NCBI GenBank assembly: GCA_016839555.1 | Contig: JAEOUA010000011.1 | Coordinates: 128,001 to 192,000, forward strand | Source: Promethearchaeota archaeon | Lineage (GTDB): Archaea; Asgardarchaeota; Lokiarchaeia; Sigyniarchaeales; SOKP01 | Direction: 5' to 3' | DNA: 64,000 nt | In this document: one piece after another, positions 1 through 64,000 of the stretch | Position numbering within the stretch: position 1 is the stretch's first letter | Layout: each line of letters opens with the position of its first letter | Position numbers and translations under genes: made by a program | Notes under the pieces: model-generated | The model's input: the letters and a program-made list of their open reading frames with translations, nothing else | Databases searched by the model: none | Told to the model about the DNA's origin: nothing

Positions 1-111
1 ACAACAACTAGCACCACAATTCTCGCAGTAATAAGCAATTTCGCGCCTTCTCTGGCAGAAATGACAGACTTGAGGTGTAAGTTTGTGATTATAAGGATAG
101 TTTTCTGACAT
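1..111 (-). CDS. N-terminal fragment of a Cys-rich zinc-finger protein (B-box-like), running off the window edge
   Basis: Not in the ORF track. Manual translation from ATG at 111 gives MSENYPYNHKLTPQVCHFCQRRREIAYYCENCGASCC..., with CxxC-x9-CxxC-x3-CC spacing. Confidence 0.6.
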   Translation of the reverse strand, partial: MSENYPYNHKLTPQVCHFCQRRREIAYYCENCGASCC

Positions 112-287
112 ACTATTTTTAACCCAACTTAAGTTTAGCTTACTTTTAACAAATCGCTTATTAAAAAAAGGTTAAAATTACATTAAAAATTAAAATAATA
201 TTCTAATGTTACCTAAAAAATATTTTAATGAATGCGCAATTATATTAATTAGAAGGATGCATTAAGAATATTCCGAATTTTATCAGA

Positions 288-764
288 ATGGAAAACAAAT
301 TTGGAATGAAAAATTCAACCAATTTTGGTATTATTGTTTTTCTAGATTTAGATAATTTTAAAAATTCTATGAGGGTAAAGGGTTGGACAAGATATTCTCC
401 AAACCCTATTACTGGATATTTAACAAATAAAATTGTGGAATATATTCGAAAATTTAGGGCAATTGATATTTGGGGACTAAATAGAAGAGAAGGAACCGAA
501 GAAGCGATTCTTTTCTTTTATCAAGATCAAGATTTTGTTCAGGATCTTATGAATACCTTACGAGAAGAAATTTTTACAATAGCAAACGAATTAAATGCCC
601 CAACTTCGTTAAGTATTGGAATGTGTAGAGGAGATGTGCCTAAGTTAAAAAAAATTACACGTCATCGCAAAAATGAATTTAAGAAAGATCCCGCGATTTT
701 TTTAGCTTATAAAGCATTGAAAAAGGCAAAAAAGAAAGGCGGAAATTGTATCGTTCAACTATGA
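288..764 (+). CDS. Stand-alone GGDEF-like (nucleotide cyclase palm fold) protein
   Basis: Has FLDLDNFK, REGTEEA at the RxGGEEF position, SLSIG, and C-terminal AYKALKKAKKKGGNCI, which resembles ADxALYxAKxxGRN. Confidence 0.65.
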   Translation: MENKFGMKNSTNFGIIVFLDLDNFKNSMRVKGWTRYSPNPITGYLTNKIVEYIRKFRAIDIWGLNRREGTEEAILFFYQDQDFVQDLMNTLREEIFTIANELNAPTSLSIGMCRGDVPKLKKITRHRKNEFKKDPAIFLAYKALKKAKKKGGNCIVQL

Positions 765-848
765 ATTAATTAGCTTTTTTTATTAAGATTTTAATTATTT
801 ATTCTCTTAAGAAAGCTATAAATTTTATATTTTTAATAAAGTTTTATT

Positions 849-1139
849 TCAAAATTTTTTCAGTCTTTTCTTCATATTTTCTAGTGCTGCTTTACCATAT
901 CTAATTTCAAATTCTCTTTCGTACATTTTGCTACGTACTTCGGCTTCTCGTTTTTGTCTCTCATCCCATTCTTTCCTTAGGCGTTCCGCATTTGCTTGGA
1001 TTTGTTGCGCTTTAAACATTTCTTCTGCTTGTTGTTTAATCTGCCTATCCCACTGCATAGGCGACAGAGAATAGCGTAATCCCCCATTCGGTTTTTTTAG
1101 ATTTTTTTTAAGCATTTCTTCAATTTCTTTTTGGTTCAT
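849..1139 (-). CDS. Hypothetical charged helical protein
   Basis: 96-aa ORF with ATG start, rich in E/K/R/Q, no recognisable motif. Confidence 0.55.
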   Translation of the reverse strand: MNQKEIEEMLKKNLKKPNGGLRYSLSPMQWDRQIKQQAEEMFKAQQIQANAERLRKEWDERQKREAEVRSKMYEREFEIRYGKAALENMKKRLKKF

Positions 1140-1474
1140 TCCTTAAATTCTCTTTTAGATTTTTAATTAATTATTAGAGTATTTAGAAGAAAAATATTAT
1201 TAGCTTATATTTAAAGGTTTTTATCAAAGTATTTCAAAGAACTATATTCATATTATCTATTACTATGTTTTAAGTATATATTATAATAAGAAAGAAATAT
1301 GTACACTTTTTAATTAATTAAAAAATTTTTAAAGAAAAATTCAAAATTAGGGGAAATTTTCACTAATTGTCTAATAATTAGAAGAAAGTAAAAACAAAAA
1401 GAGTATATAGTATTATTTAGATTGAAACGAAGTGAATATCCATTTAGCCTAAGAAATTAATATAGGAATGCAAA

Positions 1475-2050
1475 ATTTTCTTAATAGATATGCATATTCA
1501 TCTAAAAGATAGGTCTCCTTGCTCAATTTTATCAATCGAAGAGTTATATAGATTTCTTTCGCCTCGTTTGGATGGAATTTGTATCACAGATCATTGGGTT
1601 TTACAGGAAATTAAAGGAATAAGTTTCGAGGAAGTTAAAACTTTTTTTAGAGTAGAGCTCACAAGTAGAGAAGGGGATATTCTGGCATATAACTTAAATA
1701 TGATGCCCTCAAAAAATTTAGGAGCAACCCAAGTTATCGATTTTATTCATCGGCAGGGAGGTATAGCAGTTGCGGCTCATCCTTTTTCAAATCGACATAT
1801 TGCATTTTATGATGCGGTTTTTAATTACAATTTTGATGCTATAGAAATTAATGGATCTATTGGAAAAAGTAGCAATGAAAAAGCTAGAAGAGCAGCAAAT
1901 AAAATGGATATCCCTCTAATTGGTGGAAGTGATTCACATTCTAAGACCCAATTGAATACAGTCGCAACAAAATTTAAAAATAAAATTTATTCATTATCAG
2001 ACATCATTAAGGAAATAAAAGATAAAGATTGTAAGATTATTCGAATATAG
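1475..2050 (+). CDS. PHP-domain metal-dependent phosphoesterase (start uncertain)
   Basis: Motifs DMHIH, ITDH, AAHP, IEING and GGSDSH. The Asp of DxHxH lies upstream of the tracked ATG 1490, so the real start is earlier (ATT 1475 or ATA 1484, or ATG 1468 plus a 1-nt shift). Confidence 0.85.
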   Translation: MFLIDMHIHLKDRSPCSILSIEELYRFLSPRLDGICITDHWVLQEIKGISFEEVKTFFRVELTSREGDILAYNLNMMPSKNLGATQVIDFIHRQGGIAVAAHPFSNRHIAFYDAVFNYNFDAIEINGSIGKSSNEKARRAANKMDIPLIGGSDSHSKTQLNTVATKFKNKIYSLSDIIKEIKDKDCKIIRI

Positions 2051-2097
2051 AGAATATTTTCGAAAGGAAATTATAAAATATAGACATAAAAAAGAAT

Positions 2098-2391
2098 CTA
2101 CTTAATTATTTTTATTTTCTGACCTAGAGCTTGCCCAGGAACTCCCTTTTTTTTAAAGTGAGCGCGAACTGCTCCATTATTACCATGAGCTCGTGTTATT
2201 TTTCCTTTTAATTCTCTACCACTTGAAGTATACCATACAACAGTTCTTCCGATGAGCTTATTTGCTTCTTTACGTGAAGTGATACCGGGAAAAACTAATA
2301 TACAGTGTTTTGGATGCACTGTATGGCGCCCTGTTCTATAATTTGCAATAATTCCTTCTTTACCGATTAATTCTAATTTATTCATAGTCAA
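2098..2391 (-). CDS. rpl35ae: 50S ribosomal protein L35Ae (eL33)
   Basis: NYRTGRHTVHPK and GKITRAHGNNGAVRAHF...PGQALG signatures. Confidence 0.95.
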   Translation of the reverse strand: MTMNKLELIGKEGIIANYRTGRHTVHPKHCILVFPGITSRKEANKLIGRTVVWYTSSGRELKGKITRAHGNNGAVRAHFKKKGVPGQALGQKIKIIK

Positions 2392-2482
2392 AATTCCGAT
2401 TTTATAAGAAGTTCTTGTTTTATACTTACCAGATAAAATATTTAAAAAAATAAAAAATTTTAGGTTTTAGATTTAGTGGACT

Positions 2483-3670
2483 CTATGGGATTAATTTAAA
2501 AGCTTTTTGATATGCATCCTTATGAATTTTATACAATTGTTCATTAAATTCCTTTTCAGCTAAATTTTTCTCATCTTGAATAAGATTTACTACTTTTTGG
2601 TAAATTTTAGTTTCAATCGCTTCTCTTTCTTTATCATAATTTTTCTCAGCACTCTTGCCTAAAGATCTAACATATTTAGAATGCCTCAGCCATTCCCAAT
2701 CATTATTTTTCACCTCATAAGGTCCCGGCGCTTCGACCTTTTGGTTATCTATTGGAAAGATATATGGCTTATAGACACTTTTGCAGGGGCGAGTAGTGCC
2801 TGTATACCAATGGATATTTTTTGCATCATCTCTTAATAAAGAGACTTGAGAACCTGTAGATTCGAATCCTCCATGCATGCATATGCTATTAGCTCTATAA
2901 TGATCTCTTAGAAATTCCATCATCATACGATCTGTAATATGACCTTTATTATCATTTAATAATTGTGTTGATCTTCCTAATCGAGAAGAAGGGGAATATG
3001 ATGGTGCAGATCCAGAAAATGTTATAGCAAAATCAAATTGATCATCGTCTTTACAATAGCCTTTTTCAATAGCGTGCTGAATAATTCCTTCTCGTCTTAT
3101 ATCTCCTTTTCCTCTAATAGTCAAACCATTTGAGATGGATCTTACATCTTTAATTTTTTCAGCAATCCACCAGTCATCCGCCGTCTCCAAGACAAAAGCT
3201 TCTTTCTGGTCAGCAATTAGAAAAGAATTATGATAAGTCCATCTTGGGTTATTATAGGCACAACCGCCGCCTTGATGATACTTTTCTAGTAAACTCGTTA
3301 TTGCATTCAAAGCATTTATGGCATTTTCTCCTCTTTCAAGTCCTAATCGGAGTAAATCCATTCCCAATAAACCTTCACTTCGTAGTGGTTCATGAGTATT
3401 TACTGCTTCATTACCAATAACCACTCCATATTCATTACACCCCATTTCCGCACCCCACATCCACCAAGGTTGGCTTATAAGAACTGCTGCAGTTTCACTT
3501 ATTTGAGGAATTGTTATATAGGTACATTGTACTTCTTCATCATTATTATGTTTCATTCGAGGATTATAAGTGATTAATTGAACTTCTTCACTTGGTCTGT
3601 CCGAATTTTTTCCAAAAATAACATTCCCATCAGATGTAGAATTTTTTAAAGCAACTAATGTATCACACAT
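2483..3670 (-). CDS. Secernin / peptidase C69 family (Ntn-hydrolase) dipeptidase
   Basis: N-terminal MCDT nucleophile, FGKNSDRP, WGAEMGCNEYGVVIGNEA and GLLGMDLLRLGLERG. Confidence 0.9.
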   Translation of the reverse strand: MCDTLVALKNSTSDGNVIFGKNSDRPSEEVQLITYNPRMKHNNDEEVQCTYITIPQISETAAVLISQPWWMWGAEMGCNEYGVVIGNEAVNTHEPLRSEGLLGMDLLRLGLERGENAINALNAITSLLEKYHQGGGCAYNNPRWTYHNSFLIADQKEAFVLETADDWWIAEKIKDVRSISNGLTIRGKGDIRREGIIQHAIEKGYCKDDDQFDFAITFSGSAPSYSPSSRLGRSTQLLNDNKGHITDRMMMEFLRDHYRANSICMHGGFESTGSQVSLLRDDAKNIHWYTGTTRPCKSVYKPYIFPIDNQKVEAPGPYEVKNNDWEWLRHSKYVRSLGKSAEKNYDKEREAIETKIYQKVVNLIQDEKNLAEKEFNEQLYKIHKDAYQKAFKLIP

Positions 3671-3882
3671 TTTCTATAACTTTAATTATTTTATTATTTT
3701 AAAAATATTCTATTATAATTTTTAGAAATTAATTACTCTATGATAATACTATTAGATCAACTTTTAATTTCATATAAAGTAAATTAAAATTTGATAAATA
3801 ATATAAAAATACTTTAAAATTAAATTCTGATTTTAATTAATTATAAAAATAATATAAAAACCTTAACTGATATTGATTTGTT

Positions 3883-5688
3883 TTGAGTGATCAAAAAGAA
3901 AACATCTGGATTTTAACATTTGAGTATGACGGAGTAATTAAGTTAGGTGGATTAGGCGAAGTAACGGCGAATCAGTCTAAAAATTTATCAGATGCGTTTA
4001 ATTTTACTGTATTTATTCCTTCCCATGGACAAACGGAAAGATTAACAAAACAGAGAAGTTTTCAAAAAATTTCTTTTATAAGTACGGGAAATGTTAATCT
4101 TGCTAATTTGGGGCTCCCCGAGACAAAAGGAGCTTACGAGATTAGTTATTATAAATTTAATTTCAATGGAATCAATATAATCCTTTTAAATGGAGAAAAT
4201 GACTTTTCAAAAAAATACTTAAATGATAAAAGTATTTATAATCCAGATACTTTCAATGGAAAACTACTTCTATATACTTTAGGAGTAAAATCTTTCATCA
4301 AAAATTTAATAAGTAAAGAAATGAAGGATTTACCAAAAGTAGTACATTTACATGATTATCATGTAGTTCCTCCATTTATAACTATTAAACAAGAATTTAT
4401 TAAGAATAAATTAGATGTTAGCTCAATCATTACAATCCATTTATTAACACGGCCTCGCTTTGAACTCGAATTTATAAAAGCATGCGGAATTGATGATACG
4501 CCTATTACAATTCGGCTCGAAAAGGGCATAAAGCGTATGGATATTAATCAAATCTACCAATTATGTCAAGAAAAAAGTTCGAATGGAGAGATACAGCCTC
4601 CTTTCATGGAGAAAATTGGTGCTTTAATAAGCGATTTAGTAATAACAGTAAGCGAATCATACCTTAAATCGTCTATTATACCGAAGCTGGGAGGAGATTT
4701 AATTCGTTTTAAAAGTGATTTTGTATGGAATGGATGTGATTGGGATTATTACGATATTTATGAAAATGTGATAAACTCTTTTGGAAAAGAAATTCGAGAT
4801 GTCTTAGATATTTCTGAAAGCTCAAGAATATCCAGAAAAGATTTAAAAAAATATTTATTAACCTATAAAATTGGTAATTTAGAAAGAAGTCCATTTATTA
4901 CCTCTGAAAAAGTATTAGATACAATAAATGAAATATCAGATGGCAATATATTTAAAAAAGATGGCACAATCACCCCATTTAAGGACTCTGGACCTCTTGC
5001 TATAGGAACTGGCAGAATTTCCAGGCAAAAAGGTTTTGATACGATTTTTAAAGCAATTCCCAGCATAATTGAAATCATTCCAAATGCGAAATTCTTACTA
5101 TTGATATTACCTACAGAATATAGTTTGAATGAGATAAAAGAATATGCGCAATATGTCAAAAAGTATAGTAGTAATCTTAGAATAGTTTTTGGCATCGCAC
5201 CAAGTATTTTTCATTTAGCACATATTAGTGCAGATGTGTATCTCGCCTTAAGCAGATGGGAGCCCTTCGGAATTATTGTTCTAGAGGCAATGGCATCAAA
5301 ATTACCCGTGATTGCAACGAAGGTTGGAGGGTTTCAAGAAACTATAATAGATTTAAGAGAGGATCCCGATAATGGAACCGGAGTATTATTACAAGAGGAT
5401 AATGTATCTCAATTCTCCAGTAGCGTAATCTCACTATTAAAAAGTGCCAAAATATCGGAAAATACTCAGTTAAATACTCAAAAAAAACTAAATATCATAG
5501 AAGAAATTCCTGATGAGAAAATTAAAAAGTTAGTTAAGAAAGATCCTCAATATTTTAATAGAGTAAGAGAAAATTGTTATATACGGGTAGATAATAATTT
5601 TAGATGGAAAAAAGTATCCCAAAAATTAAAACAATTATACTTTGGTTTAATAGAACTGAATAAAACTAAGTATAATGAAATAGATTAA
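3883..5688 (+). CDS. glgA: Glycogen/starch synthase (GT5)
   Basis: KLGGLGEV (KxGGL), HLHDYH, TIH, TVS, GRISRQKGFD and SRWEPFGIIVLEAMA. Confidence 0.85.
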   Translation: MSDQKENIWILTFEYDGVIKLGGLGEVTANQSKNLSDAFNFTVFIPSHGQTERLTKQRSFQKISFISTGNVNLANLGLPETKGAYEISYYKFNFNGINIILLNGENDFSKKYLNDKSIYNPDTFNGKLLLYTLGVKSFIKNLISKEMKDLPKVVHLHDYHVVPPFITIKQEFIKNKLDVSSIITIHLLTRPRFELEFIKACGIDDTPITIRLEKGIKRMDINQIYQLCQEKSSNGEIQPPFMEKIGALISDLVITVSESYLKSSIIPKLGGDLIRFKSDFVWNGCDWDYYDIYENVINSFGKEIRDVLDISESSRISRKDLKKYLLTYKIGNLERSPFITSEKVLDTINEISDGNIFKKDGTITPFKDSGPLAIGTGRISRQKGFDTIFKAIPSIIEIIPNAKFLLLILPTEYSLNEIKEYAQYVKKYSSNLRIVFGIAPSIFHLAHISADVYLALSRWEPFGIIVLEAMASKLPVIATKVGGFQETIIDLREDPDNGTGVLLQEDNVSQFSSSVISLLKSAKISENTQLNTQKKLNIIEEIPDEKIKKLVKKDPQYFNRVRENCYIRVDNNFRWKKVSQKLKQLYFGLIELNKTKYNEID

Positions 5689-5740
5689 GAAATTTTTAAA
5701 TAACACCCCCGCCATTTTCATATTCCAAAAAAATTAAGAA

Positions 5741-7714
5741 TTAATTATTCCAGAAAGGGAATAAGCTTTGTATAATTGCGTTTTTTTGATCGGGAATAAT
5801 CTCTATTTCTTTTTGGATCCAATCAGAAATCCAATTGTATTTTTGCTTAAATCGGGAGTCCATGAATATTATGGCTCCTTTATCTGTCAATTTTCGAATG
5901 GGGCGTCCTGAGGCTTGATTTGCTCGCTGAATAGCAGGATAGAGATAGGCAAAATTCCAACCTTGATTATTAAACACTTTATCATAATAATGAATTTTTG
6001 CTTCTGTTCTGGGAGTTGGAAGATGATAAGGGAATCCCGCAATAATCACAGAGTTCATCGTATCTCCTGGATAATCTTCTCCTTCGGAGTTTCTTCCTCC
6101 GCATACGCCTAATAAAACAGCTCCCGTATCAGGATTTTTTACCATTGATTTAAAATCTTCAACAAGTAGTGCATTTTCAGATGCAGATAACCCCGGTTCT
6201 TCAACAAAGAGCCTTTTATTATTTTTTAAGGCAATATCAGTGATTCCATTTTGAAGTAATGCTTTAAGTACTTTATATGAAGCACAAAAAATGCCCACAT
6301 TAGCAGGAGTGCAGTATAAAACTTCATCAATTTTTTTAATCATCTTTATAAACATAGTAGACGTTCTATTTTCTCTTTTGGTATCTACACCCTCAGTAAT
6401 AAGAGCTCTAATATTTCTTTTATCAAATGGTGATTCGGCTATAATTCCTTTATAAGATTTTCCACTTTGCATTAATCCCATTAAATTATTATATACATAT
6501 GGATTCACAGTCCCAGATAAATGGAGACTTGTATAGCATGATTTTAATATGGGGGTAGCGATTTCTCTTGGATCTAAGGCGATTATTTCCATAGAAATGG
6601 ATTTTTTATTTTTATTAGTAGTTCGAAGTGTATAACAGAAAAAATATTTTTCTAAGGGATATGTTTTTATCCATTTTATCCAAAATTCTGATAAAGAGCC
6701 AAGATAATCATGGGCAAATTCGCCGTTAGCTACTTTTTCTTCATGAATTGCGACGCTAAATTCATAGAGGTCATTGATTAAATTATCAAATTGATTTAAA
6801 TCTGAATATCCTAATTTTAAAATAATAGAATTTAAAATCTTTTCAGGATTTATTGCTTTCTCTGCTACATTTAGAGAACTTTTTTTGTTTTCTAAATTTT
6901 GTTGCAAAATTTTAATAAAATTCTGCATAATAACTGGAGATCTATACTTTTCAAGATCTCGCAAACATAAATTCAATAAATAAGGAGATAGCCTTAAAGA
7001 ATTTACTTCTGTTGCTACATCTATAATGTTATGGCATTCATCTAGAACTAAGATACAATTCTGTAGCTCTTTTCCAATAAAATTTAAGAAAGAATGACGG
7101 ATAAAGGGATTGAATATCCATTGATAATTACATATAATTATTCTCATTTCTGGTAATAAAAATTTACTCAAGAAATAAGGACATAATTTTTGATCTATGC
7201 ATAGATCTATGAGGATATCGGCATCAACAGGTTGATTTAAAATTTCTGGAGAAATTAAGGTCGGATTTTCAACTTTGTTTCTTTTTTTCAGCAAGTTAAT
7301 GAAATGGGCACAATTTTTATTTTTCCTTAAATCTTTACAAATAGACATTGCTTCTCGTGGATCGGGATTCAAATCTTTGAGAATTTTATTAAGACACATC
7401 TCATTTCTCCCTCGAATCGAAAGCCCGTTAATTTTAATATCTTCGAGATTTTTTGATATGGAACTTGAGATTTTCATTAATTCTTTAATTACTCGAGCAT
7501 TCTGCGAATGGGTTCTGCATAAATATAGAATTTTGAGATCATTTTCTATAGCGACAGGAAGCAATGCGCTTAAAGCAATTATAGTTTTTCCTGTACCGTT
7601 AGGTGCAGATAACAAAATATTATTTCTTTTTCTAGCACTTTCTTCTATTTGCTCTATAATCTTTTCCTGTGATTCTCTATACTGGTGATATGGAAAGAAT
7701 TTTTTATAATTCAT
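5741..7714 (-). CDS. xpd: XPD/Rad3-family Fe-S DNA helicase
   Basis: YRESQ Q-motif, APNGTGKT, RTHSQ, Fe-S cysteines (EMC...LCPYF), DECHN, SGT, SEGEDY and QASGRPIR. Confidence 0.9.
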   Translation of the reverse strand: MNYKKFFPYHQYRESQEKIIEQIEESARKRNNILLSAPNGTGKTIIALSALLPVAIENDLKILYLCRTHSQNARVIKELMKISSSISKNLEDIKINGLSIRGRNEMCLNKILKDLNPDPREAMSICKDLRKNKNCAHFINLLKKRNKVENPTLISPEILNQPVDADILIDLCIDQKLCPYFLSKFLLPEMRIIICNYQWIFNPFIRHSFLNFIGKELQNCILVLDECHNIIDVATEVNSLRLSPYLLNLCLRDLEKYRSPVIMQNFIKILQQNLENKKSSLNVAEKAINPEKILNSIILKLGYSDLNQFDNLINDLYEFSVAIHEEKVANGEFAHDYLGSLSEFWIKWIKTYPLEKYFFCYTLRTTNKNKKSISMEIIALDPREIATPILKSCYTSLHLSGTVNPYVYNNLMGLMQSGKSYKGIIAESPFDKRNIRALITEGVDTKRENRTSTMFIKMIKKIDEVLYCTPANVGIFCASYKVLKALLQNGITDIALKNNKRLFVEEPGLSASENALLVEDFKSMVKNPDTGAVLLGVCGGRNSEGEDYPGDTMNSVIIAGFPYHLPTPRTEAKIHYYDKVFNNQGWNFAYLYPAIQRANQASGRPIRKLTDKGAIIFMDSRFKQKYNWISDWIQKEIEIIPDQKNAIIQSLFPFWNN

Positions 7715-7832
7715 TCTTATTAAAAATCAAAGTGAATGATTCAAGGTAAATTTTTATATTAGTATGTTAATCCTATTAAAATTTAATTTCAATCGGAAAT
7801 TTTATACTTAAATAATAAGAAAAAATATTACT

Positions 7833-8744
7833 ATGAGTGAAGATCATTATTTAACAATACGACAGTTGTTTTCGGAAAGCGTTATTATAAACCTAATTGT
7901 ATTTGCAGTGTTATTTATATTCACACTTGGACAAGAATGGAATAATATTTTCCTTTTTTTATTTCCTATTATTACATTTTCCTTTTCCTTGTTTTTTAAA
8001 TTAATAGATGTGAATAAATGGAGGACCAAATTTAAGGAAAGTCCTATTGTTTACAATCCTCTTGGTTCAGAGAAAAAAATTGCAAATCGATTTAATTTTT
8101 CCGCAATTTTACAAATGGTTTTTTTGTTTTGGATTGGTGCTGAATCTTTTTATCACCCCCAACTTATTGATGATTATGGATTCTATTTTAATTTAATCTT
8201 CCTATTTCTCTATAGTTTTGTATATTTTTGGATGTTTATGGATATTTGGAAATATAGTCATATTAAGATCTCATATAAAGAAAAAAAGGATAAAACTTTA
8301 GAAACAATTAAAAGCTATGAAAAGATAATTAAATTTTTGAATGTCAAGAATTTTCGAATAATTTCATATATTAATCTCTCTATTTTCTTAATTCTAAATG
8401 GATTGAATCTTTATTTTACATGGTTCACTTATAAAGGAAATATCACTGGAATCTATCTTGAATTACCCGGTACAGCACTTGAGTTTTCACAATCTCTTCT
8501 GATCTCCTATATATTTCTTCCGATATTAATAATCTCTCCAATATTTTTTGTTATGTTGTTATATTTAATTTATAAAGATATTAATAGCTTAACTGAGGAA
8601 AATCTAAAAGATGCTCTTAATGGGCTATCTAAAAACGAGAGATCTCTGGTATTAAAGAATTTTGTTTCTCTAAATAAAAAATTATTGGAAAAAATAAATA
8701 TAAATCAATTACTTGAAAGATTGGAAGGAAAGACTAATTCTTAA
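7833..8744 (+). CDS. Hypothetical multi-pass membrane protein
   Basis: 303 aa with about 6 hydrophobic segments. Confidence 0.7.
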   Translation: MSEDHYLTIRQLFSESVIINLIVFAVLFIFTLGQEWNNIFLFLFPIITFSFSLFFKLIDVNKWRTKFKESPIVYNPLGSEKKIANRFNFSAILQMVFLFWIGAESFYHPQLIDDYGFYFNLIFLFLYSFVYFWMFMDIWKYSHIKISYKEKKDKTLETIKSYEKIIKFLNVKNFRIISYINLSIFLILNGLNLYFTWFTYKGNITGIYLELPGTALEFSQSLLISYIFLPILIISPIFFVMLLYLIYKDINSLTEENLKDALNGLSKNERSLVLKNFVSLNKKLLEKININQLLERLEGKTNS

Positions 8745-9028
8745 TAATATATTAAAGTTATATTATTGAAGATATATAATTTTGCTGTTTCTATTTTTAA
8801 TTTATTTTTTCAGCAGTAAATCAATTTCATTTGATCAGCTAGCCAATATCGATGAGAGCAATTAATTTAAATGAATATGAGGATTAGGATATAAATTAAG
8901 AAAAAAAATTAATATATTATTTTTTATGATATTATTATAGTATTTATTAAAATATACACTTCTGTTTGGTTTTTCGAATTATATATTATTATTTCAGAAA
9001 AAAAAATAATCTGCTTTATTAATAATAT

Positions 9029-9361
9029 CTAATTAGATTGGAGGTTAAAACTATAGCATTCCGAATCCACGTTGATTTTTCCTGCTTTATTGTTGATATC
9101 TCTCATAGCATTAATTGTAATAATTTTCGGATCGTGAGTGATATCGTGGACTTTATACGTGTGGAGAAAATACTTCAATTGTTTTACCTTTGTATTGTTA
9201 TCGAATGAGAGCGCATTTAACATTTCCAGATACACATTAAGTTCTTTAATAAAGCGTTCCCCTGTAAAATCATCTAATAGAATAGTCTCGCTTCTAAAAT
9301 GATTCTCATCGCAGCCATTAATTTTTTCAAAATTTATCTTAATTTTATACGTCATAAGCAA
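9029..9361 (-). CDS. Hypothetical protein
   Basis: 110-aa ORF that is more GC-rich than the flanking spacers; likely start at the internal ATG (MTYKIK). Confidence 0.6.
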   Translation of the reverse strand: MLMTYKIKINFEKINGCDENHFRSETILLDDFTGERFIKELNVYLEMLNALSFDNNTKVKQLKYFLHTYKVHDITHDPKIITINAMRDINNKAGKINVDSECYSFNLQSN

Positions 9362-9524
9362 TCTAAGCTAATAATCTGACATTTCTATTTAAAGAAAAAA
9401 TTAGTAAAAAAAAGAGGGATTTTTAACTCTTATTTAAATAAATTTTTTTTAGTTTGAAAAGTCACACAACTTTTATAGAATACTTAACTACCTAAACTAA
9501 AATATTTTAAAAATTGAACTTAAA

Positions 9525-10460
9525 ATGAAAGTTGAAAAATCAAGTCAAGACTTAGAGAATGAAGTGATATACGCAGGATTGTGTATCCATTGTGGGAGTT
9601 GTAATGCCTTCTGTCCACATATGGATTTTAATAAGGAAACGGGTGAAGCTTATGTTGTTGATGAGTGCGCAGAAACGATAGGATTGTGTTATAATGCCTG
9701 TCCACGCAGTTTTTTACCTATTGAAGAAATTGAACAAAAATTATTTGGAACTAAACGTGTGGATACAGCTGTTGGTGTATATAAGGATATAATTCAAGTG
9801 AAATCGAAGAAAGATGACATTTTATATGATTTAGTAAAAGCTGCTTTTGATAAAGGTATTATAGAACATATAGTGCTCAGTGAAGTACACAGTAAAAAAA
9901 CCCCAGTCGCGTTCCCAGTTGTCGTGGATAATGCGAAAGATGCTAAAAAATATATTCCGAAGAGCACCATCGAAAATGCAGGACCTTTGATCACTGGAAT
10001 TGGTAAAGCATATTTAGATCAAAAAAAGAATGTGGGAATTATTGGAAATCCTTGCCATCTGCAGGGTTTAGGCAAGATTTTAACAAATGATTTTAACACA
10101 GGAACAAGGGAAACTGTTTCTTTAAAAATTGCGTATGCATGCTCATCTGGCGGAATGGATGGATGTAAATATTGTACGGATTTTTCTGGAGAATTCTCTG
10201 ATATCTCTTATTCTCCATGGGGAGCACCTAAAGGTGAAGCACTTTTAATCATCAGAACGGATTTGGGTAAAAAAGTTGTAGATGCAGCAATTGCGAACAA
10301 ATCATTAACTGTAACGGAAAAAAATCCAGATCTTAGTGAGATGAAGAAATTCTTAAATAAGAAGCGTAAGAAAAACTTTAGAACACTCATCGGAGATGCA
10401 ATAATTAATACCAAGTATCTACAGTTAAATTTAGAACAATTAAAAGATCTTATTGAATAA
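9525..10460 (+). CDS. FrhB/FdhB-family (F420 hydrogenase/dehydrogenase beta-like) Fe-S protein, shortened
   Basis: N-terminal CIHCGSCNAFCP and LCYNACP, then GIIGNPCH, GCKYCTDFSGEFSDIS and IIRTDLG. Confidence 0.8.
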   Translation: MKVEKSSQDLENEVIYAGLCIHCGSCNAFCPHMDFNKETGEAYVVDECAETIGLCYNACPRSFLPIEEIEQKLFGTKRVDTAVGVYKDIIQVKSKKDDILYDLVKAAFDKGIIEHIVLSEVHSKKTPVAFPVVVDNAKDAKKYIPKSTIENAGPLITGIGKAYLDQKKNVGIIGNPCHLQGLGKILTNDFNTGTRETVSLKIAYACSSGGMDGCKYCTDFSGEFSDISYSPWGAPKGEALLIIRTDLGKKVVDAAIANKSLTVTEKNPDLSEMKKFLNKKRKKNFRTLIGDAIINTKYLQLNLEQLKDLIE

Positions 10461-10679
10461 GAGATCCTTTATATTTATTATTTTATTTCGTTTTCTTCTT
10501 TTTATTCATTAATGAAATGTATTTAAATTCATTTTATATCCATTTTTCATAAATAATTTAATAATCTTATTTTTATTTTCAAAGCTCATATTTTAAATAT
10601 GATGGAATACATTATTTGATCTAACAATTTTGGAAAAATTTTGTAAAATAATTTTTCCCTTCAACCATATAAATCGGAC

Positions 10680-10720
10680 CCAGATTTGTGGGAAAATTTT
10701 CCCCCCAAAACGCAGTCTGG
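10680..10720. promoter_or_regulatory. Inverted repeat with a perfect 14-bp palindromic core (GGGAAAATTTTCCC, 10690-10703) upstream of tfb
   Basis: CCAGATTTGTG (10680-10690) pairs with CGCAGTCTGG (10711-10720). It is GC-rich relative to the surrounding AT-rich spacer. Confidence 0.45.
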
Positions 10721-10814
10721 ATTAATATAATATAATAGTTAGAAATAAATACAAAAATTTTTATATAAGTCATAACAATAATATTTATAAATTATTATTG
10801 AAAATATTTTGACA

Positions 10815-10875
10815 ATAATTGGAAGGGGGGAGGGCATTGATTAAAAGAACTACGTTCCCTCTTCTTCTTAATTAT
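10815..10875 (+). promoter_or_regulatory. Putative G-U-rich hairpin in the tfb 5' leader
   Basis: ATAATTGGAAGGGGGGAGGGC pairs with GTTCCCTCTTCTTCTTAATTAT. It lies downstream of TATA-like TTTATATA (about 10760) and TTTATAAA (about 10785). Confidence 0.45.
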
Positions 10876-10917
10876 AAAAAAATATACATATAAAAAAAAG
10901 AAAAAAAGTGAAGAAAA

Positions 10918-11871
10918 ATGTCAGAGAATTATAGAGAAAGGCTTCGAAGGAAGAATCTATGTGAAACTGATGCAGATTTAGGAAATCTGGAATGTTGTGA
11001 TAATCCATGTATTGAGCGAAGAGACGGTAATGCAGTTTGTATTAACTGCGGAATGGTCTACGGAAAGAATATCGTAAAAAATGAAAGGAGAGCGTATACA
11101 GCACAAGAAGTAGAGAGTCGAAGACAAACAGAGCCTCGTTGGAGAGGGTTTGGACCGCGAACTATTTTGCCAAATGATAATGTAGATTCAAAAGGCAATA
11201 AATTAAACGTAAAAGATAAGACACTCTTTTCCAGATTATCAAAGATTCAGCAATCATTAATTTCCAGCATCGAAAGAAATTTCTGGGAAGCGAAACCAAA
11301 ATTGAAAATGCTTATTTCCAAATTAAACATTCCAGAATATATCGAAGAGACTGCCTGGAGGATTTATACGGAAGTAGCGAAAAGAAAATTGACCATGGGA
11401 CGCTCTATTGATGGATTCATCGGTGCCTCACTGTATGCGGCCATCCGAATTCATGAATTTCCTAGATTACTTGAAGAAGTAAGTGATGCGTCTATGACAA
11501 GTAGACACACAATAATCAGATCGCTGGGTATGATCATTAAACAAATTTTGCCTGATTTAAACTTGAAATATCGCCCAATAACCAGTGAACAATTGATTTT
11601 TAGATTCGGAAATGATTTAGGATTACCATTAAACACACAAAAAGAAGCGTTAAATTTATTGCGAAACTCTTCTACGGGAGGACTTAACCGAATTGGAAAG
11701 GATCCAAAAGGGTTTGCTGCCTCCGTGTTGTATATGGCTGCAAAGAAAACAAATGAACGTAAAACACAAGCGGAAGTATCGGAAGTAGCTGGGATAACAG
11801 AAGTTACTTTAAGATCACGTGTTAAAGACATTAAAACTGGATTAAAGAAGCAATCTTTAAAAAATAGTTAA
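10918..11871 (+). CDS. tfb: Transcription initiation factor IIB (TFB) family protein, divergent paralog
   Basis: Zn-ribbon (CC...CINCG) and two cyclin folds: GRSIDGFIGASLYAAIR, GKDPKGFAASVLY and TQAEVSEVAGITEVTLRSR. Confidence 0.9.
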   Translation: MSENYRERLRRKNLCETDADLGNLECCDNPCIERRDGNAVCINCGMVYGKNIVKNERRAYTAQEVESRRQTEPRWRGFGPRTILPNDNVDSKGNKLNVKDKTLFSRLSKIQQSLISSIERNFWEAKPKLKMLISKLNIPEYIEETAWRIYTEVAKRKLTMGRSIDGFIGASLYAAIRIHEFPRLLEEVSDASMTSRHTIIRSLGMIIKQILPDLNLKYRPITSEQLIFRFGNDLGLPLNTQKEALNLLRNSSTGGLNRIGKDPKGFAASVLYMAAKKTNERKTQAEVSEVAGITEVTLRSRVKDIKTGLKKQSLKNS

Positions 11872-12076
11872 AAATCCTTAAATTTTTTAACATTTAATCC
11901 TTAAATCGTTCGAAATTTGAACAAATATAATTTGTATTAGTTTTTATATAGTATTTTTCCTTTTGAAGTTATGAAGTAAGAAATTTTTTAAATATTATTC
12001 TTTTTGAAAGAAGTTAGAATATCTTACAGATATTTTAGCATTCTGTTTTTTTATTTTTTATAAATCTTATCTATTT

Positions 12077-12361
12077 TTAGTCATCAAGAAACCTGCCACA
12101 GGTATCTTCTAAATGTTTAATGAGATGATCTCTATCTTTCCAAATAATCCACGAATTCCCTAATTTCTCGAAGTGAAATCCCTCGTATTGTTCCTTTTTT
12201 AATTTTGTTAATAATTTCTTAATATATGTCCAAGATAATCCGGTATCATCAACTATTGTTGAGATATCTACTGGTTTATTTACTTTTAACTCTTTATTTA
12301 TATATTTAACAAGTCTTTCAAATGCAGGTGTTGGTGAGGTATCCTCCTTTTCGGATGTAAT
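12077..12361 (-). CDS. Small winged-helix-like protein (94 aa) with an ATT start
   Basis: Not in the track. Manual translation gives (M)TSEKEDTSPTPAFERLVKYINKELKVNKPVDISTIVDDTGLSWTYIKKLLTKLKKEQYEGFHFEKLGNSWIIWKDRDHLIKHLEDTCGRFLDD*. A GGTGA SD lies 7 nt before the ATT. Confidence 0.7.
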   Translation of the reverse strand: MTSEKEDTSPTPAFERLVKYINKELKVNKPVDISTIVDDTGLSWTYIKKLLTKLKKEQYEGFHFEKLGNSWIIWKDRDHLIKHLEDTCGRFLDD

Positions 12362-12473
12362 AATTTTATCACCTTTAGATAAATTGGTAGAAAAGAGTCT
12401 TTTTTCTCATTATGTAAAAAAGATTAATATTTAATATAGGTTTTTATCTTTTATTTGAAATAGTAATAAAGGA

Positions 12474-13655
12474 TTATTTCATTTCTAAAAACTCTCCTGA
12501 TATTAACAATTTACAGGGTTTAAGATACGATAATCCTGATGTTTCAGAAAAGTTTTCCAATAATTGAGCCCATTCTTTATAGTGCCTCTTCCCAACACTA
12601 AAAGGTCCAGGCATATTCATGGCGGCAATAACTGCTTTATCAATTTCTTTATAGCTATTAATAACATTCTCCTCCAATAATCTACAGGCCTCATTTAATT
12701 GAATTGCCATAAATATTTCAAGATTAAATAATCCCGCCTTTTCGGGCAGATCCATTTTAGGTTTTTCTTTTTCTGTCCATTCATAAAAACCTTTTCCTGA
12801 TTTTCTCCCCAATTTTTCTCCCTCTACAAAGTTTTTAAGCGTTTCGGCAGGAGTAAAATCCTTGGAAAGTTTTTCAGCAAAATAATTAAAACTGTCATAG
12901 ATTACATCCAGCCCTAAATAATCCCATTTGGCATACGGTCCCAAGCCTCCTTGTAAAGAAACAACATCAGCATCAATTTGTTTGTAGGAGATTCCTTTTC
13001 TTTTGCATTCTTTTAACAACCAATTAAGATAAATGCTCCCCGCAGCAGTTATTCTATTTATAACAAAACCGGGGGTTTCTTTTTCAATTTTAATTATCAT
13101 TCTCTCTCCCTTCAGACAAGGTAAGGAATTTAGAAATTTTTCTCCAATTTTTACAGTCTCATTTGATGTTTTTTCTCCTTTAATAAGCTCTATAGCTCTT
13201 AATATGATAATGGGAATAAAAAAATGCATCCCTATTACTTTATCGGGCTTTTCTGATTTTGAAGCGATTTCCGTTATGGGCATATTGGATGTATTAGATG
13301 CAAGGATAGTATGATTTGGAGTTATTTGAGATAATTTCCTGAATAAATCCTGTTTGAGCTTCATATTTTCTGGAATTGCTTCAATAATAAAATCGGCTTT
13401 CTCTACCGCTTGATTGATATGTTCTGTTTTTTCTAGATTCTTAAAAAGGTCATCTGCAGAAGCACCTAGAGACAATTGATTTTTTTTCTCAAGCGCTAAT
13501 ATATTATTTCTAATAAATTCTTCAGCATTTTCTACTTTATTTTTATCAATATCATATAGATTGACTTGATATCCTCCCATTAAAACAACTTGAGCTATTT
13601 CTCGTCCCATAATTCCATTACCAACAACTGTTACCCTTCGAATTTTATTTGTCAT
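12474..13655 (-). CDS. 3-hydroxyacyl-CoA dehydrogenase family protein
   Basis: VVGNGIMGREIA, IIEAIPE, ASNTS, GMHFF, PGFVINR and LGRKSGKGFY, with a duplicated C-terminal domain. Confidence 0.9.
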   Translation of the reverse strand: MTNKIRRVTVVGNGIMGREIAQVVLMGGYQVNLYDIDKNKVENAEEFIRNNILALEKKNQLSLGASADDLFKNLEKTEHINQAVEKADFIIEAIPENMKLKQDLFRKLSQITPNHTILASNTSNMPITEIASKSEKPDKVIGMHFFIPIIILRAIELIKGEKTSNETVKIGEKFLNSLPCLKGERMIIKIEKETPGFVINRITAAGSIYLNWLLKECKRKGISYKQIDADVVSLQGGLGPYAKWDYLGLDVIYDSFNYFAEKLSKDFTPAETLKNFVEGEKLGRKSGKGFYEWTEKEKPKMDLPEKAGLFNLEIFMAIQLNEACRLLEENVINSYKEIDKAVIAAMNMPGPFSVGKRHYKEWAQLLENFSETSGLSYLKPCKLLISGEFLEMK

Positions 13656-13677
13656 TTCTAAATTAATCTCATTTAGC

Positions 13678-14871
13678 TTATTTATTATTTAAATCAGAAA
13701 TAGTAGCGACGGTTGCTTTTGTTATTTTTGCAAGGAAATTAAAATCTAATTTTTCTATGGTATCTGCTTGCGTATGATAAAACGGGAATCGAAAATTGGC
13801 TGTATCTGTGAAAAATAATCCGGGAATATTTTCCTTCCAGAAAGGTCCATGATCTGATCGTAATAGATCTGGAAAAATGCTTGCAATTTGCTGATATCCG
13901 ATGTTAAAATGAGCGTATGCATAAGGAAGGTCTATCATTTCATTAGATGCATTCTGAGAGAAGGCTTCAATTATTTCATCAGAGCCTTTTGAAGCAATAA
14001 TAGTAATAAAATCCCCGATCATTTTATCAAAATCAACTTTATGGGTTTTAAAAATGCTTCTAAGTATTCTCGGAGACATTGAGGCAGGAAACCACTGACT
14101 ATTCCGTTTTTGGTTTGTATAGGCAATTGTATCAAAACATAATATACCTTTTATTTCTTTTTTGTTTTCAAGAGCTTCTTTTAACCATATTTCGCTGCCT
14201 ATAGTATAATAATCTTTTCCTTTTTTATCTATATCACCAAAAAAATCGTCACAGAATTTAAAATATGTTTGAACCTTAGGAGGAGTTTCTAAATTTATTT
14301 TTTTTATTGCCTCTTGATGAGACTTAATATAGGATTGACCCTCATTCCTAAAAGAATTAAAAAGATCATTGTATTTACTCATAAATTCGTGAATTTTTAA
14401 TGATAAATATCTATTATTTTTATTCGTTATCCCAAGTTGCTTTGCTTTTTTCTTACATTTTAATTCTATATAGGGATCTCCTTCTTCTAATGAAAAGCTT
14501 ATAAAACGTATATTATATTCCTTTTTTTTCTGAGCTAAAACTCTAGCGCATTCCAGCATTAAAGCAATACCTGAGGCATTATCATTAGCTCCAGGGCAAT
14601 TTGCAACAGTATCATAATGAGAGAGAATTAATAGTTCTGGCTGCAAGTCATTCCCAATATATCCTTCTATATTTCTAAATGCTTCATCAAATCCTTGAAT
14701 ATTAAATTCCTGTTGATTTGTTGATAAGCCAAATTTATTAAATTCTGCTATAATATAATCCGCCGCATTATTTAATTTATCTAAATTTTTAATTGGATGC
14801 CTTGGTCCCTCTAATTTTAAAATATGTTCGTAAAGAATTTTAGGATTGACTTTATTAATTAGATTTTCCAT
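13678..14871 (-). CDS. M28-family metallopeptidase
   Basis: SHYDT, PGANDNASG, FSLEE, RSDHGPFW and YHTQADT. No signal peptide is evident. Confidence 0.9.
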   Translation of the reverse strand: MENLINKVNPKILYEHILKLEGPRHPIKNLDKLNNAADYIIAEFNKFGLSTNQQEFNIQGFDEAFRNIEGYIGNDLQPELLILSHYDTVANCPGANDNASGIALMLECARVLAQKKKEYNIRFISFSLEEGDPYIELKCKKKAKQLGITNKNNRYLSLKIHEFMSKYNDLFNSFRNEGQSYIKSHQEAIKKINLETPPKVQTYFKFCDDFFGDIDKKGKDYYTIGSEIWLKEALENKKEIKGILCFDTIAYTNQKRNSQWFPASMSPRILRSIFKTHKVDFDKMIGDFITIIASKGSDEIIEAFSQNASNEMIDLPYAYAHFNIGYQQIASIFPDLLRSDHGPFWKENIPGLFFTDTANFRFPFYHTQADTIEKLDFNFLAKITKATVATISDLNNK

Positions 14872-14927
14872 GCTTAGTTGATAAGTTTTTTAAAAGTATT
14901 CTAACTTTCTTACTGTTAAAATTAATA

Positions 14928-15965
14928 TTAAATAATATATACAAAAATAGCCCATGAAATTAAAAATGTACCAAGCCCGAGAAAAATTGAAATTGGCAAT
15001 CCCGGCAATATTTTATTTCTTTTCAAACCCTGGATGGTTATACCTGTTCCTATTATTATAGCAAGTGCAGTTAATATCAAAATGATAATATTTTCTGTAA
15101 TAACTAAAGTAGCTGATGTGAGCATACTATAAAAAACTAAATCACCAATTCCTAGTTCCAATTTGGAGGTATCATATTCAAATTCACCAGTTTTTATTTT
15201 TTCTTCAATTTCCTCATCAGAAATATCAGAAGCAAGATCAATCATCTGTTTAATGGGCCCTTTCTTGTAAAGTACGGCAAAAATATCCCATAAGGATATG
15301 CCTATAAGAATAGCGATTGTTGTCCAGAGCGGCATCATTATGCCTAATAAAGCCCCTGTAAGAAGTCCCACATATAATATGATAAAATTTTTTATGAAAA
15401 GACTCTCGGTTGTAAAATATTTATACATCATATAAATGCTAACAGCAATAATACCAATTAACATAATATAATAAGTGATATCATAGATTAATTGAATGTT
15501 AGAAAAAGGTGGGAGAGAGATAAAGATAAGATATAATATAATTTCAGCAAAAAATAGCGTCTGTAGGATGATCAAAAAACCAATACTAAAGCCAAAAATA
15601 TATTTTAAAACATTTATTCCTTTCTTTTTTACTAAAAAAATGATAATAAATGCAGAAACTACGGCAATTACTGTAAAGATAATACCGTTTAATAATCCTG
15701 CAGTAAATCCGTATTCTGCTTCTGAGAAATATCCTCCTTCTATTTGAATTCCCGCGACACAATATGTTAAATATGTCAAGAATCCCGCACAAATAATAGC
15801 AATCAATACAGGAATAGGATAAAATATTCTTTTTACTGTGAAAGTGGGAAAAAAATGAGGAACAAACTTTTTTTCTACTAATTTTTTTTCTAATTCTTCA
15901 TTTAATTCCTTAGATCTCAGAGGCTCACTATTACTTAGTTCGTTTTTATTATGGTTATCAGACAT
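14928..15965 (-). CDS. Presenilin-family GxGD intramembrane aspartyl protease
   Basis: About 9 TM segments, with SLWDIFAVL-x-KKGP, LGIGDLVFYSML and LPGLPISI (a PAL motif variant). Confidence 0.92.
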   Translation of the reverse strand: MSDNHNKNELSNSEPLRSKELNEELEKKLVEKKFVPHFFPTFTVKRIFYPIPVLIAIICAGFLTYLTYCVAGIQIEGGYFSEAEYGFTAGLLNGIIFTVIAVVSAFIIIFLVKKKGINVLKYIFGFSIGFLIILQTLFFAEIILYLIFISLPPFSNIQLIYDITYYIMLIGIIAVSIYMMYKYFTTESLFIKNFIILYVGLLTGALLGIMMPLWTTIAILIGISLWDIFAVLYKKGPIKQMIDLASDISDEEIEEKIKTGEFEYDTSKLELGIGDLVFYSMLTSATLVITENIIILILTALAIIIGTGITIQGLKRNKILPGLPISIFLGLGTFLISWAIFVYII

Positions 15966-16192
15966 AATTATGAAAATATTTCTTTTAATATAGTAATCAA
16001 TAGTTATTTAAATAAAAAATGCTTTTAAAACAAATGTCTTATTTCTTTTCCTAACAAAATAGTATTTAAACATTACTATTGCATCTTTTGAACTGGCATT
16101 TTGCTCTTATTTCGATCTATATTTTTTAATAAGAAAATCTAAATATTGAAATTGTTTTAATCATAATAGTAATAAAAAGATCTGGATTCCAA

Positions 16193-16990
16193 ATGAATCG
16201 ATATGAAAAATATAAAAGGAAAATTAAAAGGTATTATAACACAATTTCGAGATACAAGGTGAAATTAAAGAGAAAATTCATTAAATTGAAACATCTTATT
16301 ATAGAAATTGGGATCTCAAAAGACGAATTTTCCTTAATAGAGCCAAAAACACGAAAAATTTCATATCCATGTCATTTGGGGGTAATTATTATTGGAGACT
16401 TTAAGAATAATATATTCACTATTATTAGAAAAAATTTAATGGGTATTTTTGGGCCCTTCTTTTATGATATTCATGATCTGGGGAAAAAAGATTCTTTAGA
16501 TTATTTTCCGGGTGATATTTTTAAGAAGGGAATAAAAAGAGAATTAAAAGAGAATAAAAAATCTTTAGAGACCCTACGTCTTCATCCCACTAAAAAATTC
16601 CATCAGCTATTAATTGAGAAGAAAAAAGAATATGATGTGGATATTATCTTAGCGATCACCGACCTTCCCTTGTATTCTAGCTATGATAAGCAAATTATTT
16701 TCCTTTTTGGCGAAACAAACTTGAAGCATTTTTGTTCAATAGTATCATCTTTTAATTTGAAAGAAGAATTCTATGAACGGCATCATAATTATAATATATT
16801 TACACGAAGATTAATAAAAGAAGCTATACATGAAGTAGGTCATTTAATTTTGGGACCAGAGCATTGTTCAAATGATTTTTGTGTAATGAAATATTCATCT
16901 GACATTTCAGATATCGACCAAAAGTCGATTCATCTCTGCGCCGAATGTTATAAAAAATTAGCAACCCAAAGAAAAAAATATAATCTTTAA
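16193..16990 (+). CDS. Archaemetzincin-family Zn metalloprotease with a basic N-terminal extension
   Basis: KEAIHEVGHLILGPEHC-x4-CVMxYS...D-x-K...LCAEC. Confidence 0.88.
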   Translation: MNRYEKYKRKIKRYYNTISRYKVKLKRKFIKLKHLIIEIGISKDEFSLIEPKTRKISYPCHLGVIIIGDFKNNIFTIIRKNLMGIFGPFFYDIHDLGKKDSLDYFPGDIFKKGIKRELKENKKSLETLRLHPTKKFHQLLIEKKKEYDVDIILAITDLPLYSSYDKQIIFLFGETNLKHFCSIVSSFNLKEEFYERHHNYNIFTRRLIKEAIHEVGHLILGPEHCSNDFCVMKYSSDISDIDQKSIHLCAECYKKLATQRKKYNL

Positions 16991-17005
16991 AATTTTTAAA
17001 ATATT

Positions 17006-18253
17006 TTAGAAATAAATGTTTGGATTTTGACGAGCGAAATTTTTCACTATTTCTACTCTTTCTCTTCGTGCCTTTCCATAATATCTTAAGGGATATAATT
17101 CATTAATAGTTAATTCATAGATTTTTACCCAATTCTTTGCCACATTTTCGATCCTATGACTTTCAGCAACTTTTCGCGCGTTTTTTCCAAATTCTTTTCT
17201 AAGATCATCATCTTTCAATAATTTCACTATATAATCTTCGAATTCACTTAAATTATTTGCTAGATACCCCGTTTTTCCATGCTTAATTACATCAGCTATT
17301 CCGCTTCCATTCGCCCCTACATTCGGTGTGCCTTGAGCCATTGCCTCTAATAATACTAACCCTTCCGCTTCTACCCAAGACCATAAACAAGATACATCTG
17401 CTGTATTATAAAGCTTAATTAAATCATCGAAAGGTACTCTTCCCGCATAGGATATAAAATCTCTATATTTTCGTTTATTTACAATCCGTTTTACTGAATT
17501 AGAAGAAGGACCATTTTCTCCAACCAATAAGAGATGGGCATCGGGTATCCTTTTATGAATATCTTTAAATTGTTTAATAATTCTTATGGGATGTTTTTCT
17601 GGAGATAATCTTGCAACATTTAATAGTACTTTTTTGTCCTCTATTCCATATTTTTCTCGTATTCCATTGGGTTTCGGATGTTGAAAATATAAATCACTTA
17701 TTCCGTTTGTCAGGGAGATGATAGGTTCCTTAAATTTATATTCCAATAACATTTCTTTTTTTGTTTTGGTTGGAACATGACATAAATCGTATTTTTCCAA
17801 AGCTAATCGTTCATACCACCAGAGAAATTCATTCTTTACTAGCATTTTTCCAATAATCGGAAGATATTGAGAAGAGTAAAAAGTCATTGGACTATGGTGG
17901 CTTCCAACCATCGGAATTCCGTTTCTTTTTGCCCAGTGTATTCCAAGCGCGCCAATTGATGCGTGAGTCTGTAAATGAATCACATCTAAATATTTAGGGC
18001 CCGGCATAAAAGCTCTGTGAAGGGGAAAACTAAGTACAAAACCAGTGCTTTCTGCTACTCGAGCACCTCCAAGAGAGTGATAATGTAAAGTTTTTGGTTT
18101 TCCATTATGGCCGTTTTCTATTCGTGGTGCAAAAATGTGCACATTATGACCTAGTTTTGCTAATGCTTCGCTTAAAAATCTGCAAGCATGAGCAGAACCA
18201 TTTGTTTGGCTATAAAGACAAGAGAACATGCCGATTGACAATTTCTTCGTCAT
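17006..18253 (-). CDS. GT4-family glycosyltransferase
   Basis: NG N-terminal loop, VARLSPEK and EAEGLVLLEAMAQGTP. Confidence 0.9.
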   Translation of the reverse strand: MTKKLSIGMFSCLYSQTNGSAHACRFLSEALAKLGHNVHIFAPRIENGHNGKPKTLHYHSLGGARVAESTGFVLSFPLHRAFMPGPKYLDVIHLQTHASIGALGIHWAKRNGIPMVGSHHSPMTFYSSQYLPIIGKMLVKNEFLWWYERLALEKYDLCHVPTKTKKEMLLEYKFKEPIISLTNGISDLYFQHPKPNGIREKYGIEDKKVLLNVARLSPEKHPIRIIKQFKDIHKRIPDAHLLLVGENGPSSNSVKRIVNKRKYRDFISYAGRVPFDDLIKLYNTADVSCLWSWVEAEGLVLLEAMAQGTPNVGANGSGIADVIKHGKTGYLANNLSEFEDYIVKLLKDDDLRKEFGKNARKVAESHRIENVAKNWVKIYELTINELYPLRYYGKARRERVEIVKNFARQNPNIYF

Positions 18254-18468
18254 TTTGAAGTATTTAGGCCATATGTGATTGATTATTTATCTAGATGTTT
18301 GTTTGTTTAAATACTTATCTAGACGATTTTGGTATTAATAAAAAAATAAGATTTCAAATAATAAAAACCTTTTTTTCAATATTTTTTTGAACTAATATTA
18401 TATTTCTATCTTTCTGAGCTCTATATTCCAATCAAAAATCTTTTTTGGCACGAATAATTCTTTATTAT

Positions 18469-18648
18469 ATGGACAAAGTAGAGAAAAAAAAGATTATACA
18501 AGATATTATTAGAAAGAGACGACTCCCGTATTCTTTAGATTTAATAGAAGTTCAAGGGAATAAATATCGAATCGTGAATAATTTTGGTTCTGAAATTGTA
18601 TATATTAAGAAAGATGATGAATATTATTTAGAAAATGAATTAGAATAA
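18469..18648 (+). CDS. Small hypothetical protein
   Basis: ORF 18445-18648, with a likely start at the internal ATG (MDKVEKKK...). Confidence 0.55.
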   Translation: MDKVEKKKIIQDIIRKRRLPYSLDLIEVQGNKYRIVNNFGSEIVYIKKDDEYYLENELE

Positions 18649-18820
18649 AAAATTATTTTATTACTAAATAGATTATATTAATTCTATATAGTAGTTAAGA
18701 ATTTAAGATTGTGTTTTTTCTATATAAAATAGGAAAAAAGTACGTAATTTAAAAAAAAATAAAAACTCGTGATTAATCATTCGTCGAGTAGAGTCCAGAT
18801 CAGACAGAACGGAAAATAAA

Positions 18821-19915
18821 TTGACGGAAAAGTTTCGTGCGGTAATAGACAAAAATACATCATTGACAATGTATCAAAAGAAAAACCGATTCTATTGTAT
18901 TATCCGAAAAGATTTGGCAAAGAATTATGAAATTGAAGTAGATGCCTCTGAAGCTCCTATTTTAAACAAATTCTTAAAGGATCCGGATCCATACGAATCA
19001 AGTATGGCAGAAATCAAGATTTTAGAACAGGAAGTATTTCCAATAAATGAAACGACAAAGGAAATATTTGGAGAGGATAAAGGTCTTGAATTAAAAACCA
19101 TTAAATTGGGAATAGGAGGTAATATTACTGATTATGTGACAATAGGAGAGGAAGATCTTATTAAATTTGATGTAAAACCGACGCTTACAGGATTAATGAG
19201 TTTTATTGAAGAAAACAACGAAAGCATATTAGGGTTCCTCGATTGCAATTATATTAGAGAGGAAGGCAACGTAGAATATTTAAATTGCAGCAAAACAAAT
19301 CTTTCGGAAAATATTTATTCAATAAAATTGAAAATTCTTGCATCCATGCAACAGAGAGGCTATTATCTACAAGAAGAACATAAATATTATGGCCTTCAGC
19401 TTTATATTATCATAGAATCAAAGGTACCAAATGATGATAAATTATTGGAATTCTTAAAAGAACTAGGAATTGATTGGGAGTTAGTCTTTTTTAGAAGAAG
19501 GTTAGGAATCCACGACTGGACAGAAATAGAATGCGAATATAATTCTGATAATCTTAAAAGCTATTTGCGCGCCAAATTTGAAAGTCTCAATTATTTTGAT
19601 GTAAATAATATTAATCGGTTAATTACGAAAAATAATTTAGCATTTATAGTTGCTGATAAGATGGCATCATTATTAGATAAAATGAAGAGAGAACGCTCTT
19701 TTAAACTCGAAGGAAAAGAAATCAAACCATCCACATACAATATAAATGATTATAGTGGTGGGGATGAATATTCGAGAACTCTTAAAAAAGCAGAAATAGC
19801 GGCTGCGGCAAAACTCGCTTGTGCATATTTGGGTATTCAGAAGGAGATTAAATTTGACAGGGATGTCTCGGATGCAGAGATCCTAAAATATCAAGAAGAA
19901 TTAGCCAATATCTAA
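18821..19915 (+). CDS. Hypothetical protein (C-terminus possibly a degenerate zincin-like domain)
   Basis: 364-aa ORF with a TTG start; the family assignment is speculative. Confidence 0.7.
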   Translation: MTEKFRAVIDKNTSLTMYQKKNRFYCIIRKDLAKNYEIEVDASEAPILNKFLKDPDPYESSMAEIKILEQEVFPINETTKEIFGEDKGLELKTIKLGIGGNITDYVTIGEEDLIKFDVKPTLTGLMSFIEENNESILGFLDCNYIREEGNVEYLNCSKTNLSENIYSIKLKILASMQQRGYYLQEEHKYYGLQLYIIIESKVPNDDKLLEFLKELGIDWELVFFRRRLGIHDWTEIECEYNSDNLKSYLRAKFESLNYFDVNNINRLITKNNLAFIVADKMASLLDKMKRERSFKLEGKEIKPSTYNINDYSGGDEYSRTLKKAEIAAAAKLACAYLGIQKEIKFDRDVSDAEILKYQEELANI

Positions 19916-20258
19916 CTGTTTATTAACAAGAATTAATTTTACTTATTTAAAAATATCCTTTAATAATATCTACTAATTCTTTTAATCCATATTATAACCT
20001 ATCGTAGTTATTTATTTTTTTTTTGTTTAAGTCTTAATTCATTTTAAAATGAATGAAACTAAAATTTTAAAATTGAATTATTTAAGAAAAGGCTCTAAAG
20101 AATCGAATAATTATTCTCTATTTATTTTTTAAAATAATTTTTAAAAATTTGCTTCAATTTATTTAGTGGATTACTCTATTTTTTTAGTTTTTAACATATT
20201 TAAGAATAAATAATTAATTTTGTATGTTTAAAAATAGAAACATAAATTATAAAGGGGG

Positions 20259-20624
20259 GTGAAGATGTCGGAAGCTATTAAAGAAACAGAAGGTTCTGAA
20301 CTTGAAGAAGTAAAAGAAAAAGAAGAAATGACGGAAAGAATAATTTCACCAAGATTTTACCTTTGCGTAAAAGATAGTGGAAGGGGATATTCAGGAGAAA
20401 TTCATTTACCTGGAGTAGATAGAGAATTTATTACTCTACGGATGAATGAAAATTATTTATTAGTTACTGGTAAAACGGATAGCATTAAATACATAAGATC
20501 ATTTGGATTTGGTTGTCCAGTTGATCCTAAAACTGCCAAATCCAAATATAGGGAAGGCTTATTGACATTTGAAGTAGAATTCAAAGAGCCGGATCTCCGC
20601 ACAATTGATATAGAAGTTGCATAA
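20259..20624 (+). CDS. Hsp20/alpha-crystallin small heat-shock protein
   Basis: IHLPGVDRE, AKSKYREGLLTFEV and a C-terminal IDIEV (IxI/V) motif. Confidence 0.85.
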   Translation: MKMSEAIKETEGSELEEVKEKEEMTERIISPRFYLCVKDSGRGYSGEIHLPGVDREFITLRMNENYLLVTGKTDSIKYIRSFGFGCPVDPKTAKSKYREGLLTFEVEFKEPDLRTIDIEVA

Positions 20625-20687
20625 CTTCTTTTACTTCTCTTTTTTTAAAAATAGATCTATAATTCTATTAACAGTGCGATAAAAAAA

Positions 20688-20885
20688 ATGGATGAAAAAA
20701 AAGAAGAAATGAAAAATAAAAGTAAGCAAGATAAAGAAATAAAGAGAAGAATAATAATTAAACCATTTAAGGATTATAAAGTTCAAAAATGTATCGATCC
20801 TTATGATTTGTTGGCAGCTATCAATACAAATGATTCTAAAGATCAATTAAAAAGATGCCTAAATGATATGCTATTTATTCATTAA
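20688..20885 (+). CDS. Small hypothetical protein
   Basis: 65-aa ATG ORF downstream of hsp20. Confidence 0.45.
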   Translation: MDEKKEEMKNKSKQDKEIKRRIIIKPFKDYKVQKCIDPYDLLAAINTNDSKDQLKRCLNDMLFIH

Positions 20886-21060
20886 CTGCTTATTACAAAA
20901 AATTCTCTGCTGAAATAATCTTAGATAAAGTATATAAAAAATTATGAAATTTCAATAAGAGAAGTTCTATAATTTTTACTTTATTTATTTGGCATATCTT
21001 TTTTAAGATCTTATAATATCCATAAAAAATAAAAATATAAAATTTAAAAAATAAAGAGAT

Positions 21061-22056
21061 TTATTTTAATCCGAAAGATTCTTTCAACAATCTTTCATCC
21101 TGTTTTCCAACAGTTATCGTCTTTCCCGTTTTAATATTATTTACGGTATATATTGCGGGAGCAAACAATCCTGGATCTATTTTATAGAAATCATATTCCG
21201 ATTCCTTAAAAATTACATTAAAAGGTTGTCCATAGCTTGAAGAAGTACTTGCCGGTGCTTTTTGAAGAAGTTCAAACAATTCTGCCTCTTTTTCTTTATC
21301 TGCTTTAATTGTATAAAATGTTTGACCAACTGCAAACATAGCATCATTAGGTGGCCCCATTGCCGCGAAATCATCTTTAGCAACTGGTGCGACAGGCACA
21401 GTTCCATAGCCATCTTGAATAACTTCTAATGGAAAATGAATTTCATGTAATTTATGAATACCAGTTTCAACAATTCTAGCAGCAACTTGAATAGAGCCAG
21501 TAAGGCATGCAGTTGGTGCACATACAGCATATGTATCACTCACATCGACTTTACATTTTTCGGCAACTAATTCCATAACCTCCTCATTAGGTAATTTAGG
21601 GGTTTCGAATACTAGGACTGCACAATTTGAATCATCTTGGTATTCGATCTCATTAAATAATTTTTCAACTCTACTTTTCGCTCTCGCTGGACCCGAACCT
21701 AAAGACTGAAAGATGGTCTTTTTTTTCATTTCTCCATCTTTTTCCACTTCTTTTTTGATTTTTATACTCCATCCTGCTAATTGGGAGGCCATACAAGAGA
21801 TAATGGGAAATGAAGTATATACGTTAACGCTTGGTAAAAAATAAGTGTCTAGAGTATAAGTTGAAAATTCTACATTACCTAATCCCCCCATACATATCTC
21901 TCCAACCAGTTTTCCACCTTCCCAAGAAGCATTTTTCATACTCAACAAAGTTGCCCCGTTTTGCAATGTATGAACTTCTGCACCATAAAGATCTTTATGA
22001 TCTATTATTTTTTGAACAATATTTTTAGCTAAATCATTAACTTTTACGTGATGCAT
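21061..22056 (-). CDS. mch: Methenyl-H4MPT cyclohydrolase
   Basis: EICMGGLG, CMASQLAGW, GSGPARA, GSIQVAARIVETG and DFYKIDPGLFAPA, with a GGTGA SD. Confidence 0.95.
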   Translation of the reverse strand: MHHVKVNDLAKNIVQKIIDHKDLYGAEVHTLQNGATLLSMKNASWEGGKLVGEICMGGLGNVEFSTYTLDTYFLPSVNVYTSFPIISCMASQLAGWSIKIKKEVEKDGEMKKKTIFQSLGSGPARAKSRVEKLFNEIEYQDDSNCAVLVFETPKLPNEEVMELVAEKCKVDVSDTYAVCAPTACLTGSIQVAARIVETGIHKLHEIHFPLEVIQDGYGTVPVAPVAKDDFAAMGPPNDAMFAVGQTFYTIKADKEKEAELFELLQKAPASTSSSYGQPFNVIFKESEYDFYKIDPGLFAPAIYTVNNIKTGKTITVGKQDERLLKESFGLK

Positions 22057-22276
22057 CTATTATATTTCACCAATTTTTTTCTATTTATAACTTTTTAACA
22101 TTTTATCATTATTAAAATTTTTATAAATATAACAGTTCCAATTAAAAGTCTATTGATTTAATTAATGATACATTTTTATATTTCTTTTAAAAAAATTTAT
22201 GATATTTTATAGTTTTAGATTAATTTATTAATAAATATTTAGGAAAAAAAGTTTAAACATCCAAAGATTTTAAATT

Positions 22277-23788
22277 ATGGAAATGAATTCTATCTCAGAT
22301 AATTTTGAACAATTCTTCTCGGATTTTATCCAAATAAAACAATTTTTCTATGAGAATTATAACAAGAGTGAAAGTCCAGTGAAAATTTATACTCATTTAG
22401 ATGCTGATGGATTATCTTCCGGTGCTATTCTTGGTAAAGCACTATATCGCGAAAATATTCCTTTTCAAATTACTGTTATAAAACAATTAGAACGAGAAGA
22501 AATAAAGAAAATTGTTGCTCAAAGTGAGAAATTTAATAATTTTATAATATTTTCTGATTTTGGAAGTGGTCAATATTCCGTTCTCAAAGAATTATTAAAA
22601 AATCCCTTTATTATTTTGGATCACCATCTTCCTCAAGGAATTGCCAATAAAGATGAAATAGATGCATTGGAGGAAATTTACCTCGAAACTAAGCAGTGGC
22701 AAATTAATCCATACTTCTATGGGTTTGATGGTTCTAGTGAGATATCTGGATCGGGGGTATGCTACTATTTTACAAAATGCATTAATAAGAATAATAAGGA
22801 TCTTTCAGCAATCGCGCTTATTGGAGCTAATGGTGATGTACAAAATAAAGGACTTAATAAATCATTCACAGGAGTCAATGCAAAGATCCTTGAAGATGCT
22901 AAGGAAAGTAATTTAATCCAAGTTGTTGATGATATCAATTTTTCCCCAATTAGACCTTTAAATGAAGCATTAGCTTATTCTTCTGATATTAATTTGCCCG
23001 GTTTGAGCGGTGATGTAAATAAAAGTCTAAAATTTCTAAAAAAGCTTGGTATTTTAATGGAAAAACCTGACGGAACCATTAAAACTTTATTAGATTTAAA
23101 TCAATCTGAAAAACAAAAAATAACTTCAGCCATTATCGAATATGCTTCCTTGAAATTAAATATTGAACCCTATGAGATTCTTAATAACTTAATTGTAAAT
23201 AGATATTTATTAATAAATGAAGAAATGGGCTCTGAATTGCATGATATTAATGAGTTTTCACATTTATTAAATGCTTGTGGACGTTCTAATAATGCTTCAA
23301 TTGGAATTGCTATTGCGATGGGTGATAGAGAAAAAGCCTATCGACAAGCTCAAGAAAATCTTGCAGCATATAAAAAATCTCTTTCAGAGGCACTTTTATG
23401 GGTTAAAAAGGAGGATATAATACAAGAACTAGATTCTATCCAATATTTTTATGGTGAGGATATCATTCCAGAGACGATCATTGGTACCGTATGCTCGATG
23501 TTGATTTATGATGAGAGTAAAATAATTAAAAAAAGTAAACCGCTCTTTGGGTATGCAAAAAGAAAGGATGAACGCGTTTATAAAATTTCTGCAAGGGCTC
23601 ATGAGTCAATTGTAGAAAAAGGTGTGAATTTATCTGAGGCAATAAGAGAAGCATTACAACTCTCTAATCTAAACGCATTAGGAGGAGGTCATCCTCCCGC
23701 AGCAGGTACCACAGTTCCAATTGATAAAATTGATTTGTTTATTTCTAATTGTAATAAAGTTATAAAACAACAATTAGAAGAAAATTAA
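22277..23788 (+). CDS. DHH-family RecJ-like nuclease (GAN/Cdc45-related)
   Basis: HLDADG, DFGS, LDHH, LLNACGR, KISAR and GGGHPPAAG. Confidence 0.88.
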   Translation: MEMNSISDNFEQFFSDFIQIKQFFYENYNKSESPVKIYTHLDADGLSSGAILGKALYRENIPFQITVIKQLEREEIKKIVAQSEKFNNFIIFSDFGSGQYSVLKELLKNPFIILDHHLPQGIANKDEIDALEEIYLETKQWQINPYFYGFDGSSEISGSGVCYYFTKCINKNNKDLSAIALIGANGDVQNKGLNKSFTGVNAKILEDAKESNLIQVVDDINFSPIRPLNEALAYSSDINLPGLSGDVNKSLKFLKKLGILMEKPDGTIKTLLDLNQSEKQKITSAIIEYASLKLNIEPYEILNNLIVNRYLLINEEMGSELHDINEFSHLLNACGRSNNASIGIAIAMGDREKAYRQAQENLAAYKKSLSEALLWVKKEDIIQELDSIQYFYGEDIIPETIIGTVCSMLIYDESKIIKKSKPLFGYAKRKDERVYKISARAHESIVEKGVNLSEAIREALQLSNLNALGGGHPPAAGTTVPIDKIDLFISNCNKVIKQQLEEN

Positions 23789-25092
23789 ATTTTATATACT
23801 TCTCCATCCTCTGGCGCGACAGAATTGAAACCTTTTTCTGCTAATTGTTTAGCAAAAGTAATTGTCGCCTTATTATCTCCGTGAACGCAGAAGATTTCTT
23901 TTGAATTATTATTAAAATTTAAACTATCGATATAATTATGAAGTTCCTCTCCATCTGAATGACTGGAAAAATCATAATGCTTTATTTCACATTTGGCTTT
24001 AATGTTAATATCATAGTCGATATATGGATAGCTATGATGCTCTTTAAATTGAAAAATGCCCTCATCAAGCAATTGTCGTCCAGGAGTTCCTTCAACTTGA
24101 TACCCAATTAAAAAAATTGCTGAAGAGGGATCCTTTAATATAGGTCGTATATATTCCATAGCAGCGCCTCCTTTAAGCATCCCAGAAGGAGATACAATTA
24201 CACCATTAGATTTTTTTGCATATAATCTTTTTCTTCTACGATTTACAAAGTTCACATTTCTCATAGCCTTTCTATAATTATTTTTATTTTTTAATGAGTT
24301 GGGATAATCAAAATAGATTTTGGAAATTAAAGTTGCCAATCCATCAAGAAACAATTTCCCTTTATAATGATATTTATCTAAAATCATCAATGCTTCTTGA
24401 GATCGAGCAACACCAAACGCAGGAACTAAAACCTTACCTCCATTTTCAATGATATTTATGGTTCTCTCTACAAATTCTCTCTCAAGAGCAGCACGTGGAG
24501 GGTGTGCGCGTAATGCATAGGTTGATTCCATTATCGCAACATCAATTTCAGGAATATCATTAGGATTAGCTGAGTCTACGAGATTAGTTTTGATAGTATT
24601 TATATCTCCGGAATAAAATATCCGTTTTCCATCAACCTCAACTATAATTGAAACACTTCCTGGGACATGACCTGCATCATAAAAAGTAATATAAAACTTG
24701 GGGGCAATTTTTTGTTTAATACCGTTCTCAAGAAACTGTGAATATCTTATTAATTCATTAATTTCTTTTTTACCAAAAGGATATGGATAACTAGAGACTT
24801 TTAGCATATCATAAATAAGTTTTTCCACAATTTCTAACGTAACGGCATTTGTAAATAAAGGCGGTTTATTTCCATTCAAATAAAGAAATGGTAAAGCCCC
24901 AGAATGATCAATATGACAGTGGGTCAGTGCTACAGCTTTAAGACGAGATAAATTTGCTGCAATTGGCATCCTGTCCTCTTCATTAAAGCGTACTCCATAA
25001 TCAAGCACACATTGATCTCCTTGATTTGATTCTATTAGTATTGCAGATCTGCCAACTTCTCTACAGCTTCCAAGAAAGGATATCTTAACCAT
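23785..25092 (-). CDS. MBL-fold beta-CASP ribonuclease (aCPSF-like)
   Basis: LGSCREVGRS, THCHIDHSG, AGHVPGS, SGD, MESTY, FGVARSQE, FSSHSD and VHGD. Confidence 0.92.
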   Translation of the reverse strand: MVKISFLGSCREVGRSAILIESNQGDQCVLDYGVRFNEEDRMPIAANLSRLKAVALTHCHIDHSGALPFLYLNGNKPPLFTNAVTLEIVEKLIYDMLKVSSYPYPFGKKEINELIRYSQFLENGIKQKIAPKFYITFYDAGHVPGSVSIIVEVDGKRIFYSGDINTIKTNLVDSANPNDIPEIDVAIMESTYALRAHPPRAALEREFVERTINIIENGGKVLVPAFGVARSQEALMILDKYHYKGKLFLDGLATLISKIYFDYPNSLKNKNNYRKAMRNVNFVNRRRKRLYAKKSNGVIVSPSGMLKGGAAMEYIRPILKDPSSAIFLIGYQVEGTPGRQLLDEGIFQFKEHHSYPYIDYDINIKAKCEIKHYDFSSHSDGEELHNYIDSLNFNNNSKEIFCVHGDNKATITFAKQLAEKGFNSVAPEDGEVYKI

Positions 25093-25319
25093 AAAAAATA
25101 TACCTAATAAAATAAAGTTGAATTTTAATTCGAATTCTAATGTTATAAATAATTTATTAAAGAATAATTTTTCGATTGATGGGTCTAAAAATCTGCCTAT
25201 AAATAGAATTAGAGATAATTTTTTTCATCAATTTTTTAATATTGAATTTGAAAAAATTAAAAAAATCTTTTTCTTTATTTTAAAGAAAGAATTAAATAAA
25301 ACTATTATAAAATATATGG

Positions 25320-26198
25320 ATGAAAATGAGATTAAAAAGTAATGAAGATCAGGCAAAAATTGGAATTATAGGAGGTACAGGTTCGGATATTGAGCTGGAA
25401 AATGCTGAAGATATGAAAATATATACTCCTTATGGAAGACCTTCAGATATAATTAAGATTGGGTCTTTTAAAGGCAAAAAGGTAGCATTTTTATCAAGAC
25501 ATGGGACTGGACATGTAATTCCCCCTCATAAATTAAATTTCCGTGCTAATATTTGGGCGTTAAGTGAGCTTGGGGCAAAAATTATCATCTCTCCTTCTGC
25601 CGTAGGTTCTTTACGAAAAGAGCACCATAAGGGAAAATTTTTTTTAGTTGATCAATACATAGATAGAACTAAGAAACGATTTGATACTTTTTATGAGGGA
25701 GGACAAGTTTGCCATATCTCTCAGGAAGATCCCTATTGTTCCTATTTAAATAATCTTTTTTATGAAACTGGTTCTACAATTGAAGGACTTGATATTCAAA
25801 ATGGAGGTACCTATGTGTGCATTGAAGGTCCGAGATTTTCAACTAGAGCGGAATCAAAGATGTTTCGACAATGGGGAGGTGATATCATAGGAATGACGAC
25901 GTATCCAGAGGTGGTGCTTGCGTCTGAAAAACAAATTTGCTACTGTTGCATTGCAAGTGTAACTGATTTGGATGTCTGGGCGGGTGAATGCAAGAATTGT
26001 GGTGTGGTGGAATACGGGGAATCTTGTCCAAATTGCGGTGGACCTGTCCAAAAACTTGCGGTTGATGTGACTGAAATATTAGAAACAATGGAAGAAAATG
26101 CCAAACATCTAAAAAAATTATTAGAAATTACTATCCCTAAAATTGATACTGAACGAGATTGTGGATGTCACCATTCACTAACAGGAGCTCTCTTATAA
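25320..26198 (+). CDS. mtnP: S-methyl-5'-thioadenosine phosphorylase with a Zn-ribbon insertion
   Basis: IGIIGGTG, TPYG, RHG-x2-H-x-IPPH, SAVGSL, EGPRFSTRAES and GMT-x2-PE. Confidence 0.93.
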   Translation: MKMRLKSNEDQAKIGIIGGTGSDIELENAEDMKIYTPYGRPSDIIKIGSFKGKKVAFLSRHGTGHVIPPHKLNFRANIWALSELGAKIIISPSAVGSLRKEHHKGKFFLVDQYIDRTKKRFDTFYEGGQVCHISQEDPYCSYLNNLFYETGSTIEGLDIQNGGTYVCIEGPRFSTRAESKMFRQWGGDIIGMTTYPEVVLASEKQICYCCIASVTDLDVWAGECKNCGVVEYGESCPNCGGPVQKLAVDVTEILETMEENAKHLKKLLEITIPKIDTERDCGCHHSLTGALL

Positions 26199-26289
26199 TT
26201 TCTCCCATTCTTTTTCTTTAATCATCTTATTATTTATTTTTTAATAAAAATTATCCATTTTTTAAGGCTTTAATAGATAGGATTAAAAT

Positions 26290-27336
26290 TTATTGCTTAG
26301 ACTTTCGTGGGATTCTTTCATCTACAGGAAGTAATTTTCTGAATTCTTTATGTGGTTCCGTTTGGTACCAATAAGCTGTGCTACTCCAATCATCAGAGCG
26401 CTGGTTAGCATGTCCATGCTCAATTTTAACTTGTATATTTTTATGAAAATAAATCGGATCTTCAATATGATATCTATAATAGCTAATATGGCCACTCCAA
26501 TTTTCTCCACCAGGTAAAGTTACTCCAAAATAAGGAGAACAATAAAATTGTGAAGGGCACCAAGCGCCACAAAAATAATCTTCTGTACCGGTGCCATATA
26601 AAATTGTTTCTCCGTCGTCAATAATAATATAATCATCGCCTTCCCCTGGCCAATTTAGTTTTTTAGTTTTAAATAAATTATAGATATCTAAATGCATCCC
26701 CACATAATGACCCTCTCCCTCTGCCTCTAAAACTACATAATCTTCTTCATGGCTTATATTTTTCTTTAAGAAAAATTCAATTTTTTTTTTATTTTCATAT
26801 ATATTTCCTCGGCACGGATTTTCTCGATGCCATGTTGCATGAAATCTCCCATAATCTTTGTCTAGTTCTTTAAGTTCTTCATAATCTATATAATAATATA
26901 CTATCATTAGGTCTTTGGATTCATTTTCAAGCTCGATTTTTGCACGTTGAGAAAAAGGCATGGGAAAAAAACAATTAAAGCCCTTTCCATCCTCTGGACC
27001 ATTGGAAAAAGGAAGACTCCAGAAATTAACCGTTTTCCCGTGTCCAATACCAAAAAAATCGCCAATAGGTACCTCAACCGAGGGGTTTTTTTCACTGTCC
27101 CACCATATTCGAAGCACTGCTTTTCGAAGATAATCAGGATCAGGGCAAGCAAGAGTCATCCAGATATGTTTTATTAATCCAGCTCCTTGAATGTCGCAAA
27201 TTTGATAAGATTCATAAGATTTAATTGGAACATTGTCCATATTAGCCCCAGTTTTATCATAACTAGAAACTCTCTTTCTTTTTACATTTTTTTTAATTTT
27301 TGCTAATTCTTCCAAGGAATTATATCCAAAATTCAT
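26290..27336 (-). CDS. DUF2961 / GH172-like glycoside hydrolase
   Basis: RVSSYDKTGANMD, HIWMT, PIGDFFG, FPMPF, WPGEGD, GTGTEDYF and YWYQ. Confidence 0.88.
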   Translation of the reverse strand: MNFGYNSLEELAKIKKNVKRKRVSSYDKTGANMDNVPIKSYESYQICDIQGAGLIKHIWMTLACPDPDYLRKAVLRIWWDSEKNPSVEVPIGDFFGIGHGKTVNFWSLPFSNGPEDGKGFNCFFPMPFSQRAKIELENESKDLMIVYYYIDYEELKELDKDYGRFHATWHRENPCRGNIYENKKKIEFFLKKNISHEEDYVVLEAEGEGHYVGMHLDIYNLFKTKKLNWPGEGDDYIIIDDGETILYGTGTEDYFCGAWCPSQFYCSPYFGVTLPGGENWSGHISYYRYHIEDPIYFHKNIQVKIEHGHANQRSDDWSSTAYWYQTEPHKEFRKLLPVDERIPRKSKQ

Positions 27337-27459
27337 TTTTCTATACCTTTCATTCTAATTAATATTAAATTATTATTAGAAAAGTATTAAAAAAAATTAA
27401 CTCCCATCACATTAAAAATGAAAATCAATAATATAATAATAATTAAGAAAGAAAAAAGG

Positions 27460-28866
27460 TTATAAATTTAATTCTTTCAATTTCGCTTTAATCTCTTTTG
27501 TTCTTTCAGGAGTTAAATTATAAATTATTATAAATAATACTAATCCTATTAAGGTCAAAACCATAGGAATGAATGCGGTGTGTAATCTAATTCCAAATTT
27601 AGCCAAGTCTGATTGAGTGGTTAAGGCAGCATTAAATCCCGTAAGTTCATGCACAATTGCAAAAATTAAGCCTTGAGCAATTAAGGCAAATCTATTAAAG
27701 AACGCATATACTCCCATAAATGCTCCCTCTAAATGGAGCTTTGAATCGAGAACTGCTTCATCGATAGCGTCTGCCATAACTGGGTTTCGACCAATTCTTA
27801 ATGCACCGCCGCCAATACCCAAAAGAATTGCCGAAATTGTCATCCAAAGGAGGCTCTGAACAAACATAAATGGTAATAAAAAGATTGTGTTTAAAAACAC
27901 ACCTATTATTAACATCCTACGGTTATTATTTATTTTCTCGGAAAAAATTAACCATGGCCCAAGCGATATCAAAGCCCCTAATAAGAATCCCGCTAAAATA
28001 AAAATAGAGACTTCTGCTTCCGTTTCCAACACATATTTAGTTACATATTGAATAGATGCCGTTAAACTTGCTCCGATAATTGAATCTAAGAAAAAAATCA
28101 CGATGACCATAAGAAAATTTTTATGCTTTAATACAATCTTAATGCAATTCCAAAATGAAATCTGCTCCTTATATTCTTGCTGCTCCCTTATATATCGTTC
28201 TTTAAGAAGTTCTGATTCTTTATGACCCGGTATGAGTGTAAGAAAGATAACCAGATTTATTATTACGAATATCCACGCCATACTTGTATAAGATCCTCTG
28301 TCTCCATACTCTATTAGCATGGGAGGGATGATAAATCCCACAGCAGTTCCTACCAATGATAATGCCATTCGAATACCACCGGATCTCCTTCGTTGCTTAT
28401 CGGTTTTGAATTTGTCTGGATAAAGAGCAAAATGATTCAATGAACTTAATGTAAAAAAAAACTCATAAGAGCACGTGGTTATTAAAATCCATGCGAAATA
28501 AATCCACGCCCCTTCAACAGGATCAAGGTAAGGCGGACTGAATATTACTGCAAGTAATAAAATTGCAGGCACAGTACCAATCATAACCATGGGAAATCTC
28601 TTTCCATACTTTTTCCAAAATCTATTTGGGCGGTCCGTGAGATATCCTACTAGGGGGTCATTAGCAGAATTCCAAATGACGTAGAAAATATAACCCAGAG
28701 TTACGATCCAGATATTTAGCTTAACTTCTGTTTCCCAAAATAAAAAATAAAACGCGCCAAAAATACCATTAAAAACGTCATATATTAGATCTCCCATCCC
28801 AAAAGAGAACATTGACCCAAAAGATTCTTTATTTGCTTCATTAACGATTTCTTCTTTTTTTTCCAT
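27460..28866 (-). CDS. GPH/MelB-family MFS sugar transporter
   Basis: 12 TM segments, WNSANDPLVGYLTDR...YGKRFP and ADAIDE...EG. Confidence 0.9.
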   Translation of the reverse strand: MEKKEEIVNEANKESFGSMFSFGMGDLIYDVFNGIFGAFYFLFWETEVKLNIWIVTLGYIFYVIWNSANDPLVGYLTDRPNRFWKKYGKRFPMVMIGTVPAILLLAVIFSPPYLDPVEGAWIYFAWILITTCSYEFFFTLSSLNHFALYPDKFKTDKQRRRSGGIRMALSLVGTAVGFIIPPMLIEYGDRGSYTSMAWIFVIINLVIFLTLIPGHKESELLKERYIREQQEYKEQISFWNCIKIVLKHKNFLMVIVIFFLDSIIGASLTASIQYVTKYVLETEAEVSIFILAGFLLGALISLGPWLIFSEKINNNRRMLIIGVFLNTIFLLPFMFVQSLLWMTISAILLGIGGGALRIGRNPVMADAIDEAVLDSKLHLEGAFMGVYAFFNRFALIAQGLIFAIVHELTGFNAALTTQSDLAKFGIRLHTAFIPMVLTLIGLVLFIIIYNLTPERTKEIKAKLKELNL

Positions 28867-28985
28867 AATTTTTCCTCTCTATTAAGACCAACTTCTAAAT
28901 TAAAAAGATTTTTTGTAATAATATTTTGATGTTATTCTATTTAAGTGAATAGAAGAAGAATTAAGAAAATTTAAGGAGAAAAAAT

Positions 28986-30515
28986 TTATCTTTTTGCTAC
29001 AAATAAGGGTGGTATGCAAAAATAGGCGAGTGAACAGTGGTCAGAATAAAGGTTTCTAGCTTTATCAATAGCCTCATCTAAATTTTTCGCATACTCATAT
29101 CCCAAAACGTCTAATACATCTTTATTTTTAGCACCAGCTACTATTATTTTACCGATATTTAAGAGGCCTCTAATGCCCCAATAATATACGATTGGAGCAT
29201 GAGTAGGATGATAAGCATAATGATTTCTATATTTTTCAATATATTCTTCATTATTAAGGTATTTGCTTTCAATTTTTTTTAAATCAAAAATATCCGCTTT
29301 CTGAGTCAAAATATTATAATAAAAATCTTCATAAGAAGGATGTTGCTGAGAATCAAATATTTCATAGGCAGGATTTGCAATAATTAGAGTACCTTTTTCT
29401 TTTAATGGGGATTCTCCCTGATGCATATTGAATAAATAACCTGAAACAAGAGTGTGTAATAATAAAGGATTCATCTCAGTGCCAACATTATATGGCGTAA
29501 GATTAGGCACACCAAAAATGATTATATCGTATTTCTTTGGTATCTCCACATTCAATTGCTTATTCATAAGTTCTAAAGACTTTTTATGAGCTTCCTCAAT
29601 ATCACCTGCAAATGTATCTATTAATTGATATCCTGCTTTAAGATTCTTCCTCACATAGGTTTTAATAAATTTTGGAAAAACTCGAAATAAGGAAAGTGTT
29701 AATCTTCGCCATAAAGGAATATTATCTTGAATACCTTTTAATGGTTTGTAGATCTTACTGTAGAAGCCGCTATAGAAATTATTATTGAGCACCATTTCAA
29801 TAGTAAAGACATTAAGCTTGTCTTTAATAATATTACCCATTTCCCAAATGATTTTATGTAATTCTGATGAGGGGGGATCCATGAATGAACCTTTCATTAA
29901 TTTTTTTGGAGAGTGATGTGGAATGATTGTATTATAGCTCCCTAATCCCACTATTATAGATTTCCATCCCCCATTTAAAGGAGTGAAGCTAATATTTAAA
30001 TAAATGATCAGATCTGATTCAGTGGCAATTTTGTTTATTTCGATGTTATTGCCCCCCTTGGTTTTCCCTAATATTTTCAAATTAGCTTTATCCTCAGCAT
30101 CATGATTAAATATATGACTTTTATATTTCTTATAAATTTTTTTTCCTAATAGATGTTTTAATTCTTTTGGTTTGCACTTTCTATGCAATCCAGTGGCGCA
30201 AATAAAGTTAATATTTTCATCTTTCACGCCAATATCTTTAATATGTTTTAATACTACTTTTGCTGCTATTTGTCTAACATCTTTTTTCATAGGTGGGAGG
30301 GGAACGCTTATATCATCAAAACATATAGAAATAGTAGAATCAGAATTAATTAAATTCTTTAATTTCGATGATTTTATGGGGTTCTTAATGGCAGATTCAA
30401 TTGCGGCTTCTTCATTATCTAAAGGTGGTAACGTATCCTTTCCATAATAAATATCAATATCCTTAGGAAAATCATGGATGAATGCGTCATCACCATAAAA
30501 AATAATTTCTTTCAC
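28986..30515 (-). CDS. LarA-like (DUF2088) lactate-racemase-domain protein
   Basis: AIKNPI, FDDISVP, ATGLHR, NHDAED, GGWKS and PHH. Confidence 0.8.
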   Translation of the reverse strand: MKEIIFYGDDAFIHDFPKDIDIYYGKDTLPPLDNEEAAIESAIKNPIKSSKLKNLINSDSTISICFDDISVPLPPMKKDVRQIAAKVVLKHIKDIGVKDENINFICATGLHRKCKPKELKHLLGKKIYKKYKSHIFNHDAEDKANLKILGKTKGGNNIEINKIATESDLIIYLNISFTPLNGGWKSIIVGLGSYNTIIPHHSPKKLMKGSFMDPPSSELHKIIWEMGNIIKDKLNVFTIEMVLNNNFYSGFYSKIYKPLKGIQDNIPLWRRLTLSLFRVFPKFIKTYVRKNLKAGYQLIDTFAGDIEEAHKKSLELMNKQLNVEIPKKYDIIIFGVPNLTPYNVGTEMNPLLLHTLVSGYLFNMHQGESPLKEKGTLIIANPAYEIFDSQQHPSYEDFYYNILTQKADIFDLKKIESKYLNNEEYIEKYRNHYAYHPTHAPIVYYWGIRGLLNIGKIIVAGAKNKDVLDVLGYEYAKNLDEAIDKARNLYSDHCSLAYFCIPPLFVAKR

Positions 30516-30670
30516 AATTTTATATTTGGATTTCTATTCTATTTAAATCTTTAAAGAGATACATATTCTAGATATTGGATTAAATTTCGAAATAACTATA
30601 TAATTATAACGATTTTAGTAATGATAAAATAAAAAACATGGGAAAAAAAAGAAAGCGGCATATTATTTTA

Positions 30671-31201
30671 TTATTCTTCTACAGGAATTTGTACCAAGGC
30701 AAGAATATCATAGCCTTCTAATTTATCTCTTCCGTGGAGACTTCCTGTTAGCTCGATTACAAACGCAAATCCTTCCACAATTCCTCCTGCTTTTTCAACT
30801 AATCGTATTGCTGCCTTTGCTGTACCTCCCGTAGCTAGTAAATCATCAAATAATAAGACCTTTTCCCCTTTATTAATGGCATCTTGATGCATTTCAATAA
30901 TATCAGTCCCATATTCTAATTCATATTCTTCTTGATAACATTTCCAGGGCAATTTACCTTCTTTCCTTATTAAAATAAATCCCGCATCCAAAAGATAAGC
31001 AATAGCTCCACCAAATACATATCCACGGGCTTCTATTGCTGCTACTTTATCTATTCCCTTATCTTTATAATGCTCCACAATTTTATCAATCGACTCTTTA
31101 AAAGGAATTGAATTTACACAGAGAGTAGTGATATCTTTAAACTGTACTCCATCAACCGGCCAATCTGGCACATTTCTAATAAAGTCAATTAATTTAACCA
31201 T
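30671..31201 (-). CDS. apt: Adenine phosphoribosyltransferase
   Basis: DWPVDGVQFKDIT, EARG, RKEGKLP, LEYG and DDLLATGGT. Confidence 0.96.
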   Translation of the reverse strand: MVKLIDFIRNVPDWPVDGVQFKDITTLCVNSIPFKESIDKIVEHYKDKGIDKVAAIEARGYVFGGAIAYLLDAGFILIRKEGKLPWKCYQEEYELEYGTDIIEMHQDAINKGEKVLLFDDLLATGGTAKAAIRLVEKAGGIVEGFAFVIELTGSLHGRDKLEGYDILALVQIPVEE

Positions 31202-31440
31202 AGTATTTACTCAATTTGTTTTTTTTATTTATGTGTATTTTGATAAATAATTCAAATTTTAAAAACACTTCATCTGTAGTTTCTTCCAAAATAAGTTATT
31301 TTCAAAAAAAATCATTTAATAAACATAATTTACTATGAAATTTTAATACTAAGATTAATTTATTAGATTTAAATTTATTAATTCTATAGAAGTATACTAG
31401 ATCAGTAAAAAGTTTAAAAACTCACGGTGAAATTTAATTT

Positions 31441-32403
31441 TTGAAAGTCTTATTATTCGGTCCCGAGGGTGCAGGAAAGACTTCTCTTATGCGAACAACT
31501 TGTTTGGGCTATAATTTTATGAAGGTTGCGAATTTAGCACCTACTAAAGGAATTTCACGTGAGAATTTTATATTTCGTGGCCTCTGTGAGCTGAATGTTT
31601 GGGATGCTGGAGGCCAACAACATTATATGGAGCAATATTTCTCTGATTCTCAGAGAGAATTAATATTTTCGGAGATTACTGCAACAGTATTTATGGTGGA
31701 CTCTACAGTTATAGAACCATATATAAAGGAAATTTTTGAAAATTATTTAATAAATATTTTTGAGTTTAGTCCATATATCGAAAGAATTTATGTATTATTG
31801 AATAAAATAGATTTACAAGATTCTCAGGAGGATAAAGCATATATTATGTTATCAGAGGGATTAAGCGAGGATGTGAAAGATAAAATAGATTTTACACCGG
31901 TGTCGGTAAAAGAAGGATCAGCTCAACATCGATTAATTGAAATATTAGACCAAGAAATTCAAAAATCCACATTGAGCCTACAAAGACTGGGAAAAATTCG
32001 TCATCAAATAGATTCCCTTAAAAAGGATACATTAGCCGAATATTTTTTGTTTAATCGCCCTGATGGCTTATTAATCACTTCTACTATAGGTAAATTTGAA
32101 TCTAAACCACTAGAGTTTATGAAATTTGAAATCGGAACTCTTGATTCCAATATATATAAAATCTATAAACTGATTTTGGAATTGAAGGGGATAACAAATA
32201 TTTCACCGCTTAATCTTTCCACAATCATTTATCAAAGTGAAAATTCTTATATATTGATGAAAGATATTGCCAATGATGCTATTTTATTAGCTTTAACAAA
32301 GACTAAAGATGAAAATGCCTTTTTTGAGGTAATGAAAAAACTAAATAGTGAAGAATTCCAAAATTTAGCAAATTTGTTGCAGGAGAAAATAGTTAATTTT
32401 TAA
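31441..32403 (+). CDS. Rag/Gtr-like small GTPase with a C-terminal roadblock/longin-like domain
   Basis: GPEGAGKTS, PT, WDAGGQQHYMEQYF...QRELIF, NKID and SVK, then C-terminal FLFNRPDGLLITS. TTG start with a GGTGA SD. Confidence 0.85.
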   Translation: MKVLLFGPEGAGKTSLMRTTCLGYNFMKVANLAPTKGISRENFIFRGLCELNVWDAGGQQHYMEQYFSDSQRELIFSEITATVFMVDSTVIEPYIKEIFENYLINIFEFSPYIERIYVLLNKIDLQDSQEDKAYIMLSEGLSEDVKDKIDFTPVSVKEGSAQHRLIEILDQEIQKSTLSLQRLGKIRHQIDSLKKDTLAEYFLFNRPDGLLITSTIGKFESKPLEFMKFEIGTLDSNIYKIYKLILELKGITNISPLNLSTIIYQSENSYILMKDIANDAILLALTKTKDENAFFEVMKKLNSEEFQNLANLLQEKIVNF

Positions 32404-32523
32404 AAAATATCATCTCTATAATCGAAAATAACTATACAATATATAAGAAAGATAAACCATAAAAAATAATATGAAATATGAATTAAGAAAAAAAGGTTTG
32501 TGAAATAGAACTATTTTTTTTGG

Positions 32524-33363
32524 CTATTTTTCCTTTTCATGCAGCTTGACTTTTGTTAAAAGGTGTTGATATTTATGATGAGGTGTTCTACGGACCGTAT
32601 CATTGGATTTTTCTATTTCTCTTGCAATTTGACATAAATCTGCAGCAGTTTTCATCATTTCGTGTGCAGCAGCCAGTTGTGGCATATATCGTTCACGTTC
32701 CTTCATTGCGAAGCAGGCCTTTCCTGTAATTTTTGAAACATTTGCTGCGATTTCAAATGCAGCGATTGCTTTTGCTCGAGCATAAGGATTCGAAAAATGT
32801 GCTCTCTCAGTAGCCATTTCCGCATCAATTATAATCTGTGGGAGAGTTGGTGTTCTTCCATCCAACATATCTATTATAACTTTGTTTAATTCTTCTACAA
32901 TAACTTGTAATACTCCAGTTCCTGCTAAAACTCGCAATAAGTTGGAATTAAAAAAGCTCATTTCAATAGGGTCTAGAAAAGGTCGGCGAGCACCAATCAT
33001 ACTATCACACTCTACAATTATATATCCTAATCCTTTTTCCTTGATTTCATCAATCGCTTTTTTAGTGGGGGCATCCGAAATTACTATGGCTGGAATATTT
33101 CCAACTAATTCTCTAGCTCTCATAGGTCCTTTTAAAGCGGCATTAGGAGAACTCATTAAAATTAGTTCGGGTTTAAACTCTAATAATTTATTCATTGTCT
33201 CAATGCACTCTTCAGGTGGGTGCATTTTTGGTCCTGATGTTACTTCTCTAAATGAAAGGCGTTCTGCTTCAGCCCTTTCATCTATTAGAAAAGAAAGTAG
33301 TAGAGAGCTTCCGATAGTGCCGTTTTTCAAGACACCTATCTTTAGGACTTTCTCTTGACTCAT
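32524..33363 (-). CDS. mtd: F420-dependent methylene-H4MPT dehydrogenase
   Basis: LIDERA, SGPKM, SPNAALKGP, DSMIGARRPFLDP-x-EM, NPYARAKA, AAAHE and RTPH. Confidence 0.95.
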   Translation of the reverse strand: MSQEKVLKIGVLKNGTIGSSLLLSFLIDERAEAERLSFREVTSGPKMHPPEECIETMNKLLEFKPELILMSSPNAALKGPMRARELVGNIPAIVISDAPTKKAIDEIKEKGLGYIIVECDSMIGARRPFLDPIEMSFFNSNLLRVLAGTGVLQVIVEELNKVIIDMLDGRTPTLPQIIIDAEMATERAHFSNPYARAKAIAAFEIAANVSKITGKACFAMKERERYMPQLAAAHEMMKTAADLCQIAREIEKSNDTVRRTPHHKYQHLLTKVKLHEKEK

Positions 33364-33588
33364 ATTTTATTTTCACTTATTTTAAACTTATGTTCACTTA
33401 TTTTAGATTAAATTTTATAATCACTGATTATTAAATAAGATTTTTAGAGTTTTTTTATTTTTAAATGGGAATGATCTAAAAAGATAATAGATTTTCACTT
33501 TCTCAAATAAAAACTTTAAAATACAAAAAACTTTACATTAAATTATCTTAAAATTATAAATAAAAATATTTGAAAGATGTGATAAAAT

Positions 33589-34497
33589 ATGGAATTAAAC
33601 GGTGTTGAGATTGAAGATACCTTTTGTGAAGCATTTGGATCCTATTTCTCACGAATTATTGTCACAGCAACTGATAAGAAGTGGCTTGATATATGTAGTA
33701 ATGAAGCAACGGGCTACGGAACCTCAACAATCCATTGTGATTCTGAAGCTGCGATGGATGTCTTTGTATCTCCAGATGAAACCCCAGATGGGAGACCCGG
33801 AGTTGCTATAATGTTTTTCATAAGTGATAAGAAGAAAGTCGATTCAGTAATGTTAAATCGAATAGGTCAATGTATTTTAACCTGTCCAACAACTGCATGT
33901 TTCGATGGAATGAAAGATTCTCTCGATCCAGAAAAAGAATTTGAAATAAAAACAGGATATAAATTAAAATTTTTTGGGGACAAATTTGAGGAAAAATTAG
34001 AGGGTAAATTCCCTTTTGAAGCTTGGAAAATCCCCGTTATGGATGGTGAATTCATAGTTCAGAGTAATTTAAAAGTTGGAAAGGGCATTGCAGGTGGAAA
34101 TTTCTTGATTATGGGAAAAAATCAATCCTCTGCTTTAACTGCAGCAGAGAAAGCCATTAGTGCAATAAAGGATATCCCAAATGTAATTGCTCCATTCCCT
34201 GGTGGTGTTGCTCGGTCTGGTTCAAAAGTTGGTTCAAAATATGATTTCTTGGGAGCATCTACTAATGATCCTTTATGTCCAACTTTGAGAACCAAGATTG
34301 ATAATTCTTTATTAAAAGAAGGAGAAAATTGCGTTTACGAAGTTATTTTAGATGGTGCCACGGAAAAAGCTATTAAAAGCGCCATTAAACTCGGTATTAA
34401 AGCTGCTGTCGAAGTTCCAGGGGTTATGAGGATTTCTGCTGGAAATTATGGCGGAAAATTGGGTAAGTATCAATATAATTTACATGATCTTTTGTAA
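33589..34497 (+). CDS. ftr: Formylmethanofuran:H4MPT formyltransferase
   Basis: IEDTFCEAF, TPDGRPG, RIGQCILTCPTT, GGVARSGSKVG and SAGNYGGKLG. Confidence 0.96.
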   Translation: MELNGVEIEDTFCEAFGSYFSRIIVTATDKKWLDICSNEATGYGTSTIHCDSEAAMDVFVSPDETPDGRPGVAIMFFISDKKKVDSVMLNRIGQCILTCPTTACFDGMKDSLDPEKEFEIKTGYKLKFFGDKFEEKLEGKFPFEAWKIPVMDGEFIVQSNLKVGKGIAGGNFLIMGKNQSSALTAAEKAISAIKDIPNVIAPFPGGVARSGSKVGSKYDFLGASTNDPLCPTLRTKIDNSLLKEGENCVYEVILDGATEKAIKSAIKLGIKAAVEVPGVMRISAGNYGGKLGKYQYNLHDLL

Positions 34498-34594
34498 AAA
34501 TTACACATCATACAAAAACTAGATTAAAAATTCAGAGAATAAATAATTTTAGAGAAAAACTTATTTTTTTCTTTTATCATTACTATTTATTTTT

Positions 34595-36259
34595 TTACAA
34601 TTTTCTTTTTATTTTACGTTTTGTTGGTTTCTTTTCTTCTTTTTCTTCTTCTTTCTTCTCAGCTTCTTCTTTGGGTTTTTCTGCTTTTCTTTTAATCTTT
34701 TGTGGAGCTTTTTCAGAAATGGGTTCTTCTCTAGATGGTTCTTTAATTTTTCTCCTTGATTTTAGCAATTTATAGCCGAGTGCGAACCCGATTAAAAGCC
34801 CAGCAACTATGCCAATAATTAAGGTTATCCAAGGCATAATATTTTCAAGAGTATTTGCAATAATTTTGATCTGTTGAGGTGCTAATCCATAATCAGAAGT
34901 TAAATTTATGGTGCTTCCATCTGAATCTGTTGCTGAAATAAATACATACCACACGCCTGATTCTAATTCAGCAGAATTAATAGAAAGTACTTGATTTACT
35001 GTAGATATAATAAAAAATTTATATTCATCACTTATCAGGGTGACGGTAATATATTCAATATTGTTATCTTTATCTCTTATATCAAAAGCAAAGATAATAT
35101 CTTCTCCATAATCGATGGAAATGGTTTCAGTAGGTAGCTTTCCATTAATTAAATATAAATTAAATTGAGGCGGATTATTTTTTACTTCTATATCAGAAAA
35201 ATAGGATGTGGCGCCTCCATTTAGGTCTATAGCAGTTATATTTATTTTATATATACCTATTGGAGAATTTATACCAATGTGAAAATCCGTTGAAAAATTA
35301 TTCCCTATATTAGAAAGTGGATATTGAATTTTATTTGTCCCGAAGAGATCAGTTAGAGTCATTATTACACTTAAATTAGCTGGGTTATCATCCTCTATAT
35401 CAGTAACATTTAGAGAGACTCTGCAATTATTAACATTTGAACGAAAGATCTCTAAAGAGGAGAATTTAATTGTTGATTCTATTATCTGAGGATTATGATT
35501 TAAAATTTGGAATGGAAAATATGTAGCATTAACTTTTCCAGTGGATTCGTCAGTTAGATTCACCTTTATATAGTAAACTTTATTAAGTTCTCCAAAAAGA
35601 GATTCATCAGCTGTAATATTAAACCATTCTATATTGTTCCCAATAAATTTTAAATTAGTTTGAGCTTGCTCATTTGTACTATCTACAATCGCAACATTAT
35701 ATATGAAATTATGTTCAGTCGTATTTTTAATAGTTAGGGATATAGATAATAAATCTCCAATATAAAGCTCGTCTTTAAGAAAATCTGCACTATAGTAATT
35801 TGATTTCACTATGAAAGTTGTTTCTGTTTTATTATTATTTAACAAAGAATCAGTATCATCATAGATTTGAAAATAGATACTATGAATGCCTGTTGGAATA
35901 TTATAAGGAGCAGTATAATTATAGGTAAAATTAGCTTGTACAGTATGAGTCATATTATCAATAAAAGAGCTTCCATCAGCATAAATAAATAGAATTTCTG
36001 TATAATTTGCAAAATAATATTGGCTGGTGTTAACATCTATCTTTATGGTATCAAATAAGGTGATAATTTCTGTATCATTTAAGTAGATATCCGTTGAATT
36101 AAGCGCCCCATAAGAGGATTTTATTAATGGATTTTTAGTATTATAATTATAAGGTAAATTTTTAGTGTTATTCTTTTGATATATTTGGCTAATAATTACT
36201 AACCCTATTATTGACAAAATAAACACTGAATAAATTAAATATTTATTTGCTTTTCTCAT
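34595..36259 (-). CDS. Membrane-anchored cell-surface glycoprotein with Ig-like repeats
   Basis: N-terminal hydrophobic helix, repeated NxxP...(T/R)DxD beta-sandwich units, many NxS/T sequons, a C-terminal TM and a long K/E-rich tail. Confidence 0.75.
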   Translation of the reverse strand: MRKANKYLIYSVFILSIIGLVIISQIYQKNNTKNLPYNYNTKNPLIKSSYGALNSTDIYLNDTEIITLFDTIKIDVNTSQYYFANYTEILFIYADGSSFIDNMTHTVQANFTYNYTAPYNIPTGIHSIYFQIYDDTDSLLNNNKTETTFIVKSNYYSADFLKDELYIGDLLSISLTIKNTTEHNFIYNVAIVDSTNEQAQTNLKFIGNNIEWFNITADESLFGELNKVYYIKVNLTDESTGKVNATYFPFQILNHNPQIIESTIKFSSLEIFRSNVNNCRVSLNVTDIEDDNPANLSVIMTLTDLFGTNKIQYPLSNIGNNFSTDFHIGINSPIGIYKINITAIDLNGGATSYFSDIEVKNNPPQFNLYLINGKLPTETISIDYGEDIIFAFDIRDKDNNIEYITVTLISDEYKFFIISTVNQVLSINSAELESGVWYVFISATDSDGSTINLTSDYGLAPQQIKIIANTLENIMPWITLIIGIVAGLLIGFALGYKLLKSRRKIKEPSREEPISEKAPQKIKRKAEKPKEEAEKKEEEKEEKKPTKRKIKRKL

Positions 36260-36265
36260 GATTTT

Positions 36266-38959
36266 TTATCTTTTTAGACGGTCAGTTTTTAATTTTTTAT
36301 TCTGAAAATAAATTACAATAGCAATGGGTATTAAAATGGGTAAGATATAAAAAAGTACTAGATTCATTATAGATATTAGAATTTGAGTTTTAAAAAAGAA
36401 TCGAAATAGTTCCTTTCCAGAATTATCAAACATGACCAGTTGATAAGTTTTAGTGCTAATATCGTATGGATTTATTATGGGATCAAGATCCACTTCGATT
36501 CTATTTTCACCGGGAACTAATAATCCATAAATTACTTTTCCGTTAATATATAATGCATATACTTCATTAGTTTCTTTATTATTATTTATAGTTAATATAA
36601 ATTGAGCGGATGTACCTTGAGTCACGCTCGATGGATAAAATAAGGTGGAAATTTCGAATGAATTAACGATTTGAATATTAATCGTTTTATTATAATCGGT
36701 TGTATTACTTCGAGATACTATGATGGTTATTTGCATTTCCTCTGTATTTATATTATCTTCAATATTTAAGTTTATTTCTATTAATTTGATTTCATTTGGA
36801 TTTAAATTATATTCTGCTTCAACGGGGGTAATATAATCTCCTGTGATACTCAAATTAAAGGATAAACTTTGATTTTGGAGAAAGTTGGCTATATTCAACG
36901 ATATCTGAGTAATATCTCCTTCAACCACCCGACTATCATATATTAAATTAGTAACTTCTATGGCTGTTTTAATTTCAATTATTTTTGTATAGTCTAAGTA
37001 AATATCACTCCCATTTTTCAAAATAAAATGAAATGTATAATTTCCAGGAAGGGCATTATTTTTTACCGTAAAATTATTCCAAATACTAGTTTCTTGTGAG
37101 GCATTTAATAAGTAAAAACGTGGAGATGTAATTAAGATTGAATCAGCTATTATTGAGAAATTCACCGTCACATTATTATTTCTAGTATTATTAACTAAAA
37201 GGGTTATATTCACATTTACTCCTTGATTGTATTCATTTTCATTTTCTAAACCAGAAATGTATTCGATGCCTGAGCTTACATTGAAATATAAAGTGGTCAA
37301 GGCAAATTTAAAAAAGCTTTTATTCGCTAAAATAGTGATTGAATAATTATTACCAATTAATAGACCAACTGGGAGAGGATACAAGAAGGTATGAGTTCCA
37401 TTTTCATTGGTACTATTATATTTTATTTTTAATATAGTCTCATTAGGATAAGGATATCTAATTATATAAGTTAAATCAGCATTAGGGATACTATAATTTG
37501 CATATGGTGAGGAATACGTATAATTTGTTGTTATATTCAAGGTTTCTTGATCAAAAATAAATTCAGGAATAGAAGCATTTGAATTAAATGAACAAGATAC
37601 TTTAGTATTCTCATAAACTTCTAAAGCTGTTAAATATGCTTCACAAACTCTCAAATTATAAAGAAAATTTTTATCTGTATTTTTAGACATAGTAAAAGTA
37701 TCTAATGAGGTCGAATATGCTTTATTAGTACTGTCATAAAAAGTATTTTCAAGTGTATTATATATATTTAACGCTGAATTGTAATAAGTAATATTTCCAG
37801 AAACCTCAAACAACTTTAAGCACGCTTGCATCATCATAGCATTAGATTTTACATCAATCAAATCATCATGACTTCCCCAATTTGAATTAGATTGATTTAG
37901 ATATGCTCCATAAGTTCCATCAAATAAAGTCGTGTTTATTTTATTAAAAATCAGAGTGGCATTATTTAAATACTCTGATTTATTGCTTACTTTCCAATAT
38001 TCAATTAAAGTAATAATTCCTAAGGCATTTGTTTCTAAATATTTGTTATTATTATCTGAACTTAAATCATTTTTAAGACTGTAGAAATATCCTTTATCAG
38101 AGGGATCCCAAAATTTCGCTGTCAATGTTTCCATTGTTTTATTAGCTAGATTTCCCGCATCGTTTTTATATTGATCGTCAATATTTTCTGTTTGATTTAA
38201 TAAAAGGTTTGCTAAAACGGCGTATAAATTATCTATAGCATACACATTACCATTTGAAGAATTATAGTTAAGAAAATTATTATTACTTTCATTCCAAAAC
38301 TGATTTGAACTAATAAGGTCAAATGCTTCGTAAATATTATTACGATATGTGCCTCCTGGACTATCTGGTATATTCTCTACTAATAGAAATATCGGCATTA
38401 AGTTATCTATTAAATTCCTCCGATAATTATTTACATCTTTTGTACTATTGTCTAGGGAATCCAAAAATCCATATTTATATCCTCCATTATCATACCATAA
38501 ATCAGTATCCTTTAAATCTAAATAGATACTAAGAATCTCGGAAGCACTATATTCATTTATATGCTTTAATAAAGTATTATACAAAAGTAAATTATCCAAA
38601 GAATACACTAAGTCATTCAGAATTGTTCCATCTTCATCTCCCAATCTAAAGTAGGTAGCAATATCAAAATTAAAATCGGAAGTATAATTTGTTTCAAAAA
38701 AAGTCCAAATATCGGTAAAATTTACTGTATATGGATCTTGTAATAATGAAATATCAATACCTTGAGATTGAGGGTTTTTAGCGGAATTATCTCCTTTTAG
38801 ATTTGGAAAGTTTAAGGGTTTGTTGGATTCAAACAAAAGATTTGAACTAAGGAGAAAAAAATTTAGAATAAGGAAGAAAATCAATAAAGCTCCGATAAAT
38901 ATCCTTTTCCTATTTGCTTTACATGTTTTTGATGAAAATAGTGAATTTCTTTTAATCAT
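36266..38959 (-). CDS. Large surface glycoprotein with an (alpha/alpha)-barrel GH76/AGE-like domain, Ig-like domains and a C-terminal TM
   Basis: Signal/TM helix, repeated FWD-x4-GY / LFD...GAY / FYD...AY and xxNA units, a beta-rich C-terminal half with sequons, then a TM and basic tail. Confidence 0.7.
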   Translation of the reverse strand: MIKRNSLFSSKTCKANRKRIFIGALLIFFLILNFFLLSSNLLFESNKPLNFPNLKGDNSAKNPQSQGIDISLLQDPYTVNFTDIWTFFETNYTSDFNFDIATYFRLGDEDGTILNDLVYSLDNLLLYNTLLKHINEYSASEILSIYLDLKDTDLWYDNGGYKYGFLDSLDNSTKDVNNYRRNLIDNLMPIFLLVENIPDSPGGTYRNNIYEAFDLISSNQFWNESNNNFLNYNSSNGNVYAIDNLYAVLANLLLNQTENIDDQYKNDAGNLANKTMETLTAKFWDPSDKGYFYSLKNDLSSDNNNKYLETNALGIITLIEYWKVSNKSEYLNNATLIFNKINTTLFDGTYGAYLNQSNSNWGSHDDLIDVKSNAMMMQACLKLFEVSGNITYYNSALNIYNTLENTFYDSTNKAYSTSLDTFTMSKNTDKNFLYNLRVCEAYLTALEVYENTKVSCSFNSNASIPEFIFDQETLNITTNYTYSSPYANYSIPNADLTYIIRYPYPNETILKIKYNSTNENGTHTFLYPLPVGLLIGNNYSITILANKSFFKFALTTLYFNVSSGIEYISGLENENEYNQGVNVNITLLVNNTRNNNVTVNFSIIADSILITSPRFYLLNASQETSIWNNFTVKNNALPGNYTFHFILKNGSDIYLDYTKIIEIKTAIEVTNLIYDSRVVEGDITQISLNIANFLQNQSLSFNLSITGDYITPVEAEYNLNPNEIKLIEINLNIEDNINTEEMQITIIVSRSNTTDYNKTINIQIVNSFEISTLFYPSSVTQGTSAQFILTINNNKETNEVYALYINGKVIYGLLVPGENRIEVDLDPIINPYDISTKTYQLVMFDNSGKELFRFFFKTQILISIMNLVLFYILPILIPIAIVIYFQNKKLKTDRLKR

Positions 38960-39091
38960 CTATCTTAAAATTTATATAATAATAGATATATTTCAGAGAT
39001 ATTATATCTTTAAAAAATTCTTCTCTTTAAAATTTTTTTAAATAATATCTAAAAACGAAGGGAATGGTATAAAGAGATTTTTACAAATGTG

Positions 39092-40594
39092 TTAAATTTT
39101 ACTTTTCTCTAACTTCTTTTTAATAAGTTCAGGAATTTCGGAAATTTTTACTCGTATCTGATCCATTGAATCTCGGTCTCTAATTGTCGCACTATCATCT
39201 TCTAAGGAATCATAATCGATAGTCACACAAAATGGAGTACCGAGCTCATCTTGTCTTCTATATCTTTTACCAATTGATCCTGATTCATCATAAAAGGAGT
39301 TAATTAACCTATTCTGAAGGTTTTGATGGAGATTTAAGGCGAGATTTCTTATTGCCTCTTTATTTTTCACCAAAGGGAATACAGCAACTGTATTTGGTGC
39401 AAGAAAATTGTTTAATTGTAAATTAATTCTGCCATCTTCCACCATAAAGGTTGTTTCAAGTAATGTATAAATAATACGATCGTTTCCAAACGCTGTTTCA
39501 AGAATTTGAGGTATTTCTTTTTCTTGGGAATCTGAATCCATCGCAACCTCAAAACTTTGGTTAGAGAATTCTGCATGCCTTCTTAAATCATAATCAGTCC
39601 TATCGTGGATTCCACATATCTCTACCCAATCGAATTGTTCAGTTTTGATCTCCAAATCCCACGCATCATCAGCGTAGTGCGCTCTCTCATTTGGACTATG
39701 CTGGCGGTATCTAATAACATTATTAGAATACCCTAATTTTTTAGTTAAATAGTGAGCGATAAAAAGGCAATAAGCAAATGCTGGTTTTTTAAGAATTTTA
39801 ATTTTTATGGCATCTTTTAAACTAATTAAATTGGGCTTTTCGATATTTTCTTCTTGTACTTTCCAATCCAATAAAGGTAATTGGTTATCTTTAACCTCCT
39901 CGAATGGTTCAAAATTATATTCTTGCTTTTTGCTAATGAACATCTGTATTTCGAACTGATCAAAGGATCTCATTCTTAAGACTCCTTGCCGTGGAGAAAT
40001 TTCATTTCTATAAGCTTTCCCGTATTGAAACACTTTTAGTGGATATTGTCGTCTCATTACTTGGTCTAATCTATTAAATAATAAATATGTGGTTGTTGCG
40101 GTCTCTGGTCTCAAATATACGATTGTATCTGTTCCTACTTTAGTTTCTAGCATTAAATTATATTCCTCAATATTCTCGAATTGACTACCACAACTTGGAC
40201 AAGTAAGATTATTTTCTCTGATAAGATTTTCCATCTCTTTATAAGAAAGACCATCTATCATTTGATTGGGTAATACTTTCTTAAGAAATTTATCTACTCG
40301 ATAAACGGAATTGCATTTTTTACAATTAAGAACAGGATCAATAAATCTTTCTAGATGACCTGATGCCTCCCAAACGATTTCAGGCATAATTGTTGGGCAC
40401 TCAACTTCTCCAAAACCCATTGCTCGTAGTTCTTTTCTAAAAATGGATAAGATATTATTTTTAAGTGCCATTCCTGCCGGTCCATAGGAGTAAAATCCTG
40501 CTAATCCACCATATATTTCTGGAGAGGGCCCCCAAATAAATCCACGACGTTTAAGTAGGCTATTGAATGTTTCTATATTATCTTTAATTTTCAT
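39092..40594 (-). CDS. glyS: Glycine--tRNA ligase (archaeal/eukaryotic alpha2 type)
   Basis: RRGF...EIYGG, ASGH, LRPETA, RNEISPRQG, AHYA, RTDYDL and SIGKRYRRQDELGTP. Confidence 0.96.
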   Translation of the reverse strand: MKIKDNIETFNSLLKRRGFIWGPSPEIYGGLAGFYSYGPAGMALKNNILSIFRKELRAMGFGEVECPTIMPEIVWEASGHLERFIDPVLNCKKCNSVYRVDKFLKKVLPNQMIDGLSYKEMENLIRENNLTCPSCGSQFENIEEYNLMLETKVGTDTIVYLRPETATTTYLLFNRLDQVMRRQYPLKVFQYGKAYRNEISPRQGVLRMRSFDQFEIQMFISKKQEYNFEPFEEVKDNQLPLLDWKVQEENIEKPNLISLKDAIKIKILKKPAFAYCLFIAHYLTKKLGYSNNVIRYRQHSPNERAHYADDAWDLEIKTEQFDWVEICGIHDRTDYDLRRHAEFSNQSFEVAMDSDSQEKEIPQILETAFGNDRIIYTLLETTFMVEDGRINLQLNNFLAPNTVAVFPLVKNKEAIRNLALNLHQNLQNRLINSFYDESGSIGKRYRRQDELGTPFCVTIDYDSLEDDSATIRDRDSMDQIRVKISEIPELIKKKLEKSKI

Positions 40595-40856
40595 ATTTAC
40601 AACTAATTAAGTTTTATTTTTAATAATCAAATTTGCTATTAAAATCTCAATATATGATAAATTAAACCACTTAAGTAAAATTTCCTATAATTTTGAAAAA
40701 ACTAAGAAATCAATTATTTTTCAACATTACTTATTAAAATCCAATAATGATAAATAAAAAATATACGTAAAGATTAAATGCGAAAAAGAAAAGTAAAAAA
40801 TATATATGTATCACTTATATTATTATTATTAAATTATATTGATAACTTGATCAATT

Positions 40857-41684
40857 ATGATTTCTCAAATATTCCAACAAATAAACTTTTTTGAAATGAT
40901 TTATTTTGGGTTTGTTGATTCAATTGAATTAGGATTGTATTTCGTTGTGATTGGTTATTATTTCCTTATTTTCGCCTATTTTTTAATAATGAGGTTTCGC
41001 GTATCGAAAAAATTATATTGGTTATTCTTCTCACTATTATTTCTTATCTTATCAATTTCTAGAGGCTTTTTTATAATTTATTATTTCTATGCCCCAGAAA
41101 CTCATAGTGCGATTTTAATAATGCTTAATTACAGATTGGCCTTATTTTTTACATGGATCGCCATATCATGTTTAATGGGCATGTTGGGGATCTTTCTTTT
41201 TCCCCCAGAAGGTAATTTAGAAAAAAAATCTGTAGATAAAACTAAAGAATACATCAAATATGCTGTTAGATTAGTATTGATTATATCCCCTATTGTTATA
41301 GGGATTGTGGCATTGACCTTGCCAGATAGATTATTAATTGATGTTGAATTCTTAAAACAATTTTTTATTTTCACATCAATTGAGCCATCCACTATAGCAG
41401 GGTATCCCGCTGGACGCTTTATAATAAATTTAATTTTCCAACCACTATTTAACTTTTTAGTACCAATTATGTTTTTCTATTTGGCGAAAAAAACTTTTGG
41501 AGTACTTAGAAGGTCGTATTTGATAAATGGAATTGGTTTTCTTTTATATTACATTGGAAGGCTCTCTTATAGTATTTTTGGTGCTTTAAATTTACCCCAC
41601 ACCCAAGCCATTTTACCTCCTCTGATTATTTTATTATCATTACTCATAATTGTAATCGCAAATAGTTTTGAAGCATTAAAATAA
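40857..41684 (+). CDS. Hypothetical membrane protein with about 7 TM segments
   Basis: About seven hydrophobic segments and no large soluble domain. Confidence 0.7.
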   Translation: MISQIFQQINFFEMIYFGFVDSIELGLYFVVIGYYFLIFAYFLIMRFRVSKKLYWLFFSLLFLILSISRGFFIIYYFYAPETHSAILIMLNYRLALFFTWIAISCLMGMLGIFLFPPEGNLEKKSVDKTKEYIKYAVRLVLIISPIVIGIVALTLPDRLLIDVEFLKQFFIFTSIEPSTIAGYPAGRFIINLIFQPLFNFLVPIMFFYLAKKTFGVLRRSYLINGIGFLLYYIGRLSYSIFGALNLPHTQAILPPLIILLSLLIIVIANSFEALK

Positions 41685-41815
41685 ATAGAATTAAAAAAAA
41701 AAAAATTATTAATTTACTTAATATATATAGCATTTTTAACCATGATTATATTAAATTAATGATAATTAATTTTAAATTGTAATATTCCTATAAAATCTAT
41801 ATAGAGGTATAAAAA

Positions 41816-43480
41816 ATGTCAGTACATGGAGACCAGTACCTTCTACCATTATTTCTTGAAAAATCTTCAAATCGTCCAATGTTTCAAGTGGATGAGGAAA
41901 AAATTAATGATGAAATTTGTCTCGCATTTTATTTATTAACGAGAAATCTTAGAGACAATCAAAAAATTCTTTCCTTTGCGAGACTGGCTTGGCCATTTTT
42001 AGCAATACAAGGTGTTTCTAAGCCTGAATCCACTCATATATTTTTAGACGGGATCCAAATTCTCTCAAAAAAGGATAAATTTACTAACCCTCCTCGCAAG
42101 CCATTGATCGGACATTTAATTCGCAATGTAGATAATCTTTCAGAAATAGAGCAATTAAAAAAAATAATAGAAATACTAAAATATGAAGATAAGGATGCCA
42201 AAAAAATTGGTGAAGGGGAAAACGCAGAATTTCAAGAATTTCAAATAAAGAGTTTGGTAAATCCTGAGTTTTTAGATGCTCTAAAAATATTAATCCCTCA
42301 TTTAGAATATAAACCTATCAAAAATTTTGGTCAACTTGATACGGGATTATCAACTGAGAAAGCTTTAGACATTTCCGAGGGATATAGAGGTACTATTGAA
42401 AAATTAAGAGGAAATGCACTTAGATGGAAAGAAGAAATTGAGTTGATAAGCAATGAACTTGATAAAATGCTTAAAAATTTGAATTTACAAATTAAAGATG
42501 CAAGCTTACGTTATGATTCTGAAATTGCCAAACTTTCATTTAGTATTGATGAGGAAGCAGTAACAGAGCAAATTAATTTAAAACAAGATGAATTGAGTCA
42601 ATATAAAAGAAAAGAAAAGAAAAATCTTATTGATAATATCGCAGTTTTATTTAAAAATATTGATAGTGATATAGAAACGATTCTTAAAAAAAACAAATTT
42701 TTTAGTAATGAAGAAATGCTTATAAGAAAAGCTTTTGATGATCTTATACCTAATATAAAGGATCATATTGATTTTTTAAGAGTCCAAGGAAAATATTATC
42801 TATCCTCATTGGATACGATTGAAGATAAAATTCAGATGATTATAAATAAAGCAGATGATATCAATCGAGAGGGTGAACAAAGATTAGAACAATATAAAGA
42901 GGAGGTAAATCAACAATTAAGGGAACGGGATCAACAAATAGCAGCTAAAAAAGAAGAAAAACAGGCAGAAATCGAAAAATTGGAAAATTTAAAAAATAGT
43001 ATCGAGGAAATATTTTCACAGATTAAGCAAATAATCAATATAAAGCAACAAGATTGCTTGAATGAAGCACAAGAATTAATTGCGTGGTCCCTCAGAGATA
43101 CAGAAATAGAAGAGATAAAAATGCCCATTCAATGGATTTATATGCCATTTTACGCGATGTTTATAGAAGATCAAGACTTATTAGAAGAAAATATGATTAT
43201 AGTATTGCCAGGATATATTAATAAAAATTCTGATGAAATATATAAAGATCTTTCCGAAGCATTTTCAGAATTAAAAAAGAATATAAGTGAGAAAATCGAG
43301 GATGATATGGCAATTCGCTCTAATTTCGAATTTAGTGTGGAAAATAATAATTATCTAAAGGATGAGAAATTTAAAGAGAAATTAGAAAAAGGTTTAAATC
43401 TTCTAAAAGAAAAAAATATTATAACTTACAATATAGAAAATCAAATCAATTATACACTTAATAAAATTGATTTAGAATAA
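41816..43480 (+). CDS. Long coiled-coil protein with globular N- and C-termini
   Basis: Heptad-rich E/K/Q/L/I region from about aa 190 to 425; no Walker A motif. Confidence 0.75.
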   Translation: MSVHGDQYLLPLFLEKSSNRPMFQVDEEKINDEICLAFYLLTRNLRDNQKILSFARLAWPFLAIQGVSKPESTHIFLDGIQILSKKDKFTNPPRKPLIGHLIRNVDNLSEIEQLKKIIEILKYEDKDAKKIGEGENAEFQEFQIKSLVNPEFLDALKILIPHLEYKPIKNFGQLDTGLSTEKALDISEGYRGTIEKLRGNALRWKEEIELISNELDKMLKNLNLQIKDASLRYDSEIAKLSFSIDEEAVTEQINLKQDELSQYKRKEKKNLIDNIAVLFKNIDSDIETILKKNKFFSNEEMLIRKAFDDLIPNIKDHIDFLRVQGKYYLSSLDTIEDKIQMIINKADDINREGEQRLEQYKEEVNQQLRERDQQIAAKKEEKQAEIEKLENLKNSIEEIFSQIKQIINIKQQDCLNEAQELIAWSLRDTEIEEIKMPIQWIYMPFYAMFIEDQDLLEENMIIVLPGYINKNSDEIYKDLSEAFSELKKNISEKIEDDMAIRSNFEFSVENNNYLKDEKFKEKLEKGLNLLKEKNIITYNIENQINYTLNKIDLE

Positions 43481-43738
43481 ATCTTATTAACTTTATTAAA
43501 TCATTAATATATTATATATAATTGATTGAACCAATTTTTTCCTTACCATTTCCAAAAACTTTTATCTTTATTCTTCATAACTAAAAATTGAATTTTCAGT
43601 TTCGTATTAGATTTATAAAAATTGAGATTGTCTCATTTTAAAATTTACTTAGGACTTGCTAAGAACTTTAAACGATTTAGAATTATTTGATAGTTAAGAT
43701 AAAAAATTTTTTCTATATCAAAAAATTTTAATAAATGT

Positions 43739-44389
43739 ATGCCTAGTAAACCCAAATTAGATCTAAAGAAAAATCGGATTAGAGCTTTTTTCCATTCTTT
43801 AGGAACACATGAAAAAGGAGAGCTTACTGAGGAAATTCAAAAGATTGAAAAAGAGGGAATGGCATATATTCAATTACGCCTTCCAGTAAAGCGTATAACT
43901 GAAGAATTTGAAAATAAAGTAAAAGAAAAAGTAGAACATAATGTTATAAAAGCAGAAATACGAGAAGCCTCCTACCATGATTTGCCAAGCATAAAAGATA
44001 TTTATAATAAAGCGTGGTTGACCAGCAGCACACCTTTTAGAGCTATTGATATTGATACCTTAGGAATTATTTTAGAAGATGAGGACACGGTGTTTTTAAT
44101 AGCAAAAGTATATGGTAGAGATGCAGGCTTTATTATTCTGGATTTTGAAGAAGGAGGAAAAATTGGTACAATTGCTGGGTTAGGTGTATTACCTCGCTTT
44201 CAGAGAAAAGGTTTAGGTACCATGATGGGTATAGCAGCTTGGAATTATTTCAAAGAACACTATCCAAAAATTGAAGAATTAAGGGCGGAAGTATACCAAA
44301 AAAATGAAGTTTCTTATAATTTCATAAAAGGATTAGGTTTTGAAGAATTTGATATAAAATATTATAGGAAGGAAGATTTCGAAGTTTAA
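43739..44389 (+). CDS. GNAT acetyltransferase (paralog 1)
   Basis: LGVLPRFQRKGLGT (motif A) and NEVSYNFIKGLGF. Confidence 0.9.
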   Translation: MPSKPKLDLKKNRIRAFFHSLGTHEKGELTEEIQKIEKEGMAYIQLRLPVKRITEEFENKVKEKVEHNVIKAEIREASYHDLPSIKDIYNKAWLTSSTPFRAIDIDTLGIILEDEDTVFLIAKVYGRDAGFIILDFEEGGKIGTIAGLGVLPRFQRKGLGTMMGIAAWNYFKEHYPKIEELRAEVYQKNEVSYNFIKGLGFEEFDIKYYRKEDFEV

Positions 44390-44492
44390 CAAATACTCTT
44401 ACTTTTGAATCTTACTTTTAATTGAAAATTATATTCTTTAGATAAAAAACATTCAATAGATTAAAAAATTAGAATTTATCTATTTAAAACTT

Positions 44493-45122
44493 ATGCCAGA
44501 AACTTTAAAAGAAAAGAGAATTAGAACTTTTTTTCAGAGTTTTGAGGAGAAATCTATAGAAGTAAAAGCAGAAGAAAAAGAAGAAGAAATTTGTCTTGAA
44601 TATATACAAATGAAATTACCAGTAGAGAATATAACAGAAGAATTTGAAGCAGAGATTACTGCTAAAGTAAAAAAAAATTTCTTAAATGCTAAAATTAGAA
44701 CGGCAAGTAAAGATGATCTAGAAAGTGTTTTAAGAATTCATAATCGGGCATGGCTCACAGCAAATGAACCTTTTCGACCAATAGAATTAGAATCTCTTGA
44801 GAAGATTTATGAATATCCTGAAACAGAGATTTTAATAGCAAAAGTATATGGTGATGACGGAGGATTTATTATGCTTGATTTTGAAGATGATGGAAAAATA
44901 GGAATAATTGCAGGATTAGGCATATTACCTCGCTTTCAAAGAAAAGGATTAGGAACTGTACTAGGGGTTGCCGCTTGGAACTATTTTAAAAAGAGGGGTG
45001 TAGAAGAATTACGGTGTGAAGTCTATAAGGATAATTCGGCATCATATTCCTTTATAAAATCATTGGGATTTAAAGAATATGGTAGAAAGAAATATACCAA
45101 AGAGGATTTCGCATTAGAGTAA
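44493..45122 (+). CDS. GNAT acetyltransferase (paralog 2)
   Basis: LGILPRFQRKGLGT and NSASYSFIKSLGF; clearly homologous to the upstream gene. Confidence 0.9.
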   Translation: MPETLKEKRIRTFFQSFEEKSIEVKAEEKEEEICLEYIQMKLPVENITEEFEAEITAKVKKNFLNAKIRTASKDDLESVLRIHNRAWLTANEPFRPIELESLEKIYEYPETEILIAKVYGDDGGFIMLDFEDDGKIGIIAGLGILPRFQRKGLGTVLGVAAWNYFKKRGVEELRCEVYKDNSASYSFIKSLGFKEYGRKKYTKEDFALE

Positions 45123-45201
45123 TTTAGGTTAATTATTTATTAATTTATAGTTATAATTTTAATCTTTTTTATTAATTTCGAGATCTTAGGGAGTTGTTTT
45201 T

Positions 45202-45810
45202 TTGCTAGATAATAAAAAATTGCAGAGATATAATAGAGAATTTTTTAGTGGTAATACAAAGATTATTGCACAAAATCTTATAGGCAGTTATTTAATCAGG
45301 AAAGCTAAAAAAGGCGTAATGGTTGGAAAAATAATCGAAACTGAAGCATACTTAGGGCCAAATGATAAAGCGTGTCATACTTTTAGGTATAAAAAAACTA
45401 AAAGAACCAAGACGATGTATGAAATACCTGGCACATGGTATGTTTATCTTATTTATGGGATGTATCATTGTCTTAATATAATCACGGAACCAGAAGGAAT
45501 CCCTTGTGCAGTACTGATAAGACAATTATATCCTATAGATGGTATTGATTTAATGAAAAAAAATAGAGATACAAAAATAGGTAAAAATTATAAAAATCTT
45601 TTAGATGGTCCTGGAAAATTATGCTTAGCCTTTGATATAACCAAGGAAAAATTTAATGGAAAAGATTCATGCGCTTCAGATGCCAAATTATTTTTAACAA
45701 AAGGAGAAAACATTAAGCCGTTAGAAATCTCTTCCCATAAACGGATTGGAATTGACTATGCTGAAGAAGATAAAGATAAACTACTAAGATTTAAATTAGA
45801 AGAAGAATAA
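45202..45810 (+). CDS. mpg: 3-methyladenine DNA glycosylase (MPG/AAG family)
   Basis: IIETEAY, DKACH, YVYLIYGMYHCLN, AVLIR, GPGKL and RIGI. Confidence 0.94.
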   Translation: MLDNKKLQRYNREFFSGNTKIIAQNLIGSYLIRKAKKGVMVGKIIETEAYLGPNDKACHTFRYKKTKRTKTMYEIPGTWYVYLIYGMYHCLNIITEPEGIPCAVLIRQLYPIDGIDLMKKNRDTKIGKNYKNLLDGPGKLCLAFDITKEKFNGKDSCASDAKLFLTKGENIKPLEISSHKRIGIDYAEEDKDKLLRFKLEEE

Positions 45811-45877
45811 TTATTTTACCTAATGTTTATAAGATTATTTTTTTAAAAAAATCACTTTGGAATTTTAATAGAAAAAA

Positions 45878-46720
45878 TTAATCCTTTTTTAGTAATTCTT
45901 TTTTAAGAAATGCATCTAATTCTGAATTTGAATTATAAGCAATTAGAGGTAAGAGTAGATCCATGGAAAGATCATGATCTAACTTTTCTCCATTTATCTT
46001 AAATATTTTTCCTCCCGCTTCCTTAACAATTAAATAGCCTGCTGCCATATCTACTAATCTTATTCCTTTTCTGAAATCAATGTATCCATCAAGACCGCCT
46101 TTAGCAAGATGGCATAAACTTAAAGCAACACTACCCATTACTCTAATTCTATATAACTTATTAAATATGGAGCGATAATCTTTTAATTTTTTTCTAAGAT
46201 TCCATAAATAAAAATCAACTTCAAATATTAATTGATCAGATAAACCTCGTTCAGAAACCGTTATTTTTTTATTATTATAGAATGCTCCTTCTCCTTTTTT
46301 TGCCCAAAAGAGATCTTTTGTCGAGAGATCCAGAACAATTGCTAATTTAATATCCTCTAATTTTTTTCCCTCCGCATAGGCTATAGAGACACTATAGAAA
46401 GGTATAGCCCTAATTGAATTAGTTGAACCGTCAATAGGATCAACAATTAGTTTTCTTTCGGTTTTTTGTGCTTTTATTTTATTTCCTATATATTTTTTGC
46501 CAATTTCTTCACTGAGTAATAAAATGTCTATTTTGTTTTTTTCCAATTCTTTAATAATAGTACTTTCTGCTAAGGTATCAATCCTCATGCTTATATCACC
46601 ACCTGCGCCACGACTTAATTCTGTAGCGCCCTCTTTAGTCCCAATCAATGGTGCGACGTTTTCATGAACCTTTAACACTAAATTTTTTAGAAAATCTATA
46701 TCTATTTCTTTTGAGCTCAT
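45878..46720 (-). CDS. suhB: Inositol monophosphatase / FBPase-IMPase family
   Basis: GAGGD, LSEE, VDPIDGSTN, RVMGS and DMAAG-x-LIVKEAGG. Confidence 0.9.
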   Translation of the reverse strand: MSSKEIDIDFLKNLVLKVHENVAPLIGTKEGATELSRGAGGDISMRIDTLAESTIIKELEKNKIDILLLSEEIGKKYIGNKIKAQKTERKLIVDPIDGSTNSIRAIPFYSVSIAYAEGKKLEDIKLAIVLDLSTKDLFWAKKGEGAFYNNKKITVSERGLSDQLIFEVDFYLWNLRKKLKDYRSIFNKLYRIRVMGSVALSLCHLAKGGLDGYIDFRKGIRLVDMAAGYLIVKEAGGKIFKINGEKLDHDLSMDLLLPLIAYNSNSELDAFLKKELLKKD

Positions 46721-46946
46721 ATTTAACTAAATTTAGTTTCCCCATATTATTTTTTCGAAAATTCCCCAAATAAAGATGAAATATACCACTATTTTAACCT
46801 AAAATACCCACTGATTATTTCAATTATTTATTGATAATTTAATGGTTTATCCACTTTAAACTCGATAAGAATTTTAATCTTAAATTATTTTTTTATTCTT
46901 TCTTTTAATATATGTTTAGCTACATTATTTTTTTCTTTTTTAATTT

Positions 46947-47492
46947 TCATATTAAATTCTTTTTGAAGTACTGTGATAATTCTTTCATCCAATTCGGCCA
47001 TTTTATGTTAGAAGGAGCATCATAAGAAGGATGGTGAAATTTTATATCAATTATGGGGCTTCCATCAAGAGCATCCAAGCCTTTTACTTTTAATATATTT
47101 TTTTTCCTTTCTAAAAGCTCTACTGTTGTAGAGCAAATAGGATTTGGTCTAGATGGACTTCTAGTGGCAAATACTCCCACCAATGGAAGTTTTTTTTGCC
47201 CTGTGGGATGAACTTTTCTGACTGCCCGACCTTCATCGCCTATATTATGCGACCAATATAGATCCATTATATGAGAAAAATCCTCTATTCCATCTAAACA
47301 CTCTTCCTATTCTTCTTTAATAATAAGTTCTGATATACTCTCTTTACCAGTCTTTGTCTTAGTTAAAATTTCTTCATCAAGTTCGAGATCTTGATCTTGA
47401 TAAGTTAGCGAAGCTTCTTTATAAGTGCTCTTTACTATCCCAATAGGTCTGATAAAATAATTTTCTAGTTTATTTTCTATTTTTCCTGTCAT
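46947..47492 (-). pseudogene. trmO: TrmO/TsaA tRNA m6t6A37 methyltransferase interrupted by an in-frame TAG at 47307-47309
   Basis: The two tracked ORFs are in one frame: IRPIGIV...KEE*EECLDGIEDFSHI...W-x-H...GVFATRSPSRPNPI...GLDALDGSPIIDIK. Confidence 0.85.
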
Positions 47493-47545
47493 TTTTAAAC
47501 GAAATCACTCCTATCAAATCTATTGTTTTTTTTCTCTGATTTTTA

Positions 47546-48079
47546 TCACTTAATTTTTTTGAAGTTTAATATTTTGCCTTTCTCTATATGATCTTCATGA
47601 ACAACTTTTATAGTATATTCGCTTTCTAAACTAAAGCCGGTTGCTTTCATTTTTTCTTTAAAGTATTTTATACCATTTGAACTTATATGGGTGGGAAAAA
47701 CAGAAATCATGGCGTTTTCTTTTCCTACCTTATAGACCTCCTTCAATAAATTTTCCGTTTTTTTATCACGTGGACTAAAATACCAAAAGATATCATAGAG
47801 AAGAACAACATCTACTCTATTTGGTAAATAGATACCTAATTCTACATCTTTTTCAATTATTTTTATATTCTGTAATTTTTCTAAGTTGATTTTCTTTTTC
47901 AACTCGTCTAATTTACTATTGCTTCTATCTATTGCATAAACTAAACCTCCTTTACCAATTAATTTTGCAGCAGGAATTGTATAAGTGCCATCACCACAAC
48001 AACAATCCAATACTGTCTGGCCCTTACTAATTCCTATAGTTTTCAGAGCTTGTTCAGCATATGCTTTTAAATCTCTCAA
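47546..48079 (-). CDS. Class I SAM-dependent methyltransferase
   Basis: VLDCCCGDG motif I, VYAID and VDVV. Confidence 0.85.
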   Translation of the reverse strand: MRDLKAYAEQALKTIGISKGQTVLDCCCGDGTYTIPAAKLIGKGGLVYAIDRSNSKLDELKKKINLEKLQNIKIIEKDVELGIYLPNRVDVVLLYDIFWYFSPRDKKTENLLKEVYKVGKENAMISVFPTHISSNGIKYFKEKMKATGFSLESEYTIKVVHEDHIEKGKILNFKKIK

Positions 48080-48294
48080 TTTTTATCTCAATACGAGAAT
48101 CTTATTTTTTTATAATTTCAGAATATTTTATTATATACTTAGAAAAAATAGAAGATTTTAGTTTTATTGCAATTTTATCTTTTTTATTCAAGATTGCTCC
48201 TAAGTATAGTAATGAAAAACTATTTTTTATTCTTTTTTTAAATATATAAGATTAGATTTCAACAAATTTTACTATATAATTTTAATGGAAATTG

Positions 48295-48810
48295 TTAACT
48301 TGCTTTTTCATCATTTACAATTTCTTTTAATTGCGAATGATCGGTTTGTATTGCATCAATAAAGCTATTTTGAAAGACTAATTTAGGACCTTTTTTCAAT
48401 TTCATCCTTGTATATATCTTGTCAATATTATTAGAGCTTAACCAATCCGAAATTAAAATCCCTTTTCTCTTTTCTCTATCAACATATTTATTTTTTAAAA
48501 CTTCAATTTTTGATAATTCCCCATTTTCTAATTCTAAAAGTCCAAAAAAAGGAGCTTCACCATATCGCTCATGAATGTGAGAGTTTAATCCATCATTGTT
48601 TTCTAATGGTACAGCTATTTTACTTGTTTTAACTTTTTGAATACTTGTTGTTATAACGATTTTAAAAATTTCACGAAATTGCTGTTGGATTTTATTTGAT
48701 AACTTTTTTTTTAGTAAATCTACTTTTGAAAGTGGCAGATCTTTACTTAATTTTAAATCTGCTTCTAAAAAATTATATTTACCATATGCTCTAATCTCTA
48801 AATTATCAAT
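48295..48810 (-). CDS. CDF C-terminal (dimerisation)-like domain fused to a NifB/NifX-like domain; no canonical start, possibly a remnant
   Basis: Not in the track. Manual translation gives IDNLEIRAYGKYNFLEADL...KIAVPLENNDGLNSHIHERYGEAPFF...N...KRKG...KKGP...KAS*. There is an in-frame TAA at 48814-48816. Confidence 0.7.
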   Translation of the reverse strand: MDNLEIRAYGKYNFLEADLKLSKDLPLSKVDLLKKKLSNKIQQQFREIFKIVITTSIQKVKTSKIAVPLENNDGLNSHIHERYGEAPFFGLLELENGELSKIEVLKNKYVDREKRKGILISDWLSSNNIDKIYTRMKLKKGPKLVFQNSFIDAIQTDHSQLKEIVNDEKAS

Positions 48811-48833
48811 ACTTTAAACTCATTTTTTTGTCT

Positions 48834-49286
48834 CTATTCCTTTTTTTCTTTTTTCTCTGTGAAATCTCTTTCACTTAAAAATTCATTTGTAGCAAATTCA
48901 ATTTTCTCTGTTAGTAGATGACTTAATAATAAGGTTAATAATTTACTATCTGGAAACTTTAAATCATTACTATAAGAGCCAATTTCAAAAGTAAAAATGC
49001 TTTTCGAAGAGTCTTTCCAATATACAAAAATTTCAGTACTTTCTTGGTTGAATATATGATATCCGCGCCAACTATCTAATTTTTGTTCTAAGACCTCTAT
49101 AATACAAATAATTTCATTTAAGCTTATTTTTATCGTCTTTCCTTCCTTTTGTGAAAGCTTTTCCCAATCTCCATTTCCTTTCTTTTTTATAGATGTAAGA
49201 AAAATATAGGGAATTTTTTTGCCAGGACTTTCCAAAATTAGTGCTGTTTTATTTCCCCAAAAAGATTTTTTATGAATATCTGCCAA
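48834..49286 (-). CDS. Hypothetical protein (possible PC4/Whirly-like fold)
   Basis: 150-aa ORF with a TTG start; beta-rich with W...GKTIKISLNEI. Confidence 0.65.
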   Translation of the reverse strand: MADIHKKSFWGNKTALILESPGKKIPYIFLTSIKKKGNGDWEKLSQKEGKTIKISLNEIICIIEVLEQKLDSWRGYHIFNQESTEIFVYWKDSSKSIFTFEIGSYSNDLKFPDSKLLTLLLSHLLTEKIEFATNEFLSERDFTEKKEKKE

Positions 49287-49442
49287 TTTTGATCGGTCAA
49301 ATTTTACTATTTATTAAAAACCCAGTATAAAAAAGCTTCGTATTTTATTTCAGAATTATTAAATTAATAATTAATTAATTTTGATAGTTAACATAAATAA
49401 AGAGTTTAGAAAAAAGAGATATACTTAATAATTGAAAAAAAT

Positions 49443-49748
49443 TTACATTAGTTCGATTTCGACTAATACTGATTCGGGTATGGAAATCTTCATGATCAAA
49501 TGCATGGATCGTTCATTCGCGATTATCTCAAACAAACGCTTATGGATTCGCATCTCAAATTTCGCCCATGTAGCAGTTCCCTGGCCCGATGGCGCTTTAA
49601 GGATTGGTACTAATAATTTTTTAGTGGGTAATGGGATTGGTCCATGCTTTTTAATCCCTTGAGTTTTACATACGCTCTCTATTTGGTTGCATACGGTCTT
49701 TAAATCTTCTAATTCTGTTGATGATAATCTGATACGGGCCTTTTGCAC
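49443..49748 (-). CDS. rps10: 30S ribosomal protein S10 (uS10)
   Basis: KARIRL, GPIPLPT and GTATW-x2-FEMRIHKRL; GTG start. Confidence 0.95.
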   Translation of the reverse strand: MQKARIRLSSTELEDLKTVCNQIESVCKTQGIKKHGPIPLPTKKLLVPILKAPSGQGTATWAKFEMRIHKRLFEIIANERSMHLIMKISIPESVLVEIELM

Positions 49749-50104
49749 GTTAATTTAGCACCAAGAGTTTTTTAAAATAGTTCGGACAATATTATTTTAT
49801 TTATTGTTCCATTCGGAAACTTATAAATAGTAGTTTGGATAATTAATATTCTTAAAAAAACTTTTTTATAATTCTTCGAATATAGGATTCTACTCCTCAT
49901 AAATTCTATAGTATTATTTAAAAAGGAACGTGTAAAAATCATTTTAAAAACCCTAAGGCGGTGCTTACAAATATTTTTTTTTTAATATAGTATAACAAGG
50001 CAAATTTTATTCAAATCCAATAAATTTTTGAGATTAAAGCTGTAAATTAATTTTTTCTTATAAAAAATTCTTGAAATATATAGAGAATAGAAAAGAATGC
50101 TTTA

Positions 50105-51247
50105 TCATTCGAGTTCTTTATCTCTATGAGTTTTTATCATGTCTTCTTCCGTTATATCATTCCTTTCAGCAATATTAGCTAAAAATGCATCAAGAGTAAG
50201 GTATGTATTTAATTCAAACTGAGGGAAAAACAGAGAGGTGATGTGATAAAGAGATCTGTTAAAATAAGAAATTTTTTCAGGTCTTCCATCGATAAGTAGA
50301 GTACCTACATGATTTTTATACCATTTAGTAGTTCTTGCTAACGTAGAATCTTCAAAACAAGTAATAATAAACAACTGCATGCCAAAATCACCAGCTTGTC
50401 GTGCATATTTAATCATCTGTTCCGTTTCTCCACTACCACTCAATAATATGGCAAGATCATTAGTGCGCCGGCTTCTCCAGTGACTTTCATACACTACTTT
50501 TAGATCTCTGAGATTCTCCTTGTGTAAGTGACCATAACGGATAGCTATAACCCTTGATATAATGTCGTTTATACCTGATCCCTTAAAGTAAATTACTTTA
50601 TCATTATTGATATCTAAATAATCATCTATCGTTGTTAAAAAAGCGTTTATTGTAGGATCTTGTCGTTGAAGCTTTTCTAAATTGGATTTATATTCTTTAA
50701 TTACGCTTTCACAATAAGAGTTATATTGCTCGTTGGGATTTTTTTTGTCATAGGAACATGCAATACATGATAACAACGTAGCACTTGCTTGCTCAAATTC
50801 CGTCCCAAGCGGAGCATACCTTTTATTGTATCCGTCTTTTTTTAATAAAATTACGATGTCATATTGATCTTCAATATCTTCATTAGTGGTAATAAAAACT
50901 GTACGAAGTCCTTTCTTTTTGGCAACATTTATATTATTGACAACTCGTGAATCTGGTTTTGCTGAATTTGAGTTTGCTACAAAAATATCTCCTTCTCGCA
51001 AAGGACGTAAATTAGCATTTTGTACTTGATTGACACGAATACCATAGGATTTTTCTAGTTGAGTTGTTAATAATAGAGAACTTTGCAGGGAACGTCCCGA
51101 TCCATCAACAGTTACTCTTTTCTCTTGCATTGATTCTCTTAACAAGTCTATAAATTCATATACTTTGTTTCTATCAACATTTTTTAATATTCTTTCAATA
51201 CGCGAGACTAAATATAAATAGGCATCTTCTAAGAATGAATTCATCAT
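50105..51247 (-). CDS. Tandem-SIS-domain protein related to 6-phospho-3-hexuloisomerase
   Basis: Repeat 1 has GSGRS...APLGTEFE. Repeat 2 has GSG...LSGSGET...S-x-LA...FE...LDA and a C-terminal His. Confidence 0.75.
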   Translation of the reverse strand: MMNSFLEDAYLYLVSRIERILKNVDRNKVYEFIDLLRESMQEKRVTVDGSGRSLQSSLLLTTQLEKSYGIRVNQVQNANLRPLREGDIFVANSNSAKPDSRVVNNINVAKKKGLRTVFITTNEDIEDQYDIVILLKKDGYNKRYAPLGTEFEQASATLLSCIACSYDKKNPNEQYNSYCESVIKEYKSNLEKLQRQDPTINAFLTTIDDYLDINNDKVIYFKGSGINDIISRVIAIRYGHLHKENLRDLKVVYESHWRSRRTNDLAILLSGSGETEQMIKYARQAGDFGMQLFIITCFEDSTLARTTKWYKNHVGTLLIDGRPEKISYFNRSLYHITSLFFPQFELNTYLTLDAFLANIAERNDITEEDMIKTHRDKELE

Positions 51248-51377
51248 TTGAAATTAAGAATTTTTTTAATAAAATTTTAATGATAGATTTTTTTCCTTGT
51301 TTTTGAAAAATTTTATCAAAATTCTACAGTCCACAAGAAAAAAAAAGGAATGATCAGAAAATGCTAAAAACCAGAGA

Positions 51378-53786
51378 TCATTCAGTTTCTTTTAAAATTT
51401 TATTAAGGGTTTCTATCGCATTTTCTATTATAGATTTGGAAGTCATTTTTTTAATGGTTTTTGCCATCATTTTATAGGATCCCGTGACTTCAATATCAAT
51501 TTCAGCAAAAACACCAATGCCAGATTCAATATCTTCAAAACTTATGGTATAAAACGTTGTACCTGGAGAAGGAACAACTTCAAATCTCGTAGAACGTTCA
51601 GTTCTTGGCCCAATCTCATTGGTTGAAATTTCTCTTCCCTGAACTACAGTAGTATGTTGTCCAATTGTATCAAAGAACTTGTTTATTATTTTTTGAAAAT
51701 TGGCTGGTTTCTCTTTTAATTCAAATATTAATTCCTTACCTTCAGGTTCTTCCTTTTGCTTTTCTTTACCAGTCACCACGACCCTCACACGACCGATATT
51801 CTGGATTCGTGCATGGCGAGTTTTAGGGTCGCCTTGTCTTTGTGAGGTTACACGAATCGCCGGGAAGTAAGTGGCACTCTCGGAAAAAGTATGAGTGTTT
51901 TTTACCTTTACATGAGTGCTCTTGGTGTCTTTAAGCTGCTCAGTTACTGGATACTCACCAGCACCCTCGAAATCCCATTCCACACCAACTACCGAACCAG
52001 CATCCGGTGGTGTTTCGATAACTGCAGAAAACTTAACTTTTTTCCCGACCTTGACGTCTGCACGCTCACCTCCGTTTACTTTAAGAGTGACCACCGGTTG
52101 AATCCCCTTACGCTCCGCAGCGGTTAGTGGCACTTCCACTTGGCCATCTACCACTTTATATGTAGTACTTGCTGGAGGTGCCACGCCTTTTTCAACCCAT
52201 GCGCTCACATCGCGAAGTGCCTGTTGCAACACACCACCATAATTTATAATCCGAGTGGTTATTATTGGAAGGGTATCAAACTGCGTGACTACAGGTGGAG
52301 TATGCATTGCACGGTCAATGAACCAAAGCCGGTAGTTATCATCAAACTTTTCTTCCAATGCGGCTTTTACCTTCGAACGATACCAATCAGCCTGCCAAGG
52401 AAAGGCAATTTCATCCATTAAGTTTTCAACCACGATCATCTTGCCCTCAAACTTACCAGTTTGAATTGAACCAGCGCCCCCCATGGCGTAGCGCGGTCCT
52501 ACAAACTCGGCTCGCTGCGGATACAGAGGTTTACCATTAGCATCTCGGAAATAATCATAGACATAGTATTCAGGTGGGGGAATCTGATGACGATGATAGG
52601 TTTGAATGGCGAGATAGTTAGAATTATCGATTAGCACTGCGTCTCCTACCTTGATCTTAGCTAAAGCTCGGTAGTAGGCTGCGCCGTAAGCGATCATTAC
52701 CATGTTATCGAATGCTGCAATAGCATAAGCCACGCAACCCTCTGCTTCACCACTTTTAAGAAAAATTGAAGCTCCCTGCAGGTCACCATCAGGCACACTT
52801 TCCAATACTAACCCTGCTGGGACCGTTATGTTACCCATTTGCCCAGCAGATATAGACAATGACCCTCCCATTTTCCTGACGTCATCGGGCATAATAAGTT
52901 TGCTGATAGTTGTTTTATGTTTGATTTTAGCGTCTAAAAGCGACTGGGGCGGGTTTGCACCAAGATAGCCCGATTTATTCCAAAAATCTTCAAAGTATGT
53001 GGGATCCCATTCAATCGTTTGGTCAAGGAGGGTAGTTAAGACTCCCGTATAGCCGAACGCTATCCTCGTGTAATTGAACCAAGCTTTTGGAGGAAATCCC
53101 ATCCTAGTCACTTCGGTGAGTGCCTCTCGTTCTTCTTCATTTAGGTCAGCATACATATCTCCACTACCACCAGGTTCTATCGCATCGACGATGGTTGGTA
53201 TTTTTTCCTTCAATATGCGCATAGCATGAGCTTGTACCGTGAAATTATTTAGCATAGCCATTGGTGTAGCGTGAATAAATGGCACAACACCATCCCAGAC
53301 ACCAACTGTGTTCTCTATACAACTCATGGTCTTATATGCCCCTCCACTACCACCCCAAGCATAACCATAGGGTCGGTGAGGATCATACATCTCCGAGGCT
53401 AAAACACGCGAGTATTTCGCAACAGCCGCACTGGTCCGATACCCAGCGATGGTGGGATCATCACCTGGAAACATGTCCTTTCTCCCCAGATTTGATTCTA
53501 CAAAATAAGCCCCGCTATCGAATACAAAATCTAATGAATAGCTAGGTTCAGGATAATCTGGGTTCTGTGCAAGATTCTCATTTCCAGATATCGGCATAAT
53601 ATACTGGAAGAACCGGCCTTCATATTGTTCTTTCGGCGGGAAATAGAATGAAAATCTGGCATCCGTGCCTTTAAAGCCACCATGAACGTATCGATGGCGA
53701 GCGGGCTCGTCCCGCCACTCATCAATATCTATATATGGCTCGGTAAAAAAAGAATCTCTTGATTCACTAGACTCATTTGCTGTTAT
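51378..53786 (-). CDS. Bacterial-type alpha/beta-hydrolase (tannase-like) with a PKD-like domain and a host-like C-terminal domain; probable ATA/ATT start
   Basis: GGSGG nucleophile elbow and WDFEG PKD motif. The frame stays open upstream of the tracked ATG (EPYIDIDEWRDEPARHRYVHGGF...). An AGGAGA SD lies ahead of ATT/ATA. GC content is elevated. Confidence 0.75.
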   Translation of the reverse strand: MTANESSESRDSFFTEPYIDIDEWRDEPARHRYVHGGFKGTDARFSFYFPPKEQYEGRFFQYIMPISGNENLAQNPDYPEPSYSLDFVFDSGAYFVESNLGRKDMFPGDDPTIAGYRTSAAVAKYSRVLASEMYDPHRPYGYAWGGSGGAYKTMSCIENTVGVWDGVVPFIHATPMAMLNNFTVQAHAMRILKEKIPTIVDAIEPGGSGDMYADLNEEEREALTEVTRMGFPPKAWFNYTRIAFGYTGVLTTLLDQTIEWDPTYFEDFWNKSGYLGANPPQSLLDAKIKHKTTISKLIMPDDVRKMGGSLSISAGQMGNITVPAGLVLESVPDGDLQGASIFLKSGEAEGCVAYAIAAFDNMVMIAYGAAYYRALAKIKVGDAVLIDNSNYLAIQTYHRHQIPPPEYYVYDYFRDANGKPLYPQRAEFVGPRYAMGGAGSIQTGKFEGKMIVVENLMDEIAFPWQADWYRSKVKAALEEKFDDNYRLWFIDRAMHTPPVVTQFDTLPIITTRIINYGGVLQQALRDVSAWVEKGVAPPASTTYKVVDGQVEVPLTAAERKGIQPVVTLKVNGGERADVKVGKKVKFSAVIETPPDAGSVVGVEWDFEGAGEYPVTEQLKDTKSTHVKVKNTHTFSESATYFPAIRVTSQRQGDPKTRHARIQNIGRVRVVVTGKEKQKEEPEGKELIFELKEKPANFQKIINKFFDTIGQHTTVVQGREISTNEIGPRTERSTRFEVVPSPGTTFYTISFEDIESGIGVFAEIDIEVTGSYKMMAKTIKKMTSKSIIENAIETLNKILKETE

Positions 53787-53844
53787 AATAATACATCTCC
53801 TTTTTTTTATTTAGATATAATTTTTAATTCCATTTTAAATGAAC

Positions 53845-53863
53845 TTACGGTAATATACCGTAA
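53845..53863. promoter_or_regulatory. Operator-like inverted repeat TTACGGTA-ATA-TACCGTAA
   Basis: Perfect 8-bp arms in the divergent spacer between the hydrolase and the HTH regulator. Confidence 0.65.
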
Positions 53864-53951
53864 AGCTAATAAAAAAAGAATTTTATTATATATAATAATC
53901 TTAAGCTTGAAATTTCAAGTTATCTGTAACTATTAATAATTATACTAACAA

Positions 53952-54599
53952 ATGAAGAAACTAAAGAAGATTGTTCTGAAAATCCCTTTAGATCTAAAAT
54001 CTAAGGAATTCTTTGGTCTACTAGAAAGATATGAGTTACTCCAAATACACCGTCAAAACGAGGATCAAATCTTTGCAACACAGAAGGTAAAATTCAAGGA
54101 TCCTAAAATGCATCCAAAAATGTTGGAAGGAGAACATTATGGGATGTCATATATAGAAGTTATAAAAGAGGACAAGGAGAATAATGAATTTATTTTCTTT
54201 TCTAAGCATAACTGGGTTAAGCAAACGAAAGAATTCCTCGATAAATTAGATCTAATCATCGATCCCCCTATCATTCTAGATCAAGATCGTCTTTTAGTAA
54301 GTATTATAACAGAAAGTAAAAATGTTGATGAATTTATTAATTCCCTAAATCATTTTTATGATGAAGAATTGCAAATTCTAAGTATATCTCATATACCTCT
54401 TAACTATGAAAATCTTTTCTTAAAATTAACAGACCGTCAGAAAGAAATTGTTTACTATGCTGTTCATAATGGATATTTTGAAATACCTCGCAGAATCAAT
54501 TCAAAAAAAATCGCTAAGCATTTTAAAATTTCTCGGAGTGCATTTTATGACCATTTGCGAAAAATAGAAAAAACAATTTATCACTCAATATTCTATTAA
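53952..54599 (+). CDS. Bat/HTH-10-type archaeal transcriptional regulator
   Basis: C-terminal LTDRQKE...A-x3-GYFEIPR...IAKHFKISRSAFYDHLRKIE. Confidence 0.9.
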   Translation: MKKLKKIVLKIPLDLKSKEFFGLLERYELLQIHRQNEDQIFATQKVKFKDPKMHPKMLEGEHYGMSYIEVIKEDKENNEFIFFSKHNWVKQTKEFLDKLDLIIDPPIILDQDRLLVSIITESKNVDEFINSLNHFYDEELQILSISHIPLNYENLFLKLTDRQKEIVYYAVHNGYFEIPRRINSKKIAKHFKISRSAFYDHLRKIEKTIYHSIFY

Positions 54600-54798
54600 T
54601 GATTATCTTATAATAACAATTAAATGTTCAAAATTAAGGAAAAGAATGTTTAAGAAATCTTCTTTTTGACTCAAATTATGAATCTTTTATAATTTTATGA
54701 ACTTTAATGAATTTTTAAAAAAATTTTAATAGTTAAAAAATGAATATTAAATTATTTAAAATTCAAATGTATAAAATAATCAATTAAGAAAAAAGAAA

Positions 54799-56235
54799 AT
54801 GAATAAAAAAGAAAATATAAATAAAAAGTCAAATTCTATAGGTAAAAAAGCATCATTATACAGTTTTGGCCATGTAGCAGATACAGTATCCTACCAATCT
54901 TTTACATTATTATCATTTGTATTTTATTTTGCTATTGTAAAAGTTCCTACTCTGTATATTACGATTGGATTTTGCATCTGGTCAATATGGAATGCCTTCA
55001 ATGACCCCTTGCTTGGTTATTTCTCTGATCGAACCCATACAAAATGGGGAAGGAGAATTCCTTATATTATTTTTTCTTTTATTCCATTAGCAATCATAAC
55101 AGTTTTAATATATACACCCCCTCTTCCGGGATCAGAAGCGCCTACTGGACAGCTTATTAACTTTATATACTTTCTTATTATTATTATGGTGTTTGAATTG
55201 TTTTATACAATGTTTAGTCTTAATATGGTTGCACTTTTTCCAGAAATTTTCCTTTCAGATGAAGAAAGAAGAATAGGGAATAATATTAGACAATTTTTCT
55301 TAATTATAGGATTATTCATAGGAGTTATTTTACCAGGTATGATTATTGGAGATTTTACTGATGCCTCGAAGCACATCAACTATATAATTGTTGGAATAAT
55401 TATTGCAATCACAATAATACTTGGAGCGCTAATATTTTTAAAATTTGGTCCTAAAGAAAGGGATGCATTCAAAGAGGATTATAAAAAAGCACCAGGTTTT
55501 TTTCAAGCATTAAAATTATGCATAAAAAGTAAAAGCTTTATGTGGTATATCCCAGCGGAAATTGCGAACTGGTATGTATATGGATTATTACTTCCCATTG
55601 TACCACTCTATGGAGAATTTGTATTAGGACTTGAAGAAGGAGCAGTTATGATCTCATTATTTCTTGCTGCGACATTTCTCTCAGCGATCTTATTTATTAC
55701 AGTTTTATGGAAGCCAGCTGTGAGAAAAATCGGAAATAGAAAAGCATGGTTATGCTCTATGACGATTTGGATTGCCACATTTATACCACTATTCTTTCTA
55801 GGACCTAGTATGGAAATAATTGCGCTTATATCTTTCTTTTTTATTGGTCTTGGATTAGCTGGCTCTCTATATATAATAGATCTTATAATTTCAGATATAG
55901 TTGATGAAGACGAGGCTACTTGCGGATATAGAAGAGAAGCAGCTTATTATGGTGTGAATGCCTTGTTTTTGCGATTTAGTACTATTTTTGTTATGATATC
56001 TATAGGTCTTGTATTTACAAGCTCGGGATGGCGAGTTTTTAAACCTGAGAATGTAACTGCCACTACAATATTAGGCCTAAGGTTCTTAATGGTAATTCTC
56101 CCAATAATTGCAATTTTAATCGCTATTATTGTAATATATAAATATCCCTTACATGGAGAGAAATTAAAAAACGTTCAAAAAGAGTTAGATAGAATACACC
56201 AAGAAAAGGAATCTAAAATAAAAGGTTTAACTTAA
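54799..56235 (+). CDS. GPH/MelB-family MFS sugar transporter
   Basis: WNAFNDPLLGYFSDRTHTKWGRRIPY and SDIVDEDE...RREAAYYG. Confidence 0.92.
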   Translation: MNKKENINKKSNSIGKKASLYSFGHVADTVSYQSFTLLSFVFYFAIVKVPTLYITIGFCIWSIWNAFNDPLLGYFSDRTHTKWGRRIPYIIFSFIPLAIITVLIYTPPLPGSEAPTGQLINFIYFLIIIMVFELFYTMFSLNMVALFPEIFLSDEERRIGNNIRQFFLIIGLFIGVILPGMIIGDFTDASKHINYIIVGIIIAITIILGALIFLKFGPKERDAFKEDYKKAPGFFQALKLCIKSKSFMWYIPAEIANWYVYGLLLPIVPLYGEFVLGLEEGAVMISLFLAATFLSAILFITVLWKPAVRKIGNRKAWLCSMTIWIATFIPLFFLGPSMEIIALISFFFIGLGLAGSLYIIDLIISDIVDEDEATCGYRREAAYYGVNALFLRFSTIFVMISIGLVFTSSGWRVFKPENVTATTILGLRFLMVILPIIAILIAIIVIYKYPLHGEKLKNVQKELDRIHQEKESKIKGLT

Positions 56236-56300
56236 AATATATAAAGTTTTAAGGTTTTTTAGTTTCAAACCTCCATTTTTTTATATTATTAAGTTTTTTT

Positions 56301-57548
56301 TTAAAAATATTCATTATTATAATTCTGAATGGCTTCAAACATAGCTAATATGTTTTCAGGTGGGACATCGGGTAAAATATTATGCACCGTGTTCCATATA
56401 TATCCCCCTCCTGGGGCAAATATTTCTAATAATTCAAATACATGTTTCTTTACATTTTTCGGGGATTTCCTATTAATAACATTTCTAGTATCTGCTCCAC
56501 CACCCCAGAAAGTAATTTCATCCCCAAAATTCTCCTTTAAAAACTTTGGTTCCATATCTCTAGCGTTAATTTGAACAGGATTAAGAATATCGATTCCTAT
56601 TTCTATAAAATCTGGGATAATTGGAATAATTGAGCCACAACAATGTAGAAATATCTTCATATCTGAATTTTTTTTTATATATTCACATACCTCTTTCAAT
56701 TTCGGTTTTATTAACTCTCGAAAGAGATCTGGATTCATAAAAAGACCATTATTTTCTCCGTAATCATCTCCAATACAAATTATATCAACTAAATCTCCCA
56801 CGTATTTACAAATCATTGTTAAAGATACTTTTTGAAGTTCTAAAACCAGATTTAAAAAATTTTCAACCTCTGCGGGACGTCTCATTATGTCAATTAAAAA
56901 CTTATCCATTGGTATTAAAGCTGTTCCAAATTGGAAAAAACTAACTCCTGCGCCCAAGCATAGTGCTCTGTCAGTATTTTTTTTAAAATCTATTGTTCTC
57001 CTTCTAAAATCACGCCAAAATCCTTTCTGGTTTAAATGATCCATGGGGGCCGTTATCATTTCAAATCCTGCCATTTTTGGCATAGCTTTTAGAAGATCAT
57101 TCATATTTTTAGGATATTTATCTTTACATGGAAAATATGTTTGGTCTATAACTTTTGCTGCTTCTGACATTCGTGCTAAAACAGTTCCATCAGTATGAAC
57201 GACTTCAATCGAATTATCCTCATTAAATTTAGGTTTAAACCATACTGGAAATTGCGCCTCAATACCATTAACATTTACATAATACCAATCTTCATCCTTT
57301 GTATTGTAAATCCTTCCGACATCAATTGCATCCACTGAAAATCGGTCTAGTATCATATTTTCTGGTTGAGCTAACTGTTGAGCAACATCATAAATTCTTA
57401 CATATCCAGATTTAATTCCAAGATATTTTTTAAGTCGAGAATAGGCTATTGCTGAAATACCAGTTGTATTTGTAGCACCCAAATCTACTGGGATTCGATC
57501 AGGCTCTTCATGATTAATGGCAGCAAAAATTCTTTCTCGAGAATTCAT
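56301..57548 (-). CDS. Uroporphyrinogen decarboxylase / MtaA-CmuA-like family protein
   Basis: MNSRER...EPDRIPVDLG, GDDYG, HCCG, NPVQ, FWGGG and HNILPDVPPEN. Confidence 0.88.
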   Translation of the reverse strand: MNSRERIFAAINHEEPDRIPVDLGATNTTGISAIAYSRLKKYLGIKSGYVRIYDVAQQLAQPENMILDRFSVDAIDVGRIYNTKDEDWYYVNVNGIEAQFPVWFKPKFNEDNSIEVVHTDGTVLARMSEAAKVIDQTYFPCKDKYPKNMNDLLKAMPKMAGFEMITAPMDHLNQKGFWRDFRRRTIDFKKNTDRALCLGAGVSFFQFGTALIPMDKFLIDIMRRPAEVENFLNLVLELQKVSLTMICKYVGDLVDIICIGDDYGENNGLFMNPDLFRELIKPKLKEVCEYIKKNSDMKIFLHCCGSIIPIIPDFIEIGIDILNPVQINARDMEPKFLKENFGDEITFWGGGADTRNVINRKSPKNVKKHVFELLEIFAPGGGYIWNTVHNILPDVPPENILAMFEAIQNYNNEYF

Positions 57549-57747
57549 ATTATAATTTCTTTTTACTTTTTTGTTCTATTTTTTAACATATTATTAAAGA
57601 TTTCTTAATATTAGAAAATAATTTTGAATATTTTAAAACATAGTTGATAATATTTATGTAATATAAATAAAAAATAAGGATAATAATAATTTAAAAATCA
57701 TAGTCTTATGTAAACAAATCCCTTTTTAATATTAAAACTCAAAAGAT

Positions 57748-60231
57748 ATGAAATTAGAAAATGATAAATATAGGATTAATTTTAAATTTAAACACGGCAT
57801 TTTAGATCAAAATATTAAAATTAAAACACAAAAAGGTTTTATTCCTGTTTTACGTAATTTTAACAATAAAAATATAATAAATTTTTCAAATAAACCATTA
57901 TATTTTTCAGCAATAAAGGGAAATAGAAATCCTAATAATTTTAATTTCATAATTAAATCTGATTCTGATATTGATATAGAATTTATTCCATCTATTGATA
58001 ATGAAGAGAATACTATTTATGAGAAATATGTAATCTTATTTCATAAAAAGAAAACATTATCCAAAATCTTAGCTGAGTTCGAAATTTGTTTAGGAAATCA
58101 AGCCGGTTTTGTTTGGGTACCACATCTCAGACCAAAACAAAAATATGTTATTGGAGATCATATTTTTAGATCTCCAGTAATTATCTATTCATCCAAAACT
58201 ATTGCATGTGCGTTAATTCCAGATTTAGATGAACTTAAAGAAAATAGACGATACCCCACTTATCTTAATTTGGAGATATACTCAAAAAATGAGAAAAATC
58301 CATACTTATCTTATGGTTTTGGGAAATATAAACCAGTAAAACATGTCTTTTTCAAAAAACAATGGTATAAGAAAATGAAATTCAAAAAAGGAGATTCCCT
58401 TACTTTTGGCTATTATATAAAGTTATTTCATAATAAATCACGCTCAGAACTTATCAAGACAATAAATTCATTTTTATGGATTAAATATGGTAAAAAACTA
58501 CTAAGACAGAATTTGAATCCTCAAATTCTTCCTTATAATATTAACGTACAAGAAGGCTTAAAAGCAATATTTAAGAGACATGAATATTGGGGCAATTTTT
58601 ATATAAATAATAAAAAGTGTGGTGGTATATGGCAAAGAAGTTGGTTAGGGAAGAAAAAGGCACCTTTAGAATATGTAGAACCAAAAGATTTAGCTTCTCA
58701 TAAAAAAGCCAGAATGAAAGAAATAGTTGGTACAAAATCAATTTTAGGGAAAATAATAATAAATATATCTTTTTCACCGAAGACTATTAAATTTTTTGAT
58801 AAGTTCACAAGAAATTATCCTATTGTACGTCGTGTGGCTGAAGTTTGGAACAATGCCTGGTTCTTAAACATTAGAACTGGATTTGGAATTAAATTATTTG
58901 GTATTGTTTATAATGATAATGATCTTATTGAAAAAGGGAATAGAATTTTAAATACTTTATTGAATTTACCACGGAAAAGAGGTTTATTTCCAAGTGTCAT
59001 TTTACCCGCAACTAAAAACGCTCAAGATTTCTCATTCATTAATGGAGTTAAAGGTTTTAGATATGATGATGAATTTCATCTTGTTGATTGTTCACTTGCC
59101 ATGTATTGGGCACTAAAATATTATCAATATTTTGAAAAAAATGAATTAATCAACGATTTGTCCTTAAAGTTAATAAATACTATAAAAGAGATTCAATTGG
59201 ATAATGGAGCAATTCCAACATATTTACGAATTGATGATTATAGTGAGAAACCTTTTATCAGCGAAAAATTAATTAATTCTGCTAGTTCTGGTGCATCAAT
59301 GATGTTTATTTTGGAATATTATAAAATAATGAAAGAAAAAGATTTAATACTAATGGCAAAACGGATTGCTAAATTTATTCATCATGAAATATTACCAAAG
59401 AATAAATGGCAGGATTTTGAACCATTTTATAGCTGTACGAATCTACCACTTAAGTTTTATGATAAATTCACTGAGAACAATGTGATGAATTGTCTTTCAA
59501 TTTATTGGTGTGCAGAAGGATTCAAAGAGTTGTATAAAATAACTAAAAATTCCAAATATTTAAAAATAGGAGAACATATACTTGGATTATTATCCCTATT
59601 TCAACAAGTTTGGAATTTGCCTTATATCGATTATAATACTTTTGGTGGTTTTGGTGCTCAAAATGCCGACGCAGAACTTGGAGATGCTAGGCAAGGATTA
59701 TTTGTCCGTACATATATGGATTATTATTTACTCACTGGAAATAAAGAATATATGGAGAGAGGAATTGCTGCCTTAAGAGCATGTTGGGCATTACAATTAC
59801 TAGAAGAATATAAAGATCAATGCCCTGGAAATTTATTAGGTATTGATAGCATAAAAGATATTGATAAAGGTTGCGTGAATGAGAATTATGGTCATTCGGG
59901 AATAGACTTTCGGACCCCTGGTTATGAAATGTTTGATTGGGGTATAGGAACATCAATTATGGCTACAGCTTACGTTAAATATAACTTTGGAGATCTATTT
60001 ATAGACTTTAAAGAACAAGCTGTTTGGGGAATTGATGGTCTTTTAATTGAAGAATATAATTTTAGTTCTAATATTATTGAAATATATTGCAAAATCATTC
60101 TAAATAAAAAAAATATTATCATAAAAGCTAGAAATATACCAGAAAATCTCATAAATATAAAAATTAATAATCAGCTAATTAAATTAAGAGACAATAATCA
60201 ATTAAAAAAAGGGTTTATATTTACTATTTAA
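57748..60231 (+). CDS. Large protein with a probable (alpha/alpha)6 glycoside-hydrolase-like domain
   Basis: Helical repeats (QLDNGAIP, LYKITKNSKYL, YYLLTGNKEYMERG) and ENYGH. Confidence 0.65.
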   Translation: MKLENDKYRINFKFKHGILDQNIKIKTQKGFIPVLRNFNNKNIINFSNKPLYFSAIKGNRNPNNFNFIIKSDSDIDIEFIPSIDNEENTIYEKYVILFHKKKTLSKILAEFEICLGNQAGFVWVPHLRPKQKYVIGDHIFRSPVIIYSSKTIACALIPDLDELKENRRYPTYLNLEIYSKNEKNPYLSYGFGKYKPVKHVFFKKQWYKKMKFKKGDSLTFGYYIKLFHNKSRSELIKTINSFLWIKYGKKLLRQNLNPQILPYNINVQEGLKAIFKRHEYWGNFYINNKKCGGIWQRSWLGKKKAPLEYVEPKDLASHKKARMKEIVGTKSILGKIIINISFSPKTIKFFDKFTRNYPIVRRVAEVWNNAWFLNIRTGFGIKLFGIVYNDNDLIEKGNRILNTLLNLPRKRGLFPSVILPATKNAQDFSFINGVKGFRYDDEFHLVDCSLAMYWALKYYQYFEKNELINDLSLKLINTIKEIQLDNGAIPTYLRIDDYSEKPFISEKLINSASSGASMMFILEYYKIMKEKDLILMAKRIAKFIHHEILPKNKWQDFEPFYSCTNLPLKFYDKFTENNVMNCLSIYWCAEGFKELYKITKNSKYLKIGEHILGLLSLFQQVWNLPYIDYNTFGGFGAQNADAELGDARQGLFVRTYMDYYLLTGNKEYMERGIAALRACWALQLLEEYKDQCPGNLLGIDSIKDIDKGCVNENYGHSGIDFRTPGYEMFDWGIGTSIMATAYVKYNFGDLFIDFKEQAVWGIDGLLIEEYNFSSNIIEIYCKIILNKKNIIIKARNIPENLINIKINNQLIKLRDNNQLKKGFIFTI

Positions 60232-60390
60232 AATTTTTTATAAGAAAGGTATTATTAAAAGAATTATTTTGGTTTAAAATATTATCATTAAAATTTTTAA
60301 TATTTTTAAATCAGACATATAGAGAGCCTTAGAAGATAAATATGAGAAATATCATTTTATAAAGTTAATGATATTATTGAATTCGTATAA

Positions 60391-61527
60391 TTAGTAACTT
60401 AAGAGAAATTTATTTCCTAAATGCACGTTATTTAAGTATTTCTTAGCAATAATGAGACATCTCATAGCTTGTTCATTAGGGTTAATTCCTAAATCTCTCA
60501 TCTGATAATCGGGATGGAAGACTAATAATGAATAGGGAATATTTTCATCTATGGAGCTAATAAATTGGGCAATTTTTTCAACATCTTTATAAATTGTGTA
60601 TCCAGGCACTAAAAGAGTGCATCCACTTAGCTCTGGCATTTCTTTTTCTCTCGTTCCAAAATATTTTTCTGCTAAGAATTTAAAATTAGAAAGTGTTCGT
60701 TTATTAGTATTACCACATAAAGCATAGTTTAATTTTTCATAAAATGCTTTTAAATCAAATTTAATATTTCCGCCGGTTTTTATTGCGATTTTCATGCATT
60801 CTTCAACCAAATCTCTATTTCCACTTCCATTCCATTCCCAACACACTCGAAATTTTCTTTTTTTTTGGTATTTTATCTTTTTAAGTATCAGATTTGAAAT
60901 CCTTATTGTAAATCTAAGTTGAGGTTCAGGGGTCCCTCCAAAATAACAGATACACGTAATTTTTTCATTATTAGCAATTTCCTCAGCTACATCTTCCGCA
61001 CATACTAGATTTCTTTTTGAAATAATCTTATGAGAGGCATTTTGACAAAATAAACAATCAAAAGAACAACCATACAAAAAGGCGGCATAACTGTAAGTGC
61101 CAAATTCAGGACCTTGATAATTGGAATATTCAGGAAATCCATATTCAGTTCCAGCAGGACAAAACCAAGCATTGCAGCAGTTTGTAGGATTTGAATCGAG
61201 ATATCCATGTAGATAACCTTCTGATTGATTAGGCATAGGTAGCTTTCCTTCCCTATCCTTTTTTATATTTCGCAAGCCACAATAACTTGTATCCTCCTCT
61301 GAAAGCCTACATTCATTTATACATAAATTACAGATAAATTTTAATTCTGATTCGGGGCATTTTGGAGGGGATGGGGGCAATCCTACTTGTTCTCGAACTC
61401 TCGCATGAATGGACATAACATGACTTTTTACTCTCTCCCAATCCTTGGTAAGAATACACTCCCTGCAAATCTTGAGAGTCTGTGAAATTAATTTATCTTT
61501 TTTCCCACAAAATTCACAAGTACCCAT
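60391..61527 (-). CDS. Radical SAM protein (PFL-activase / AmmeMemoRadiSam-like) with N-terminal Cys clusters
   Basis: GCSFDCLFCQN (CxxxCxxC), FGGTP, NG, DLKA, LLVPGY and FHP. The N-terminus has CxxC...CxxC and CxxC-x3-C. Confidence 0.9.
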   Translation of the reverse strand: MGTCEFCGKKDKLISQTLKICRECILTKDWERVKSHVMSIHARVREQVGLPPSPPKCPESELKFICNLCINECRLSEEDTSYCGLRNIKKDREGKLPMPNQSEGYLHGYLDSNPTNCCNAWFCPAGTEYGFPEYSNYQGPEFGTYSYAAFLYGCSFDCLFCQNASHKIISKRNLVCAEDVAEEIANNEKITCICYFGGTPEPQLRFTIRISNLILKKIKYQKKRKFRVCWEWNGSGNRDLVEECMKIAIKTGGNIKFDLKAFYEKLNYALCGNTNKRTLSNFKFLAEKYFGTREKEMPELSGCTLLVPGYTIYKDVEKIAQFISSIDENIPYSLLVFHPDYQMRDLGINPNEQAMRCLIIAKKYLNNVHLGNKFLLSY

Positions 61528-62181
61528 TTATTCAACCTCTTTTTTTAATAATAAAAAGGTTTGCCCTCCTTTTTGCTGAGGATTATCTTTAATAACAAAT
61601 CCAGTAAAATTATTATTGATAAATGAAGTAAGATAAAGTTTTAATTCTTTTTGATTATATGGATAAAATTCAATCACAGCACGTCCTTTTTGCTTTAAAA
61701 TTAAAAATATTTGTCGAGCTGTTTCATCTAATACTTTTCTCATACTTTTTAAATCAGTCTTTTTATATGTTATAAAATTATATGCCGAGATAGAAATAAT
61801 AAAGTCGATTTTTTGAGGTTTTATAGGGAGATTGATTATACTAGCTAAGATGAGTTCCTCTCGAGTTTTATAATTAGATTTATTTCTCTTTTGGGATGCG
61901 ATTATCAACATATCTTTTAAGACATCAATTCCCACTACATTAAATCCGAGATTTAATAATTCATTGGTTGAGAAACTGGTTCCACAACCTAAATCCAATA
62001 TAAGATAATCTGAAAACTCTAATTTTTCATACTCTCCTAATTTTGGATCAAATAAATATTCAACACATCTTAGCGTAGTTGTTCTCTGATTCCTTTCCAT
62101 CCATGTTAAATTATTATATTCAATTGCCTTTTCTCCAGTGTAATCATCTGGAAAACGTGGCAGAGAATGTTTTCGTGTCAT
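61528..62181 (-). CDS. Bud23/WBSCR22-like class I SAM methyltransferase
   Basis: Y-x4-A-x2-Y...Q...TLR, ILDLGCG, IISISA, G-x-AV-x-EFYP and FTG-x4-DNP-x2-K. Likely start is ATG 62181 (the track uses TTG 62196). Confidence 0.75.
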   Translation of the reverse strand: MTRKHSLPRFPDDYTGEKAIEYNNLTWMERNQRTTTLRCVEYLFDPKLGEYEKLEFSDYLILDLGCGTSFSTNELLNLGFNVVGIDVLKDMLIIASQKRNKSNYKTREELILASIINLPIKPQKIDFIISISAYNFITYKKTDLKSMRKVLDETARQIFLILKQKGRAVIEFYPYNQKELKLYLTSFINNNFTGFVIKDNPQQKGGQTFLLLKKEVE

Positions 62182-62430
62182 GCTATAATATTCCAAAACA
62201 ATTTTTAATTTCGTATTCTAAGTAAAAAGCTTTTTATCATTAAACAAAATTATTTAAATAAATTAATTTTTATAAAATTTGTATAGAGAAACAAGTATAT
62301 ATTACAAATATTTCGTGTTATTGCTAATAACAATTCTATAAAATACAAAATTATATAAAGGTAGATTTGTTAAAGATTTTACGTAGAGATTTTGAATTAA
62401 GTTTACATTTTAAAGAGAAATCATTTTTTA

Positions 62431-62820
62431 ATGATCAAAATGGCAGAAAAAGAAAAAGTTATATTAGTTGTTGACGATGAACCTGACATACTAAATCTTA
62501 CTAAGAAATTTTTGGATTTAGGAAATTATAAAACCATTACGTGTAGTAATGGAAAAGAAGCTATGAAAATCATAGCAGAAAAGTATAATGTGATCGATCT
62601 CATTTTATTGGATATTATGATGCCTGGTCGTGATGGATACTCCATTTTAGAGGAAATAAAGACCAATGAAGATTATAAAGATATTATTGTCGTCCTTTTC
62701 ACCGTTAAGAGCTTCAACGAGGACATTCAAAAAGGAAAACGATTAGGAGCTGATTTTTACATTACTAAGCCTTTTTCGGGAAAAGAACTTTTAAAAAAAA
62801 TAGATGAAATATTAGCATAA
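62431..62820 (+). CDS. Single-domain response regulator (CheY-like receiver)
   Basis: VVDDE, LLDIMMP, T and YITKPF. Confidence 0.93.
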   Translation: MIKMAEKEKVILVVDDEPDILNLTKKFLDLGNYKTITCSNGKEAMKIIAEKYNVIDLILLDIMMPGRDGYSILEEIKTNEDYKDIIVVLFTVKSFNEDIQKGKRLGADFYITKPFSGKELLKKIDEILA

Positions 62821-62975
62821 AAACATTGAGATTAAATTAGATGTGCTCTCTTAAATAATGAGAGTTTAGGGAAAGAAAAAGTCTAAAATTTTTAGGAAGA
62901 TGAAAAACCTTTTTCTCAACATCGCAAATTATCCTATTTATTATTTTTTTAGATTTTTATAAAAAGAAAGATGCA

Positions 62976-63098
62976 TTAAAATAAACCTGAGATAGCAGAA
63001 GCTATAAAAAGTAATCCAATAATAACAAAAATGAGAGCTATAATACCTAGGATTCCTAATAGAATAAGAAAGGCTGTTTCTGCTTTACTTGTTTTCAT
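62976..63098 (-). CDS. 40-aa single-pass membrane microprotein
   Basis: Below the track cutoff. MKTSKAETAFLILLGILGIIALIFVIIGLLFIASAISGLF*, with an AGGAG SD upstream. Confidence 0.65.
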   Translation of the reverse strand: MKTSKAETAFLILLGILGIIALIFVIIGLLFIASAISGLF

Positions 63099-63113
63099 TA
63101 ATTTTCTCCTTAT

Positions 63114-63135
63114 GGTAAATTTTTAAAAATTTACC
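63114..63135. promoter_or_regulatory. Perfect 22-bp palindrome GGTAAATTTTTAAAAATTTACC
   Basis: Read directly. It lies in the divergent spacer between the microprotein and the PIG-L gene. Confidence 0.5.
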
Positions 63136-63231
63136 CAATGGTTCTAAAGTTTTTTTTATTTTCTAATTTAAATAAATATATACTTATTATAATATATTAA
63201 AATTGGGAAAAAAGCAAAATAACTGAAAAAA

Positions 63232-63909
63232 TTGAAAAAGATAGTAGTTTTTGCTCCTCACCCAGACGACGAGCTTATAGGAGCTGGGGGGAGCATCTTA
63301 AAATGGATGGATGAAGGATATGAAACTCATATAATTTATATCTCAGACGGAAGAGCTGGATATACATACGAAAGAAAAAATAAAAATTTAATTGAAAATG
63401 AGGAAACAAATGTATCAGAAGAAGAATTAGCACAAATTAGAATGAATGAAATTGATAAGATAATAAAATTCTTGGAAATTCCAAAAAACAATATTCACAA
63501 GTTTAAAATCCCTGATCAAAAAGTCCGAGAGTTTATGCAATCAGGTATTGAGCAAAGTAAAAAAATTATAAAAGATGCGGATCGATTAGTAATTCCAAGT
63601 AATAATAATCCTCACGTGGATCATCAAGCGACTTTCGATATCGCAACTAAAGCAGCTAAAGAATTAAATTTGCAGCACAATGAATTTTATGTTTATGCTG
63701 TTTATTTGAATATTAAAGCCCCAAAAAACCATAAAATAAAAATTGACATAAAAAATTATAATAAAAAGGTTTATGAAGCACTCCAGCTTTATAAATCGCA
63801 AAGATTTATCAAAACGGTAAAAGCTGCATTTGAAAATAAAAAGAAACAAAAATGGGAACACTTTGGAGTTTTTTCCCTCAGGGATCTTGGAAAATTTTAC
63901 AATTTTTAA
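63232..63909 (+). CDS. PIG-L/LmbE-family deacetylase
   Basis: APHPDDE, SDG, R-x2-E, HVDH and YKSQ. Confidence 0.9.
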   Translation: MKKIVVFAPHPDDELIGAGGSILKWMDEGYETHIIYISDGRAGYTYERKNKNLIENEETNVSEEELAQIRMNEIDKIIKFLEIPKNNIHKFKIPDQKVREFMQSGIEQSKKIIKDADRLVIPSNNNPHVDHQATFDIATKAAKELNLQHNEFYVYAVYLNIKAPKNHKIKIDIKNYNKKVYEALQLYKSQRFIKTVKAAFENKKKQKWEHFGVFSLRDLGKFYNF

Positions 63910-64000
63910 GGAATTTAGAATAGAACATTCTGTTTTTGTTTAATAAAAAGTCTAATTTGATATGGAAATAGATTCTTGCTTTCTATTAAGATAAATAAGC

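Follow-up and report, generated by a model that had tools for sequence, protein, structure and literature searches.

A divergent Bud23-family methyltransferase paired with a radical SAM enzyme in a Loki-type Asgard archaeon

In Saccharomyces cerevisiae, Bud23 acts with Trm112 as the 18S rRNA (guanine1575/1639-N7)-methyltransferase, as does its human counterpart BUD23-WBSCR22 with TRMT112, and structures of these proteins are available (PDB 4QTT, 4QTU, 6G4W and 7WTS). The mark that Bud23 places is an N7-methylation of the P-site guanine, G1575 in yeast. According to specialist reviews, archaea have no Bud23 orthologue (PMC5372719, PMC6144793). In the study of Ebersberger et al. (PMC3919561), BUD23 'orthologs' were assigned to all taxa; these are without the second domain and probably represent generic methyltransferases. 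Birikmen et al. (PMC8481954) also name BUD23, in their supplement, among the factors that they traced. None of the papers that we searched linked Bud23 with Asgard archaea or Lokiarchaeota. Here we analyse a Bud23-family gene in a 64,000-nucleotide stretch of DNA (the window) on contig JAEOUA010000011.1 of a Promethearchaeota archaeon (assembly GCA_016839555.1), and compare it with a second copy elsewhere in the same genome. Throughout, the type of gene found in the window is called B-type and the type found on another contig, C12, is called A-type.

Reading of the open reading frames of the window places the B-type gene in a locus of two co-oriented minus-strand genes, the methyltransferase first and a radical SAM gene second. 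The features that matter for the argument are as follows.

61528 to 62181, minus strand: B-type Bud23-family class I SAM methyltransferase, P0001, 217 aa, starting MTRK (open reading frame, Pfam, PDB, profile, tree, model)
60391 to 61527, minus strand: radical SAM enzyme of the pyruvate formate-lyase (PFL) activase type, P0002, 378 aa (open reading frame, Pfam, alignment, model)
61535 to 61539, minus strand: Shine-Dalgarno-like GAGGT, 7 nt 5' of the radical SAM ATG and within the end of the methyltransferase coding region (sequence)
61525 to 61530, minus strand: stop/start junction, with TAA at 61530-61528 abutting ATG at 61527-61525, gap 0 bp (sequence)
62431 to 62820, plus strand: divergent neighbour upstream of the methyltransferase, a single-domain response regulator (open reading frame/annotation)
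49443 to 49748, minus strand: uS10 gene, ~10.6 kb downstream of the pair and on the same strand (annotation)

The peptide motifs that the original prediction had quoted for the methyltransferase are all present in P0001, and both the zero-gap junction with the radical SAM gene and the GAGG sequence inside the methyltransferase 3' end lie where that prediction placed them, the latter as GAGGT at 61539-61535. Upstream, the program-listed frame of the methyltransferase runs beyond the ATG up to a TTG at 62196; the 217-aa relatives cover 100% of the ATG-started protein, and the TTG start is thus a mere upstream extension. With a divergent gene upstream and a convergent 827-aa gene downstream that terminates the pair, the methyltransferase and radical SAM genes form a two-gene unit. 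The same response regulator is found next to the B-type gene in two relatives (genomes L096 and L097). The sequencing runs listed for the window are DNA runs from marine sediment and marsh, with no RNA run among them.

The only domains that Pfam and NCBIfam recognise in P0001 are those of generic class I methyltransferases (Pfam matches Methyltransf_31, 11 and 25), and the class I SAM core with motif I (LDxGCGxG) is present as LILDLGCGTS, in which L62, D63, G65, C66 and G67 are conserved. When P0001 was compared with all PDB sequences, the best five matches were Bud23/WBSCR22 (E 5.6e-12 to 9e-10), followed by a generic methyltransferase at 1.4e-6. Its relatives among 1.84 billion representative proteins are first proteins of about 200 aa and then proteins of 250-360 aa, the tails of which bear the eukaryotic Bud23 C-terminal motif; a eukaryotic representative of the longer set, P0290, matches PF12589 at 74.9 bits. 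Against a profile of 28 eukaryotic Bud23 sequences, P0001 scores 119.1 bits (E 1e-36). Structure comparison gives the same picture. For the AlphaFold model of P0001 (pLDDT 90.4), the best eight PDB matches found by Foldseek are all Bud23 (E 1.5e-17 to 5e-15, TM by target 0.71-0.90 across these eight chains), with archaeal Trm11 next (TM 0.54 by query). To the yeast chains and human 6G4W, TM by target reaches 0.86-0.90 over ~200 columns, and P0001 keeps the class I fold together with the N-terminal helices and C-terminal strands of the family. In a careful phylogenetic tree (IQ-TREE, LG+C20 PMSF, 64 rows), Bud23-like proteins including P0001 split from generic methyltransferases with support 100/98. 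The likeness of P0001 to Bud23 is far beyond chance and extends beyond the SAM-binding site, and the original prediction, which had argued from family motifs at both termini, is borne out by full-length likeness in sequence and fold. The proposed absence of the eukaryotic basic C-terminal extension likewise holds. P0001 is without this WBS_methylT tail, a point of difference from Bud23: Pfam found PF12589 neither in P0001 nor in the A-type protein of the same genome, and the other archaeal forms, at 184-241 aa, are too short to carry it.

A whole-genome search revealed the A-type copy, P0241 (211 aa), on contig C12. P0241 aligns along its entire length with yeast Bud23 (E 1.5e-23, 86.7 bits, compared with 49 bits for the window protein), and on the eukaryotic Bud23 profile it scores 139.8 bits versus 119.1 for P0001. 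The two archaeal proteins are 30% identical to each other. When eukaryotic P0290 was used as query against the genome, it preferred the C12 copy (80.8 bits) over the window gene (62.1 bits), with generic methyltransferases at 23 bits. P0001 is therefore not the reciprocal best hit of eukaryotic Bud23. Of the original claim that the window gene is an archaeal Bud23 orthologue, family membership over the full length stands, but orthology is not supported, the C12 copy being the reciprocal best hit. Of the two Bud23-family copies in the genome, sequence comparison shows the one in the window to have diverged further, and the likelier Bud23 counterpart of this genome is the A-type copy on C12, outside the window.

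The two types are further set apart by three residues. In an 88-member alignment, the Gln and Trp of SISAxQW and the Gln of QFYP each occur in 100% of eukaryotic sequences and in 98-100% of A-side sequences, whereas the B clade has Asn, Phe and Glu at these positions in 100% of its members. In P0001, the invariant Gln-Trp of the Bud23 motif SISA(I/L)QW is thus replaced by N135 and F136 (SISAYNF), and the Gln of QFYP by E171 (EFYP). The genome's own A-type P0241 keeps two of the three signature residues, the third being His, not Gln. SISAxQW and QFYP correspond to motifs IV and VI, which we take to border the substrate pocket in class I methyltransferases. Retention of the B-type copy at 46-82% identity across the Loki-type family of the window (f1) indicates purifying selection. 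Archaeal A-type proteins, comprising P0241, Odin-like forms and forms from Micrarchaeota and Aenigmarchaeota, belong to the same family as the B-type and are likewise tail-less, with ~190-220 aa. They differ in keeping the Gln/Trp/Gln signature as a clade (with the His of the own copy in third place), in adjoining eS25 or uS7, and in never being coupled to a radical SAM gene. Some archaeal relatives carry the IMG name 18S rRNA (guanine1575-N7)-methyltransferase.

The careful tree recovers the eukaryotic clade (support 100/99), the B group (99/91), a group of Loki A-type and Micrarchaeota sequences (94/95) and a group containing Odin and Aenigmarchaeota sequences (94/79). In this tree of 64 rows, these four main groups form a polytomy, and no archaeal clade emerges as the sister of eukaryotes. 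Constraining eukaryotes and the B group to one clade gave a tree that the AU test did not reject (p-AU 0.79) and that beat the score of the quick free search. FastTree and a quick IQ-TREE run placed eukaryotes on the A side, a placement on which we do not rely given the polytomy of the careful tree and the alternative permitted by the AU test.

To follow the distribution of the family we used a profile of 40 A-side sequences, on which A-type proteins score 205-256 bits, B-type proteins 115-165 bits and generic methyltransferases at most 87 bits, the last over the core only. In a sample of 151 genomes across the phylum, full-length members occur in f1 (25/25), in its sister family f2 (2/2), in the Odin-like family f3 (3/4) and in f18 (1/1); the profile search found none in 118 genomes sampled from 23 further Asgard families. 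Among 81 genomes of the class, members were found in f1 (64/66), f2 (7/7) and f29 (2/3). Outside Asgard, A-side members come from the DPANN groups Micrarchaeota and Aenigmarchaeota. A separate locus search with a 12-sequence alignment and the pattern SISALQW retrieved A-type genes only and is uninformative on the range of the B-type. Together, the tree and the distribution establish family membership and two archaeal subfamilies; neither the sister of the eukaryotic proteins nor vertical descent from Asgard archaea follows from them.

These data also bear on whether the window gene might, after all, be the archaeal Bud23 orthologue and make, with Trm112, m7G at the 16S equivalent of yeast G1575. 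The full-length fold and sequence likeness of P0001 agree with such a role, a Trm112 gene is present in the genome, and the grouping of eukaryotes with the B clade is not rejected by the AU test. Moreover, the single f18 genome, G025, has one family copy only, which bears the B-type signature and could be that genome's sole Bud23. We nevertheless regard this explanation as unlikely, since a more Bud23-like paralogue in the same genome is the reciprocal best hit, three residues invariant in the sampled eukaryotic sequences are replaced throughout the B clade, and the B-type was not found in eight f1 genomes, a family in which the A-type is nearly universal.

Both types recur beside genes for ribosomal proteins. 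The A-type gene stands head-to-head with eS25 in its own genome, in another genus of f1 and in f2, and head-to-head with uS7 in an Odin-like genome of 1.4 Mb. In f2, A-type and B-type genes lie in tandem, in that order, in all seven sampled genomes, and the one f2 locus that was read through runs eS25, A-type, B-type, a peptidase gene and uS10. The B-type gene is directly upstream of uS10 in two f1 genomes; in a further genus, the radical SAM gene and then a hydrolase gene stand between B-type and uS10. These recurrent neighbours, which encode small-subunit head proteins, support a putative ribosomal role for A-type and B-type alike. One could instead suppose that, after duplication, the B-type moved to a non-ribosomal substrate, for instance a protein or a small molecule, and that its ribosomal neighbours are leftovers of a tandem origin. 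The changes at putative pocket residues fit this idea, as do the distance of 10.6 kb to uS10 in the genome studied here and further sequences of the wider B group, which are without ribosomal neighbours. That the uS10 linkage recurs in three arrangements and that the model retains the whole Bud23 fold, N-terminal helices and C-terminal strands included, argue against it, and we judge such a change of substrate distinctly improbable.

The second gene of the unit encodes a radical SAM enzyme with extra cysteine clusters. P0002 has the radical SAM motif CX3CX2C (C154-x3-C158-x2-C161) and, in addition, conserved cysteines in an N-terminal CxxC...CxxC arrangement (C4, C7, C21, C24), in C66-x2-C69-x3-C73-x9-C83, at C117, and at C192, C194 and C229. 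The closest structure to its model (pLDDT 86.9) is PFL activase (Foldseek E 4.9e-11, TM by target 0.78), with RlmN, NifB and others ranking below. Compared with PFL activase (PDB 3C8F) and the AmmeMemoRadiSam enzymes, P0002 shares a partial TIM barrel as well as the CX3CX2C motif, but is longer at its N-terminus by ~140 residues, among them eight invariant Cys. Assignment to known families of this kind failed by a wide margin: P0002 reached 35.1 bits where the cut-off for a glycyl-radical enzyme activase (PFL-AE, TIGR02493) is 231.75, and 40.7 bits where that for an AmmeMemoRadiSam radical SAM enzyme (TIGR04337) is 220. A true AmmeMemoRadiSam member is encoded elsewhere in the genome, on contig C3, at 300 bits. 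No cognate glycyl-radical enzyme gene was found near P0002; the genome's five such genes are all on other contigs, and two of them have activase-like neighbours of their own. The radical SAM family itself is present in 115 of the 151 Asgard genomes and, as judged by language-model likeness, also in Bathyarchaeota and Nitrososphaerota.

The tight junction of the two genes had been taken to hint at a two-enzyme RNA-modification module, and synteny across Asgard genomes allows this to be assessed. Within f1, the radical SAM gene lies directly downstream of the B-type gene and on the same strand in 50 of the 51 genomes that have it; the gap, 0 bp in the window, is mostly 9-36 bp in the other genomes. 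Six further f1 genomes have the B-type gene without a radical SAM match, and eight match neither, while the A-type remains nearly universal in the family. In f2, all seven genomes have the B-type gene; six are without a radical SAM match, and the seventh has it on another contig. Conversely, in families other than f1 and f2 the radical SAM gene is present and a B-type gene absent. Among 21 Asgard loci from other families, in 20 of which the gene was found, no recurrent methyltransferase partner of the radical SAM gene was seen. Weak recurrences around the radical SAM gene were a RimI/Ard1-like acetyltransferase upstream in four loci (on the same strand in three), a thermosome gene downstream in four loci, and small GTPases nearby. 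The coupling is real and conserved within f1; it is also a derived trait, and each gene can do without its partner. The proposed module is not supported by this comparison, in which the linkage is confined to 50 genomes of one family and each gene occurs without the other; the result tells against the module only, not against the family assignment of the methyltransferase.

We also weighed a genuine two-step system, in which methyltransferase and radical SAM enzyme act on one shared substrate, be it RNA or protein. Such a system would account for the 0-bp gap and for the same-strand adjacency kept in 50 of 51 f1 genomes, and in one genus the pair sits just upstream of uS10. It is harder to reconcile with a radical SAM gene that is spread through the phylum (115/151) without a conserved partner, or with the six f1 genomes that have the B-type alone and the f2 genomes, where the B-type is present in 7/7 and the radical SAM gene in 1/7, on a separate contig. 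Furthermore, PFL activase, the nearest structural relative of P0002, acts on a protein, not on RNA. On balance we consider a shared substrate rather doubtful. The more specific version, in which the B-type protein and the multi-cluster, PFL-activase-like enzyme of Loki-type Asgard archaea would modify the small-subunit head in two undescribed steps, acting on rRNA or on a head protein, seems to us quite improbable.

A candidate partner for either methyltransferase is encoded in the genome. There is one Trm112 gene, P0242 (207 aa, PF03966 at 42.5 bits), in which the halves of the zinc knuckle lie ~120 residues apart. Of the 16S gene, the assembly has positions 4-658 only, located at a contig end, with the 3' domain absent. 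A pattern search for the target guanine in the organism's own 16S gave one match, at chance level and not rRNA.

Membership of the Bud23 family and the existence of two paralogues are directly observed, as are the three fixed substitutions, the synteny and the distribution. The reading that we favour, with moderate confidence, is that the window gene is functional and a diverged paralogue within the Bud23 family, probably unlike Bud23 proper in site or chemistry, and that its operon with the radical SAM gene is derived. On this reading, the B-type protein is a class I SAM methyltransferase that has the complete Bud23 fold but no tail. Its partner is probably the Trm112 encoded in the same genome, and its substrate is probably part of the translation apparatus, with the small-subunit rRNA as the most likely one, although at a site or with a chemistry that we infer to differ from those of Bud23 proper. 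N7-methylation of the P-site guanine, the equivalent of the Bud23 reaction, would suit the A-type copy on C12, beside eS25, better, and the pairing with the radical SAM gene would be a derived operon of one Loki-type family. Three observations count against this favoured reading: the tree does not show the A-type to be closer to eukaryotes than the B-type, nor does the AU test reject eukaryotes with the B clade; G025 has a B-like copy alone; and the genome's own A-type protein has His at the third signature position.

For the biology of these archaea, two tail-less family members together with Trm112 lead one to expect that the translation apparatus of archaea bears unmapped methyl marks, one at least and perhaps two. 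They also offer a concrete test of whether a step of eukaryotic 40S biogenesis predates eukaryotes. The value of the window gene itself is narrower: it marks out a sister subfamily whose signature has changed, and it shows that the appealing module with the radical SAM enzyme is an operon specific to one lineage rather than a conserved system.

Searching with eukaryotic Bud23, the rRNA methyltransferase that works with Trm112, gives as reciprocal best hit in the organism's own genome (GCA_016839555.1) not a gene of the window but the more Bud23-like A-type paralogue P0241 on contig C12. This gene lies head-to-head with the gene for ribosomal protein eS25, from which it is separated by a spacer of 132 bp. 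The relevant features of the genome, with L001 and L002 denoting the loci read on C5 and C12, are as follows.

C12:227830-228462 (minus strand; in L002, 2328-2963): A-type Bud23-like gene (P0241, 211 aa), not part of the window
L002 3096-3395: eS25 gene, head-to-head with P0241
C5, L001 1375-1998, minus strand: Trm112 gene (207 aa)
C5:603237-603905: 16S rRNA gene, partial, at the contig end, assembled to about position 658

The Trm112 gene on C5 is the sole copy in the genome. Its product is much longer than archaeal Trm112 forms, which have 60-80 residues, and also exceeds the human TRMT112 chains of ~125 residues matched in a PDB search; the zinc knuckle is in two halves, with ~120 residues between them. 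The 3' domain of the 16S rRNA gene, which holds the guanine targeted by Bud23, is absent from this assembly.

The neighbours of the radical SAM gene were also considered across 20 loci. In other Asgard families (cited loci L004, L101, L104, L114, L102 and L116), a RimI/Ard1-like N-acetyltransferase gene is found just upstream in 4 of the 20, on the same strand in three, and a thermosome-subunit gene directly downstream, likewise in 4/20. Together, these neighbours weakly hint at a protein-directed role of the radical SAM gene. The distance between the B-type and radical SAM genes is 9-36 bp in most genomes, but ~700 bp in locus L098 (genome G138, contig C81). Elsewhere in the organism's own genome, five glycyl-radical enzymes of 800-1000 aa are encoded on contigs C1, C5, C6, C7 and C10, two of them adjoined by activase-like genes; two AmmeMemoRadiSam-type radical SAM genes reside on C3 and C9, the latter interrupted by an in-frame TAA.

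In the sister family f2, A-type and B-type genes stand in tandem in all seven genomes sampled (G094, G162, G178, G186, G201, G202 and G089). The whole neighbourhood was read through in one locus, L007 of G094 (96-4087), where divergent eS25 is followed in turn by the A-type gene, the B-type gene, an M28-like peptidase gene and uS10. The f2 tandem looks like the site at which the A and B types duplicated, or at least like the oldest arrangement preserved.
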